NCBI GenBank assembly: GCA_043228905.1
Contig: JBHGNT010000004.1
Location: 19,902,001 to 19,966,000 of the forward strand
Origin: Azolla caroliniana
Lineage: Eukaryota > Plantae > Polypodiophyta
Reading direction: 5' to 3'
Length of the DNA stretch: 64,000 nt
Shown here: positions 1 to 64,000 of the stretch, in pieces
Layout of the letters: every line of letters starts with the position of its first letter
Position numbering within the stretch: the stretch's first letter is position 1
Translations under genes and position numbers: made by a program
The notes under the pieces: generated by a model
Databases searched by the model: none
Told to the model about the DNA's origin: nothing
What the model saw: the letters and a program-made list of their open reading frames with translations, nothing else

Positions 1-109
1 CTTATCAAATACAGATTTATCCGAATCGACGTGGTTCTTCCAGCACTCGCTTTCCCGGTGGCCCTTCTTGCCACAATACCAACATTCCTTGTCGGTGTTT
101 CCTTGCCGG

Positions 110-1477
110 TGTCGTGAAAATACGACGAAGATACGTGAACTTGAGGCAGGACCTTGGGGCCTCAGACTAGAGGATAACAAAATCGTGAGTTTGTATTAAA
201 GAATTAACGGAAATGAGAAAGTTTATCAAGTTTTATTAGCAAAGGAAAAGAAAAATTACAATCTATCCCAAGATTGGGATTACAAAAGTTTAGGTTTAAA
301 GATATTAATAGATAAGAAAAATTAGGTTTTTTGGGTGATATGGCTTCCGTAAGGAAAATTAGAGTTTATGCAGAGATAGCTTCCAAAAACTTAAGGAATA
401 AAAAATTATATAATAATAATCATCATCCTATTACATTGTGCTTTCCATGCTTATATAGTGATGGGAGAGGCTTCGCACCTAGCAATCCATGTTTTTTCTC
501 TCCTATCTATGGACTATATGCTTTCCCTATTTATAGACTATATGTTTTCTCTATCTATAGACTATATGCTTTCTCTAACATGCTTCTTCTAAAAGTGATC
601 ATGCTTCTTCTTCTTTTTTATCCTCATGCATTTTTATCGACTATAGTGTTTATGCATGTGAGATGTGCATGAATAGCTTTTTCGATCATGCATTGTCTTT
701 TAACTAAACTTTTATGCACTCTACGTTCAACTACATGCGTCCACACATGACCTTTTACTTTAGTTGCATGCGACCGTACAGTTCAAGCTATGCAGGATTT
801 GTACAGTCGTCTCGATAGATCCGACCTCTCGACATTCCCGACCATCCCAATCCGGACAGTGCAAACCGTTCCAAAAATCATTTTGAGCAATTCCATCCAC
901 ATTTGTTCATCCAAGAAGTTCCATCACATCCGTCCGAACAACTCGGCCAAAATCGCTCCGATTGTTCTATGCTCCAAACACAAATATATGAAGTAATTGA
1001 TTCTGGGTCTACTTATATAATGTTGGATCCTATATTATCCTATCTATGTGGGATATCTTAAAGTTCTATTTTCCCCATCTTCTCAAACACAAATATATAA
1101 AGTAATTGATTCTGGGTCTGCTTATATAATGTTGGATCCTATATTATCCTATCTATGTGGGATATCTTCTCAAACAAAAATCGCTCTGATTGTTCTATGC
1201 TCCAAACACAAATATATGAAGTAATTGATTCTGGGTCTCCTTATATAATGTTGGGTCCTATATTATCCTATCTCTGTGGGATATCTTACAGTTCTATTTT
1301 CCCCATCTTCTCAAAATTCATACTCGCATAACTTGATACTTAGTCGTCTGTTTCATATGTAGTAAAATGCGTTCAAAAGCTCTTGAAGACATCCATCTTT
1401 CCCATATCAAACCATTACACTAATCTAGAATAATTATTTCATTATTTTTCATATCGTGTGTGAAGAACCACACGACA
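110..1477. mobile_element. Solo-LTR-like insertion with a 4-bp TSD
   Basis: Ends are TGTCGTG...CACGACA, flanked by CCGG/CCGG (106-109, 1478-1481). Removing the insert and one TSD restores the host gag frame (GNRQGNTDKECWYC). No coding capacity. Confidence 0.85.
976..1315. repeat. Three ~85-110 bp tandem units inside the solo LTR
   Basis: CAAACACAAATATAT(G/A)AAGTAATTGATTCTGGGTCT...GGATATCTT occurs at about 975, 1084 and 1203. Confidence 0.9.
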
Positions 1478-2955
1478 CCGGTTTCCGACGCCGCTTTGAC
1501 TCCCCTACTCGTGGAGGGTCTGGAACTGTTGTCGGCACTATCTTTGTGCCTCTGATTCTACTCTTGCCAACCGCCGCTATTGTGTGCCGACACACCTCGT
1601 CCTCCACGCCCATGGGGCCGATCCGCCTCCGTGTACAGCATTTGGTTATCTGGTTTAGTGGTCCTCGACCCACTCGCGTAGTTTTCCTCGACCATCAGCA
1701 TCGATTGCAGATCGAAGGAGCACATTGGTTTCTACTAGGTACAAATTGTCATCCGGATTGGCCCATACCGTTGTGCTGGACCACCAAGGCAAATTTGAAC
1801 CATCTCGTCTTTCTCCACCGTCATGTTGACGGACCCGACCGCATCGCAAATCTCCCTGATCTTGGTGGTGTAGTCGGTAACCGACATGTCCCATTGCCAA
1901 ATACTGTTGGGTTCTTGTCGGAGCTACAATTTCTAAGCCATGGTACTTGCGGCGAAAATCTTCCAGAGATTTTCCCAAGCCAACGTGGCGTTTTCGCGGC
2001 TCTGATATAGCCGAGCATCTGGTCATGCACACAAGATGCGAGACAGTATAGCACTCTACTCGCTCCTTGCTCCCATGTCGAGAAGTCCTTGTGTGGCAAA
2101 TCCGACGCTACTACATTTGCTCCTTCCACGTAGCTCTAGTATTGGTGCATTTTATACAACCACGACGCATAGTTGTTACGGTCGATCTTTTCTATAGGAA
2201 GTGAGCTCGCCGTGCATCTGTCCATATCTTCCCTCTTTCTTTTGTTCTTTACCGGTAATTAGGGTTCATCTGTAGAGGTCGCTTGTTGGTAGTAGAGGTT
2301 CTCACCCCTCACGCTGTAAATGTAAAAATATGGAAGCTTGTAGACAAATCGGATTAGTCAGATACCAACAGAAAACAGAGACAAAGTTTAATGGAAGCTT
2401 GAACACGTAGAGTACATGGGAGAGACAGAGAGAACAGAACAGTCAACTCTATTCAAAATAATAAACACTCTGTACATAGAATATGCCCAATGAGCACTTT
2501 TATACAAGTCCATAAAAGGACTAAAAGAAGTACTGACATGTACTTCAATGCTCATACGAGCAATTGACACTAACTCCTAAAAATATGCATATGTACTAGG
2601 CTAGATTTATAGGCCTCTAATAGCCTACTGGTTACAATCTGATCCGGCTCTCCGATCCGGATCCTGGTTCCAAATACCGATCCGGATACGGGCTTCGGCT
2701 TTTTCAGCCACTACATATCTGGCTGAGCTTGCCTGCTCAACATCATCTTTACTCCTGGGGCAAATATTTTGTCGAAATCCACACCCTTCTTCTGTTGAAA
2801 ACCTTTCACAACGATTCGGCTTTGTATGTGGGTGGATTCCCATTTTCTCTCAGCTTCAATTTGTATACCCACTTGTTCTGGAGTGCCTTCTTTCCTTTTG
2901 GCAACTCAGTCAGTTCATACGTGTGGCTCCTGAAATCGGCTCCTACTCACCATCT

Positions 2956-5900
2956 TGTTAGGAAATAGGTCCCTCCTGATGGGAAGTGAGAAGAACAGTA
3001 TTGATGAGCAAACTCGGCCGAGGCCGAAACCGGATGTGGAGTACCCGGCTACGGAAGACCCGATGAGAACCAGATGAGGAGTACCCGGCAAGAGCCGGAT
3101 GGTGAAGACCCGGTGAGAACCGGATGAGGAGTACCCGGCGAGAGCCGGATGGTTTAGGCCCGGTGAGAAGTGCTCATCGGATGAAGGGACATATTCATAA
3201 ATATGTTTCCTGAGAGTCCATCGGGGCTATATTTGTAAATAGCCGAAAAGTCATATTAGTATAAATATGACTTAGGGCAAACTCAGTATAGTGTTGTTGT
3301 CATTCTTGTTGGCGCAAGATTAGAACGCAATAGTGTACAAAGAGAGAGAGGGATAAAGAGACGAAGAGTTCATATCTCTATTGTAACCGCCGCCTGTGGC
3401 GAAGACAGTGAACAAGAGGTCGTTGCCTCTGTGTTCATCTATTGTATATTGTTACATAGTGATAGTTAGCAGTCAGTGGACTGCCGTGGTTTTTCCCGTG
3501 TTTGGGTTTTCCACATAAACATCCTGTGTACTCCTCTCTCCATTGTGTCGTGTATTCATTCCCCGTTTTCTGTGTTTGATTCTAAGCTCGGTTGTGGCCG
3601 AGCATTGTTCATCCGGAGCGTGTAGTTCCTGTCAAAGTGGTATCAGAGCGAAACGACACAGAAAATGGACGAAACATTGGGCGGCATGTTCAAGCTCACC
3701 GGCTCCAACTATTCAATGTGGAAGTCGAAGATGAGGGACATGCTCGTGGTTAAAGATCTTTGGTTGCTGGTCCAGTTCGGGGACAAGAGACCGGACAAAA
3801 TCGAGGCCACGATATGGGAGGTGATGCACATGAAGACAACGGCTTACATACGGTGCTTCATCGACATGAGTCTATACAACAATTTCAATGAAGAGAGCAA
3901 GGCTCATGAGCTCTGGGAGAAGATCAGCATTATGTTTCAGAACAAAAATGTTGTCAATCAAGTTTCGGTATTTCGGAAGCTAGTAAGACTCCGGTACCAA
4001 GATGGCTCCAGCATGGCGGAGCACATGAAACTTCCAGGGGCTGATCCACCAGGCAACATCATTGGAAGTACCTCTTGCCGATGAGGTACTAGCACTACTC
4101 TTGCTCGGTTCCCTCCTAGATAGCTAGGAGACGTTGGTTGTCACCTTGGGCAACGCCGGGCCGGAAGGGAAATGGTTATCCCTAGCAAGAGTGAAGTCGA
4201 GCTGGCTAGATGAGGAGGCCCATCGGAAAGATAAGGATACGAGCTCCGACTCCAAAGCGCTCCTTACCGAATCGGAACGTGGAAGACAAAGGAACCGTAG
4301 TCCCCAGAACCAGGAAAAGTTGGGGACACGGTCAAAGTCAAGGGGGAGGCCTACTTGCTTCTATTGCGGCAAGCCGGGACACTTCCAGAAGAATTGTCGG
4401 CATTTCCGAAAAGACAAGGAAACCAACGGTACCGATTCGAAGCGGACACCGGACTAGAATGGTAAAGACCGGAGGGGAACGGACCGGAAGGGAACGACGG
4501 CAATCGCAGCAAGTGAAGAAGAGTTGATGCTCATCACCGAGGAGAGTGAGATAAACCTTGCCGACGACGAGATGACCTGGGTGGTCGACTCCGGAGCGTC
4601 GTCCACCTTACCCCGGACTGGAAATGCTTCTCATCCTACTCAGCCGGTAATCACGGCTATGTCTGGATGGGGAATGAAGGTACGTGCCGAATTGTCGGCA
4701 TAGGAGATGTGTGGCTGACAACACCAACCGGATGCAAGCTACTGTTGAAGGATGTCTGACATGTTCCGGAGGTTTGTCTGAACCTGATATCAGCCGGTCG
4801 GCTAGATGATGAAGGCTACACGGGTAGCATCCGGAACGGTGTTATGAAGTTCAGCAAAGGGAGCCTGATTGTGGCTCGGGCCCGGAAGGTAAACACGTTG
4901 TACCTGATGAATGCCCGGTTATGTCCGGAGGAAGTGAACGTGGCATCCGACACTACCGGTGAGCTGTGGCACAAAAGGTTGTGTCACATGAGCGAGAAGG
5001 GGATGAAGAGGCTTGCAGACGACAACCTCATTCCAGTGAAGAACGTGCACTTGGAGAAGTGCACTGATTGTCTGGCCGGTAAGCAAAACCATACCTCCTT
5101 CCGACCAAGGCCACCGATGAGACGTAATGCACCACTGGAGTTGGTGCATACTGATGTGTGTCAAGTGGACACGAAGTCACATGCAGGATCGCAGTATTTC
5201 GACAACCGGAAGCTGTGGGCCACACCGTTGAAGACGAAGGATCAAGTGCTATCTGTCTTCAAAGAGCTCCACGCGAGAGTGGAAAGAGAAACCGGCCGGA
5301 AGCTGAAGGCGGTTCGAGCAGATAACGGAGGTGAATACCGGGGGCAGTTCAAGGAGTACTATCGCTTGAAGGGAATCCGGCTCGAATTTACCGTGCTGAA
5401 GATGCCGGAACTAAACAGGCTGGCCGAGAGGATGAACCGAACCATAATGGAGAGGGTCCGGAGTATGCTGGCGCAAGCAAAACTACCCAAGAAGTTTTGG
5501 GTTGAGGCACTGTCGATGGCGACATATGTGATAAACAGATCACCCTCAATACCCTTGGACAGAGACACGCCACAGAGAGTGTGGACCGGTAAGGAAGTTT
5601 CCTACCGGCATCTGAAGGTATTCGGGTGTCTCGCGTACGTGCATGTAGCTAAGGACCGGAAGGAAAGTTGGATCCAAAGACTCGGCCATGCATATTCCTC
5701 GGTTACGGCGACGATGAGTTCGGCTACCGAGTGTGGGACCTGGTCGACAAGAAGGTATTCCAGAGTCGAGATATTATCTTCATGGAGGACAAGACGCTCG
5801 CCGATTGGGAGTTGGAGAAGAAGATAACGAACTCCAAGTCGACCGGTAAGGATCGATTCTACGATGAACAGACCCAACCGGCAAGAGACTGGCTAGCACT

Positions 5901-8401
5901 GGAGGAACCAGCCGGTTACGGTGAGGATACTGAAGCGGCAGAAGAAGAAGTAGAGGAAGTTGAAACCGGAACCGGCCAAGACCCCGAATCGGATTCGGAT
6001 GAAGATCAAATAGTGGAGCCGGTTCCCGAAGGCCAAAGACGGAGATATCCTCCTAGAGAGAGAAGGCCCCCCCGAAGATTTCCGGATTCAAAGCATGTGC
6101 TGCTGACCGATGAGGGAGAGCCGGAAAGCTTCGAAGAAGCGAAGGATGACACCCACAACCGCAAATGGTTAAGTGTCATGCAGGATGAGATGGATTCCCT
6201 GCATGAGAACCATACGTATGAATTGGTGGAGTTGCCGAAAGGAAAGCGGGCACTCCGAAATAAGTGGGTGTACAAGTTGAAACCGGGAGATGCCGGCAAC
6301 CGCCCGAGATACAAAGCCAGGATCATGGTGAAGGGTTTCCAGCAGAAGAAGGGCGTGGACTTCGACGAGATATTTGCCCCGGTAGTAAAGATGAACTCCA
6401 TCCGGACAGTGCTGAGTATAGCGGCAAGCATGGACCTCGAGGTAGAGCAGTTGGACGTGAAGACGGCATTCCTTCACGGTGACCTCGAAGAGGAGATCTA
6501 CATGCAGGAACCGGAAGGATTCGTGGAGAAAGGGAAGGAGCTCCTGGTTTGCCGGTTGAAGAAGAGCCTGTACGGACTGAAGCAGGCTCCCCGACAATGG
6601 TACCGGAAGTTCGACTCCTTCATGACCGATCAAAGGTACCACAAGACGCAGGCTGATCACTGTGTGTTTGTGAAGAAATTCGAAGGAGGCGACTTCCTGA
6701 TACTCCTTCTGTACGTGGATGACATGCTAATCATTGGACGGGACCAAGCCAGAATACAGATGCTGAAGAAGGCTCTCAACTGAACTTTCGCAATGAAAGA
6801 TTTGGGTTCGGCGAGACAGATGTTGGGGATGCATATCATCTGGAACCGGCCAACGAAGCAATTGTGGCTGTCACAGGAGAAATACATGACAAAGGTGCTT
6901 CAGCGGTTCAACATGTTAGAAACGAAACCGGTCGGATCGACACTCCCGGCAAACTGCAGATTATCCGGTAAGCAAAGCCCGAAGACGAAAGCAGAGAAGG
7001 CTGATATGATGAAGGTTCCATATGCCTCTGCCTTCGGGAGCTTGATGTACACAATGGTGTGTACCCGACCGGATATAGGATACGCAATCGGAGTGGTGGG
7101 CCAGTTTATGAGCAATCCCGGCAAGGAGCACTGGAATGCGATCAAATGGATACTCGGGTACTTGAAGGGCACTTCGAACATGTGTCTCCGATTCGGCTCC
7201 GGTAAACCTCAACTTGACGGTTTTACCGATTTAGACATGTCGGCTGATGTGGATACCAGCCGGTCTACATCCGGGTATGTAATGACATATGCAAAGGGAG
7301 CTGTTTCGTGACAGTCGAGGCTGCAGAAGACGGTTGCGTTGTCAACCATGGAGGCGGAGTTCATGGCGGTTGTGGAAGCCGGCAAGGAAATATTATGGAT
7401 GAACGACTTCATCGGAGAGCTCGGTATTCGGCAAGATGACTACCGGCTCTATTGCAACAGTCAAAGTGCCATCCACTTTGCTAAGAATGTGGCTTACCAT
7501 TCCAGGACGAAGCATATCCAGCGAAGGTATCACTGGATCCGGGAAAGATTAGATAACCAGGAGTTCGCGCTGACGAAGATCCACACGGCCGAGAACGGGT
7601 CAGATATGCTGACCAAAGTACTGATACCCGACCAGCTGGATGCATGTCGAAAGCGGATCGGACTAGTAAGACATCCCATGCCAGAGTGAAGGGGGAGTTT
7701 GTTAAGAAACAGGTCCCTCCGGATGGGAAGTGAGAAGAACAGTACCGGATGTGGAGTACCCGGCTACGGAAGACCCGGTGAGAACCGGATGAGGAGTACC
7801 CGGTATGAGCCGGATGGTGAAGACTCGGTGAGAACCGGATGAGGAGTACCCGGCAAGAGCCGGATGGTGAAGACCCGGTGAGAACCGGATGAGGAGTACC
7901 CGGCAAGAGCCGGATGGTGAAGGCCCGGTGAGAAGTGCTCACCGGATGAAGGGACATATTCATAAATATGTTTCATGAGAGTCCATCGGGGCTATATTTG
8001 TAAATAGCCGAAAAGTCATATTAGTATAAATATGACTTAGGGCAAACTCAGTATAGTGTTGTTGTCATTCTTGTTGGCGCAAGATTAGAACGCAACAGTG
8101 TACAGAGAGAGAGAGAGAAAGAAAGAGACGAAGAGTTTGTATCTCTGTTGTAACCGCCCCCTATGGCGAAGACAATGAACAAGAGGTCGTTGCCTCTGTG
8201 TTCATCTATTGTATATTGTTACATAGTGATACTTAGCAGTCAGTGGACTGCCGTGGTTTTTCCCGTGTTTGGGTTTTCCATGTAAACATCCTGTGTACTC
8301 TTCTCTCCATTGTGTTGTGTATTCATTCCCCGTTTTCTATGTTTGATTCTAAGCTCGGTTGTGGCCGAGCATTGTTCATCCAGAGCGTGTAGTTCCTGTC
8401 A
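2956..8401 (+). mobile_element. Full-length Ty1/copia LTR retrotransposon (Tork/Tnt1-like), with disrupted ORF
   Basis: LTRs 2956-3634 and 7700-8401 (TG..CA). PBS TGGTATCAGAGC (tRNA-iMet) at 3638. PPT GAAGGGGGAG at ~7688. TSD CATCT/CTTCT with one mismatch. Confidence 0.95.
3665..7689 (+). pseudogene. Copia gag-pol polyprotein (GAG-CCHC, PR, INT, RT, RNaseH) with stops and frameshifts
   Basis: Motifs in copia domain order: CFYCGKPGHFQKNC, WVVDSGAS, VRADNGGEY, QLDVKTAFLHG, YVDDM, SRTKHIQRRYH. Confidence 0.95.
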
Positions 8402-10378
8402 CTTCTTCAGTCAGCTCTTCATCCAAGTCTGATTCGGAGCCTTGTTCAATTGACTGTCTTCTTTCAACCGGTTCCCTTTGTTCCTCAGTCGGCTCTCGGC
8501 TGACTGGTTCATATCTAACTTCAGTCAAATTGACCGATGTCCGATTTGACCGATCATCAACTCGGCTTAAATCGGCAGTTGAGGTTCTATCTTCTTCATC
8601 TCCCAGTCGGCAATCATCTTTTCTTCCATGAAGACAATATCTTGGCTCTTAGTCACCTTCTTGATTAGGTCCCATAGTCAATAGTTGAATTCATCTTCAC
8701 TATAGCTGAGGAATAGACACGGTCAACTCTTGGGATCATGTTTCCCCCTCTGGCCTTATCTACATGCACATTGGCCAGGCAACCAAACACCCTCAAATAT
8801 CCATATGACCTTGCTTTGCTGGACAATACCCTTTGTGGTATGTCACCTTCCAGTGGTACCGAGGGAGACATGTTTATTATGTAAAAGGCTATCATCAACG
8901 CCTCGGCCCAGTATATCTTCGGTAGCTTTGGATATGCCAACATACTTCGAACTCTTTCCATAATAGTCTGGTTCATTCTTTCAATTGGCTCGTTCAACTC
9001 CGCCATCTTCCGCACTATCTACTCTAGCCGGATACCTTGCAATCTGCCGTACTCTTCGAACTACCCTCTGTATTCACCTCCATTATCAGTCCAGACTGCT
9101 TTCAGCTTCTATACGGATCCCCTTTCAGGTCTCGCTTGGAACTCTTTGAAGATAGAAAACACTTGGTCCTTTGTCTTCAGCGCAGAAAACCACAACTTCC
9201 GACTATAGACATCTATGAAGGTCACAAAGTATTGTGCATCGGCATGTGACTTTGCATCAACTTGGCACACATCCGTATGCACAAGTTCCAGAGCATTCTT
9301 CCTCCTACTCAAAGGCCTAGCGTGAAAGGAAACCCTATTCTGTTTTCCGGCCAAGCAGTCAGCACATTTATCCAAATGCACATTCTTCACCTCCGGTAGG
9401 AGTTCTTTTTCGTCTACCATCTGCATACCCTAGCCTCTTATGCCACAACTCACCGGTTGTGTCGGTTGTAACGTTTACCTCGTTTTGGCACAGTCGTGCA
9501 TGCAATACATACAATGTATTTTGCTTCTTGGCCCAAGCCACAATCAAGTTCCCTCTACATAATTTCCAACTTCCATTTCGACTTCCACACTAAGTAGTTG
9601 GAGCCGGTTATCTTTCAAGAACATTCCACCGAATGAGTCTTCCATTTTCTTTCTTTGCTTGAAGGTTATGAACCATCACTCTAATACCAATTTGTTATGA
9701 GATTAGACCACATCCGATTCTCACTCACAAGTGGAAATGAAAGAACAAAAAATGAATACACAAACAAGAGCACACAAGATGTTTACATGGAAAACCCTGA
9801 AACAGAAAAACCACGGGAGCACACAGACTCCAAATTATTACACTATGTATGAGAGGATACAAGGAGACTCGTAGGCAACAACCTCGAGCTTGTCTTTGTC
9901 TAATAGACGATTACAACATAGTTACTTCTAACTCTCACACTCTCTCACAACACTCTCTAGTTACAGAGACAACAACACACTATATCTTTTACAACAATGA
10001 TGATCATACTTAACTACTTGCCCTAATAATATCTATACTCATATACACAATATGAGTTATTTACAAATATAGCCCACTAAGAGCACATTGAGGCTATTTA
10101 CAATTATAGCTCTGAGTCGGCTTCGATCAATTCGGTTATTAGCCGAATCGATTATTGCCCGAATTTCGACCTCGACCAAATCGGGAATCAATCGATTTTT
10201 TTGCCTCAGTCGAGTCATTGTTGACCGATTTTGCTTACTCTTCTCTCCAGCTTGTGTTCTCCTTCCCATCTGAAGGGACTTGTTTCCTAATTGTATATAT
10301 GTATTTATGTATGTATGTATGTATGTATGTATGTGTAAAGAAATGAGGAGCAAGAGTGGCTGAAATGCAGCGGAAGGA

Positions 10379-10417
<39 letters not shown>

Positions 10418-10423
10418 TAAGGC

Positions 10424-10479
<56 letters not shown>

Positions 10480-13400
10480 CAGAGATAAGAGACTGTATAT
10501 TACATTAACCAAATTCATTCCAACAATAACTAAGTTACAAGGGGTTGGTTTAAATACCAACTAAGCTAGCTCAGGTGCCCTTTCTACTATTTACAAAACT
10601 AGCCTAGTATAACCATGAGCTAGTGTGAAACCTATTATTATGGGAAGTTGAGTTCGACTCTCAACACGCCCCTTCGAACACAACTTTCATCTGTCAAAGA
10701 GTTGTTTCGGTTCGGTCTTCGGAATCCGGCTTCCGGCGTTCGTAATCCTCAAGCTGGATTGTTCGACTTTTCGGCTTCGTGCTCGGTTCGATTAACTACG
10801 TGTTGCGTACTTACATATCGTTGCATGTTGCGTACTCGATCAATTGCATATAGCTCGCAATACTCCCCCTCAAGCTCGGCAATGTGGATGTCATGAGACC
10901 AAGGTCTGATGCGAATTGCCCGAGCTTGTCGACTCCTAAGGCCTTCGTAAAAATATCAGCAATCTGGAGGTGCGTATTGATATGTTGTAGATCGATTTCT
11001 TTGGCTTGTACACGCTCGCAGATGAAGTGGTAGTGCACTCCGATGTGTTTAGTCCGGGTGTGGAAGACGGGGTTCCAAGCGAGGTAGATGTTGCTCATGT
11101 TGTCACATAAGAGGCGAATTGGATCCGTAATGGAAACGCCCAGATCCTTCAGTATGCGCTTGAGCCATACGGCTTCGCATGCGGCAATTGCCGCGCCCCT
11201 GTATTCGGCTTCTATGCTCGACAATGCGACTGTCAGTTGCTTCTTACTACTCTAGGAGATCGCTCCGCTGCCAAGGGAGAAGAAGAATCTAGATGTGGAT
11301 CGTCTATCTACTTTGTAGCCTGCCTAGTCCACGTCTATGTATCCTTCGAGTCGAATGGTCATATTTGACTTATACATAATGCCATAATCCATTGTAGTAC
11401 TGACATACCAGAGTACCCTCTTAGCGCAATCGAGATGAAGGTTTCGCGGATTCTGCATGAATTGGCTAAGTAGGCCGACCGAATAACTAAGATCGGGTCG
11501 CATAATGGTGAAATAGATTAAACTACCGATTAGTTGACGATACTGAGTTGACTCGCACACAGCTGTGTTGGAATCGGCATCCATCTTGAGATTATGATCG
11601 AGAGGGGTGGACACAGGTTTGCATTCGGTCATTCCGAACTTGTAGAGCAAGTTGAGAACGTAGTGCCATTGAGAGATCATTATTCCGACTGGTGTCTGAA
11701 TTACTTCAATGCCTAGGAATCTACCCGAGAGGAGTGATTTGACTTTGTTAATCTCGGCGAGATCCTTTCCTCCGATGACCAAATCATCCACGTAAAGGAT
11801 GATGACAATCGGGCTATCCGACTCGTTCCAAATGTACAGGGAAGTATCAGATTTTGACATTCGAAATCCGATCTAATGAACATACTGCGTGATCTTCGAG
11901 TGCCATGCACGGGGTGCTTGTTTGAAGACGTATGGTGGCTTCTTGAGGCGGCATACGGCGTGTGTATGACTACACAATTCAAATCCGGGTGGTTGAATCA
12001 TATATACTTCCTCTTCTAATTCTCCTTGGAGGAAGGCAAAGTACACGTCCATTTGATGGAGGTGCCACCCTTTTACTGCTGCAAGAGAAATTACGGTTCG
12101 CACGGTGGTCATCTTTGCCATCGGGGCAAAGGTCTCTTTGTAGTCTACGTTGTGCGTTTGCGCTTTGTCGCGTTGTTACGCGCGTGCGTGGTGAAAGGCG
12201 GGACCACGAGGGTCTTGGACTAGGGAGCGACGGAGCATAGGAAGTCGTGCTTCACTACTTCTGGGGCATCTCAGAAACACACCGGAAGCAACCGAAGGGA
12301 GAGAGAGCGAGAGAGAGAGAGAGCGCCTAACACCGACTCACGCACCCTATGTACAAGAAACGCAGGGAAGGAGGGGAGCACCCGACACCAACAAGACGCC
12401 AATATAAACAGACAGACGCAAACGTATATGTATATATATATAAGGAGAATACACTCCCGGCTTCGAGCCGGACTGAGGTAGGTTACAGTAGTCGTCTGCT
12501 GCCAAGCCGCCGTCGGGGAGCTCACGAGCTCGTCGCGCCGAGCGGGGTCTTGCGCAGGAGATGAGCTGAAGCAAACCCTAAGCGAACGCGAAGGGGGGAA
12601 GAAGAAGAAGCAAAAGAAACCTAACCCTAAACCTATCGATATACCCTCTAATGCAAAAATGGGCAACCCTTACACAAAGGGCGTTCCCTTCCTTTTATAG
12701 ATCAAGGAAAGGGATGCGCTACAATGTGGGACAAATCCCGACTTACATGGGATCGTCTGTCCCGACTTGACTACTCTTGGGCGCCATAAAGGCGCCCTCG
12801 ATATTCACACTAAATGTACATGGGTGCGTACACACGCTGCACCCCGCCGATGTAGCCAATATTTCCCGGTTTTCGCCTATGGCCGAAATTCTTCACGACA
12901 TCCGCCCCCACCTAACTGCACGTCCACCGGTACGTGCCAATCTGGTTGAAGGGTGAGAGATTTCGGCCGGTGAGAAACCAGTCTCCCGTGATCCGCATCC
13001 CGGCTCGCTACCGGTTTGACCCGTCGGCTTCGAGTCTTCCTTCGTGCTTGCCTCCCCGTACGCTCGTTCGACCCGTCGATGGGTCCTCTGCCGTGATCTC
13101 CGTAGTACGCGTACTTCCGTTGGCCCTTGTTCGGCCGTATGAACGCCTCGCTTCCATCGTATGCCCGATGTCCTCCGCTTGAGCAATGCTCGTGGCAGCC
13201 CGCTTGGCCTCCGTTGTTGAATCGTGATGTCCCGATGGTGTTTCGTGTCGCGTTCGTCCTTCCGCCGCCACCTTCCTTCTCCATGGTCTTACATTGCCGC
13301 GTCGGCTCGATCCGCCATGGTCTCCGAAACGGTGTGGAGGATCCCTTTCCGGCCTTCTCCGCGCTCGCCTTCCTGCTCTGGCACCTCCGCGTGCCACATA

Positions 13401-13604
13401 CCCTTGTCTGTTGTTTGGCACTGCCCGTGTTGCACTCCTCGTCAGCCCCTTTTCGGCCAGATCGTGCATTGCTGTTCACCCGCATACCGGTGTCCTTTGC
13501 ATCCGAGGAACACCCCGTAGTAGCCCGCTTGGCCCTTCCCGCCTTCGTGCTGCTACAACAGGTCCTTGTCGTCGTCCCCTCGCCCCCACCAGCTTGTCAC
13601 CCCG

Positions 13605-13809
13605 TGTTACGGGCATGACCATATAATATCCCGTGGTAAGAATTTACCGTAGTATTCTTTACACTCTCGTTTAACCCTCACACTTATCCACGTGTATAGA
13701 ATTTACCGTATAATATCCATGACCATATAATATCCCGTGGTAAGAATTTACCGTAGTATTCTTCACACTCTCGTTTAACCCTCACACTTATATGGTCATG
13801 CCCGTAACA
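13605..13809. mobile_element. 205-bp MITE-like element with 22-bp TIRs, TG..CA ends and a 5-bp TSD
   Basis: TGTTACGGGCATGACCATATAA at the left end and its perfect reverse complement at the right end. TSD CCCCG/CCCCG. Internal ~73-bp direct repeat. AT-rich island in a GC-rich host. Confidence 0.9.
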
Positions 13810-14598
13810 CCCCGGCTTGCCGTGTCAGTCTCTGTTACTTCGACGGAGCTACTGAGATCTACGAAGCGAGTGTGGAGGATCCTCCTCTGGCCTCTCTTGC
13901 CATCCTGATCCCGACCCTGCGCAGTCCACTAGGCACTTGTCACTTCGTTCTCGGCACCTCCCTTGTGCCGCCTTCCGCTTCCTTCGTTCGACCCGCCCGC
14001 GCCGAACACCGTCCCGTAGTCACGCTTCGATCCGGCCCGTGATGGCCACTTGCGAGACTCTTGTTCCACCCAAGGTGTGCCTTTCCGGCCTGACACACCT
14101 CTCCGTGTTTGCCCTTACCGGCTTCTTCCGAACTTTGTGTCGTCGGGTCCCGTTCCCTGCCGCCACCGTCCTTCTCTCTCGGTCTCACGTTGCCACGTTG
14201 GCCGAACTGCCGGAATCTCCGGATCAGTGTGAGGGTCCCATAGGACCGGACTCCGTTTTTTATGCTTGCCAAAACTCGGGTGTCTTTTGTTTCAGTCCCT
14301 CCCAGACTCTCCTCGTGTCTTCCGCTTAGCCGGGTCCCGTTTCCCGCCGCCACCTTCCTTCTCCCTCGGTCTCACGTTGCCACGTTGGCCGAACTGCCGG
14401 AGTCTCCGGAACCGGTGTGGGGATCCCGTAGGACCGGACTTCCTTACGTCCATTGTCTTCGTCACCTCGCCGCCACCATCAGTATCTTGGTCTTACGTCG
14501 ACCGCGTTCCTTCGCTTGGGACTCACGTGGGTACTCGGGCCCGACTGCCATCGTCTCGGGAGCAAGTGTGGGAAGACACAAAGAATCACCCGTCGGCT

Positions 14599-15927
14599 TT
14601 ACGCCCTTGTGCGTAGCCACCGACTCTTCGTGGTCGGCGGTCGTCTTCTTACCGATCGCGCAAGCCCCGTCTGGGCTTGCTTCTCCAATGACTGGGATCT
14701 CGGGCTGACACGCCCGAGACCGCTGGTCCCAACGTTCCCGTTCCGCGATCGGTATCTCGGCCTCATCCTTGGGGTCGATCGCTCCGCACCCTCTCCCACA
14801 TCGTCGCCGTCGTGGTCGCCCGCCTTGCCGCCGCCACCGCCCGTCACCCTAGGTCTCATACCGGCTCTCGGGCCAGTTGCCGGAGTCTCTAGGCCCGGTG
14901 TGTGTAAGGTCGCGGCACCACCGCCCGTCTTCTCCCCGCTCGATGCTTCGGGCCTCCGTGCCCGAACTCCCTCATGTCCGCTCGACTCGGCGATCGCCGC
15001 CTCACCGTCCCCGACCTCGTCCTCGGTCGATCTTTCTCCGTATGTCGAGAGGGTGGCTCGTCTCGCACCCTCTCCCGTGGTACCAATGTACCATTCTCTT
15101 TCGGCCTCCTCATCCTCCAATCGCCTCCGGCCCGACTCCATAATAAGCCCTTCTTCGGCTTCGATTTTCCCCTCTTCCTCGAGCATCGCTTTGAGAGCTT
15201 CGTACGCCTCCGCAATCCTAGCCCCTACGCCAACCCTTGCCGACTCTCTTTGCCGTTCGGCCTCTTCCCGTTGTGATGGTATGCCGTCGCGTACCTTCCT
15301 CTTAGCCTTCTCAGCTCGCTCGTTGTCTAGCCTTTGGCACAACCTTCCAACCTTCGACCAGTCCTCCGTAAGCCCATTCGCTCCATCATTGTCTTCGAGC
15401 TCAATCCCGATGGCTTCCCGTTCCGCTCGGTTGATTGACCTGACGAACAAAAGGACTTTGTCCGCCCCCACCAAACCTTGTTCCCGCTCTAGGAGCCGAG
15501 CAAGTCGTCGCTCGAACTCCCGGAACGCCTTCGTCGCACCCCGGTGGGTCTTTGCCGATGCTACCCACTAGTCGAAGTGGTGTCGTCCCCGGCTCGTCCG
15601 CCGTCCTCCGTATGCCTTCAGGAGCACCTCTTCGAAGGACTCCCACGAACCATGAGCCTCACGGAGCTCCATTACTTCCGCATGCATCCGGACAGCTACG
15701 ACCCGGCAGAAGAACTCCAGCCTCAACGCCTCGTCTACACCACGCTCTTCCATTTCCTCGTTGTAGGCTCCGAAGTAAGATGGGACTTTGTCCCCGTTGA
15801 AACGGCCGACTCTTTCGACCACTCGCCCAACCGCTTGTTGCGCTGCTTCTCGCCTCATCACCACTTGTGCCGACTCCAACACCACTTCGGCCACCATCTC
15901 CACAAGGTCGTCGTCTTCCAACTCCAT
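14599..15927 (-). pseudogene. Gypsy-type gag-like ORF split by an in-frame stop
   Basis: ORFs 15568-15927 and 14599-15474 lie just downstream of the PBS. They contain GRFNGDKVPSY...SWESFEEVLLKAY, which resembles retrotransposon gag. Confidence 0.6.
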
Positions 15928-18900
15928 CCTCCCTTGCCGCCTTTCACGTCGGGTTCACCAAAGATGTCGCATTGTTACGCACGTGCGTGGTGAAAGGCGG
16001 GACCACAGGGGTCTTGGACTAGGGAGCGACGGAGCATAGGAAGTCGTGCTTCACTACTTCTGGGGCATCTCAGAAACACACCGGAAGCAACCGAAGGGAG
16101 AGAGCGAGAGAGAGAGAGCGCGCCTAACACCGACTCACGCACCCTATGTACAAGAAACGCAGGGAAGGAGGGGAGCACCCGACACCAACAAGACGCCAAT
16201 ATACACAGACAGACGCAAACGTATATGTATATATATATAAGGAGAATACACTCCCGACTTCGAGCCGGACTGAGGTAGGTTACAGTAGTCGTCTGCTGCC
16301 ACGCCGCCGTCGGGCAGCTCACGGGCTCGTCGCGCCAAGCGAGGTCTTGCGCAGGAGATGAGCTGAAGCAAACCCTAAGCGAACCCGAAGGGGGGAAGAA
16401 GAAGAAGCAAAAGAAACCTAACCCTAAACCTACCGGTATACCCTCTAATGCAAAAATGGGCAACCCTTACACAAAGGGCGTTCCCTTCCTTTTATAGATC
16501 AAGGAAAGGGATGCGCTACAATGTGGGACAAATCCCGACTTACATGGGATCGTCTGTCCCGACTTGACTACTCTTCGGCGCCATAAAGACGCCCTCGATA
16601 TTCACACTAAATGTACATGGGTGCGTACACACGCTGCACCCCGCCGATGTAGCCAATGTTTCCCGGTTTTCCCCTATGGCCGAAATTCTTCACGACAGCG
16701 TCTCCTTTCGCAACGAGTCGTGCTTTGCAACGATTTACGGAGCCGTCAACATTGTATTTCACTTTGTAAATCCATCGACAGCCAATCGCTTCTTGTGCGG
16801 CGTGTGAGGGACGAGATCCCATGTCTCGTTTTTGCATAACGCTTCCATTTCCTCATGCATTTCATCGACCCATCGTGGATCCTTTACGGCTTCGGAAAAT
16901 GTCTCTGGCTCTCGTACTGATGCTACCTTCATCATGAAGGCGTAATGGTACGCCATATAATTGTTGTAGCCGAAGCGGCTTACGGGGTTCTTTTCACGGG
17001 TGGATCGGAGGAGCTTCTCTTTTGCGAATGCTAAGGCTTTCTTCGCTCCATCTGTCCGGATGATTGGGATATCCAGGCCTTCGAATTCACTGTCAAGGGA
17101 GTGAGTTGACGCAGGTTCTTCTCATTCATCATAGCCCGTGCGACTTCTACTATGTGCCGGTTTTTACGCTCAGCTACATCGTTCTGCCGAGGTGTGTGAC
17201 GGCATGAGAATTCTCATCGAATTCCTTCCTTTTGGAGATACATCGTAAACTCATCCGAAAAGTATTCTTTGCCTCCATCCAATTGAAGGCAGCGTACATG
17301 CCGACCCGTAGTTTTTTCGAGTTCGGCCTTGAACCTCTGGAAGTGTCCGAACACTTCACTCTTCTATCTCATCTGGTAGATCCAAGTGTGCCTAGAGAAG
17401 TCGTCGATGAACGTGACATAATATCGGCATCCTCTGAGTGTGCTTTTCTAGGCCGGTCCCCATACATTTGAATGTACGACATCCAGGATCCCTTTGCTCA
17501 CATTCCGCTCTTTTGGTAATGGATGTCGGCGTTGCTTTCCGAACTGGCACGCTTGGCATATGCCTGTAATCTTTCCGTGGTAAAATTCGGGAGTCCGATT
17601 ACGACTCCTTTCGATTGCATGTTCTGGAGTTTTTGGAGATTGATGTGGCTGATTCTCGTGTGCCACAGGTTTATGTCAATTTCAACTTTAAGCCCTTTGC
17701 GAAAATGGTTGACTTTACCTTGTTCAATTCGAGGATAAACATACGGCCTTCTCGTCATCCGTGGGCTACGACTTGTCCGCCCCTTTCGATGAAGCACCCA
17801 TCATTGTTGAGTCATACCTACATTCCCTGTTCGAAAATTTGGTCGACCGAGACTAGGTTTTTCGTGATGGTAGGGACATGCAGTACGTTCTTGAGATAGG
17901 TTTGTTTGCCGTTGTTTCTGAATGGGACGTTCCCGATATGCTTTATTGGATGAGTCGTGTCATCTCTTGTCTCGACATATCCGGGTCGTTCAGGTTTTCG
18001 TAATTCCCGAAACCAATCTTCATGAGACGTCATGTGGTTAGATGCTCGAGTCAACAAACCATACGTTATTTGAGGCGGAGGTGCTAGTTGAGGCCCATGC
18101 TGACATCGAGTGTGCTTCGTGCCTCATTACGAACATTCCGTTACAATCGTCGTAGTCAGAATTCGTGGCGTAATTTGTAAACATTCCGCTACGATCATCG
18201 TAGTCGGAATTCGATGCGTAATTCGTGAGTTGTCGGCTAGTTGACGTCGAGTCTCGTACCTTTTTCCGGCACTCCTCTTCATATTGGCCATGTTTTCCAC
18301 AGTACCCGTATTCAATCGGGTTGTTACGATTGCTTGGTCCGGCATGATGACTCCCCCTTCTGCTCCCAAGCAGGATAGTCGGCATGTGTTGGGTTGGGTT
18401 GAGTTTCATGAGCTCCTTCAATGTAGCTCCAGTAACCTTGTCCTACAAGGTATTGATGCATCTTGTATTCCCAAGATGCGAAGTTCGTTCTATCAAGCTT
18501 CTCGATAGGAAGAGCACTTCCCATCGAATGTTCATTATGTCGATTTCTTCTCTGTTGATGAGCCAATTCTATTGATCGTCGGCGTGTACCACAACACAGT
18601 TGAATAGATTCGATTAAGCAACCACTCGCTCGGATACCATGTAAAGAAATGAGGAGCAAGGGTGGCTAAAATGCAACAGGACTATGTGTGTGTGTGTGTA
18701 CGTAAGGCAAAACACAGAGAGAGAGAGAGAGAGAGAGAGAGCTTGAGACAGAGATAAGAGACTGTATGTATAGTTAATAATGGGAAGTTGAGTTCGACTC
18801 TCAATAGTATGTATGTATAGTTAATAATGTTTTGATGAATAGATCATGTTTCGTTACTTGCTAGGGGAGGCAAGGGTAGCAAAGAGTGTGGATGTAGCTA

Positions 18901-19989
18901 GAGGATCAACCCAAAAACCGATTCATTGTGGCTTTTCTTTTCTTCCCTCTCACCTCAAAAGGAGGTGCCCTTATATAGGATTTCCCATATAGTCAGAACG
19001 TGCCATGCATAGTCACTTAGTGCACATACTTTAAACTTCTCATAAGCTAAGGAATAAGCATCTGCCATCACTTGACACACATGCTTTGGCTTGCACTTGC
19101 GTTTTCCTAATTAATTTAGCTTTAACTAATTTCTCATATAAGAAAACTATTCAACATATCAAGGGAAGCTTGACGGTAGGTCAACATTCTGGTAACAGTT
19201 GTTTATAACTAATGGAAGGATATTTTTTGGAAAAAAAAACGATTCAACATATAGTTGTTACCCTTTTGCTATTTATTGTGCTTCATGGGATTGGATGTGT
19301 AAGGTTTGAATCTTTTCCTTACAATTATTCCATTTTGTTTGTACAATGTTTAGGTTATCTTAAATGTTATGCTTTTGTGTAGTTGTTTACAACAAGAATC
19401 TATCCTTGGTCTTGAGGTTGTTTCATAGCATTTTCCAAGGGCAATAGAACACCACATTCTCAATTTCATCTTCATTTATGGTTCTCAACCCGTGTACCTT
19501 TTCCATTGGTGACAAGTTAGTGTTGTACAATGAAGAGCAACAACTTATGTCCTCCTAAGCAAGCAAGCACAAATATAGGTCAACAACCATGAGTCTTTTA
19601 GGCACTCATTAAACACATTGATTAAACCATGTCCAACCTATCTTTGTTGTCAATAAGGTCAATGTAGATAACCCAACAATCATTATATTAGCCTTCTCTT
19701 AATGCATCTTCATCATTGATTATTCAGTTGTATGATCTAGTGGCTACTCATCGAAAAGATCATATATCTTATTAAATGAGTCTTAAAAGTAAACTAATAA
19801 AGTGGTAGAGGAGTAGATAATAGGCTTAATCAAAGGACACTAAGATATCAATTACACATGTGATTATACCAATGTATATTATACCAAAAACCATAAAATT
19901 AGGATAGTATTTTGCTAGATGTTTTTCTCATGCTAATAGAAGCACTTTTCCTGCTAGTAGTTTTTATTAATAAGATACATAGCCAATCA

Positions 19990-20580
19990 CAAGATAGTAT
20001 CCATAGCCAATCATCAAGCTTTCGAGGCATGTTCATAACTCAAGATACTAGCTCCTACTATAGCACTATGGCAAGTTGGCTTTTTGAAAACGGCCTAAAT
20101 ATTAATAACCTACATCCTCTTAGGTACTACCATGAGACAGTTAAAACTTTAATCTCTCATGGGGATTGTAAGAAAGTGATACGTCAAGAAATATGGCAAA
20201 CTTATACTCGACATAGATAGATCAAGCCACTAGAGCCACTCCTATCTAAAAGGAACATTTCATGCATTTCTTTGGGTTTGGTTTTATTATACTACCAAAA
20301 TATTTAGAAATGTTCTTATCAAATGCACTAAGAGTTTGATAACTTAAGAGAATAACCCCACCAACTTGAGATTGAAAATGATCGTGTTAATGGTTCCTAG
20401 AGAGGAAAGAATATGTAGATTATGTCACAAAGAGGGAGGACAAATACCATTTTACTTGAAAATGTCCAACTTATGTCAAAATAGGACAAAAATATCAAAA
20501 CATACTTGAACCATCTTCAAATAATTGTATACCTCGAACATAAAGACTCTAGGTAGGTATATCTTAGAGTTAAAACAACA
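19990..20580 (+). mobile_element. Decayed non-LTR retrotransposon (LINE) 3' fragment
   Basis: HQLEIENDR, then after a frameshift VPREERICRLCHK and a later CPTY (about 20360-20480). This is the C-terminal Zn-binding region typical of LINE ORF2. Boundaries are approximate. Confidence 0.6.
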
Positions 20581-22089
20581 TAGAGAGAGTGACCCCACCT
20601 AGAAGCTACAATCATGATAACATTTACATCGACACCATGGACCACACCCGCATCAAAACCTTTCCACCCTCCACTCTTTTTCGAGAGACTTGGATGGAAA
20701 TGAAACTAGTCTTAGCACATAACATTTTTGTAATCATCTCATGGGTCAAATTTCATCTTCAGAGGATGTTAATATTTCTTTCTTTCTTTCTTCTTTCTCA
20801 ATGGTTCATGCTTGTTCACATATAATATATGCAAGTCCAACAAAAATTAAAGATATCGGACCTAATGAACATGATATCACGACCAAATGTTGAAGCATAC
20901 GCACGTCATGTTGCAATATAACTATCTTTGACATCAATTATTAGTATCAACAACATACAACTACAAAAAGAATCATTGAACCTTAATGATATATCCCCAT
21001 GTTATGTTTGCATCGATCACTTCTTCACAACAATCCATCTTTTTATTGATAGTGGTATTTGAGCTCACTTGCATGAATGACTCCCTAAAATTAGTTCACA
21101 TGTGGATTAAAGGAAATAATGGCTTGATTGAAAACAAGATAGATATAAGTTGTCATATTCATGTGTACAAAAGGTCAAAATAAAAGTTGGCAATCTACAA
21201 GGTCATGGACTTCTACTGAAAAGGACATTGGCCAATTGATAGAAAGTACAGGTTGACAACCCAAGCTGCAACAACGGTGACAAAGGAGTTATGCAAGGCT
21301 TGCATGAATGTGAAACTAAAGATTGGAGACATGGAAATAGATCATTATTTATTCATCCAACACTCAACTTCCCACTCTATAACCCTAGGGAGCCAATCAT
21401 TACAACAACTAGAACGCTAAGTGTTTCAAAAAACTATAACCATTTCAATTTACATGATTTCATTTTAAGGGCTTAGGGTTTACAGTTTACGATTTATATT
21501 TTCAAAATATTTAAACACTTCAATTTGGGGAAGTCGAGTTTGAGACTCCTAAACCCAACCAAACCAAATTTTTGCAGACTGCTACTTTATATTATTGGGT
21601 AATGGCTATCAGAAGATGACCCTCAAATATAATTCAATGCTAGACTAGCTTTATGAATGATTTTCCTTGTCTATTGGCATTCCCTAGACAATCATAAAGA
21701 AAATATGGCTTCGAATGGATAAACATAATTTTCAACAAAATGCCTTCATAAGCTATGTTTCTGTTTTACTCAATGGACTCTTTTATCAAATTAAAACATA
21801 AGTTAAGTAAGAAACAACTGCCACTCTGCCACACGGCCTTAGTTATAAGATACTTGATGTCCCTATTCTTTATCTTTCTTTTCTGACCTTTGGCTGTTCC
21901 TCAACTTTATTGACATATTCAGGGTAAAACGTTGCAACACCCTAACTTGACTTTATAAAAATTGCCTAAATAACTTGAAATAACTGCAGCTCCTTAAATA
22001 ACTTGAATTCATGCATTAGGTTTTGGTGGTCACAAATGCAAGTATCAAAGAGAGTAAGTGTTTAGCTCTCATGGGATTGACCTTGACAA

Positions 22090-25000
22090 TCAGCTTCTGA
22101 AGGTAACAAAGAGGATGTTGCCATTAGTCAAGTAATGAAAAATTGGGTGCTACCTACATAAAATATGCATTGATATACAACAAATTTCAAAATTGGGTGG
22201 GACCTACATAAATTTAGGTACGAATGTAGGTTTATGGTTTTACTAAATTCACAAACCTACACTATCCGAGGCTATGTTGGCTAACATGAGCCACCAAATA
22301 AATATATGTATGAATGTAGGTTTATGGTTTTACTGAATTTACAAACCTACATTATCCAAGGCTATGTTGGCTAATATGAGCCATCAATAGGGAGAGAAAT
22401 CATACTCGAGTTTCAAGAACAAGATAAAAAATAAAATAAAATCACATCAAGAACAAATATATCCAACCTCTAAAATACTAAACGCCATCTTTTCGTGAAA
22501 CATAAATATAAAAACATTCAGGCCAAAAAATGCACTTCGTCCTAAATTTTCCTAAGATCATTTCATTAGTTTGATCATATCATGACTTTTAAATATACAA
22601 AGAGCAATTAGACACCTTGTTCGTTCTTTATTGTTGAATTGACAACATGCTTAACTTTCTTCTTGGCAAAGAGCACAATACATAGTGAGGAGCACCCCAA
22701 AAATATAAATATATATAACTACTTGTAAAGTAGTTGGAGCTGAAAATTGTCGAGTTTACCTCCTTTGGCCTTCATGAGAGACTCCTGAGCTAGACACCAC
22801 ACTTTGTTGAACTTGCATAGGAGGGATGGGGGGAGGCAGTGCCATAACCGGAGCTGGAGCTAGAGCTGGAGCTGGAGTTGGAGCTGGAGCTGGAACTAGA
22901 GCCGGCGCCTGAGCCGGAGCCGAAGGATTGTTAATTTGCGGAGTTGCAAAGGTCTGCTGGTGTTGCCCTGGTATAAAAGGTAGGGGGGGTGGTACACACA
23001 ATGTCATTGCTTGTTGGGCACCTGGGTTTTTTTGCATACCCAAAATACAAATCTTACATGAGATAAGCCAAGATTTTGCCATACCACTTTTGATGCAACT
23101 TCTAATACCATGCCAAATACGTTCATGGTTTGCTACGATTTTTAAGTGCAACTAATAATACATTAAAAGGTTAGGCCAAAATACTTAATACAGCTTCTAC
23201 AACGAATGTTGATTTCATGTGTTTCCTAACACCCTTAGTAATGGTAACCACTTTAAATCATTTCTAATACAATGCAGATTTAGACGGTTTCTTTTAGAAA
23301 CAGAGGTCAGGTTCAGGGTAGACTTTTTCAATACAAACTATACTATAATGCAGCTTTTCTTAATACGGCTATAATAACAAGAAAATCTTGTTATATGAGC
23401 AAGGCAGTTCATGTCATCACTTTCAGTACAACTTCTAGCAGGCTTAGAGGATTTCTTTTCACATGAACAGTGAGAAGCAGTACAAAGTACTAATACTTTT
23501 AGTTCTTTCCAAAAGATTCAGACTCAGGCGATTTTTTACATGAAAATTTCAGTTAATTTGACCATATGAGATAGGCCATTTTAATTACCAGCTTTTATTC
23601 GAATTCCTGTAGGAAGCTGTTTAACAGACTCATCTCAGTACATTTTCTAAAAAATTCTATCAGAACATTGTCTCACACCTGTTTTCATGGCTTGCATCTT
23701 TATTCTCTCTGAAGTTCTAAATCTTGGATTCCAGCAACTACTAGTAATTAATGATTACTCTTACGAGCACTAACCAATCAAAATTCTTTATTTACAGAGT
23801 GAAGATGTCTCCATTTTATCTCTTTTATATCCCCATAATAATGGCATGTGAGACTAGACTTTAAAACATCTAGTATCTGTAACATTTTTCTTTCACGATA
23901 CTTAAAAAGTTGAGATTGGTAATGAATGCATATACCTCTATGTCTTGGCTGGGATTGTTGCCCAGTCTGGAGCGGCTGTGGTGGTGGTGGCATTGGTCCC
24001 TGCACCATCAGTGTTATATATGAAAAATCCTCCATCCCAAAAATGGTAAAAGCAATCAAACAAGAACAGACCAACAAAACAAAATAAAAATGGTCACATA
24101 TCAAGAATAGCAACTTTTGATATCTCTACTATGTGCCACTGTTATCCAAGGATGAAAACTTTTATATGACACAAACATTTGTATGATAAACTTCTTTAAT
24201 CATTGGACTCAGCTCTTAGATGCATCTATCCATGTTCACGACCTACGCAATCGTTTACAATGTTCTTAAAAGAGCGAAAGTCATCATTACCTCAAGCAAC
24301 ACAGTTTTATTTCACACGACCTATTTACTCTGATCTGCCACACTACAAGCTACTACCCTCGAGTTTTATGTCTACGTAGAAGACGATATACTAATCTCTG
24401 AAGGTCTTCTCAACCTTAGAAATATCCAATATATTAAGGATTTCATAGATGTCTACTTTAGGCATAATCTTAAGAAACCATTCTGAGGTTAATTTTGATG
24501 GGTTAAGGATAGGACTGACAGGAAACCAACTATCGTCAGAATTTGGGCGATAGTTGGTTTCCTGTCAGTCCTATCCTTAACCCATCAAAATTAACCTTTA
24601 TAGTAGACATTTATGGTAGGACGAAGCTCTTTCCTTCAGATTCTAGTTGTAATATTTGTCTTAAGGCCATTTTGGCCTCTTAAAAGATGTTAATATATCT
24701 TTCTCTAGAATATGCAACTCTTTAAATGCCTTCTCTCTTCCCCTTTTCCAAGATATTCCCTCTTATTCCTCATTTATTATACCTGTTTAGTAGTACAAGA
24801 GACACTTAACTACCAAACAACCATGTCACCCACATTCCCCAATTTGTATAAATAGGTTATATACCAGCCTCTTTTGTAAGAACTTTATTTTTGCTGCTAC
24901 TTGCAAATAGGCTGCGTCTCTCTACTCTTTGCAACTACTTTGCAAATGCTGTCTAACAGCATTCTCACAGTTTGGATATGTCTATTGTCTCTAGCAATTG

Positions 25001-28000
25001 TTCTGCTGCTGCTATTAACAGCTTTTCTCACACAGTATTAGAGCTGTGAGGTCTCCATAGCCTCAGCCTGATTTTTTGCCAAAGAGCACACAAGCCTATC
25101 TTCTTTTATCCCATCCTCCGGCCCTTAAGAGGGGTTTTCTTTTCTTTGCAGCCTCCCTTCCAACACTAAAGAGGTTCAGGCATCCACCCTCCCAACCTAC
25201 AGCAGAGGTTCTTTTTCTTCCATCTGAGCCTCACCGAGCATCTAGGGAGGAGTGACAAGACCCTGAGCATCTACTTACAATTGCTGTAAACAGTCCAGTT
25301 GTAACTCAAGAGGAGGATATCCATGGCCTCACAAGCTACCATTGCTCCATCTACCATTCCCCAACTCCCCAAAGAGTCCATCTTTGATAAGATCTTACTT
25401 GGATTGGGAACTGAAAAATAAAGACCATGCTACATTACCATCAGCTATGGAATGTAATCAATGGTCGTGAGAAGAAACCACCGGTAACATCTTCTTCAAC
25501 CATATCAGTTGTTGGTTCATCAAAAGCTGAGATTGAAGCTTGGTTAGATGAGGATTCTCGTGCTCATGCTTTCCTCATGTTTAATATTAAACCGAGCATT
25601 GCCCGTCAACTTCAAGATACATATTAAGAAACTGCCAATGAACTACAGGCAGCCATCAAAAACAAGTATCATAGCGCTAACTATGCTCAAATGATAGCTG
25701 TTGAGAGTCAACTAGCAAATCTCAAGATTCATGGCTTGGTTAGATGAGGATTCTCGTGCTCATGCTTTCCTCATGTTTAATATTAAACCGAGCATTGCCC
25801 GTCAACTTCAAGATACATATTAAGAAACTGCCAATGAACTACAGGCAGCCATCAAAAACAAGTATCATAGCGCTAACTATGCTCAAATGATAGCTGTTGA
25901 GAGTCAACTAGCAAATCTCAAGATTCATGACACTCCAAACATCATGGATCAAATCACATAATTTGTTACTCTGAAAGGAACTATTTTCCTTGAGAAGCTT
26001 ATTCCAAAAACACCTGATATGAATACATTTTTTGGCATGCTTCAAGACAGGGCCACAAGGATGGAAAGTGCTCAAACTTCTAAAGAAACGCTTCTCCATA
26101 CCAAAAGTGAAGGAATGTGGAAGCATAATAGCAACTCCTACAACAAAGCTATTCCAAGACCAACAAACAACCCAGCCTACAAGGAGCTCACTTGTCATTA
26201 TTGTGGCTACAAAGGTCACATTCGGCCCAATTGTCAGAAAAAGAAAAGGCACAAAGCCAAGAAGTCTTCTACTGAAAGTCAACCTACATCAACATCAAGC
26301 TAAGCCCACTCAGCCAAAGAAACAATTTTCCTTGGCATTGAAGAACATTCTTCACATATGATTGGACCAACTACCTCAACCATTGATGAGTGGCTGGTGG
26401 ACAGTGGCACTATTGCACACATGACTAATGAAAAATCTATTTTGCATGATGTCAAACCCAGCTCCTCCCAAATCTCCATAGGTGATGTCTCAAGCATTGA
26501 GGCTTCATGTGTGGGTGACGTGTTCTTAACACTTCTTCAAATGACGAACCTGCAGTTCTTCAAGATGTGCTACATGTGCCTCACGCAACTTACTTTCGGT
26601 CTCCCAAATCACTAAGCAAGGTTATGGTGTCTACTTTGATAGCTCAATTTTAGAAGTTATTGACACCAACAGCCAACAAATTGTAGCTAGTGGCACACAA
26701 GAAAGGGGCTTATACTGCCTAAAAAGTTGCACAGCCCCTTGGAAAATCTCAACTTTTTCATCTTCTTCAAGGCTGTCATGCCTTGGTGGCACAAGAAGAT
26801 CCGACGTTAGGTTTGGCATGCTAGGTTTGGTCATCTCAACTACAACTCTCTTCAAAAGCTCTCTTCGCAGCTAGTTGAGGGTCTTCCTATATTCAAACCT
26901 CACGATACCCCATGTGTTACTTGTCTTCATGGCAAGCAACATCGAGAACCTTCCCATCACCAAGCCACTCACGGTACAACATCTATCTTGGAGTTAGTGC
27001 ACATGGATCTTTGTGGCCCAATGAAAACCACTACTCTTGGTGGTGCACACTACTTCATGCTTATCATTGATGATTTCTCACATAAGGTTTGCAGAAAAAT
27101 CTCAAGCTTTCACAAGAATAGGTAGCTCTTGTCGAGAATGAGACATCAAAGAAAGTTTGAAAGATCAGGTTCGACAATGGTGGAGAGTTTATCTCACAAG
27201 CTTTCCACTGTTTTTGCTCTCAAAGAGGCATTGCTTGACACTTTTTTACACCCAATACACCTCAACAAAATGGTGTGGTAGGAAGAAAGAACCAGACAAT
27301 CCAAGAGATGGATCGTACGATGCTCTCTCAATCTGATATTCTTCTCTCGTTTTGGGGTGAAGCTCTCAACACAGCAGTCTACATCATTAACTATTGCCCA
27401 ACTAAGGCAGTTACTGCAATGACCCCTGTAGAAGCATTTACAGGTGTAAAACCCTCAGTTTCTCATTTAAAAGTCTTTGGTTGTGATGTTCATGTTCACA
27501 TTTCAGATCATAAAAGGACTAAATTTGCGTCCAAAACCAAGAAATACAAGTTTCTTGGTTATAACAGACAATCTAAAGCTTAAAGGTTATGGGATCTAGA
27601 ATCAAAGTCCCTAGTCATCTCAAAGGATGTTCATTTTGCGGAGTCTAAGCTGGATGACTCTAGGATTCTATCTAAGTTCACAGTTGAAATCCCAGCTACT
27701 CTGGATTCTCCTATTCCAGACGAAGATTTCTCACCTTGAAGCCCCCCAGCTCCTCCCACTTCTACTCAAACTCCAACTCCACCACCAACTCAAAACTCTC
27801 CCTAAACTCCAATTGTTTCCCCTCCCTCTACACACAAGCTTCCACCACTTCCAAAGTGGCTTCAAGCCACCATTTGTGATTCCCATCTCTCTGATGCTGA
27901 ACTTCATGGGTATACAGCTGGTTTTCCTACCGATACGAAAAGAACATGCAAGTCACAACAGCCTCTTCACTCATGCAACCTTGCATTATCGAGCAGTGTT

Positions 28001-31000
28001 GTGCAATCACAAGAACCCACTACAGCAAAAGAGGCTCTTGTTCTTCCAAAGTGGAAAGTGGCAATGGAAATTGAGTTTAATTCCATTGAGCGGAATCACA
28101 CATGGGAGCTGGTCCCTTGGCCTAAACATGGGCAAGTCGTTGGACTGAAATGGATTTTCAGGACCAAGTACCATGATGATGGTACTTTGGATAAGCATAA
28201 GGCATTAGTTGTGAAATCTATTCACAAATGGAAGGAGTGGACTATGAGTTACACCTTTGCTCCAACAACAAGGTACACCTCTATTCAATGTGCTCTTGCA
28301 CTTGCTGCTCACAACAAATGGCCTATATTTCAAATGGACGTCAAGACAGCCTTCCATAATGGTGACTTGAAAGAGGAAGTTCTATGTAGAACCACCTCCA
28401 GGTTTCGAGATTTCAGAGTGGAATAACATGGTCTACAAGTTACATAAAGCCTTGTATGCAAAACTTGGCATGACAAAATTGATGCATTCTTTCACTCTCT
28501 TGGGTTTCGGCACTGTTATGCAGATGGCAATATCTATGTCTTTTCCCAAGATGATTTGTTATGCTTGAGCATATTATATGTTTGATGACCTTCTAATTAC
28601 AAGGTCCTTGGCTTTTAGAATCGAGCACCTCGGCACTGACCTCAAAACCACTAATTTAAAATGACTGACTTGGGACTTCTCCATTATTTCTTAGGTATGG
28701 AGATCTATCAATCACATGATGATATCTTCCTCCGCCAACATATGTATCTCAGGCAGCTCCTTGAGACCGATGGCATGTCAAATTGCAGGCCAGTCTCATG
28801 TCCCATCGATCCAAACACAAAGCTATCTCATGAGGATGATTCTCCCATATTAGAAGATATCACAAATTATAGAAGGTTAATTGGATCTCTTATTCACTTA
28901 ACTTACACAAGGCCTGATTTGTCCTATGGTGTGAGTATTCTTAGCCTATTCTCATGTGCGCCAACACAAAGTCATTCGCAAACAGCTATCCAAGTTCTTA
29001 GGTATTGGCCAACACACTTGAATATGATCTCTCTTTTAGATGTGGCATTGTGCTTGTTGGCTACTTGGACGCTGATTGGGCAGATGATATTGATTCTAGA
29101 AGGTCCACATCTGGCTATTGTTTTGGTTAGGCTCAAGCTTAATTTCTTGGAAACCAAAGAAGCAAAATTCAGTTTCTACTTCACCGACCGAAACTGAATA
29201 TCAAGCTTGTTTGGATACTTGTTGGGAGTTGCTTTGGTTAATGCAACTGTTTTGTCACATCGGTGTTTTGCAAGAATCTCCTATTGCAATTTTCACTGAC
29301 AACTCAGCATTTCATGTAGAACAAAACATATTGAAGTGCACTACCACAAGTCATCAACTTGGCCTATTGTCCTACTCAAGAAAATGTGTCTGATTTGTTT
29401 ACTGAGCCATTCCCAAGGCAAGCCATTGATCAACTCCTCAGTCAACTCAATATCGGACTCCTGTTCTGGAGCTAAGCGGAAGTGTTAAGGGTGGCAGCTC
29501 CAAACCTACACTCTCTTTCATCTTTATTATCTCTCCTCCACATTCTCTCCCTTCCTAGATTTTTCTCTCTCTAGAATCTGCAACTCTTTAAATGTTTTCT
29601 CTCTTCCACTTTTCCAAGATTTTCCCTCTTATTCCTCGTTTAGTGTACCTGTTTGGTAGTACGAGAATCACTTAACTACCAAACAATCATTTCACCCACG
29701 TTCCCCAATTTCGTATAAATAGGGTATACCAGCCTCTTTTGTAAGAACTTTATTTTTGCTACTACTTGAAAACAGGCTCTACTCTTTGGCTGTCTCTCTA
29801 CTCTTTGCAATTATATTGCTACTGCTGTCTAAAAGACTTCTCACAGCTTAGGTGTGTTTATTTTTTCTAACAACTGTTTCACTACTGCTATTAACAGCTT
29901 TTCTCGCACTAGCTTACCTTTAACCCATTAGCTTTAGGATTGGTCGATGAAGTTATAACCATTTGATCACTTTTGTAATACGTAGTTTAAACACTTTATT
30001 TAACGTAGTAGCACCCAAATAGAAGTTCACATGAAAAAAAAATGTTCACATAAAGATAATAATCTTGGAAAAGAGGATGAGAGTACACATTTACAAAGTT
30101 TCTGATTCTAGAGAGAGAAAATCTAGGAAAAGAATGTAGAGGAGAAATAATAAAGATGAAAGAGATTACAAATCTAGAGCGGCCACCCTCCCACAAAAAC
30201 TAGGAGCATTATTTATATTTTGTGGTCACAATAGACCAATAGTATTTAGAACATTTTTGCAATCAACATGGTCTTGTTGGTCATAAAGGTAGATGGAAAA
30301 TCTAGGACGAGAGAATGTAGAGGAGAGATCATAAAGATGAAAGAGATTGCAAATCTAGAGCGGCCACCCTCCCACAAAAACTAGGAGCATTATTTATATG
30401 GAAGTTGTTTTGTGGTCACAATAGACCAATAGTATTTAGAACATTTTTGCAATCAATATGGTCTTGTTGGTCATAAAGGTATATGGATAGATCTCATCCA
30501 AGAATTCAATTTTTCTATTCGTTATTTCAAAGGTTCATGCAAAATAAATGTAATCAAATGTTTTCCATGTAAAGTGAACAAGATATTCACAATAACAAAT
30601 GGGAAAGTATATTTATGGATTTTATTGTTACCCAACCTCAAACACAAAGAGGTCATGATTCTATATGAGTTGTCAATCAACTAACAAAATTAACCAGACT
30701 TATTACCAACTGATGAAATGGCTTACCAATTTGTTGATGATTTATTCAGATGTTATGGGTTACTAATAGATGTATAACTAATAGAGATTTTAAGTTTACT
30801 AACGATTTCCGGACTTAATTCTCTGAAAAGTTGGAAACTACTTCGCCATAAAAGAGCTAGTAATTATCAAGGGTTTATCTTCTAAATCTCATTTGCCAAA
30901 AGAAAATCTCAATGCTCAAACTTAACATTTAAGACCTAAACAAATCCAAGAATAAATGGTTGTCAAACCATTCATGATGCCACTTGGCAGAAAGAGTATG

Positions 31001-34000
31001 TTTAATTTCTAACTTCCTTGATTTTGATTTGTCATTGAAAGAGTGCAATGTATCAGAAATTGAGCATAATCTAAAGAACCAATTCTAAAGCAAGGTAAAA
31101 TAGTTGGGAAACCAATTATCTTAGGAGCTTGGACAAATCCTTAAGGATCTATGACACATGGTGGTCTGGGAGCCTTAAATATTGAACTATATAAAGGGAA
31201 TGAGCTATTGCCCCTTCATTATGGCATCGTGAGATGGTGTCGAGACTATTGGTGAAGCTAAGCTCTTTTTTTCGAGATCCATTATTTAACTGTCAAGGTA
31301 TAACATAAAGTAATATCTGGTGCTATGGTACACCAATGGTATTTTATATTTGTCTCATCTCCTTCACTTGGGGTGGTTGCTGTGGTTAAGCACTCTGAAT
31401 CAATTCTTTTGTGTAATCTCTTATTATACTATTCATCAATAGTTTGATCCATAATAATTGCACATGAAATTTGTTTTTTGTTATGACTAATCCTTATTGT
31501 TTACAATTCTCCTCTGACGGTTTCTTCAAACTAAGTTGGTCCATGCTAGCTTTACATCTTATGGGCTCGTCAAGGTATGGAGGAAGAACATATGCTTAAT
31601 CACACAATCTACAGTGTGATACATTCAATACATGCATGTACATGTGCGATATATACCAACACACAAGGGCTCTATGCTCATGGCTCCATATTCGAAGTAT
31701 CACAAAAACTATCCACCAACAATAGATATGCCCCAACACAATCTTACCTGCAGATAAGGATGAAAATATGCAACTTGCCCCGGCGGACAAAACATCACCT
31801 GCTGAGAATACTGCAGTGGAACAAGCAATATCGTTTAGATTTGTATCCAGGGTACATACACTAACCAAGTTTCATTTTCACAGCTTAGAAGGTCCAACAT
31901 AAAATAAGCTAACTCAGCATAATTTATGCACCCGTTACCATCTGCGTTGTAGGGTGAACATATGTTGATGTTGGCTGAACAGGTGCCTGTGATGTATACC
32001 TCATTGGTTGTGGTACCTGTACAATCTTTACATCAGTACAATCTTCTTGGCATGTGTTCATCAAATTTATATATATATATATATATATATATGCATGGGT
32101 GTATGTGTATATCTGGGTACAATGCACATATCACAGCACATCCATCAATACATACACACACCTACATATAGCTGTATAAATATCGATAGACAAATACATT
32201 TGATAAAAGTTCATTAAACTTACCGGATGTTGCAATTGAGGCAACACTTTCATAGAGGTTTGCCCATTGACAACAGGTGGAACTGGTGCACCGGAAACAG
32301 GTGTATATGATGTTGGAGATGCTATGTATGAAGTTGGACCTGGAGAATATGGTGTGTATCTTGCAGCCGGTTGCCCTCCAGGATGTAAGAGAGGGTTGAC
32401 ACCCACTGGGACAGTCTGTATTGGAGGAATAGGTGCCATTATGCCAGGGACATATACAGGCCCTGGGACTACTGGTGATGGTGGCCGAAGAGGTGTAAAG
32501 CTTGGAGTAAAAGATTTTGCATTCGGGTTTAGTTTGAACTCCTGTGTAAATTGCACCCAAGAGAAAAGCAAGGAAAAAGAGATAAATTTATTCAAAACAA
32601 TTGTATGGCTAGTTGACTTTTCATTATAATCAAGGGAAACACACCACAATATTCCTCATTGGTATTCCCCGGAATACCCCTAGGTTTCTAGAAATCACCA
32701 GAAATTTCCTTTGTAGTACACATTTACCACTACACTGGGATGTTTTAGTAATTTTTGGAAACTTAAGGGTACTTTGTGTTTTGTCCCATAACAAATTGAG
32801 CATGGAGATTGAGCGACTTGCTTGCCTTGGCATTTGGATTTAATGAAGATTTCTTGCTGAAATCAGAAACGCCAGAAGATGATGAGGGAGAAGATGGCAT
32901 TGGTGTTGGACTAGAAGAATTTAGAGAAGAAATAAAGGCCTCGGTAATTTGTGGTGAGGAATGTGTCCCACTTGTTGATGCAGTTTCAATTTGAGGACCT
33001 GAAAGTGAGTTTAGTTCATCACTTACACTCCTTGGCTCAATATCACTATCTGGGGCTGTAAGGTGACTTTGGATGGGAGCGGATGTAGTGGAATCAGATC
33101 CACCAACAGAACTGGTAATGCTTGCTGGAATTGGCAAAGCAGAAGCAGGTGGTGCAAATGAAGATGCCATTTTACGAATGCTAACAGAAGCCGTTGTATG
33201 TTGTCTTACTGATGTCAGATCTCTTAAGCTCTCACTAAAAGATTTGAGCTCATTCACTTGATCTTCACGCTGTTTTCTGCCTCGTTTTGCATTCTCCTGG
33301 AGCTTAAACTCATTAAATTCTCTGTCATTACAGGTTTACAACTTTGATCATTTTTCAAAAAACTTCCTTGTTGAATGAATCTTAGCAACTCATGTGTTAT
33401 GGTGACCCACAAACCTATAAACATCCTCTGTTACTTGTGGAAAACCAGGATCCAAATCCAGTGCTTGTATGCTTGTGGTATCTCCTAAACGAGGAGAGAC
33501 CAATGGTGAAGCCAATCCACCAACCTTTAATGACCGCAAATTTTATGGAAAATTAAAAACAGAGTAATATTGCTAAAATTTTATCTTCTAATGTGAAAAG
33601 GTCCATGCAACAAACATCTTATACCTTTACAGCACGCTTACTACGGTCAACCACTGTTTGTGACACTCTGTCCTTCAGTGTAGTATTAGAATCATCCGAC
33701 CCAGCAAGCTGTGAATCCATTAAAGCTGTGGTTGGCTCCTGTGCTGAATGAGATGGTTCCACTTTAACAGATCTATTCTTCAGCTGTAAAAATGGGAGGA
33801 CAAAACTTAAGCATAATTCAAGTTGATGTGCTCAGTCTTCATTGAAATGTTACCTCATTTAAATCAGAAAGTGCCCTGTTTCTTACACCTTCAGCTACAT
33901 CTATATCGTTAGCACTAGGCTCACTTCCATTGTATCCCATAACCACAACACCAGATTCATTAGTCGCATTCCCAAATGTTGCATCGTTATGGAAGTCCAT

Positions 34001-35664
34001 GCTTACATCATCATTATCATCACCAATATCTTCACTCGTGCGTAAAACAGATGAGTATTTACTTTCTTCATCCATCAGCTCAAATTCTTTGATTAGGGTG
34101 ACTCCTCTTTCCTTAACATGGCATTAAACGCAATTTAGATGTGGTTATGCATAGCAAGTTGACTAATTAAATGATCCCGTTAACAAGAATAGATCATCTT
34201 CCATGTATCCTAATCCAGATTCCAGCCAATTACTCTGGAATTAATATTTTTGCCAGTTCATATGTAATTGCCTACAGCTTCAAACTTGAAGAAGATTACC
34301 TCAGCCAGATGAAGATTTCGTGTGCCCTGTCCTTCAATCTCACGAGCAATACGCCATGCCTCTCTCTCTCGCTCTCTCATTTGAGGACCCCTCTCAAGTT
34401 TAGTGGTGTATAAGTCCTCATCAAATGTGCTCTCAACACCAAACAAAGATTTATTGATCTCAAATTGATCCCAATTTCTACCAGAACCAAAAATATAGTA
34501 TCGATGATATCAAATTCAGAAATATTGCAATAGGTTTCATTGAACAGGAAAATCGTGAACTCTAACCTGTTCCATGTGTTTTGAAAGGTAGATTCCAATC
34601 CTTGTTCACTTGGATCATCCCTGTCAGGTGTCCAAGGCTTAAGTTCCCTCTCCAGCTCTCCATGTCTACCCTGAGATAAGAATGAGTCAGTAACAATTTC
34701 TGACCGATTTTCGCGAGATCTCCCATTTTGAAGCCGTTCTCCTTGTAAAGGAACATCCTGCAGGAAAAGAAAGCATTGATTAAACTTCTGCCAAGGTTTG
34801 AGAAAAGGAAACTAAATCAAATATTGCAATGGCTTTACCTTAGCAATAATTTGTACAAGGTCATGTGCATATACAATAAAAGTTTTTACAGGTCTCTTTG
34901 CTAATTCTTTAGCATTGTCATTTGTCCCTCCTTGAGTTGAACCATGGTGTATAAGTTGTGCCATTCGCAACACAATTCCTGCTCCAGAAAGTGTTCTTAA
35001 ATGCTGATATCTTAATAGCAAGATTAAATAACTTATGAAAACATAGGGAGCTATTTTTGCTTCAAAACTAATACGACTAAGCTGTGTACTATGCATGTAC
35101 ATCAGATATAAATACATGCATGTTCTTTGTCAGATTTTTCTCCATAAAAGAAATGGCACCCATATCTTAGGGGTCAAGTAATAACAAAAAATGACATCAG
35201 AAATTCTCGAAATTTAAAAAATGATCTCTAATTAGCAGAAAACAATGGCATTTAGACAAACCGTAATCTTTTTCAGCATTTGCAGTGTGAAAGATCCCTG
35301 AATAGATGGACCCATTTTTCACCTGAACTTCGACAGGATGGCCGATCAAACATGCTGTCAAACATAGTAAAGCCTTTGGATCTCCATTTCTGGATTCTTC
35401 CTGTGAAACTGTTTCTAGCTCATCTTCAGCAGGTTTGGAGGTAGAGGTGATGTTCTGACCAGCATTACTGTCACTTTTTGAGTGATACACTTGCGTGTGT
35501 CCAAAGCTTTCTGTGCCCAAATTATTGGTTGGTGTTGGCCTGAAAGGCCTATACTTGTTTTCGCTTCTATAACTTTCTGGACGATTGCTAATATCCCGAT
35601 CTCCACGACGACGACTTAGACCATTTAGCATAGAAGACTTATGCTGTGTTTGCGGTTGACTCAT
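22090..35664 (-). CDS. CID3/CID4: Ataxin-2-like polyadenylate-binding protein-interacting protein (Lsm, LsmAD, tandem PAM2, Pro/Gln-rich tail)
   Basis: Hand-built exons (minus): 35664-35262, 34978-34839, 34757-34567, 34477-34300, 34111-33854, 33783-33625, 33524-33415, 33321-32826 (GC donor), 32541-32224, 32025-31939, 31810-31748, 23999-23936, then 23021-22756 (stop) or spliced on to a final mini-exon 22096-22090. Motifs: LIGHPVEVQVKNGSIYSGIFH (Lsm), NWDQFEINKSLFGVESTFDEDLYTTKL...IAREIE...HLAEERG (LsmAD), LNPNAK/EFKLNPNAKSF (PAM2). Confidence 0.93.
24486..24597. repeat. Perfect 50-bp inverted repeat with a 12-nt loop, intronic
   Basis: 24486-24535 is the exact reverse complement of 24548-24597. 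Confidence 0.97.
24688..29908 (+). mobile_element. Old Ty1/copia element in the long intron, antisense to the host gene
   Basis: Diverged LTRs at ~24688-25032 and 29483-29908. Degenerate PBS CAGTATTAGAGC. Motifs CHYCGYKGHIRPNC, WLVDSGT, HLKVFGC, QMDVKTAF and TRPDLSY, with many stops. Confidence 0.88.
25538..25929. repeat. Tandem duplication, 2 x 196 bp, within the copia gag
   Basis: GCTTGGTTAGATGAGG...CTCAAGATTCATG starts at 25538 and again at 25734; the copies look identical. Confidence 0.95.
29997..30480 (-). repeat. Inverted LTR-derived fragment plus a ~180-bp tandem duplication
   Basis: Reverse-complement similarity to the LTR segment 29483-29660. The GAATGTAGAGGAGA...GGTCATAAAGGT block occurs twice. 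Confidence 0.7.
30590..30850 (+). mobile_element. Ty3/gypsy integrase fragment
   Basis: KWESIFMDFIVTQPQTQRGHDSI...FRCYGLLIDV...RDFKFT resembles the gypsy INT motif WxxISMDFI...GLP...SDRDxxFT. Confidence 0.6.
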
Positions 35665-37809
35665 TCTTGAGTTCAGTCAAGAGACTAGACCCAAATTTGT
35701 ACTGTTCTGATGTTGTTTGTCAAGAATTAAGAAAAGAATGCTCCCTTTCAAATTTCTCGTGGAAGCAAGAACAATTATTCTTGAAGCTTTTGACTGTTTC
35801 CAATTTAACAAAAAAAAATTGTTAATATAAAATTCATTTGTTGAAAATAAAAAACTGTTGTCAGAAATATTAGAATTATAATCTCCCAAATCATGTATGC
35901 TTCATTGGCTGTTCAGTAAACCTCATGTTGCAAAAAGACAATCGAGCAGACAAACAGAGGAGTTGCTAAGTCACGTATGGAAGTATCAAAATTGGCATGC
36001 ACGAGGGAAAAAATTACGAGATACCAATGAGTTGACTCCTCATCAAACAATAGCCACATTTAATAGACAATACATGCCAGTTACAGTGATGGCATTCTAA
36101 AAGAATACGGGACTGCAGATGGCTCACAAGGAGCTTACTTATCATCAGATAGAATTGCAAATTATACACCATGATCTTTACTTATGGCTGTATATATGCA
36201 TGTATAGCTATATGGGTACATTGACGTACATACACGCATGCATTAACATGATGTATCTTCGGGAATAGATCATTTGTGTGCATATGTATGTATATAAGTG
36301 CATGCGCAGGCAAGGGGTGTATACAACCTGCATGCAGGATGAGAGCCTTCTTCCAATTTCGAGGAATCAGGAAAGGAAACAATAATTTTGTAGCATACCA
36401 ACTTATAATGCACAATGAATGTTATTTTATTGCATGCTCGAGAGAAGTTCCAACATGTTTTTCATGAAGTGTGACCATCTGAGCAACTGTTTGTTTTAAA
36501 GTTTAGTGCTTTTCTCTCTAGGATTTTAAGTGCTTGTTTATGCATGATTTATAGACAGGTGAATGAGCGAATTTGAAGAAATGATGTGTGAGAGAGTCAT
36601 AGATTATTGCATTAGGATTAATTTTGTCTCTATGGACAAGGCCTAGTTCCTTTGCCTCCATATATAATGGCATTGGATGATGTAAAATGCATGTTTTTGG
36701 AAAATTCGACATTGTGAGGTTGTTTGAGGACTAGAAGTGGAATGAGGGAAAGATGGGTGAAGGAAGTTATTGGGGGTAAATTTTGCATAATAACGGTCTA
36801 AAAAAGCGCTTATTTTTTCATATATCAAAGAAAACTTTACTAATGCAAACAGACGTGCTGGAGTTCCCTTTGTGATTAGTTAGCGTTCACAAGATCACAC
36901 GCATCCTAAGGCAATTTTGGAAATTGCACCTTGTTCCGTGAAGAAGGAGACAAAAAAGGAAAAAAATAGAAAGAAGATAAAATAAATGGAGCTTCAAGAA
37001 GAAGTGGGAGAAAAAAGCCTAGAGTGAAAGTGATATAATGCCGGCATTGTCAAAAGTGTTGGTCCTATGTAGAGAGGCAATCTCTTGATTGATGTCAGTA
37101 CATAATCTAGAAGCAATGTATAATATTATATATATATATATAATAGTCACCCTTTGCCAGGTAACTTTGTTGCACTCTTCACTTTTTGACAACCATTGTT
37201 CTTCAAAAGAAGCTGAAATAAGGGTTTTAAAAAATTCCTGCACTTTTTGTACATGGATTTTTATATTTGTTTCGAGAGAGACCGGATTGTTTAGAGTCTT
37301 ATAATTGAATTGAGGCAAAAAAAACATTCATCCAACAGAGGAGGGTCACTAAATAGCTATACCTACCTTTATCATTGTATTTTTCAACATATTTGAACAC
37401 GGATTCCCAGCCCCATCATTCAATTTTCACCTCAAAACAAGGAGACACCTAATGGATATCATCTATAGGTTCAAAAGTCAACATTTTTAAACTACCGATT
37501 TGGAACACCGGATATCAGCATAGAAATTTCATTAACTTTCCTGGTGCAGATTTCTTTTTTGTTTTGCATATTGTGCAGCAAAAAGGAAGCGTAAATAGAA
37601 CGTGCTGATATCTAAGTGCTGATCTCTTATCACAACCGTGTAGCTAATCATATTGTCCGCAAATCAATTTTACCATAGAAATGGTCTCAACATATATACA
37701 CTTGATCAAAACCACTTGAAAATCTAAGTATGCAAGAATTCTTTATCTTTCAGACAAAAAAGAAAGAGTGTCGATAACAAAAGGTCGAGGAGAAACGAAA
37801 GAACATACC

Positions 37810-38260
37810 CGTGAGTGGTGATGCTACCAGAGAAACACAAGAACGGAACAAATTTACGTCTGAGAAACTTCTTCTTTTTTCTTCTTCTTCTTCTTTCTGT
37901 TTCGGAAGAAAGAAACTTCCTTAAGAAAATCTTCGAAGATGAAACCACCAAAAAAAACAAACTTATATGCTTTCGAAATCTCTGAGACTGAGACTGAGAC
38001 TAGCCCCTGCAAGAAAGAAAGAAGGAAGGAAGGAAGGAAGGAAATGCGATGAGCAGGAATCGATCCAAGGATGCTTGAATGGAGGAATGACGAAATGAAG
38101 AGAAAGAGACGCAAGGAACTGTGTTCTTCGTCTTCTTCTTCTTCTTCTTCTTCTTCCTCCTCCTCTCCAGAGTTTACTCTGTTTTTGTTTTGTTTTTTTT
38201 TTTGCTTTGCTCTGCAGAGAGCGCGTTTTGTCGGGAAAAACAAAACACAAGAAAATAACA
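37810..38260 (-). promoter_or_regulatory. Probable non-coding first exon / TSS region of the Ataxin-2-like gene
   Basis: GAA/CTT-rich tracts typical of plant 5' UTRs. Minus-strand donor CGG|GTATGT at ~37809 and an acceptor CAG at ~35795 upstream of the ATG. Confidence 0.5.
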
Positions 38261-41200
38261 TAACAAAATTTGGCTTCGATGGAAATAGAAATATATTTCC
38301 ACGAATTTACAAACTTAGACCTTGACACTCACTCACATTCTCGAATCGACTCCAAATGTGTGTTATGTATGCTATTTATTCATCATGCTTTTTGCCTATT
38401 TCTTTACAAACCTTCACTGCATGTGTCTACCTTCTCTTGTCTTGTCATGTGTCTGGTCGGACTTAGTTCCGATTCTGGATTGGACTCACGGCCATGCTCT
38501 CGTGACAGTAATGACTCTTTTCTGGATCGATGCGGTTTGCTTGTTCTAATCCCAAACACGAGAGTTTGTTTTTGTATGTGGTCATTCTGGGTCTATATGT
38601 TGGGTCCCTTGATCGCATGAAAATTAAGGTTGATTCCGGGATTGAAAGTCTGTGCATTCTGATTCTTTGGGATCAGAACTCTATATCCATTCTGATTTTG
38701 GGTCAAAGTTTTATGCTCTAGTTTTAGGTCAATTTTAAGGTCCTCAATCACATGAAATTTATATATTGATTTTGTGCAAGAGTTTGCATTTTTTTATTCT
38801 AGGTTGCAACGAAGTCCTTGATCACATGGGAATTCTGAGATTTGAATACATTGTTATATGTTCCAAAGCAATCTAGAAGTTTTTTACGATAGTTACAATA
38901 TGCTTCCTTTGGATCATAAGCAAACTCCAACTAAGCTTCCAGGGTACTCACAGTATTACATTCTTTTAAATCATATGAAAGTTTGTCTAACCATAACTAC
39001 ATTAGAAACATTAAATGGGTTTTTTGATTCGCAATTAAAGCAAGAGAACATATGTGTTAAGATGGTAGCACTATTATCTTGTATCTACAAGTTGCCGCCC
39101 CCCTGGATTGGGTACAAGCTAACGAAATGTTGTATAAATAAACATCATCTCTTAGGCATGGTGGAAGAAAAGACATGATAATCATCAAATTCAAGTTTAC
39201 TACTAAAATAAACAATGTTCTTGTGGAGATGCTTATGCTGTATAATTCTTTTTCTTTGTGTGAGGTGTCAAAGAGGATTAAAAACAAGGATTCGCTTGTT
39301 ATGGAATAGTTCATCAACTAAAGGGAAATCTTGACACATAATTGGAAAATCCTCTAGGTGGTCTCTTTCCCAATAATTAATGAAGCAACATTTTGGATGT
39401 CATATTTTTACGATGGATCAAAAGTTGGGCACTAAGGACTATTTGGATAATCCAAAGTCATGTACATTTAGTCAACCGCCTGATTGTGTGAGGCTTTTAT
39501 AATAGCTAAAGTATCGTGTTTGTGTAATTGCAAGATGTTTTAATTTCTTATTGCACTTTTAATAAGAAACTTGTCATCATCGTAACTAGTCAAATAAGAG
39601 TATTTATATTTGCTAACCTATGTTTCTAATCAAGAAGTTGACCATGTCCAATTTTATTAATTTTGACACTCAATTGGCAACTCTAGATTCCATTTCAATG
39701 CCTAATTATGTGATTAGCGGGTTAAACTATTGCTTACCTACATATAGTTTTTTTATTACATTTTCATACACAAAAGCACATTTTAATATTATTTCCACAA
39801 CCATTACCCCAAATTTCTAAAAGAGGGCCTTTTATTCATAGGTATTATTATACATGTTGAAAGCAAGTGCAAGAAAAACATCAAAATACCCTTATGTTTT
39901 TTTGAACTACAAGAGTGTCCTAATTGTTTTTAACTTACCAAAATATACCTATTTTCCAATTAAATCAATTGTTTGCATCGACCGTAACACTGTCATTAAA
40001 ATCACAAATAGAAGTCTAGTTACACTTTGTAACTTTATGCCACGTTTTGGAAAACCTCTATTTCATGGATAGTGAGAATCAAACTAGTATGTTATCTACA
40101 AATTAACTTGTTTTAGCGTTATAGGATCTTTCTTGATCTACACTTAAAGACAACTATAACATTTTCAATATATATATAGATTTGTATATTTATAAATACC
40201 TTTAAGGAGAGTTGCTAGAAGTTTGGGAAGATGCCATACCTATCCATACCTCCATTTTTTGTTGGTTTAATATCTAATATAGTATAAAATATATTATTGT
40301 ACTACTTGGTGGGATAATGTAATTATCAATCAATCCATGCTTTCTTTGTGCCATATTGGTTAGCTATATATCGCTTCATCTACGTTCATCTTTGTGTGCC
40401 TCAAGTTTTGCAAGTTGGTTAGTTTGTGGTCCTTTGATTTTCAATGAAATATAATGGCATGCAAATGCACAAATTTGGCTCCTCTATAGTCTAGTTCACT
40501 CATGTTGCGAGAAATGTTAGAGTGCCCTAATATAAACTCTTGATTAGCTGGTCTTTCTTGAAGAGAAAAATACACCTAATAAGATTACAATGATGTATGT
40601 TTGGATCTATTATCACGAAACTCCAAGGGGGTCACACTCCAATTCAAAAATTGTATATAATAAGTTATAACGTATGAAAGAAGCATGTCTTCCATTTTTT
40701 ATTAATGTAATCAATCAATTGTATATCTTATGATGATTGGGGCGAATGGGACCCCGTGTACTATTCAATATTCAAAATCAATAACTACATCCAATGAAAA
40801 CCCATAAAGAAAAACTATTAGTTGCAAATTGATGACCTGCTAAATAGTAAATATCACAACTAATCATTGTTTGAGGTATGAATTCTATTGACTATAGATG
40901 ATCTTAGCAAATAAATTAATTATCATGCATTACTGAATGAGGGAGTTGCAAATGAAAATCACAGAAATGCTCTCCCATTTGTTGGATACAAGTTCAAGAA
41001 CATTAATGATACCATGTTGACGGTCTAGTTCATCCTCAATAATTTGCCCACATTAGTTTGGATTTCTAGCTAGTAGGACTCGTGGAGGACATGAATGTTA
41101 ATGCATGTGAAACCTTTAGAGGATGCGACATAATGATTTCAATGTATAACCCCTTTGTCGGTCTTTTAATATACATTCTAGATTCACATTAAGCAATACA

Positions 41201-41760
41201 TATTTTTTACACTTAATTTTATTAACAAGAATGAAAAAAATATTGATGTAACGGTTAACCTCAATAGTGACTCAAGTTTCAACTATAATATTAGTGTAAT
41301 GTGAAATGTGCATATATTAATATCCTTGAAAGGCAAGCCGCAATACTCACAAGTGCGTATACCAATGCAAATCATTGATGTGAAATTTATCTGAAAGCAT
41401 AACAAATCACATAACCATCTCACTCTTTGAACTTGGTACAAATAACATCTCGTAGAATAAAATCTCTTATTGTTCTATTCATGCATAAAGGACACAAAAT
41501 CATTGCATCGTGTATGAGGTCAACAAGTTAATTGATGACCATTACTTTCTAATCAAATAAATACACGACACATCTAATGTTTTTATTTGTTTTGTTGCAC
41601 AATCAAAATAAATCGTACCTCTTTTTAATTTATATTTCAAAACATAAGAAGACATCGCAATTGTTACACCATAATATTTTAAGGCCCATATTCAAGAGAA
41701 CACATAACCATTGTAAGGACGGTTAATCAATATTAAGACACATACTAAGACCATAATCAT

Positions 41761-42143
41761 TGTTACGGACATGACCATAATTTATCCCATGGTAGTTTGT
41801 ACCGTGTATTCTACACATGAGAATAAAAGTGTGAGGGTTAATCAAGAAAGAAAGAAGGGCGTTGATCACCCCCAAGAAAAGAGATCAAGATAGACTCGAG
41901 CTTTGAATTACATCCCATACCACCTCCGTGGCATTGAGTCGTACTTGGTATTGGCGCGTGCTCGTTACAAGAGTTTGTTCACCACAAGGTCGCAGTCTCG
42001 ACATAATCGAATAATGTGTCTAATGAGGATAAAGGTAGTATTTTATATACGAGGATAAAAGTGTGAGGGTATCAAGAAAGAAATAAGGGTGTTCATCCAC
42101 TTGATCACCCCCAAGCGAAGGGATTGAAATGGACCAGAGCCTT
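41761..42143. mobile_element. LTR-like terminus related to the 13605-13809 mini-element
   Basis: Begins TGTTACGGACATGACCATAATTTATCCCATGGTAG and contains AAGTGTGAGGGTTAA, both shared with the mini-element. Confidence 0.55.
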
Positions 42144-44808
42144 TGTTGAGAGTCAAACCCAATTCCCCAATGTAATGGCTTTCACATTGCAAATGGACAC
42201 ATTAGGTTCATGCTAGTTTTGTAAATAGTAGAAAGGGCAATTGCCCTAAGTTAGTTGGTACTTAAACTAACTCTTTTGTAACCTACTTATTGTTGGATGT
42301 ATTTTTGGTTGTAACCGTTTCTTGCTAATACGACTTATTGTTCTTTGTCTCTAATTTCACTCTCCCTCTCTATTTGTTTTACACACACACACACACACAG
42401 TTTCCTTCTGTTGCACGACATCACATACACTCTCCATTTGTTTTCATGGTATCAGAGCATGTGGTAGTTTGATAAAAACTCGCTCAACTATGTTGTGTCC
42501 CACGTCAACGATTAAACAGAACCGGTCCAACAATTGAGAAGAAAAACGACACCATGAACACTCAATTGGGAAGTGCTCTTCCTACCAAGAAACTTGACAC
42601 ATTGAACTTTGTATCTTGGGAATACAATATGCACCAATACCTTGTCAGCCAAGGATATCGAAGTTACATCAAAAGAGCTCAAGAAAATCAACCCAACCCA
42701 ACATGGGAGCAAGTGGCAAGTCGCCTGTTGTACTGCCTAGCATCATGAGTCATGTGTCCCACGTCAACGATTAAACAGAACCGGTCCAACAATTGAGAAG
42801 AAAAACGACACCATGAACACTCAATTGGGAAGTGCTCTTCCTACCAAGAAACTTGACACATTGAACTTTGTATCTTGGGAATACAATATGCACCAATACC
42901 TTGTCAGCCAAGGATATCGAAGTTACATCAAAAGAGCTCAAGAAAATCAACCCAACCCAACATGGGAGCAAGTGGCAAGTCGCCTGTTGTACTGCCTAGC
43001 ATCATGAGTCATGTGTCCCACGTCAACGATTAAACAGAACCGGTCCAACAATTGAGAAGAAAAACGACACCATGAACACTCAATTGGGAAGTGCTCTTCC
43101 TACCAAGAAACTTGACACATTGAACTTTGTATCTTGGGAATACAATATGCACCAATACCTTGTCAGCCAAGGATATCGAAGTTACATCAAAAGAGCTCAA
43201 GAAAATCAACCCAACCCAACATGGGAGCAAGTGGCAAGTCGCCTGTTGTACTGCCTAGCATCATGAGTCAATGATCACATGCTCAACTACATTTGAGAGG
43301 CAAAAATGCGGAAAGAAGCATGGGGCAGCACATGCATCAGGAGTAGAACAATATTTAACAAAGGGATATGTCGATCACCAACTACACCTTGAAGATCAAG
43401 GAGTTGTGCGACGCCCTCGGATCTATCAATGTCAGCATCAATGATGATGAAATGGTGCAAATATGCCTCAGTGGCTTAGCACCACGACTCGCCTCGATCA
43501 GATTGGCCATCCTCGCAAGGGAGAATCCTCCCTCCTTTTTCGACCTTCAGTCGATGTTGTTAGTCGAAGAAAATCACGCCCAAACAAGGAGCAATGCGGC
43601 AGATGGTCAGATGCTCTACTCCGACAAGGGAAGAGGATTTGGCCAAGGAAACAGAGGTTGAGTCCAAAGAAGCCAACATGGTTGGCAAACTTGAGAGCTC
43701 GACTCCCACTATTTGCGAGAGGCCAAGAACACACCAAGGGAGTTCGGCAAAAGGGGGAGCCATCATGCCATACCAAGTCGCCAAAATAGCTTGATCGAAT
43801 GTGAGTACTATGGAAAATTCAACCACTATGAAGAGGAGTGGCGAAAGAAGAAATGAGAGTCTGCTTCGACCAATTGACAACTCACGAACTATGCTACGAA
43901 TTCCGACAATGACGACCATGGCAGAATGTTTGTTATGAGGCATAAAGCACACTCAATGTTGGCACCGAGTCCGAACAACACCTTTGCTTTAGAAATCTCA
44001 TGACATCTCACGAAGATTGGTTTTGAGAGTTGCGAAAGCCCGATCGATCGACCTAGCTATGTCAAAACTAGGGATGACACAATTCACCCCATCCAGCATG
44101 TTGGAAATCTCTCGTTTAGGAACGATGGCAAACAAACCTACATCAAGGTCGTCTTGCATGTTCTAACCATCACGAAAAATCTAGTCTCGGTCGGCTAGAT
44201 TGTAGAACAAGGCAGGCAAGTACAATTCAATCACGAAGGGTGCTTTATTGAAAAAGACGGTCAACTTGTTGCTCTGGGTTGAAGAGAAGGTCGAATGTTC
44301 ATCCTCGAGTCGAATGAGGTGAAGTCGTCCATATTTGTGAAAGGCCTTAAAGTCGACACCGATTTGAAAGTGTGGCACAAGAGAATCATCCACATTAATC
44401 TCTAGAAGCTCCAGAACATGAAGGTGATAGGAGTTGTCGTCAGACTTTCGACCTTCACCAAAAGAGAAAGCATTGGAGTTTGTGGAGCTTGCCAATTTGC
44501 CAAGCAACGCCAAATTCCATTCCTGAAGGAGAGGAATGTGAGTATAAGAGTCTTGGACGTAGTCCACTTGGATGTATGGGGACTGGCCCAAATGACTACA
44601 TTCCGCAGATGTTGATGTTATGTGACGTTCTTTGACGACTTCTCTAGGTACACTTGGATCTACAAAAGAACAAACTATTCATTTTTAAATGTCTAGAAGT
44701 GTCTGAAGTCGAAAAAGTAACATGTCGTCATGTCTGATGCTTTCGATCGGATGGAGGAAAGGAGTAATTTTCAGACGAATTTACAACCTATCTCCGAAAG
44801 GAAGGAAA
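42144..44808 (+). mobile_element. Truncated Ty1/copia (5' LTR 42144-42446, gag, PR, partial INT), related to the 10334-18806 element
   Basis: LTR TGTTGAGAGTC...CA, PBS TGGTATCAGAGC at 42447, gag GSALPTKKLDTLNFVSWEY. Ends within the integrase. Confidence 0.88.
42494..43270. repeat. Three identical 259-bp tandem units
   Basis: Units start at 42494, 42753 and 43012. The ORF track shows identical peptides at 259-bp spacing. Confidence 0.97.
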
Positions 44809-45140
44809 CCATGTTTGCATTTGTAAGTGGAAGGATAAAGAATATTTTGTTTGATTTCAAGGTTTTTTAAACCATCTCACGAAAAATGTGATACCAGTAT
44901 CACATGTGCTCAAAGACTCAATGGAAAAGCTTAAAATCTCACCATGTCATAAAATTGAAAATTCATAAAATTAGGTAAATGTCACAAATTTACGCCATGT
45001 TGTTTACCGTAAAATTAACAACTCATGGTTTTTATAACAAACAATATTCACAAGGAGCGATTGATTTAAAAACAATTAAGCTTTATATAAATCGAGTTCT
45101 TACAAGCTTATATTGTTATCATTTCATGCCAAAAATACAA

Positions 45141-47850
45141 TCAAGAGTTATTCCTCTCATAAGAATCACTACTATAGAGCCTAGTATACAATGGTGACTC
45201 ATCCTCCTCCTCATTAGATGTACCAATCAAAGCATTGTCTTCATCTAACAACAAATCATGTGTAGAAGATCTAGTCTACCTTCGATCTGAGAAGCCTTGT
45301 AAACTTGACAATTTCTCTTTTATTATGTTTGTTGTTGACTTCCTTAAACATCCAACTTTTGCCAGTGTAAAGTCATACACAATGATATCGCCCTCTTACA
45401 TGTCAAGGGTCGATGTGTTACGAATATTCCTTTTCCACTTTCTATTTCCTCTTGACTTTGGGCATTCCATCATCTCCAATGCATACTTGCCTATAAATGC
45501 ATTCTTGCTTGTAGTGTTGTACCAATGCACCTTTGTAGACTTTATCTAATTTTGGTTTTCATGCATCACCACATCCAATACTTTACCAATCAAAAATTGG
45601 TGCCCTAGGTCATTTTCATCTGCAAGTGTGACAATTAACATCCCAACCTTTATTTCTTGCATGTTTCCTTGCCAACGGGCTTCAATTGCTTTTATCCACC
45701 TTGGTCCCACATAAGTGTCTCTTTGTTGTGGATGGAGCAAGTTGTCAAGATCTGGATTAGGTGCATGTGGTGGTGTTTGAGAATCAGACATGTGTTGTAC
45801 GAACCAAGTAAATGGTATTTGCAAGGGCCAAATACCAGTTAAGGAATTGTCAATAATTCCTTGTTGATCACTAAAGAACATGTCCCACCATGACGTATCT
45901 TGTGGTCCAAGATACTTCTTTGCATTATCAATGTGCTTTCTTTTATCTTGTAAGGCTTGCATCCAGAAGTTCATTTGTTCATCTATCAACTCACTTTGCA
46001 TTTCCTTTTTCGTCTCAATTGGCATTTGTTTTGCACCATAAATGGTAGTAGATGGCATATAAGCAAGAACTGGCAACCGCCTTCTGGCTCCCATTGGGGG
46101 GAAGATGAGTTGCATGCAACATTGTAGAAACACTTATACCAATTTTCTTTATCAAGAATACGCTATTATTGTTCAATTGGGCTAACACTTTCACATTCCC
46201 CTCCCCGCCATCTGTTATGTATCTCTTAAAATCGTATGTCTCCTTTAAGTGGATCACATTCAGACGTGGCGTATATGCATCACAAATGACGTCAAATAAC
46301 TTTGGTAATGTGAAAACATCATATTAAGATAACTGTCTGGAGAATGTACTGAACATCTGATCAATATGGTCATGTATGTGACCAACCAAAAGGAAGTTAA
46401 CTTTCACTTTCTTGAACACACCCTGTTTCACCAACATACTCAAATATCCAAAGACAGTTGAATTCTTGTTCTCCCTAATAGTGTTGTCCAATTGAATGTA
46501 GGGAACAGGGGGCAATGGATGCCCCCAATTCATCATAACCCTTTGAATCACAATAATTATTAGGTTGGGGTCATTGTGGACATTTGGGTAAGTAATGAAG
46601 ACGCGAGGTTTAATTGTCCCATTATAAGCCAAACAACCCACCAAGTGCATCTGAACAAGACATTCGTCATTGAGGTCTTTCGGAAGCCTCCTAAGGTGAG
46701 ATAGACACGTCTTCTTTTGGTCCATACCATCAACCATTAAACACATGTAATGTTCTAGTTTCTTCAATGACTTCTCTCTGTGGTGCATCGCTTTTTTCCT
46801 CTCTAGTGCTTGTGCTTCTCAATGGTCCTGTAACATCTTTTTATTGATGTCCTTCTCCTTTGTTGTTTTGGCACCTTTAGTTGAGCTCTTTAGGTTTGCA
46901 CAAATAGAACAATACCCCATGTGTACTTTCCGAGGTATAACAATGTTAGTGAATCGTGTTGACCACAATCTTGTGAACTGATTGTAGGTGACGTACTTAT
47001 CACTTGACGTTAACATATTCAATCTGTAGGCATCTTATACTTCTCGTCTTGTGTAATTATCTGAAAGATGCAACCTACTTGTACTTGGCATTACTTCACA
47101 GTTAAGCTTGAAGTAGCTCTTCATCCAACCAATTGCATTTCTTCCGGATGCACCTTTCATACTTGGAACATCGCCGCCAATGATACTAATATCACCGTTG
47201 AGAACTCGTTGTTGCACTCTATGTAATCTCAAGTTGCTAACACATAACGAAATCTTGAATGCAACTCTACAACATTGTAGTCCATAGAAGATATAATACT
47301 CAAATGAGAACTTGATGTTTGACAATATGTCCTTCACCATTTGCATGTGTGTCATAAGATAAGTGTCTTGCTCATCACCAGTGAGTGAGAAATAGTATTT
47401 CCTTAATGACATCAACTTATCCTTTCCAATTGCGGACATGCACCCACGTGCACAACAATCTTTGCCGACATCTATTTTAAGTTGGTTCTCAGATGTCACA
47501 AGGGCAAACCTATCTCGGTTGTTTTGATGTGGGACTCTCCTGAAATGCATAAGGCTTGCCGAGTTGATCTCTTCTACACTTGCACTTATTGCCTCCAATC
47601 GTGTAATGTCAATCTGTCCACCAACCGCAACGCTTGTGCCAACATGATTGTCGTTTCCCTTATTGGTTGAATCCTTAGTGTAGTGGTACTCGTTAATGGA
47701 GAACTCATGACTTAGCTCCATAGTTTGTGGAGACCGAGGAGAGGGGGCACCAACGCAATATTCCTCCACAGAAAATGGTGAACTTGTTGCCATTTGATAT
47801 TCGTCCACTAAAAATGTTCAGTTCGGGCTCATTGTTTCAAGCTCAGATGA
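45141..47850 (-). pseudogene. Sola-like DDE DNA transposase (decayed), with a possible SH3/Tudor/BAH-like C-terminal region
   Basis: Collinear ORFs 47035-47808, 46819-47022, 46324-46788, 46015-46257 and 45546-46133. Cys-rich N-terminus (CCARGC, CCRVAF), CSICANLK, and catalytic-type motifs VDGMDQ, QLDNTIRENKN and VGHIHDHIDQMFS. The superfamily assignment is from recalled motifs. Confidence 0.75.
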
Positions 47851-48124
47851 TCCTAACAAAATTACACTCTTCAGGTTCAATGGAGGTGCTCTTGAAGAAT
47901 ATATGAGAGCACTCAACAAATGAAGGTGTATATATGCTTTATCTATGTATATGTATGTATGTATGTATATATATATATATATTTAATCATATATAAAAAG
48001 AGATATATTAATATGTTTTATACTATAGTTGAACTAACTATAGTTTCAGGTTCAATGGAGGTGCTCTTGAAGAATATATGAGAAGAGCACTTAACAAATG
48101 AAGGTGTATATATGTTTTTATCTA

Positions 48125-48162
<38 letters not shown>

Positions 48163-48478
48163 ATCATGTTATATAATATATAAGGTGTACTATGCCTAAC
48201 TAGAGTTAGTATTAACTAACCCCCATTATCTTTTGGGTGTCCTATAAATAGTGGGTAGATTTTATTTTTAGGATAGAGCACAGAGCACAGAGCATAGCAC
48301 ACCGACATACGCAGACCTTGAAACAGAGCACGCGCACGCATCTACCTCGACAGGCATGCATCCACAGACCACACGCACACAAATAATCACAGAGCATACA
48401 CTCACAAACATCCACAGAGCACGCACACATAGCCACCCACAAAGCATGCACAGACATCCACATAACACTGAAGACCTA

Positions 48479-51400
48479 TGTAGAAAGTAGCGTGCGGAAG
48501 CAAGTATAAAGACAGAACAGAAGGGAGAATACTCAGGTTTAATGGAGAGCTTGAGCTTACACAGTATACACAGTAGAGACCGAGAGAGTTTGAGAGGAGA
48601 CACCAAAAGGAAGGTATATCATTAAAGACAAAAAACAACAATACATATATGTGTTCAATGAACAGTTTGTACAAGCCCTAGAAGGACTGACTGGAGTACT
48701 GACTGTACTTCAATGCTCATTAAGAGCTCCTACACTAACTCCCAAATATATTCCTCACGGAATATCTTTCCTAACGGCCTGACCGATCGGTCCCAGTCGA
48801 TCCGGTCCTCGGCTTCTTCAGCCGATCCGGCCGATGTTGAGCTTGTCTCTCAACACTCCCCCTCAAGCTCAACTTGAGGCTCTTCGGGATCTTCACAACT
48901 CCGGTTCCTCCTGGCTTCACGCCTTGCTCGCGCTCCTCGACCTGTTCGACTCTGCGCGCTTCGACCCTTACGGTCGGCTTGTCTGCTCATGTGACCCTTA
49001 TCAGCTCTTCTGATGTTGCGGTGTTGACACTTCTTCTGCTGCCTTTTCTTCCGCTTGGGCCTCGGTTGATTCAACGTGTTTGAATCAAACATCCGAACCG
49101 ACTCGGCTACTTCCGATTGGTTTTCGCTCTCGTCCGAGTTGGCTATCTCCAACTCGTCTTCGGTCTTCTCACCCTCGATGGCGTCATCTCCCCCATGCGT
49201 GGTTGGCTTCGGCTGCTCCCCTTCTGTCCGCTTTCGGACTTTTTCGTGGATGCGCCCTCGGCTTCATCAGCCGATCCGAACTCAAACTCGACAACCGAGT
49301 CAACCGACTCGGACTCGGTGTCGCGGTCTCCGCTCCTTTCCTACTGCCTTGCTTGGTCGTTCGGGACTGTTCTCCCCCTCAAGTATGGCACGTCGAGGTG
49401 ACGCAACCCGAGCGCACCTGAGAATTGCCGCAACTTGTCCAGACCAAGCGGCTTTGTGAAGATGTCGGCAGTCTGCCGATCCGTCGGCACGTACTAAAGT
49501 TCGACTTCACCGGAAAGGACACGCTCACGGACGAAATGGTAATGCACCTCAATGTGCTTGGTCCGTGCGTGGAAAACGGGGTTCTTCGCGAGCTGGATGC
49601 TGCTGAGGTTGTCACAGTAGATCGTCATCGGATCTGACACCTCCACCTGTAGGTCCTGAAGTAGCCGCTTCAACCATATGGCTTCGCATGTCACGACAGC
49701 CGCTCCTCGGTACTCAGCTTCGGTGCTCGACAGTGCAACTGTCGGCTGCTTCTTACTGCTCCACGTGATCGTGGCACTCCCAAGGGAGAATGCGTATCCG
49801 GACGTGGATCGGCGATCGGCGGCGTTGCCAACCCAATCAGCATTGGTGTAGCCGACTAACTGCGCGGCTGCACCAGTCCGATATAGCAGTTCTCGGTCCT
49901 TAGTGCCACTTACGTACCGCAGTACGCATTGCGCACACTGAAGGTGCTCCTCGGTAGGTCGCGCCATGAACTGAATGATCACCCCGACTAGATAACTGAG
50001 GTCGGGTCGGGTGATGGTCAAGTATATGAGGCTTCCGACAATTTGTCGGAACCTCGTTGGGTCGCATACCTTTCCCGTATCGGGACGAAGCTTGACGGTT
50101 CTGTCCAGAGGAGTCGAGACGGACTTACAGTCGGCCATCCCGAATTTGAAGAGCATACTCAACACGTAATGACGTTGGCTGATCAATATGCCTTCGGGGG
50201 TACGGATCACTTCGATCCCGAGGAAGTAATGAAGGTCCCCCAGATCCTTCATGTCGAACGATGCCGCAAGCTGGAGCTTCACGCGGTTGATTTCACCTAG
50301 GTCGGCGCCGGTGATGGCCAAGTCATCGACATATAGTCAGTGTGCGCAATGCGTACCGCAGTACGCATTGCGCACACTGAAGGTGCTCCTCGGTAGGTCG
50401 CGCCATGAACTGACTGATCACCCCGACTAGATAACTGAGGTCGGGTCGGGTGATGGTCAAGTATATGAGGCTTCCGACAATTTGTCGGAACCTCGTTGGG
50501 TCGCATACCTTTCTCGTATCGGGATGAAGCTTGATGGTTCTGTCTAGAGGAGTCGAGACGGACTTACAGTCGGCCATCCCGAATTTGAAGAGCATACTCA
50601 ACACGTAATGACGTTGGCTGATCAATATGCCTTCGGGGGTACGGATCACTTCGATCCCGAGGAAGTAATGAAGGTCCCCCAGATCCTTCATGTCGAACGA
50701 TGCCGCAAGCTGGAGCTTCACGCGGTCGATTTCACCTAGGTCGGCGCCGGTGATGGCCAAGTCATCGACATATAGTAGAATACTAATCAGTCCGAGTCGA
50801 CCTTTCCGGATGAACAGGGAAGAGTCCGATTTTGACGTGACGAAGCCCATCCGACTCAATTGTTGCGTGATCTTCGCGTTCCAGGCACGCGGGGCTTGCT
50901 TCAGTCCGTAAAGGGACTTCTTCAGTCGGCATACTGCCGAGGAGTTCGTTCCGGAGTGAAATCCGGGGGGCTGTACCATGTACACTTGTTCCTCAAGGTC
51001 ACCTTGCAGGAACGCATTCTTTACATCCATCTGATGTAAGTGCCACCCCTTCGCCGCAGCTACTGCGAGCAAAACACGGACGGTTGTCATTTTCGCGACC
51101 GGCGCAAATGTCTCATCGTAGTCGATGCCGTGTTTCTGCGCGTAGCCCTTTGCCACTAGCCGAGCCTTGTACCGGTTAACGGAGCCATCGATGTTGTACT
51201 TGACCTTGTACACCCACCTACACCCGATCGGTTTTACCCCTGTTGGTGCGTCAACTAGGTCCCAGGTCTTGTTCTCCGCCAATGCGTGCATCTCTTCCTC
51301 CATCGCGGCACGCCAATTCGCGTCTTTAGCCGCTTCTGCGTAGCTCTCCGGCTCACGCACTTCCGCTACACGGGTCATGTACGCATAATGATGCGCCATG

Positions 51401-54400
51401 TACTCGTTGTATCCGAACCGCAAAACAGGATTCTTCTGGCGGGTAGATCGGCGTAACCTCACATTAGCCGATGTCGAGGCCTTCTCGGTCGACGCGGTCT
51501 TCATCTTTAAAGACCTGTCACCGGTTCCCTCGGAGTCGGACTTGCCTCGGTCTGACTCGTTCCTTTCCGTGCCGGAATCTGACACCTTCTTCTTCCCTTT
51601 CTCTTTGCGCATAAGCCGTCTCCTCGGCTTCCTCCGCGGGGAATGCACGACCGAGTCTCCACTACTCGCCGGCTCTTCATCAAATTGGTCGTACCGACTC
51701 AGTCTTCCAATCGGTCCACCTAACTGGAGTGAAATTGGACTCTCTTTGCGGGTCTCGATTTCGGGCTCATTCGGAGGCATCTCGGCCTCGCTGACCTCTT
51801 CATCAGAGCTCAGATTGGAGTCGAGGTTCGTAGTCGGGGACAGGTACCAGGACGCAGACTCGTCAACCACAACGTCGTGGCTGACACGCGCTTGTTTGGT
51901 GCGAGGGTTATAGCACTTATAACCCTTCTGCTCGTCCGAGTAACTGACCAAGATGCATCTCTCGGCCTTTGCGTCCAGCTTCCTCCTTTTCTCCTTCGGT
52001 ATATGCACATACGCAATGCTATTGAACACCCTCAAGTGTCGTAAGTTCGGCTTCGTTCCGAAGTATAGCTCGTGCGCCGACACCTTGTCTCCGATCCGGT
52101 TCTGGATGTATACCGCGGTCCTTACCGCCTCGGCCCAATAGAACTTGGGCAAGCTCTTCTCCTCCAGCATTGCCCGTGCCGCTTCCACAACTGACCGATT
52201 CTTCCTCTCGGCCACGCCATTCTGCTCCGGCGTGTATCTACAACTGAATTCGCGCCGAATTCCCATTTGTTGTAGATAACCGTTGAATTGACCGGAAAAG
52301 TACTCTTTCCCGCCATCCAACCGTAGACACTTGATCTTTCATCCCGTTTCCGTTTCCACGAACCCTTTGAGGTCCCGGAAACAGTTGAAGACTTCGCTCT
52401 TCCTCTCAATGAGGTAGATCCACGTGTGCCGCGTGTGGTCGTTGATGAAGGAGACGAAATATCGGCTCCCACCAAGACTAACGTTTTGTGCCGGCCCCCA
52501 CACATCGGAGTGTATAAGGTTGAGCTTGTTCCGGCTCCGGTTTCGCTCGTTGGGGAAAGGAAGTCGGTGTTGCTTCCCGAGCTGGCAGGCTTCACAAATT
52601 TGTGCCTTTCGGCCACTAAACTTGGGCAATCCGAACACTACCTGTTTCGATTGCAGATCTTGAAGCCGCTGGTAGTTGACGTGGCCTATCCGCTTGTGCC
52701 ACAAGTCGATGTCCGACTCGACTTTTTGTCCCTTTGCGAACATTGCGGTGCCGCCGTCAGTGGAGTCGAGTATGAACATCCTCCCGTCTCTGCGCCCTTG
52801 CGCAATCACACGACCTTCTTCCTCAATGAAGCACCCGAGGTGTGTAAACCGAACCTCCATCCCTTGGTCGACGATCTGTCCGACCGAGACCAAGTTCTTC
52901 GTGATTGTCGGAATGTGCAGCACGTTCATGAGTTTCCCTTTCTGCCCGACATGGCTAAGGGGAACTTCTCCGACATTCGCGATCGGATGCGGAGTGTCGT
53001 CTCCAGTTGTGACTACTCCAGGTTGTATCGGTTTTTCAAGGTACGAGAACCACTCCTTATGGCTCGTCATGTGGTTTGACGCGCCGGAGTCTACGTACCA
53101 CACCTCGTCCGATCTCGGGGTGGTTCGTTTCATTGAGTTTGCTTCGTGTCTCGTCACGAAGGCAGACCCTTCTCCGGCTCTTCCGGAGTCTTCGGCGTAG
53201 TGCGATCGCTGCCGATTTCCCTTGTCGGTATGTCTGAAGCCGTTTCCGGAACCGGTTCTCTCCGACTCAGCGCGCTTCTTCCAGCACTCACTTTCCCTGT
53301 GGCCTTTCTTGCCACAGTACTAGCACTCTGTGATGGCCTTCCCTTGCCGGTTCTCATCGCTTCGACTCCCCCTGTTTCCGGAGGGTCCGGAGTTGTTGTC
53401 GGCATCACTTCGGTGCCTTCTTCCTTGATCTCGTCGGCCGCCTCCATTGCGCGCCGACTCGCCTCGTCCTCCACGTCCACGGGGCCTATCTCCCTCCGTG
53501 TACAACATTCTGCTGTCGGTGTGCGTGCTTGTAGACGCACCCGCGTGGTTCTCCTCTACCAGGAGCATTGACTATAAGTCGAAAAAGGACGACGTATTCT
53601 CCCGGGTACACACAGCCGTTCGGAACGCTCCGAACTTCGACGCCAAACCTCTGAGACAGATCTAGACCATCTCACTCTCCTCGATGTTTACCTCTATGGA
53701 GGCAAGGGAGTCACAAATATCCTTGATCTTCGAGGTATAGTTCGCCACCGACAAGTCGCGTTGTCGTAGGTTGCTCATCTCCTGTCGGAGCTGAAGCTTC
53801 CTGGCTGTGGTGCTCGCGGCGAAAATCTTCTTCAGATTTTCCCACGCACCCTTCGGCATCTTTGCATCCCGAACATAGCTCAATAGCTGTTCACCCACAC
53901 ACGACGCGAAGCAGTATAATACCCTGCTCGCCGATTGCTCCCACGACGGGAAGTCTCTGTGTGTCGATTCGGGTACCGCGTCATTAGCTCCTTCGACATA
54001 ACTCCAGTAGCCGTGCCCGAGCAGGTACTGGTGCATCTTGTAGGACCAAGACACGTAGTTGGTTCTGTCGAGCTTCTCTGTTGGAAGCGAGCTCGCCATG
54101 CCTCTATCCATCGTTCTTCTTGTTCTTCTTCGTCAAGCTGTGTCGGCTGCAGAGAGGTTCTCAACCCTCGCGCTCTGATACCATGTAGAAAGTAGCGTGC
54201 GGAAGCAAGTATAAAGACAGAACAGAAGGGAGAATACTCAGGTTTAATGGAGAGCTTGAGCTTACACAGTATACGCAGTAGAGACCGAGAGAGTTTGAGA
54301 GGAGACACCAAAAGGAAGGTATATCATTAAAGACAAAAAACAACAATACATATATGTGTTCAATGAACAGTTTGTACAAGCCCTAGAAGGACTGACTGGA

Positions 54401-54560
54401 GTACTGACAGTACTTCAATGCTCATTAAGAGCTCCTACACTAACTCCCAAATATATTCCTCACGGAATATCTTTCCTAACGGCCTGACCGATCGGTCCCA
54501 GTCGATCCGGTCCTCGGCTTCTTCAGCCGATCCGACCGATGTTGAGCTTGTCTCTCAACA
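48479..54560 (-). mobile_element. Young full-length Ty1/copia element
   Basis: 377-bp LTRs at 48479-48855 and 54184-54560, with 3 mismatches seen. Perfect TSD ACCTA. iMet PBS at 54172-54183. PPT at 48856-48867. Confidence 0.97.
49380..54111 (-). pseudogene. Copia gag-pol with a few stops and an internal ~425-bp duplication
   Basis: MDRGMASSLPTEKLDRTNY gag, WYVDSGASNHM, DGGKEY, QMDVKNAFLQG, YVDDL, NPVFHARTKHIEVHYH. Confidence 0.95.
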
Positions 54561-54740
54561 ACCTACATAGACCGCATCGGACTTCGAGGACCTCGACACA
54601 AACCTCAACTTAGAGCACCATGACAACAACCTTGATTCCTGATACCATGTCCTCAAAGAAGACAGAGCAATCGGATTCCATGTATGTTTTTTGTCGATTG
54701 TACAAACTTTTTACAACCAACACACACTTTGATCACACAT

Positions 54741-55053
54741 TGTACACTAAATCGATACAACGTATTGAGTTGGTGTACATAAGCCATAGTATGCACACCA
54801 ACTTGATACAATATCGAAAAAACAAGACTTTTTACAACCAACTCGATACAATGTATTGAGTTGGTGTGCATACTATGGCTTATGTACACCAACTGGATAC
54901 ATTGTATGAGTTGGTGTTAAAAAGTAGTGTTATGTACACCAACTTGATACAAAAAAGTAGTGTTATGCACACCAACTCGATACATTGTATCAAGTTGGTG
55001 TTAAAAAGTAGGGTTATGTACACCAACTAGATACATTGTATCGAGTTTCTGTG
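54741..55053. repeat. Array of ~31-bp palindromes CACCAACTCGATACA(T/A)TGTATCGAGTTGGTG
   Basis: About five full copies (near 54741, 54837, 54886, 54969, 55020) and two half copies (near 54795, 54936). The spacers are also related by inversion. Confidence 0.9.
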
Positions 55054-57200
55054 CATAATATGTCCTTGTGTGCAGTTTAGGGCTATTTAAATCCTTTTTA
55101 TTAGTAAAGTAAGGCCAAAATGTAGATTTTTAGTCTACTATTTTACACTATTGTCATTTACATAGAGTAAAAACTTCTAGCTTGACTAGTTCTTAGAAGC
55201 CAATTTTGGTCACTAAAACCTTTAATTAATGCCTTGTTTAGTGTTTTGGCCATGATTGAGGTTGTGAATGAGTCTTTCGAAAGGTAAGTCACAACAATTT
55301 CTATTTACCATGCTCATAGATTTTATAAAATGTGTGTATATATATATATATACTAGATAGAATAATACCATGATATAAAGATAAATGTACTATGATAGAA
55401 TAATTTTAGTTGTCCATGCTTAGATCATTTTCAACTATGTTCTTACCATTAAGTCTACCGAAAATCAACATGGATGTGTTGTAAAGAAGTTCTGAATAAA
55501 ATACCAAAGCTCCCCAGGAGAGACAATGAAATTTAAAGAGATTACACACTCTCAAAAGCCCAAGAAATTGTTTTTTGATGAAGACTTGACTGGTGCGCCA
55601 TCTAATGAATTGAGCCAAATGAATCTTTTGGGTGCAAAATCTGATAAAGAGATTGCCTGATAGAGACATCACCGATTATGAGTGGGCAATGCAGTACATA
55701 GACTATGGCAAAAGAGTAGTGTTGTTAACCGCGCGAAACAAGGGTCATGACCAACTAGCAAAGGACCGCCCATTCAGTTATGGGAGGCTTTTGCGTTTAG
55801 ACTACGAAGACCCAGGCTCCAACACTTTAATATTACTTGTAGATTGTTGTTCAAAGGGGGTCCGAAAGATGTATGTTTCATAAGATCGGTTGGTGAAAGA
55901 GTCATGTGGGCCCGAATCCTTTAAGGAGGCAATTGAAACTATGGCTTCATTAATTTTAAACAGTTTGGTTCGGTTTTTATTATGAATAAATGGTTTGGTT
56001 TGGTTTCAAGGCTAAGAAACCGAACTGAACCAGGCCCATTGCTACATGTAAATGTATGTGGGTGTGTATGTATATGGGCGAATGCATGAAAAAAGCTATG
56101 TATGTGGTGGAATAATGTAGTTATTTATGTGCAATTAATTATTTTCATATGTATAACTCCGTGGACATGTCTTTTTTATTTTTATGGGTATATGTGAATT
56201 TAGGCATGTATGCGACTACGTAAGTGTGTTTTTGTGTGTATAGTTGTGCTTGTCTATGATAGCCTATGTGTGTGTATGCGCATGTGTAAGCGTTTTGTTT
56301 TTAATTGTGTATGTGGAATTGTATGCTAGTAAAGTTGGGGAAAGGGTGGTGGTTTGGTTTTTATTAAAAAGAGAGGGTATTTTGGGAGCATAAGATTCCC
56401 TCAGTTTTGAGGGTAGAGTTCAAAGGGGGGGTGTCTCACATAATGCTATTAGATCAATTATTTTGGTTAAATAGCGTAACAACATGAGATCAACTTGGAT
56501 AGAAAGTCTCTATTGAAGGTTAAGGTAGGGTTTAATAATCGTAAAGAAACACAAGCAATAAAGCATTAAGAAGTAATAGATATGTTTTGACAGTCATAAG
56601 GTCTAGATGAAAATCCAAGAAGTTATGATGAAGCAACTAGGTTGCTTGACATGGGACCAAGTGATTGAAGAATATCCATTGACGTTGTCATGAAGGATTC
56701 TGGCCATAGGAAGAAAACAGAACCGGATGCGCATGAACGGGGGTGCGCACGGATGCACACGAAAATTGTGTTTATGTACAAACATGTGTAAATAATATAG
56801 TATTAGTTGAATATTGAGGAATACTAGGTAGAAGGAATCTTATAAGTACTTTATGGTCACATGGATAGAGGAATAAAGGGGATTGACGGGAGGAGATCAA
56901 GGAGAGAATCTGGGATAGAAAAGCAGTTGTCTTAACAACATGATGTAACGATCTCTCCCTCATTGAACTATAAAAGGAGGGAGAGAAGACTGAGGAAGGG
57001 ATCTGCATTTTAGGAGGAGGGAAGTGATGCCGGTTTGCAATTAGGAGCTCTGTTGGTTCCCGGTGCTGTTATGTGTATCCATCTAGTGTTGTGGAGGCCT
57101 CTACTCGAGTAGGAAGCTCGTGGGTTAGTGTCTCTCTTCTTATTTGCATTCTAGAATTGTAGTATATTTCTTTGTTTAACTATTTTAATACTATTTTCAG

Positions 57201-58224
57201 TGGGCATTAGAAACCATGCCGAAACAAGAAACCAGGAGAAGTAAAAGACATCCATGATTTCCCAACGTCGTTTCTTGCTCACCTCGAAATGGCCCGGAAG
57301 GAAAAGGATCGTTGCTTAGTAAGAGCATATGATGTGGAGGATGATGGGACCTTCAAAAAATTTAGCCACAAGAAAGACATCACACGCGAATTATATTATG
57401 ATATTGTGGTGATGTGGCCGACATGAACCAAAAATTACCAAGAAAAGACTATACGTTGTTGATTGTTGACATATCATATGGTTTTAGAATGGCAGGATCA
57501 ACGTACGACGACGAACCTTTTAGGTTCAAGCAACAAGAGAAAATGGTGAAGGATTTCTCAAAAATGACGACTGCGTCCTTGTGGAGAATTGTAATATTTC
57601 ATAGTATGGACCAAGGCTACTTAGTTGCACAAGCGTTGAGATCTCGTTGTCACGGTCTCAAGAGCCTGGCATGGTATGGATACATGTCGACTACTTGAAT
57701 TTATATTTTGCTAAAGGTTGATTCATGCTAAATTTGATATCATGTGTCTTGTGGTTATTTCGTTGTCATGTGCAGGATAAAAACCAATATAAATAGAGGA
57801 CAAACATTTAGATTTGTGAATGCGATCGAATATGTAATTGTAGGATATTTTGATGAGATTAGAAAACAACGAATCAAATTGAATCTGTTGGTGTATCCAA
57901 CAATTACACGCAAATTGTGACATGTCACCACATGGTCTTGTCAACCTATATCAGAAGCCTCAATGACTCATTATGCACCTTCTAGAAATGTTCTCAAATG
58001 AAGGAGATTGGATATTGTATTTATTCTCAAGCACTAATAAAGTTTTATATAATGTATACTATGGTTTAAATAATTAAAATAACCTTGTAACTCGGTTAAA
58101 GCAATCGTCATTTTATTTTCGTGATAGGTGCTAGATCAACATGTGCTTTGAAGCTTTTTCACAATACTGTTGCACTGGAGAAAGACGATGAACAAGTCAG
58201 TTTCATTAACATGAGGATTAAAGA
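57201..58224 (+). pseudogene. Intron-containing beta-class amino-DNA methyltransferase (N6-adenine/N4-cytosine, N6_N4_Mtase-like), decayed
   Basis: Exons 57201-57673, 57776-58036 and 58128-58224 translate, with frameshifts and stops, to CGDVADMNQKLPRKDYTLLIVDISYG (motif IV, DPPY-like), LAW|IKTN...EYVIVGYF, VNLYQKPQ*LIMHLLEMFSNEGDWILYLFSST|G (motifs X and I) and CALKLFHNTVALEKDDEQVSFINMRI. The order IV...X-I is that of the beta class. Confidence 0.82.
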
Positions 58225-58415
58225 TGTTGAGTGGACAAGCTCAACCGGATCCTGATCGGCTAAATAAGCTAGAGCCGGATCGGAGTCCAGAATGAAGGAC
58301 CGGATCAGTGTCTAGATGGTATCCGGAACCAGGAGCCGGATCTGACTATAATCAGTAGGCTGCTAGAGGCCTATGAATCTAGCCTAGTACGTTCTCGCGG
58401 AAATCCGCGGGTACG
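58225..58415 (+). mobile_element. Copia LTR fragment truncating the methyltransferase
   Basis: TGTTGAGTGGACAAGCTC...GAGGCCTATGAATCTAGCCTAGTAC is similar to the reverse complement of the LTR segment 2590-2742. Confidence 0.7.
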
Positions 58416-59065
58416 TGTTAGATCCAGGGCGGGACCACTGGGGTCTTGGACCTAAGAGACACAGAACATAGAAGGTCAAGCTTCACCGTTTTAGGCGACT
58501 GACTAGGACACTGACTAGAGCGTTTCGGGATATGTACCGGACACAACCGAATGAGAGAAAGAGAGAAAAGAACACACACGCAACATCGACTCAACACACG
58601 TTTCCTATGTACAGAAACCGGAAAGAAAGAACACACCCGACACCAATAGAGACACATAAATGCACAAACCTTCGTAAATATATTTACAAGAGCAAGATAC
58701 AACTCTGGCTTCGAGCCGGAGTTAGGTAGATTAGGTTACACCAACTGTATGTTGCCAAGCCGCCGGTTGGGGAGATCTTGGGCTCGTCATGCCGAGCGGG
58801 ATCTTGCACAGGAGATAGAGTAGAAACAAAACTGCTAGTACATGTGAGCTCTAAACCAGATCAAACCCTTAACAGACACAAAGACTCAACCCACGTGATG
58901 ACGAAGAAGAAGACATAATGAAACCCTAAAAGAAAGTAAGAAGAAAAGACTACCATACCCTAGATCTAACGGTATACCCTCTTAAATCAAAATGGGCAAC
59001 TCCTTAACAAGAGACCCCTCCCTCCTTTTATAGTCCACGGAGAGAAGAACGTTACAATGTGGGAA
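58416..59065 (-). mobile_element. Truncated LTR related to the tRNA-Trp family
   Basis: Shares GGCGGGACCAC..GGGTCTTGGAC, GCTTCGAGCCGGA, AAAATGGGCAAC and TACAATGTGGGA with the LTR at 12166-12900. Confidence 0.75.
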
Positions 59066-59269
59066 TATCATCCATGCATTTTATGAGATAGACAATTCAT
59101 AGTTTGCAATTAACACACACAAGTAGGCACAGGAAGAGGGCTTGATGTAGAATATAGTGACAATTCCCATGATATAGAATATGCTCCTTCATCACGGGTT
59201 ACTCATGGGTTGTCTTGCTCCTCACAAAACTAACATAGAAGAATCGATCATTTGTATGGACGTCATATG

Positions 59270-60090
59270 TAGCCAAGGCATTTATAACTTGAAGAAAGAA
59301 TTTACATTTGCTTCGATTTTGGTCCATGTTGACATAGAAAAGTCATTTATCATAGAAGTAGATGCATCATATTTTACACTAGGCAGTGTTTTAAATAGCG
59401 CACGATGAGAAATTGCGTCCAGTTGCATTTCATTCAAGAAAATTCGAACCTACATAAATCAATTATGAAATCCATGACAAATAATTATTGGCAATGGTTG
59501 ATTCTTTCAAGCAATGGTGCCACTCATTGGAAGGTTCTCATCACCAAATTATTATTTACAACGAGCATAAGAACCTCACATACTTTCAAAATGCTCAAGT
59601 CCTAAATCAATGAGAAGTTCGGTGGGCACAATTTTTGACACAATTCAACTTTGTGATAGTATTACATATGGTAGAGTTTGCTTACAATAATTCAATCCAT
59701 TCTTCTATGGGATTCTCATCATTCTTTGAAAATACGGGATGTCATCCTCATTGGATGATGCTCAAATATCCAAAAGTCTCAAACAATTCGTTAGGATCGT
59801 CTAGAACAACTCAAAGAAATTCAAGCAAAGCTTTCTAATCATTTGCTTCATGCTCAAGACAAGTACAAGACAATCACAAATAGACATCGCTTAGATTTTG
59901 CACTCGGGAAACCGAAGTTTCAAGTTGGTGATCATGTATGGTATTACGTTGTAATGTGAAAACTACTGGGCCCTGTGACAAATTGGATATTAAGTACATT
60001 TGTAATCTATAATCAAGTCAACAATGTTACATTTCATTTGGTCCTACCTTCACATATGCTCTTTATCCAATATTTCATGTTTCATTGAAA
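59270..60090 (+). mobile_element. Ty3/gypsy (chromovirus-like) RNaseH / integrase remnant
   Basis: FIIEVDASYFTLGSVL, PVAFHSRKF, INYEIHDK, HKNLTYF, RWAQFL, VEFAYNNSIHSS. Confidence 0.8.
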
Positions 60091-60499
60091 CTAGAGCTGT
60101 TATCTATGGGACAAAAGGCATGAGATGTGAAATGAATCTAAAGAGATGAGTAAGTTAATTAGGTAAACAGGGAATCAACCGAGCACTCATAGCCGAGGAA
60201 GGTAGAACGAAATACATGCAGTTGAGAATAAAGGTCAGGAAATAGGAGGAAGTAGCTGAAGCGGGCCAAGGAGAGAACAAGCTATATAAATCGTGGAATA
60301 GTAGAGCGAAAAAAAGGGGGAATATATGCATATGCTATGATATAGAAGAAAGAGAGAATGACTAATATAATTGGCTTGTCTTCCTTGCAATCAATTTTAT
60401 CCAGTAATCAATATACATGTTTTTTGGGTCATCTTTGTGTTTATTCCGTAAGCTGTACTTTCGATTATATTATTGCTAAGGCGTAAGTGGAACACCGGT

Positions 60500-62986
60500 T
60501 ATGGCCGGTTATTGGGTAACTAATAGACTTCCTCGGCCCTATCATACTCTCCTACGTAACCACGATTCCTTGACCCGATTACTCAGGGAGTAATCGAAGG
60601 TGTAATCCCGAGGAATTTACGACGTTTTAGGACGCCCGCAATCGATTCCTAGAACTTTTCCACCGCAAGATACCTAAGCGAGAACTGCTTCGCCAGTTCT
60701 ACGCTATTGCACATGAACCGCATGAAACAGTTTCCCACTTTACGATCCACTTCCAGGATCTCTATCGGCAACTCGCGCAAGATGTGTGTGCCAATAATTT
60801 AAAAGATGCATTCCTAGCAAGACTATGAGAGCCTTTGTGCACGACTCTCATCTCTATCGGCAACTCGCGCAAGATGTGTCTGCTAATCATTTAAAAGATA
60901 CATTCCTAGCAAGACTACGAGAGCCTCTGTGCACGACTCTCGCCTTGACCGACTTCTCAAAGCAGACAATTGAGTAGGTGGTCGCCCGTTGTCGTGAAGA
61001 AAACCGTCCCCGGGCGCAAACCGTGTATAGTGTGTGTGAACCGGCCCTTACATGTGGGCACGTCCCTTGTCGTATAGTAGATAGGTAGGCACAAAGGTTA
61101 AATCCTAGGTAGCAATATTCTGTAAAGGAAATCGAGGAGTATCTCTATCCTTTCGGACAGAGAATTAATGTGATGTAAACGGGCAAGGCGGCCTCCCTCC
61201 TTGAGCTATAAAAGAGAGGGAGACGAGGGGTAGAAGGTATCGTGCGCTAGAGGGAACGAAGTGCTGTCGGACTGGGACCAAGCTCTTCTTCTCTGTCATT
61301 CTCCATAGCCTTCTTTGCGCAGGCTCTCGGGAGGCTGACTCTGTTCCATGGAACGCTCGTGTGCTTCCGGCAGAATCTCTATCTTGCTCTCCTGTGTGCG
61401 TGGGTGATCAGGCGCCGACATCCGTCTCGCCGACCTGGTCGGCTGTATCAGTTCGAGTCATCTGCATACATATATTTATACACACGTTCTTATACTCTAT
61501 CTCCTGCCCAACTCGTGTCTCTTGTGCTGATTGGGCTGCGTTCCTGCGCGCTTCTTTGTCTATCCGTGTGTGAGCGTCTCTCTCTCTCTCTCTCCCCTTT
61601 CGCTTCCTCACCTATTCCTCGGTCCAAGACCCCAGTGGTCCCGCCTCGTTCTCCATGCATGCGTGTAGCAACGCGACACCGTGTCCTTGTTGTGGACAGA
61701 GCCCATCATAGTACCTCTTTTACGATGGGATCACTCCAAAACACCTTGCTGACCTACGAAGAAACCCAATTTCGGCAGGCTCTCCAATGTACGACATGCT
61801 CAAAATCCGGCCACTCGGCCGTGGATTGCCTTCTTCGTCCACACTGCTTGATCTGCCACTCACGGGTGCATACGATGGAGCAGTGTGAATATAATATGCT
61901 CAACCATACAACCACCACTCTCGTATGACAAATAGAGCCCTGCCATGATCATCCTTTACAAGATGATTGTGAGCATCCACAATCTACGAATAGAGATGCC
62001 GAGTGGCCTTGGTGAGGACCGTCCTCGACGTGAAGATCGCTACAGACCCAAGGAGGATCACTATCGTTGGGACAATAGGTACTGGCCTGAAGAAGAACAT
62101 TATCGGCCAGATGATCGGCCTCAGGACGACCGTTACCGATAAAGAGAAGACCCTTATCACCCAGTAGAGGACTACTATTATGACTACGATCGGGATGACT
62201 ATTACAAACCAAGATATGAAAGGCACGATCAACAACCTCCCCATAATAGTCGAGGTCCTCGACAATCGGGAAATAATCGACGACCACTAGATAATCGCCG
62301 TCGGGACCCATCGCACCCCGATCATCGTTGGCCGCCCCCTCACACCGAGCCTCAGGATGATCACCACTGTGCGCAGTAGTATGACGCGTCACCTCGGGAA
62401 GAAACCTCCCGACCTCACCCAACAAATCAATTCGAGCAAGGGGAATCAAGCAACTCGGCTCCAATTACTTGATTTAACTGTAATCAACTGCGGCATTATG
62501 CCACCCATTATCCGGCCAATGATCGCGACAAAGGGCTTGGAGTCAATATCATTACCGTTGAGGTTCAACAGGTCACAACTAGGATCAAGGCACAATCCAC
62601 ACAATGGGACATCTAGGATGACGTCCATCAAGCCGCAAAAGAATGGATCGAGAAAGCAAATAATGCAAACGTCAACCGTATGCATACTGAAATGCAATAT
62701 ATCATTGTGGGTACGTTAGTCTCCTCACAACCCACTGGGTCGTCGGATGACGACCCCATTTGGTAGGCACTCACCAGTTGCTAGATATCCACGCCCCTAA
62801 ATAAGTTCCTGCACTTACTTCCACGGTTCAAGGACACGATGTACCAGCAAGGAGCAGGCGACTATGCTCGTGCACCTTGTCGAGCCGAGGGAAGGTCCAC
62901 CACTAATGGAGTAACAAAACCCACCTGTAAAGATCGTTATTAAAGGGGGGGAGGTTCATGACTGCATTATCGATGGGGGATCTAGG
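60500..62986 (+). mobile_element. Decayed gypsy-type gag-protease region, interrupted by a solo LTR
   Basis: Zinc knuckles CTTCSKSGHSAVDC and CLICHSRVHTMEQC, an EDRYR-repeat region, and the protease-like CIIDGGS at ~62963. Confidence 0.7.
60990..61678 (+). mobile_element. Solo LTR of the TGTCG...CGACA family with a 4-bp TSD
   Basis: Ends TGTCGTG...CGCGACA, TSD CCGT/CCGT. Excision restores the host frame VVARVLVVDRA. The 3' end matches the reverse complement of the 12166 LTR start. Confidence 0.9.
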
Positions 62987-64000
62987 TGTTAGCCAGCTGG
63001 CAAGGAGTGGAGGACAGTCCAGAATATGAAAGGGTGGAAATAATTGGAGGTTGTTATTAGGATATTAAGTAATTAAGTAGATTTTAGAGAAGTGAACGGA
63101 CGGACCGGAATCGGTATGCCGATTCGGATCCGGACCGGTTCATATTAGTGTGTCGATTGGCACCGTTTTGTAGGCAGAGTCGATGATCTATAAAAGGCTC
63201 GGTTACATTGTAAATGACAACGGATAATTAATAAAGCTCTATTTCCTTATCTCTGTATATTGATTACTGTTTTGTGCTAATTACTTTCTATCTTACGCGT
63301 GTATTAAGATTAAGGATTTGTTGCTTAAGTAACCGATTAAGGTCTGATTAATCGTCGGTCTAACTCTGTTTCACCGTAACACCCTTTGGTGAAGTGTGTT
63401 CTTTAGACACCCTGTGTTAGGCAATTGTCTGGCCCTAAGGGGTAACACAGTTTTTGGTGACCACGATTCTTGCATAAGCGCAACGAACAACGACGAGAAT
63501 GGATGACTAGACCAGCAAGCGGACCGGTTACAGATCGAGCAAGGAGACTCCCTGAGCAGTTGCGGAAGCGAGAGGCCTTCCAGCAAGCGGCGGAAGAAAT
63601 TTGTTCGGATCAATCATTTTCCAAAGTGATCAGGCGAGTGGTTGAGGAGTCACTTCGTTTGCAACAAGATTTCCACCCCGACGAAGGAAGCAACTTGAGT
63701 AGTCTTCGGGAAACGGAATCCTTGCTGCAGGCATTAGCTGCAAGAGACGGTGATTCCGAACCATTTTCGGCCTTTGAATCGGACTCAGACGGCAAATATA
63801 GCGCTCATTCTAATTACCGCAGCAGTCACGAAACCCAGACGGACCGGCGGACGAGGAATTAGATACCTCACCGACACCAGAACCAGAATTGACAGAGCTG
63901 GAAGCCATAGATCGGCCAAGGACTGAGCAAACCCTAACAACCGAAGCAGAGGCGGAAAGACCTCCCACAAAGGAAGAAAGACCTCTGACAGAGGAGGTGA
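62987..64000 (+). mobile_element. 5' LTR (62987-63447) and start of another LTR element, running off the window
   Basis: TGTTAG...TAACA, TATA box CTATAAAAG at ~63188, a Trp-like PBS TGGTGACCACGA at ~63455, then ORF 63470-63862. Confidence 0.6.

Follow-up and report, generated by a model that had tools for sequence, protein, structure and literature searches.

The closest described system is Sola1-1_Ec32, a DNA transposon of the brown alga Ectocarpus that is 21.5 kb long, has imperfect terminal inverted repeats (TIRs) of 282 bp with AACCG termini and a 4-bp target site duplication (TSD), and carries on the strand opposite to its transposase an accessory gene for a 1104-aa protein that is both ParB-like and an N4C/N6A methyltransferase (MTase) (PMC12477816, here and below according to the excerpted part of that paper). 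Its authors propose that the accessory protein binds and modifies its own element, and in the excerpt this stays a proposal for the algal ParB-MTase genes, with neither a test nor a named site. The pairing of the two genes is already published for the brown-algal element, and for that reason the locus in Azolla caroliniana that we analyse here is less novel than its first-pass annotation implied. Compared by that partial published description, the plant element also has a ParB-like and amino-MTase gene within a DNA transposon and opposite to the transposase, it encodes a protein of a similar size of roughly 1000 aa (~975 here), and its termini, AACAC or AACAT, likewise start with AAC. It differs in having a plant host and in being compact, with a length of 6.0-8.6 kb and TIRs of only 26-37 bp, and in that there is documentation of selection, of co-divergence of the two genes and of a conserved palindrome in an intron, none of which the excerpt mentions for the algal element. 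The plant family is undescribed in the part of PMC4738411 that was available, and a literature search for a land-plant version or for the palindrome found none, which is a weak negative, most subscription journals and Repbase being outside its scope. What is new is the plant family, the evidence for selection and the candidate binding site.

The two halves of the cargo protein have known counterparts as well. The bacterial beta-class MTases CcrM, M.RsrI, M.MboIIA and M1.HpyAVI share with it the motif order IV, target recognition, I, and the cargo is set apart from bacterial enzymes of this class by DIPY in place of DPPY, by its N-terminal fusion to a ParB fold and by its spliceosomal introns. 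Marchantia DN4MT1 and the bdelloid N4CMT are, like the cargo, eukaryotic amino-MTases of the beta class that derive from bacteria, and N4CMT is a fold neighbour of the model of a cargo relative (E 1e-12). As far as the partial sources on them go, these two domesticated 4mC writers carry TSPPY or SPPY, which the cargo does not, N4CMT has a chromodomain, and neither of them is described as transposon cargo; it was by its motif alone that the cargo was judged not to be identical with DN4MT1. With ParB/parS, Noc/NBS and KorB/operator the plant system has in common a ParB/Srx fold, as predicted for the cargo, with a helical region after it, and a palindrome repeated at one place, and it departs from them in the fusion to an MTase. 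A comparable logic of a second transposon protein is known from the VANDAL elements of Arabidopsis, where the anti-silencing protein VANC acts on short motifs that have accumulated in non-coding parts of the element itself, and 5mC is lost as a result. The cargo is not known to be related to VANC in sequence, and is the predicted writer of another mark.

The decayed copy in Azolla caroliniana

The window, by which we mean the whole stretch of 64,000 nucleotides that was analysed, contains a dead copy of the element. Its transposase is a DDE-type pseudogene on the minus strand (45141-47793; DUF7869, Pfam PF25273, E 1e-35) that is interrupted by seven stops and, near 46,100, by a frameshift, and it is 78-80% identical, in two blocks, to an intact relative of 908 aa. 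Intact relatives in general are 74-78% identical to the window transposase, and their gene is intronless and encodes ~908 aa. DUF7869 was the only family match in the Pfam search. We take this domain to be linked to Sola transposases, and the transposon is likely a member of Sola1. Relatives of the transposase are found in Ceratopteris, and its core gave no look-alike clusters in the Atlas. The left TIR is degenerate and lies at 44808-44836; aligned to the end of the relative L002 it shows substitutions and a 19-bp deletion with respect to intact relatives, whose DNA matches the window up to position 44825. The first-pass annotation, which reported no TIRs around the two genes, had overlooked this repeat. 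A right TIR was not found within the 64-kb window. The surroundings are an older decayed copia, into which the element is placed.

The region from 47794 to 54646, with a TATA-like word at 48243-48249 between the two start codons, presumably serves as a shared divergent promoter and 5' UTR. It is interrupted by a young copia LTR retrotransposon, foreign to the element, on the minus strand (48479-54560), which had been recognised correctly from the start as having a clean TSD: its 377-bp LTRs differ at three positions, ACCTA is found on either side, and the insertion point is upstream of the MTase start codon. When the copia and one TSD are taken out, the start codons of the transposase and the MTase gene are 766 bp apart, and the distance of about 3.3 kb given earlier between the genes has to be corrected.

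On the plus strand, the MTase gene begins near 54647 with a micro-exon of 11 codons (54647-54681) that encodes a basic N-terminal peptide, matches L005 and L010, and is the first exon in 9 of 14 linked loci, L005 being the closest. The long exon 2 survives as a 5' remnant at 55451-55955, for which tblastn with the 549-residue L010 exon gave a match to residues 3-58 and 72-169 and to nothing further; residues 170-549, i.e. the last ~380 codons with the ParB-fold core, are gone. A remnant of exon 3, the linker (56595-56685, 73% identity to the L010 exon), is followed by an insertion of ~520 bp (56686-57208) that may be a solo LTR, and L009 joins 56685 to 57209 across 127 bp. Exon 4 (57211-57676) holds the catalytic half of the MTase, with a frameshift near 57402 and with DISY as motif IV against the DIPY of intact copies. 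Exon 5 (57777-58035) is decayed and covers the target-recognition region, an NPYQKP motif and the beginning of a likewise decayed motif I, and the remnant of exon 6 (58127-58224) is broken off by an LTR retroelement starting at 58225. The earlier reading of a minus-strand DDE transposase pseudogene and a plus-strand beta-class MTase pseudogene with a cut end stands, but the half of the protein with the ParB fold had escaped it. In four runs, DNA contigs accumulated on both window genes, at a depth that gives no copy number, and among the joints shown none goes across the copia. Two runs presumed to be RNA were compared with 44600-58230; one gave short contigs on the 3' end of the transposase and on the copia, without an MTase splice joint, and the other gave nothing, an outcome that is uninformative as to expression.

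Linkage of the two genes in relatives

The linkage in other assemblies was assessed by one metagenome scan with a transposase alignment, which yielded 79 loci from the best 80 of 89 confirmed matches. In 16 of these 79 loci an MTase gene is found upstream of the transposase, 15 times head-to-head and once, in L030, in the same direction. The prediction that the two genes co-occur head-to-head in multiple copies is borne out by the 15 divergent loci, and the opposite expectation, that other transposase copies would have no MTase nearby, does not hold; a chance adjacency of the genes is rejected since the linkage recurs in relatives. The cargo is present in all 15 loci that have at least 44% identity and at least 2.6 kb of upstream DNA. 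Altogether 18 loci have at least 2.6 kb upstream of the match, and the three without cargo are the distant L063, L064 and L073 (34-39% identity), which we set aside as negatives because their true upstream DNA is rearranged or does not reach about 2 kb; the transposase gene of L063 is split by a 7-kb insertion, and L064 is an inverted duplication. L011 has no cargo exon in its 2.15 kb of upstream DNA, though palindrome sites are present, and L021, L041 and L052 come to a contig end or a truncation before the cargo. The linked loci come from 8 assemblies, apparently of one series, and many of the contigs are high-coverage collapsed repeats and possibly chimeric, so that they should not be taken for 16 separate insertion events. 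The loci nonetheless represent three deep clades, and the same three deep groups appear in the cargo tree, obtained by a careful search, and in the transposase tree, obtained by a quick search, with one conflict between L023 and L030, which have near-identical transposases with different cargo.

In L010, L019, L022, L033 and L040 the two genes lie together between TIRs of 26-37 bp, and the elements are 6.0-8.6 kb long; in L010 the start codons are separated by 418 bp. That a TIR of the element might map between the genes, which had been named as an outcome that would make their adjacency coincidental, is rejected by these five loci. No enclosing inverted repeat was found in L030. All 28 tabulated ends terminate in AACAC or AACAT, a terminus that the search patterns required, and of the four loci for which both flanks are present, one has a 4-bp repeat (L022, AACA, which is also the terminus); L019, L033 and L040 show no 4-bp flank duplication and may be collapsed repeats. 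This is a real two-gene cut-and-paste transposon, with TIRs around a transposase and a divergent ParB-MTase gene, and we are nearly certain that the MTase gene is its true cargo. One could instead see in it a host gene that was passively captured (Pack-type cargo), or a chance neighbour, without any role, and the named homologues of the cargo are indeed annotated as host gene models in Ginkgo (five similar models), Adiantum nelumboides, Riccia sorocarpa and Chara. Such an explanation is very improbable and largely refuted by the linkage in three deep clades, the enclosure by TIRs, the open frames and the strong purifying selection described below, and by the same pairing in the brown alga, as given in the excerpt of PMC12477816.

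The cargo protein

The intact cargo gene consists of six exons and encodes ~975 aa, in which an N-terminal ParB-fold domain is joined to an amino-MTase of the beta class. In L010 the 11-codon first exon is followed by a first intron of 891 bp and by five more exons with short introns between them. The aligned exons are free of stops in five of six full-length copies, the exception being L040 with one stop and an internal deletion. For L019 and L022, the one measurable pair, a rough Nei-Gojobori count gave a dN/dS of 0.023 in the MTase part, where the long exon had 0.078 and the transposase 0.115, and in the remaining 14 of 15 MTase pairs the synonymous sites are saturated and pN is 0.08-0.28. 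These counts indicate that the MTase is under strong purifying selection. In phages the cargo MTase has no close match, the best reaching 23-32% identity, and weak negatives were obtained for the ParB part in phages, for relatives of the cargo in a pattern-based search of prokaryote genomes, and for relatives in scans of viral contigs with the transposase, MTase and ParB alignments.

The MTase part has the fold and the permuted motif order (IV, target recognition, I) of the beta class (PF01555), with PF01555 matches among the cargo relatives and a profile match to beta-class MTases. The fold was modelled on the family relative P0164 rather than on a protein of these elements (MTase-domain model, pLDDT 83), and the best match was CcrM (E 2e-15), followed by M.BceJIV, N4CMT, M.PvuII and M.RsrI. 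Both DIPYG in motif IV and DLFSGT in the SAM-binding motif I are invariant in the six full-length cargo genes. The cargo genes deviate from the [DNSH]PP[YFW] of beta-class motif IV, and a canonical DPPY or SPPY was found in none of 92 homologues, among which DIPY (38), DAPY (8), DVPY (7) and NIPY (6) are the commonest. A family-wide D-I-P-Y instead of DPPY would fit with a cargo that is a DNA-binding regulator or a transpososome helper with scant or zero methyl transfer, in which the MTase fold is structural and the shared promoter is repressed or organised by the protein bound to the palindromes. We think that this is unlikely, because the Asp, the Pro-Tyr and motif I have stayed invariant in all six full-length genes at saturated synonymous distance, because the bacterial-type PF01555 protein P0233 carries DLPY, and because the prolines of motif IV act through a backbone carbonyl (PMC4738411 Box 1, from the available part of the paper). 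An active enzyme is what we prefer, and the cargo is probably catalytically active. A leading Asp or Ser distinguishes the DPPY type from the SPPY type, and specificity has switched repeatedly (PMC8885841, as far as its available part tells). Adenine is favoured here since motif IV begins with Asp, and the predicted mark is probably 6mA rather than 4mC.

The long-exon model (pLDDT 74.5) has the predicted ParB/Srx fold together with a helical DNA-binding region. Foldseek returned ParB and Noc at E 2e-5 to 1e-4, with 2e-5 for ParB, and the model aligns with PadC at Z 10.8 (rmsd 2.6, 95 residues) and with pNOB8 ParB at Z 8.5 (rmsd 4.4, 206 aligned), while the Pfam ParB models did not match the cargo. 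DUF3723 was rejected as the identity of the ParB part, since the look-alike clusters in the Atlas that suggested it (0.95-0.96) were unconfirmed by Pfam. The nucleotide loop reads GGSHSxEAR in the elements and GGCHSxEAR in Ginkgo. The ParB family has an arginine patch with the consensus GxxRxxA, and the cargo loop is without these arginines, unlike those of bacterial ParB, Noc and KorB. Between clades the ParB core is 73-77% identical.

The palindrome in the first intron

The site of the relatives is AAnTCGATRC-N3-GYATCGAnTT, with CGATRC-N3-GYATCG as its core and a centre of three bases in 62 of 63 cases (14 linked loci). The spacers of the 14 linked loci add up to 18.3 kb and contain 62 exact core sites, spread over 13 of the loci, against none in 89 kb elsewhere in the same loci, a contrast to be read with the reservation that the motif was derived from the very spacers in which it was first counted. 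In all 79 loci (best 80 of 89; 371 kb) 139 exact sites are present in 29 loci, and every one of the 139 is upstream of the transposase. Among the 79 loci listed, 22 retain an intact start of the transposase together with 1 kb of DNA upstream of it, and 20 of them have the site, the two without it being L040, which carries a deletion, and the decayed L069; one perfect site is present in the distant locus L048. The sequences of the TIRs vary among subfamilies and differ between clades, whereas the palindrome is constant across them and the ParB core is alike, from which we infer that the cargo protein and not the transposase is the binder. We lean towards seeing the palindrome as a candidate site for dimeric ParB-like binding, by analogy with ParB/parS or KorB/operator.

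An active enzyme might also work away from the array, on target or host DNA throughout the genome or on RNA, and the palindromes might serve the transposase, a host factor or RNA hairpins. The site is capable of forming a hairpin, and the RNA MTases METTL3/14 have the same fold, but they scored lower in the fold search, where the top matches are DNA MTases. The site is moreover not subterminal and is absent from the TIRs and from the transposase gene, and its arms are constant around a free three-base centre, as expected of a site bound by a dimer, which makes work off the array rather unlikely.

We hypothesize instead that the ParB-like domain of the cargo binds the palindromes of its own first intron as a dimer, that the bound MTase would then methylate the DNA of the element by the shared promoter, probably at adenine, and that this mark may keep the shared promoter usable despite silencing by the host. 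For the whole chain, from binding of the cargo at its own site to methylation of its own element, we estimate a probability of about 0.5, and whether the outcome is anti-silencing or promoter licensing, or something else, is evenly balanced. A more elaborate form, a private circuit with a ParB-like clamp that loads on a parS-like array while the MTase writes 6mA over the element and shields it from host 5mC silencing, is doubtful. If such a circuit were true, it would be a plant 6mA system addressed by sequence and encoded by the element, in which 8 kb hold the writer, its address and its target, and which a family of land-plant transposons has retained over a very long time. The proposed self-methylation, if true, would explain how 6mA or 4mC can arise locally in non-flowering plants and would be a new anti-silencing strategy, and possibly a tool for site-targeted methylation. 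With intact and compact elements, selection in a plant lineage and a candidate site of 15-23 bp, the idea proposed for the algal genes becomes directly testable.

In the window, a palindrome array had been noted between the two genes; the array exists, at 54736-55062, but is placed inside intron 1 of the MTase gene, and homologous arrays are found in L001, L005 and L007. A count over the whole window at two mismatches gave 7 sites against 4.1 by chance, which is not above chance level, and the case for the palindrome rests on its clustering and on the relatives. Four one-mismatch sites are left in the array, at 54753, 54844, 54978 and 55029, and three of them are mutated by a change of CG to TG or CA.

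Relatives of the element with an unusual structure

Several of the transposase loci in the metagenome assemblies have an unusual structure. The transposase and the cargo gene point the same way in L030:365-5922, and when this locus is compared with L023 the transposases are almost identical but the cargo genes are different, a mismatch that could be either a swap of modules or a chimera of the assembly. The locus L040:177-6220 is an internal-deletion derivative that has kept both TIRs; it has lost the spacer and the palindromes, and its long cargo exon lacks the 5' half. In L064:1-13342, a distant relative of the transposase is surrounded by a 3.9-kb inverted duplication, the copies of which are 99.97% identical.

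Cargo gene and transposase C-terminus

Close downstream of the first splice donor, intron 1 of the cargo gene holds a conserved 12-base word, ACTGTACGGACA, in 9 of the 14 loci with a linked MTase gene (L005, L009, L010, L016, L019, L022, L023, L024 and L029). The language-model features of the ParB-like part in L010:3240-4199 are similar to those of fungal clusters of DUF3723, a Starship accessory gene, and this likeness was not confirmed by Pfam. Five Ginkgo gene models (P0149 and P0228-P0231) encode similar ParB-MTase proteins, and their presence in a gymnosperm suggests that the element has spread in seed plants too. In Chara braunii, the single gene model P0175 (1825 aa) contains two units, each a ParB-like part with an MTase. 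The conserved C-terminal domain of the transposase (window 45350-45700), with its FWIGKV and VHWY motifs, had no family match; our impression is that it is possibly a barrel similar to those of chromatin readers.

Structure of the window around the element

Positions 45349 and 58191 are joined on opposite strands by contigs in three of the four DNA runs, the short side being about 33 bases. Three identical tandem copies of 259 bp (42494-43270) directly precede the older copia within which the element lies, and the young copia has an internal duplication of 439 bp within its polyprotein region (49913-50651).
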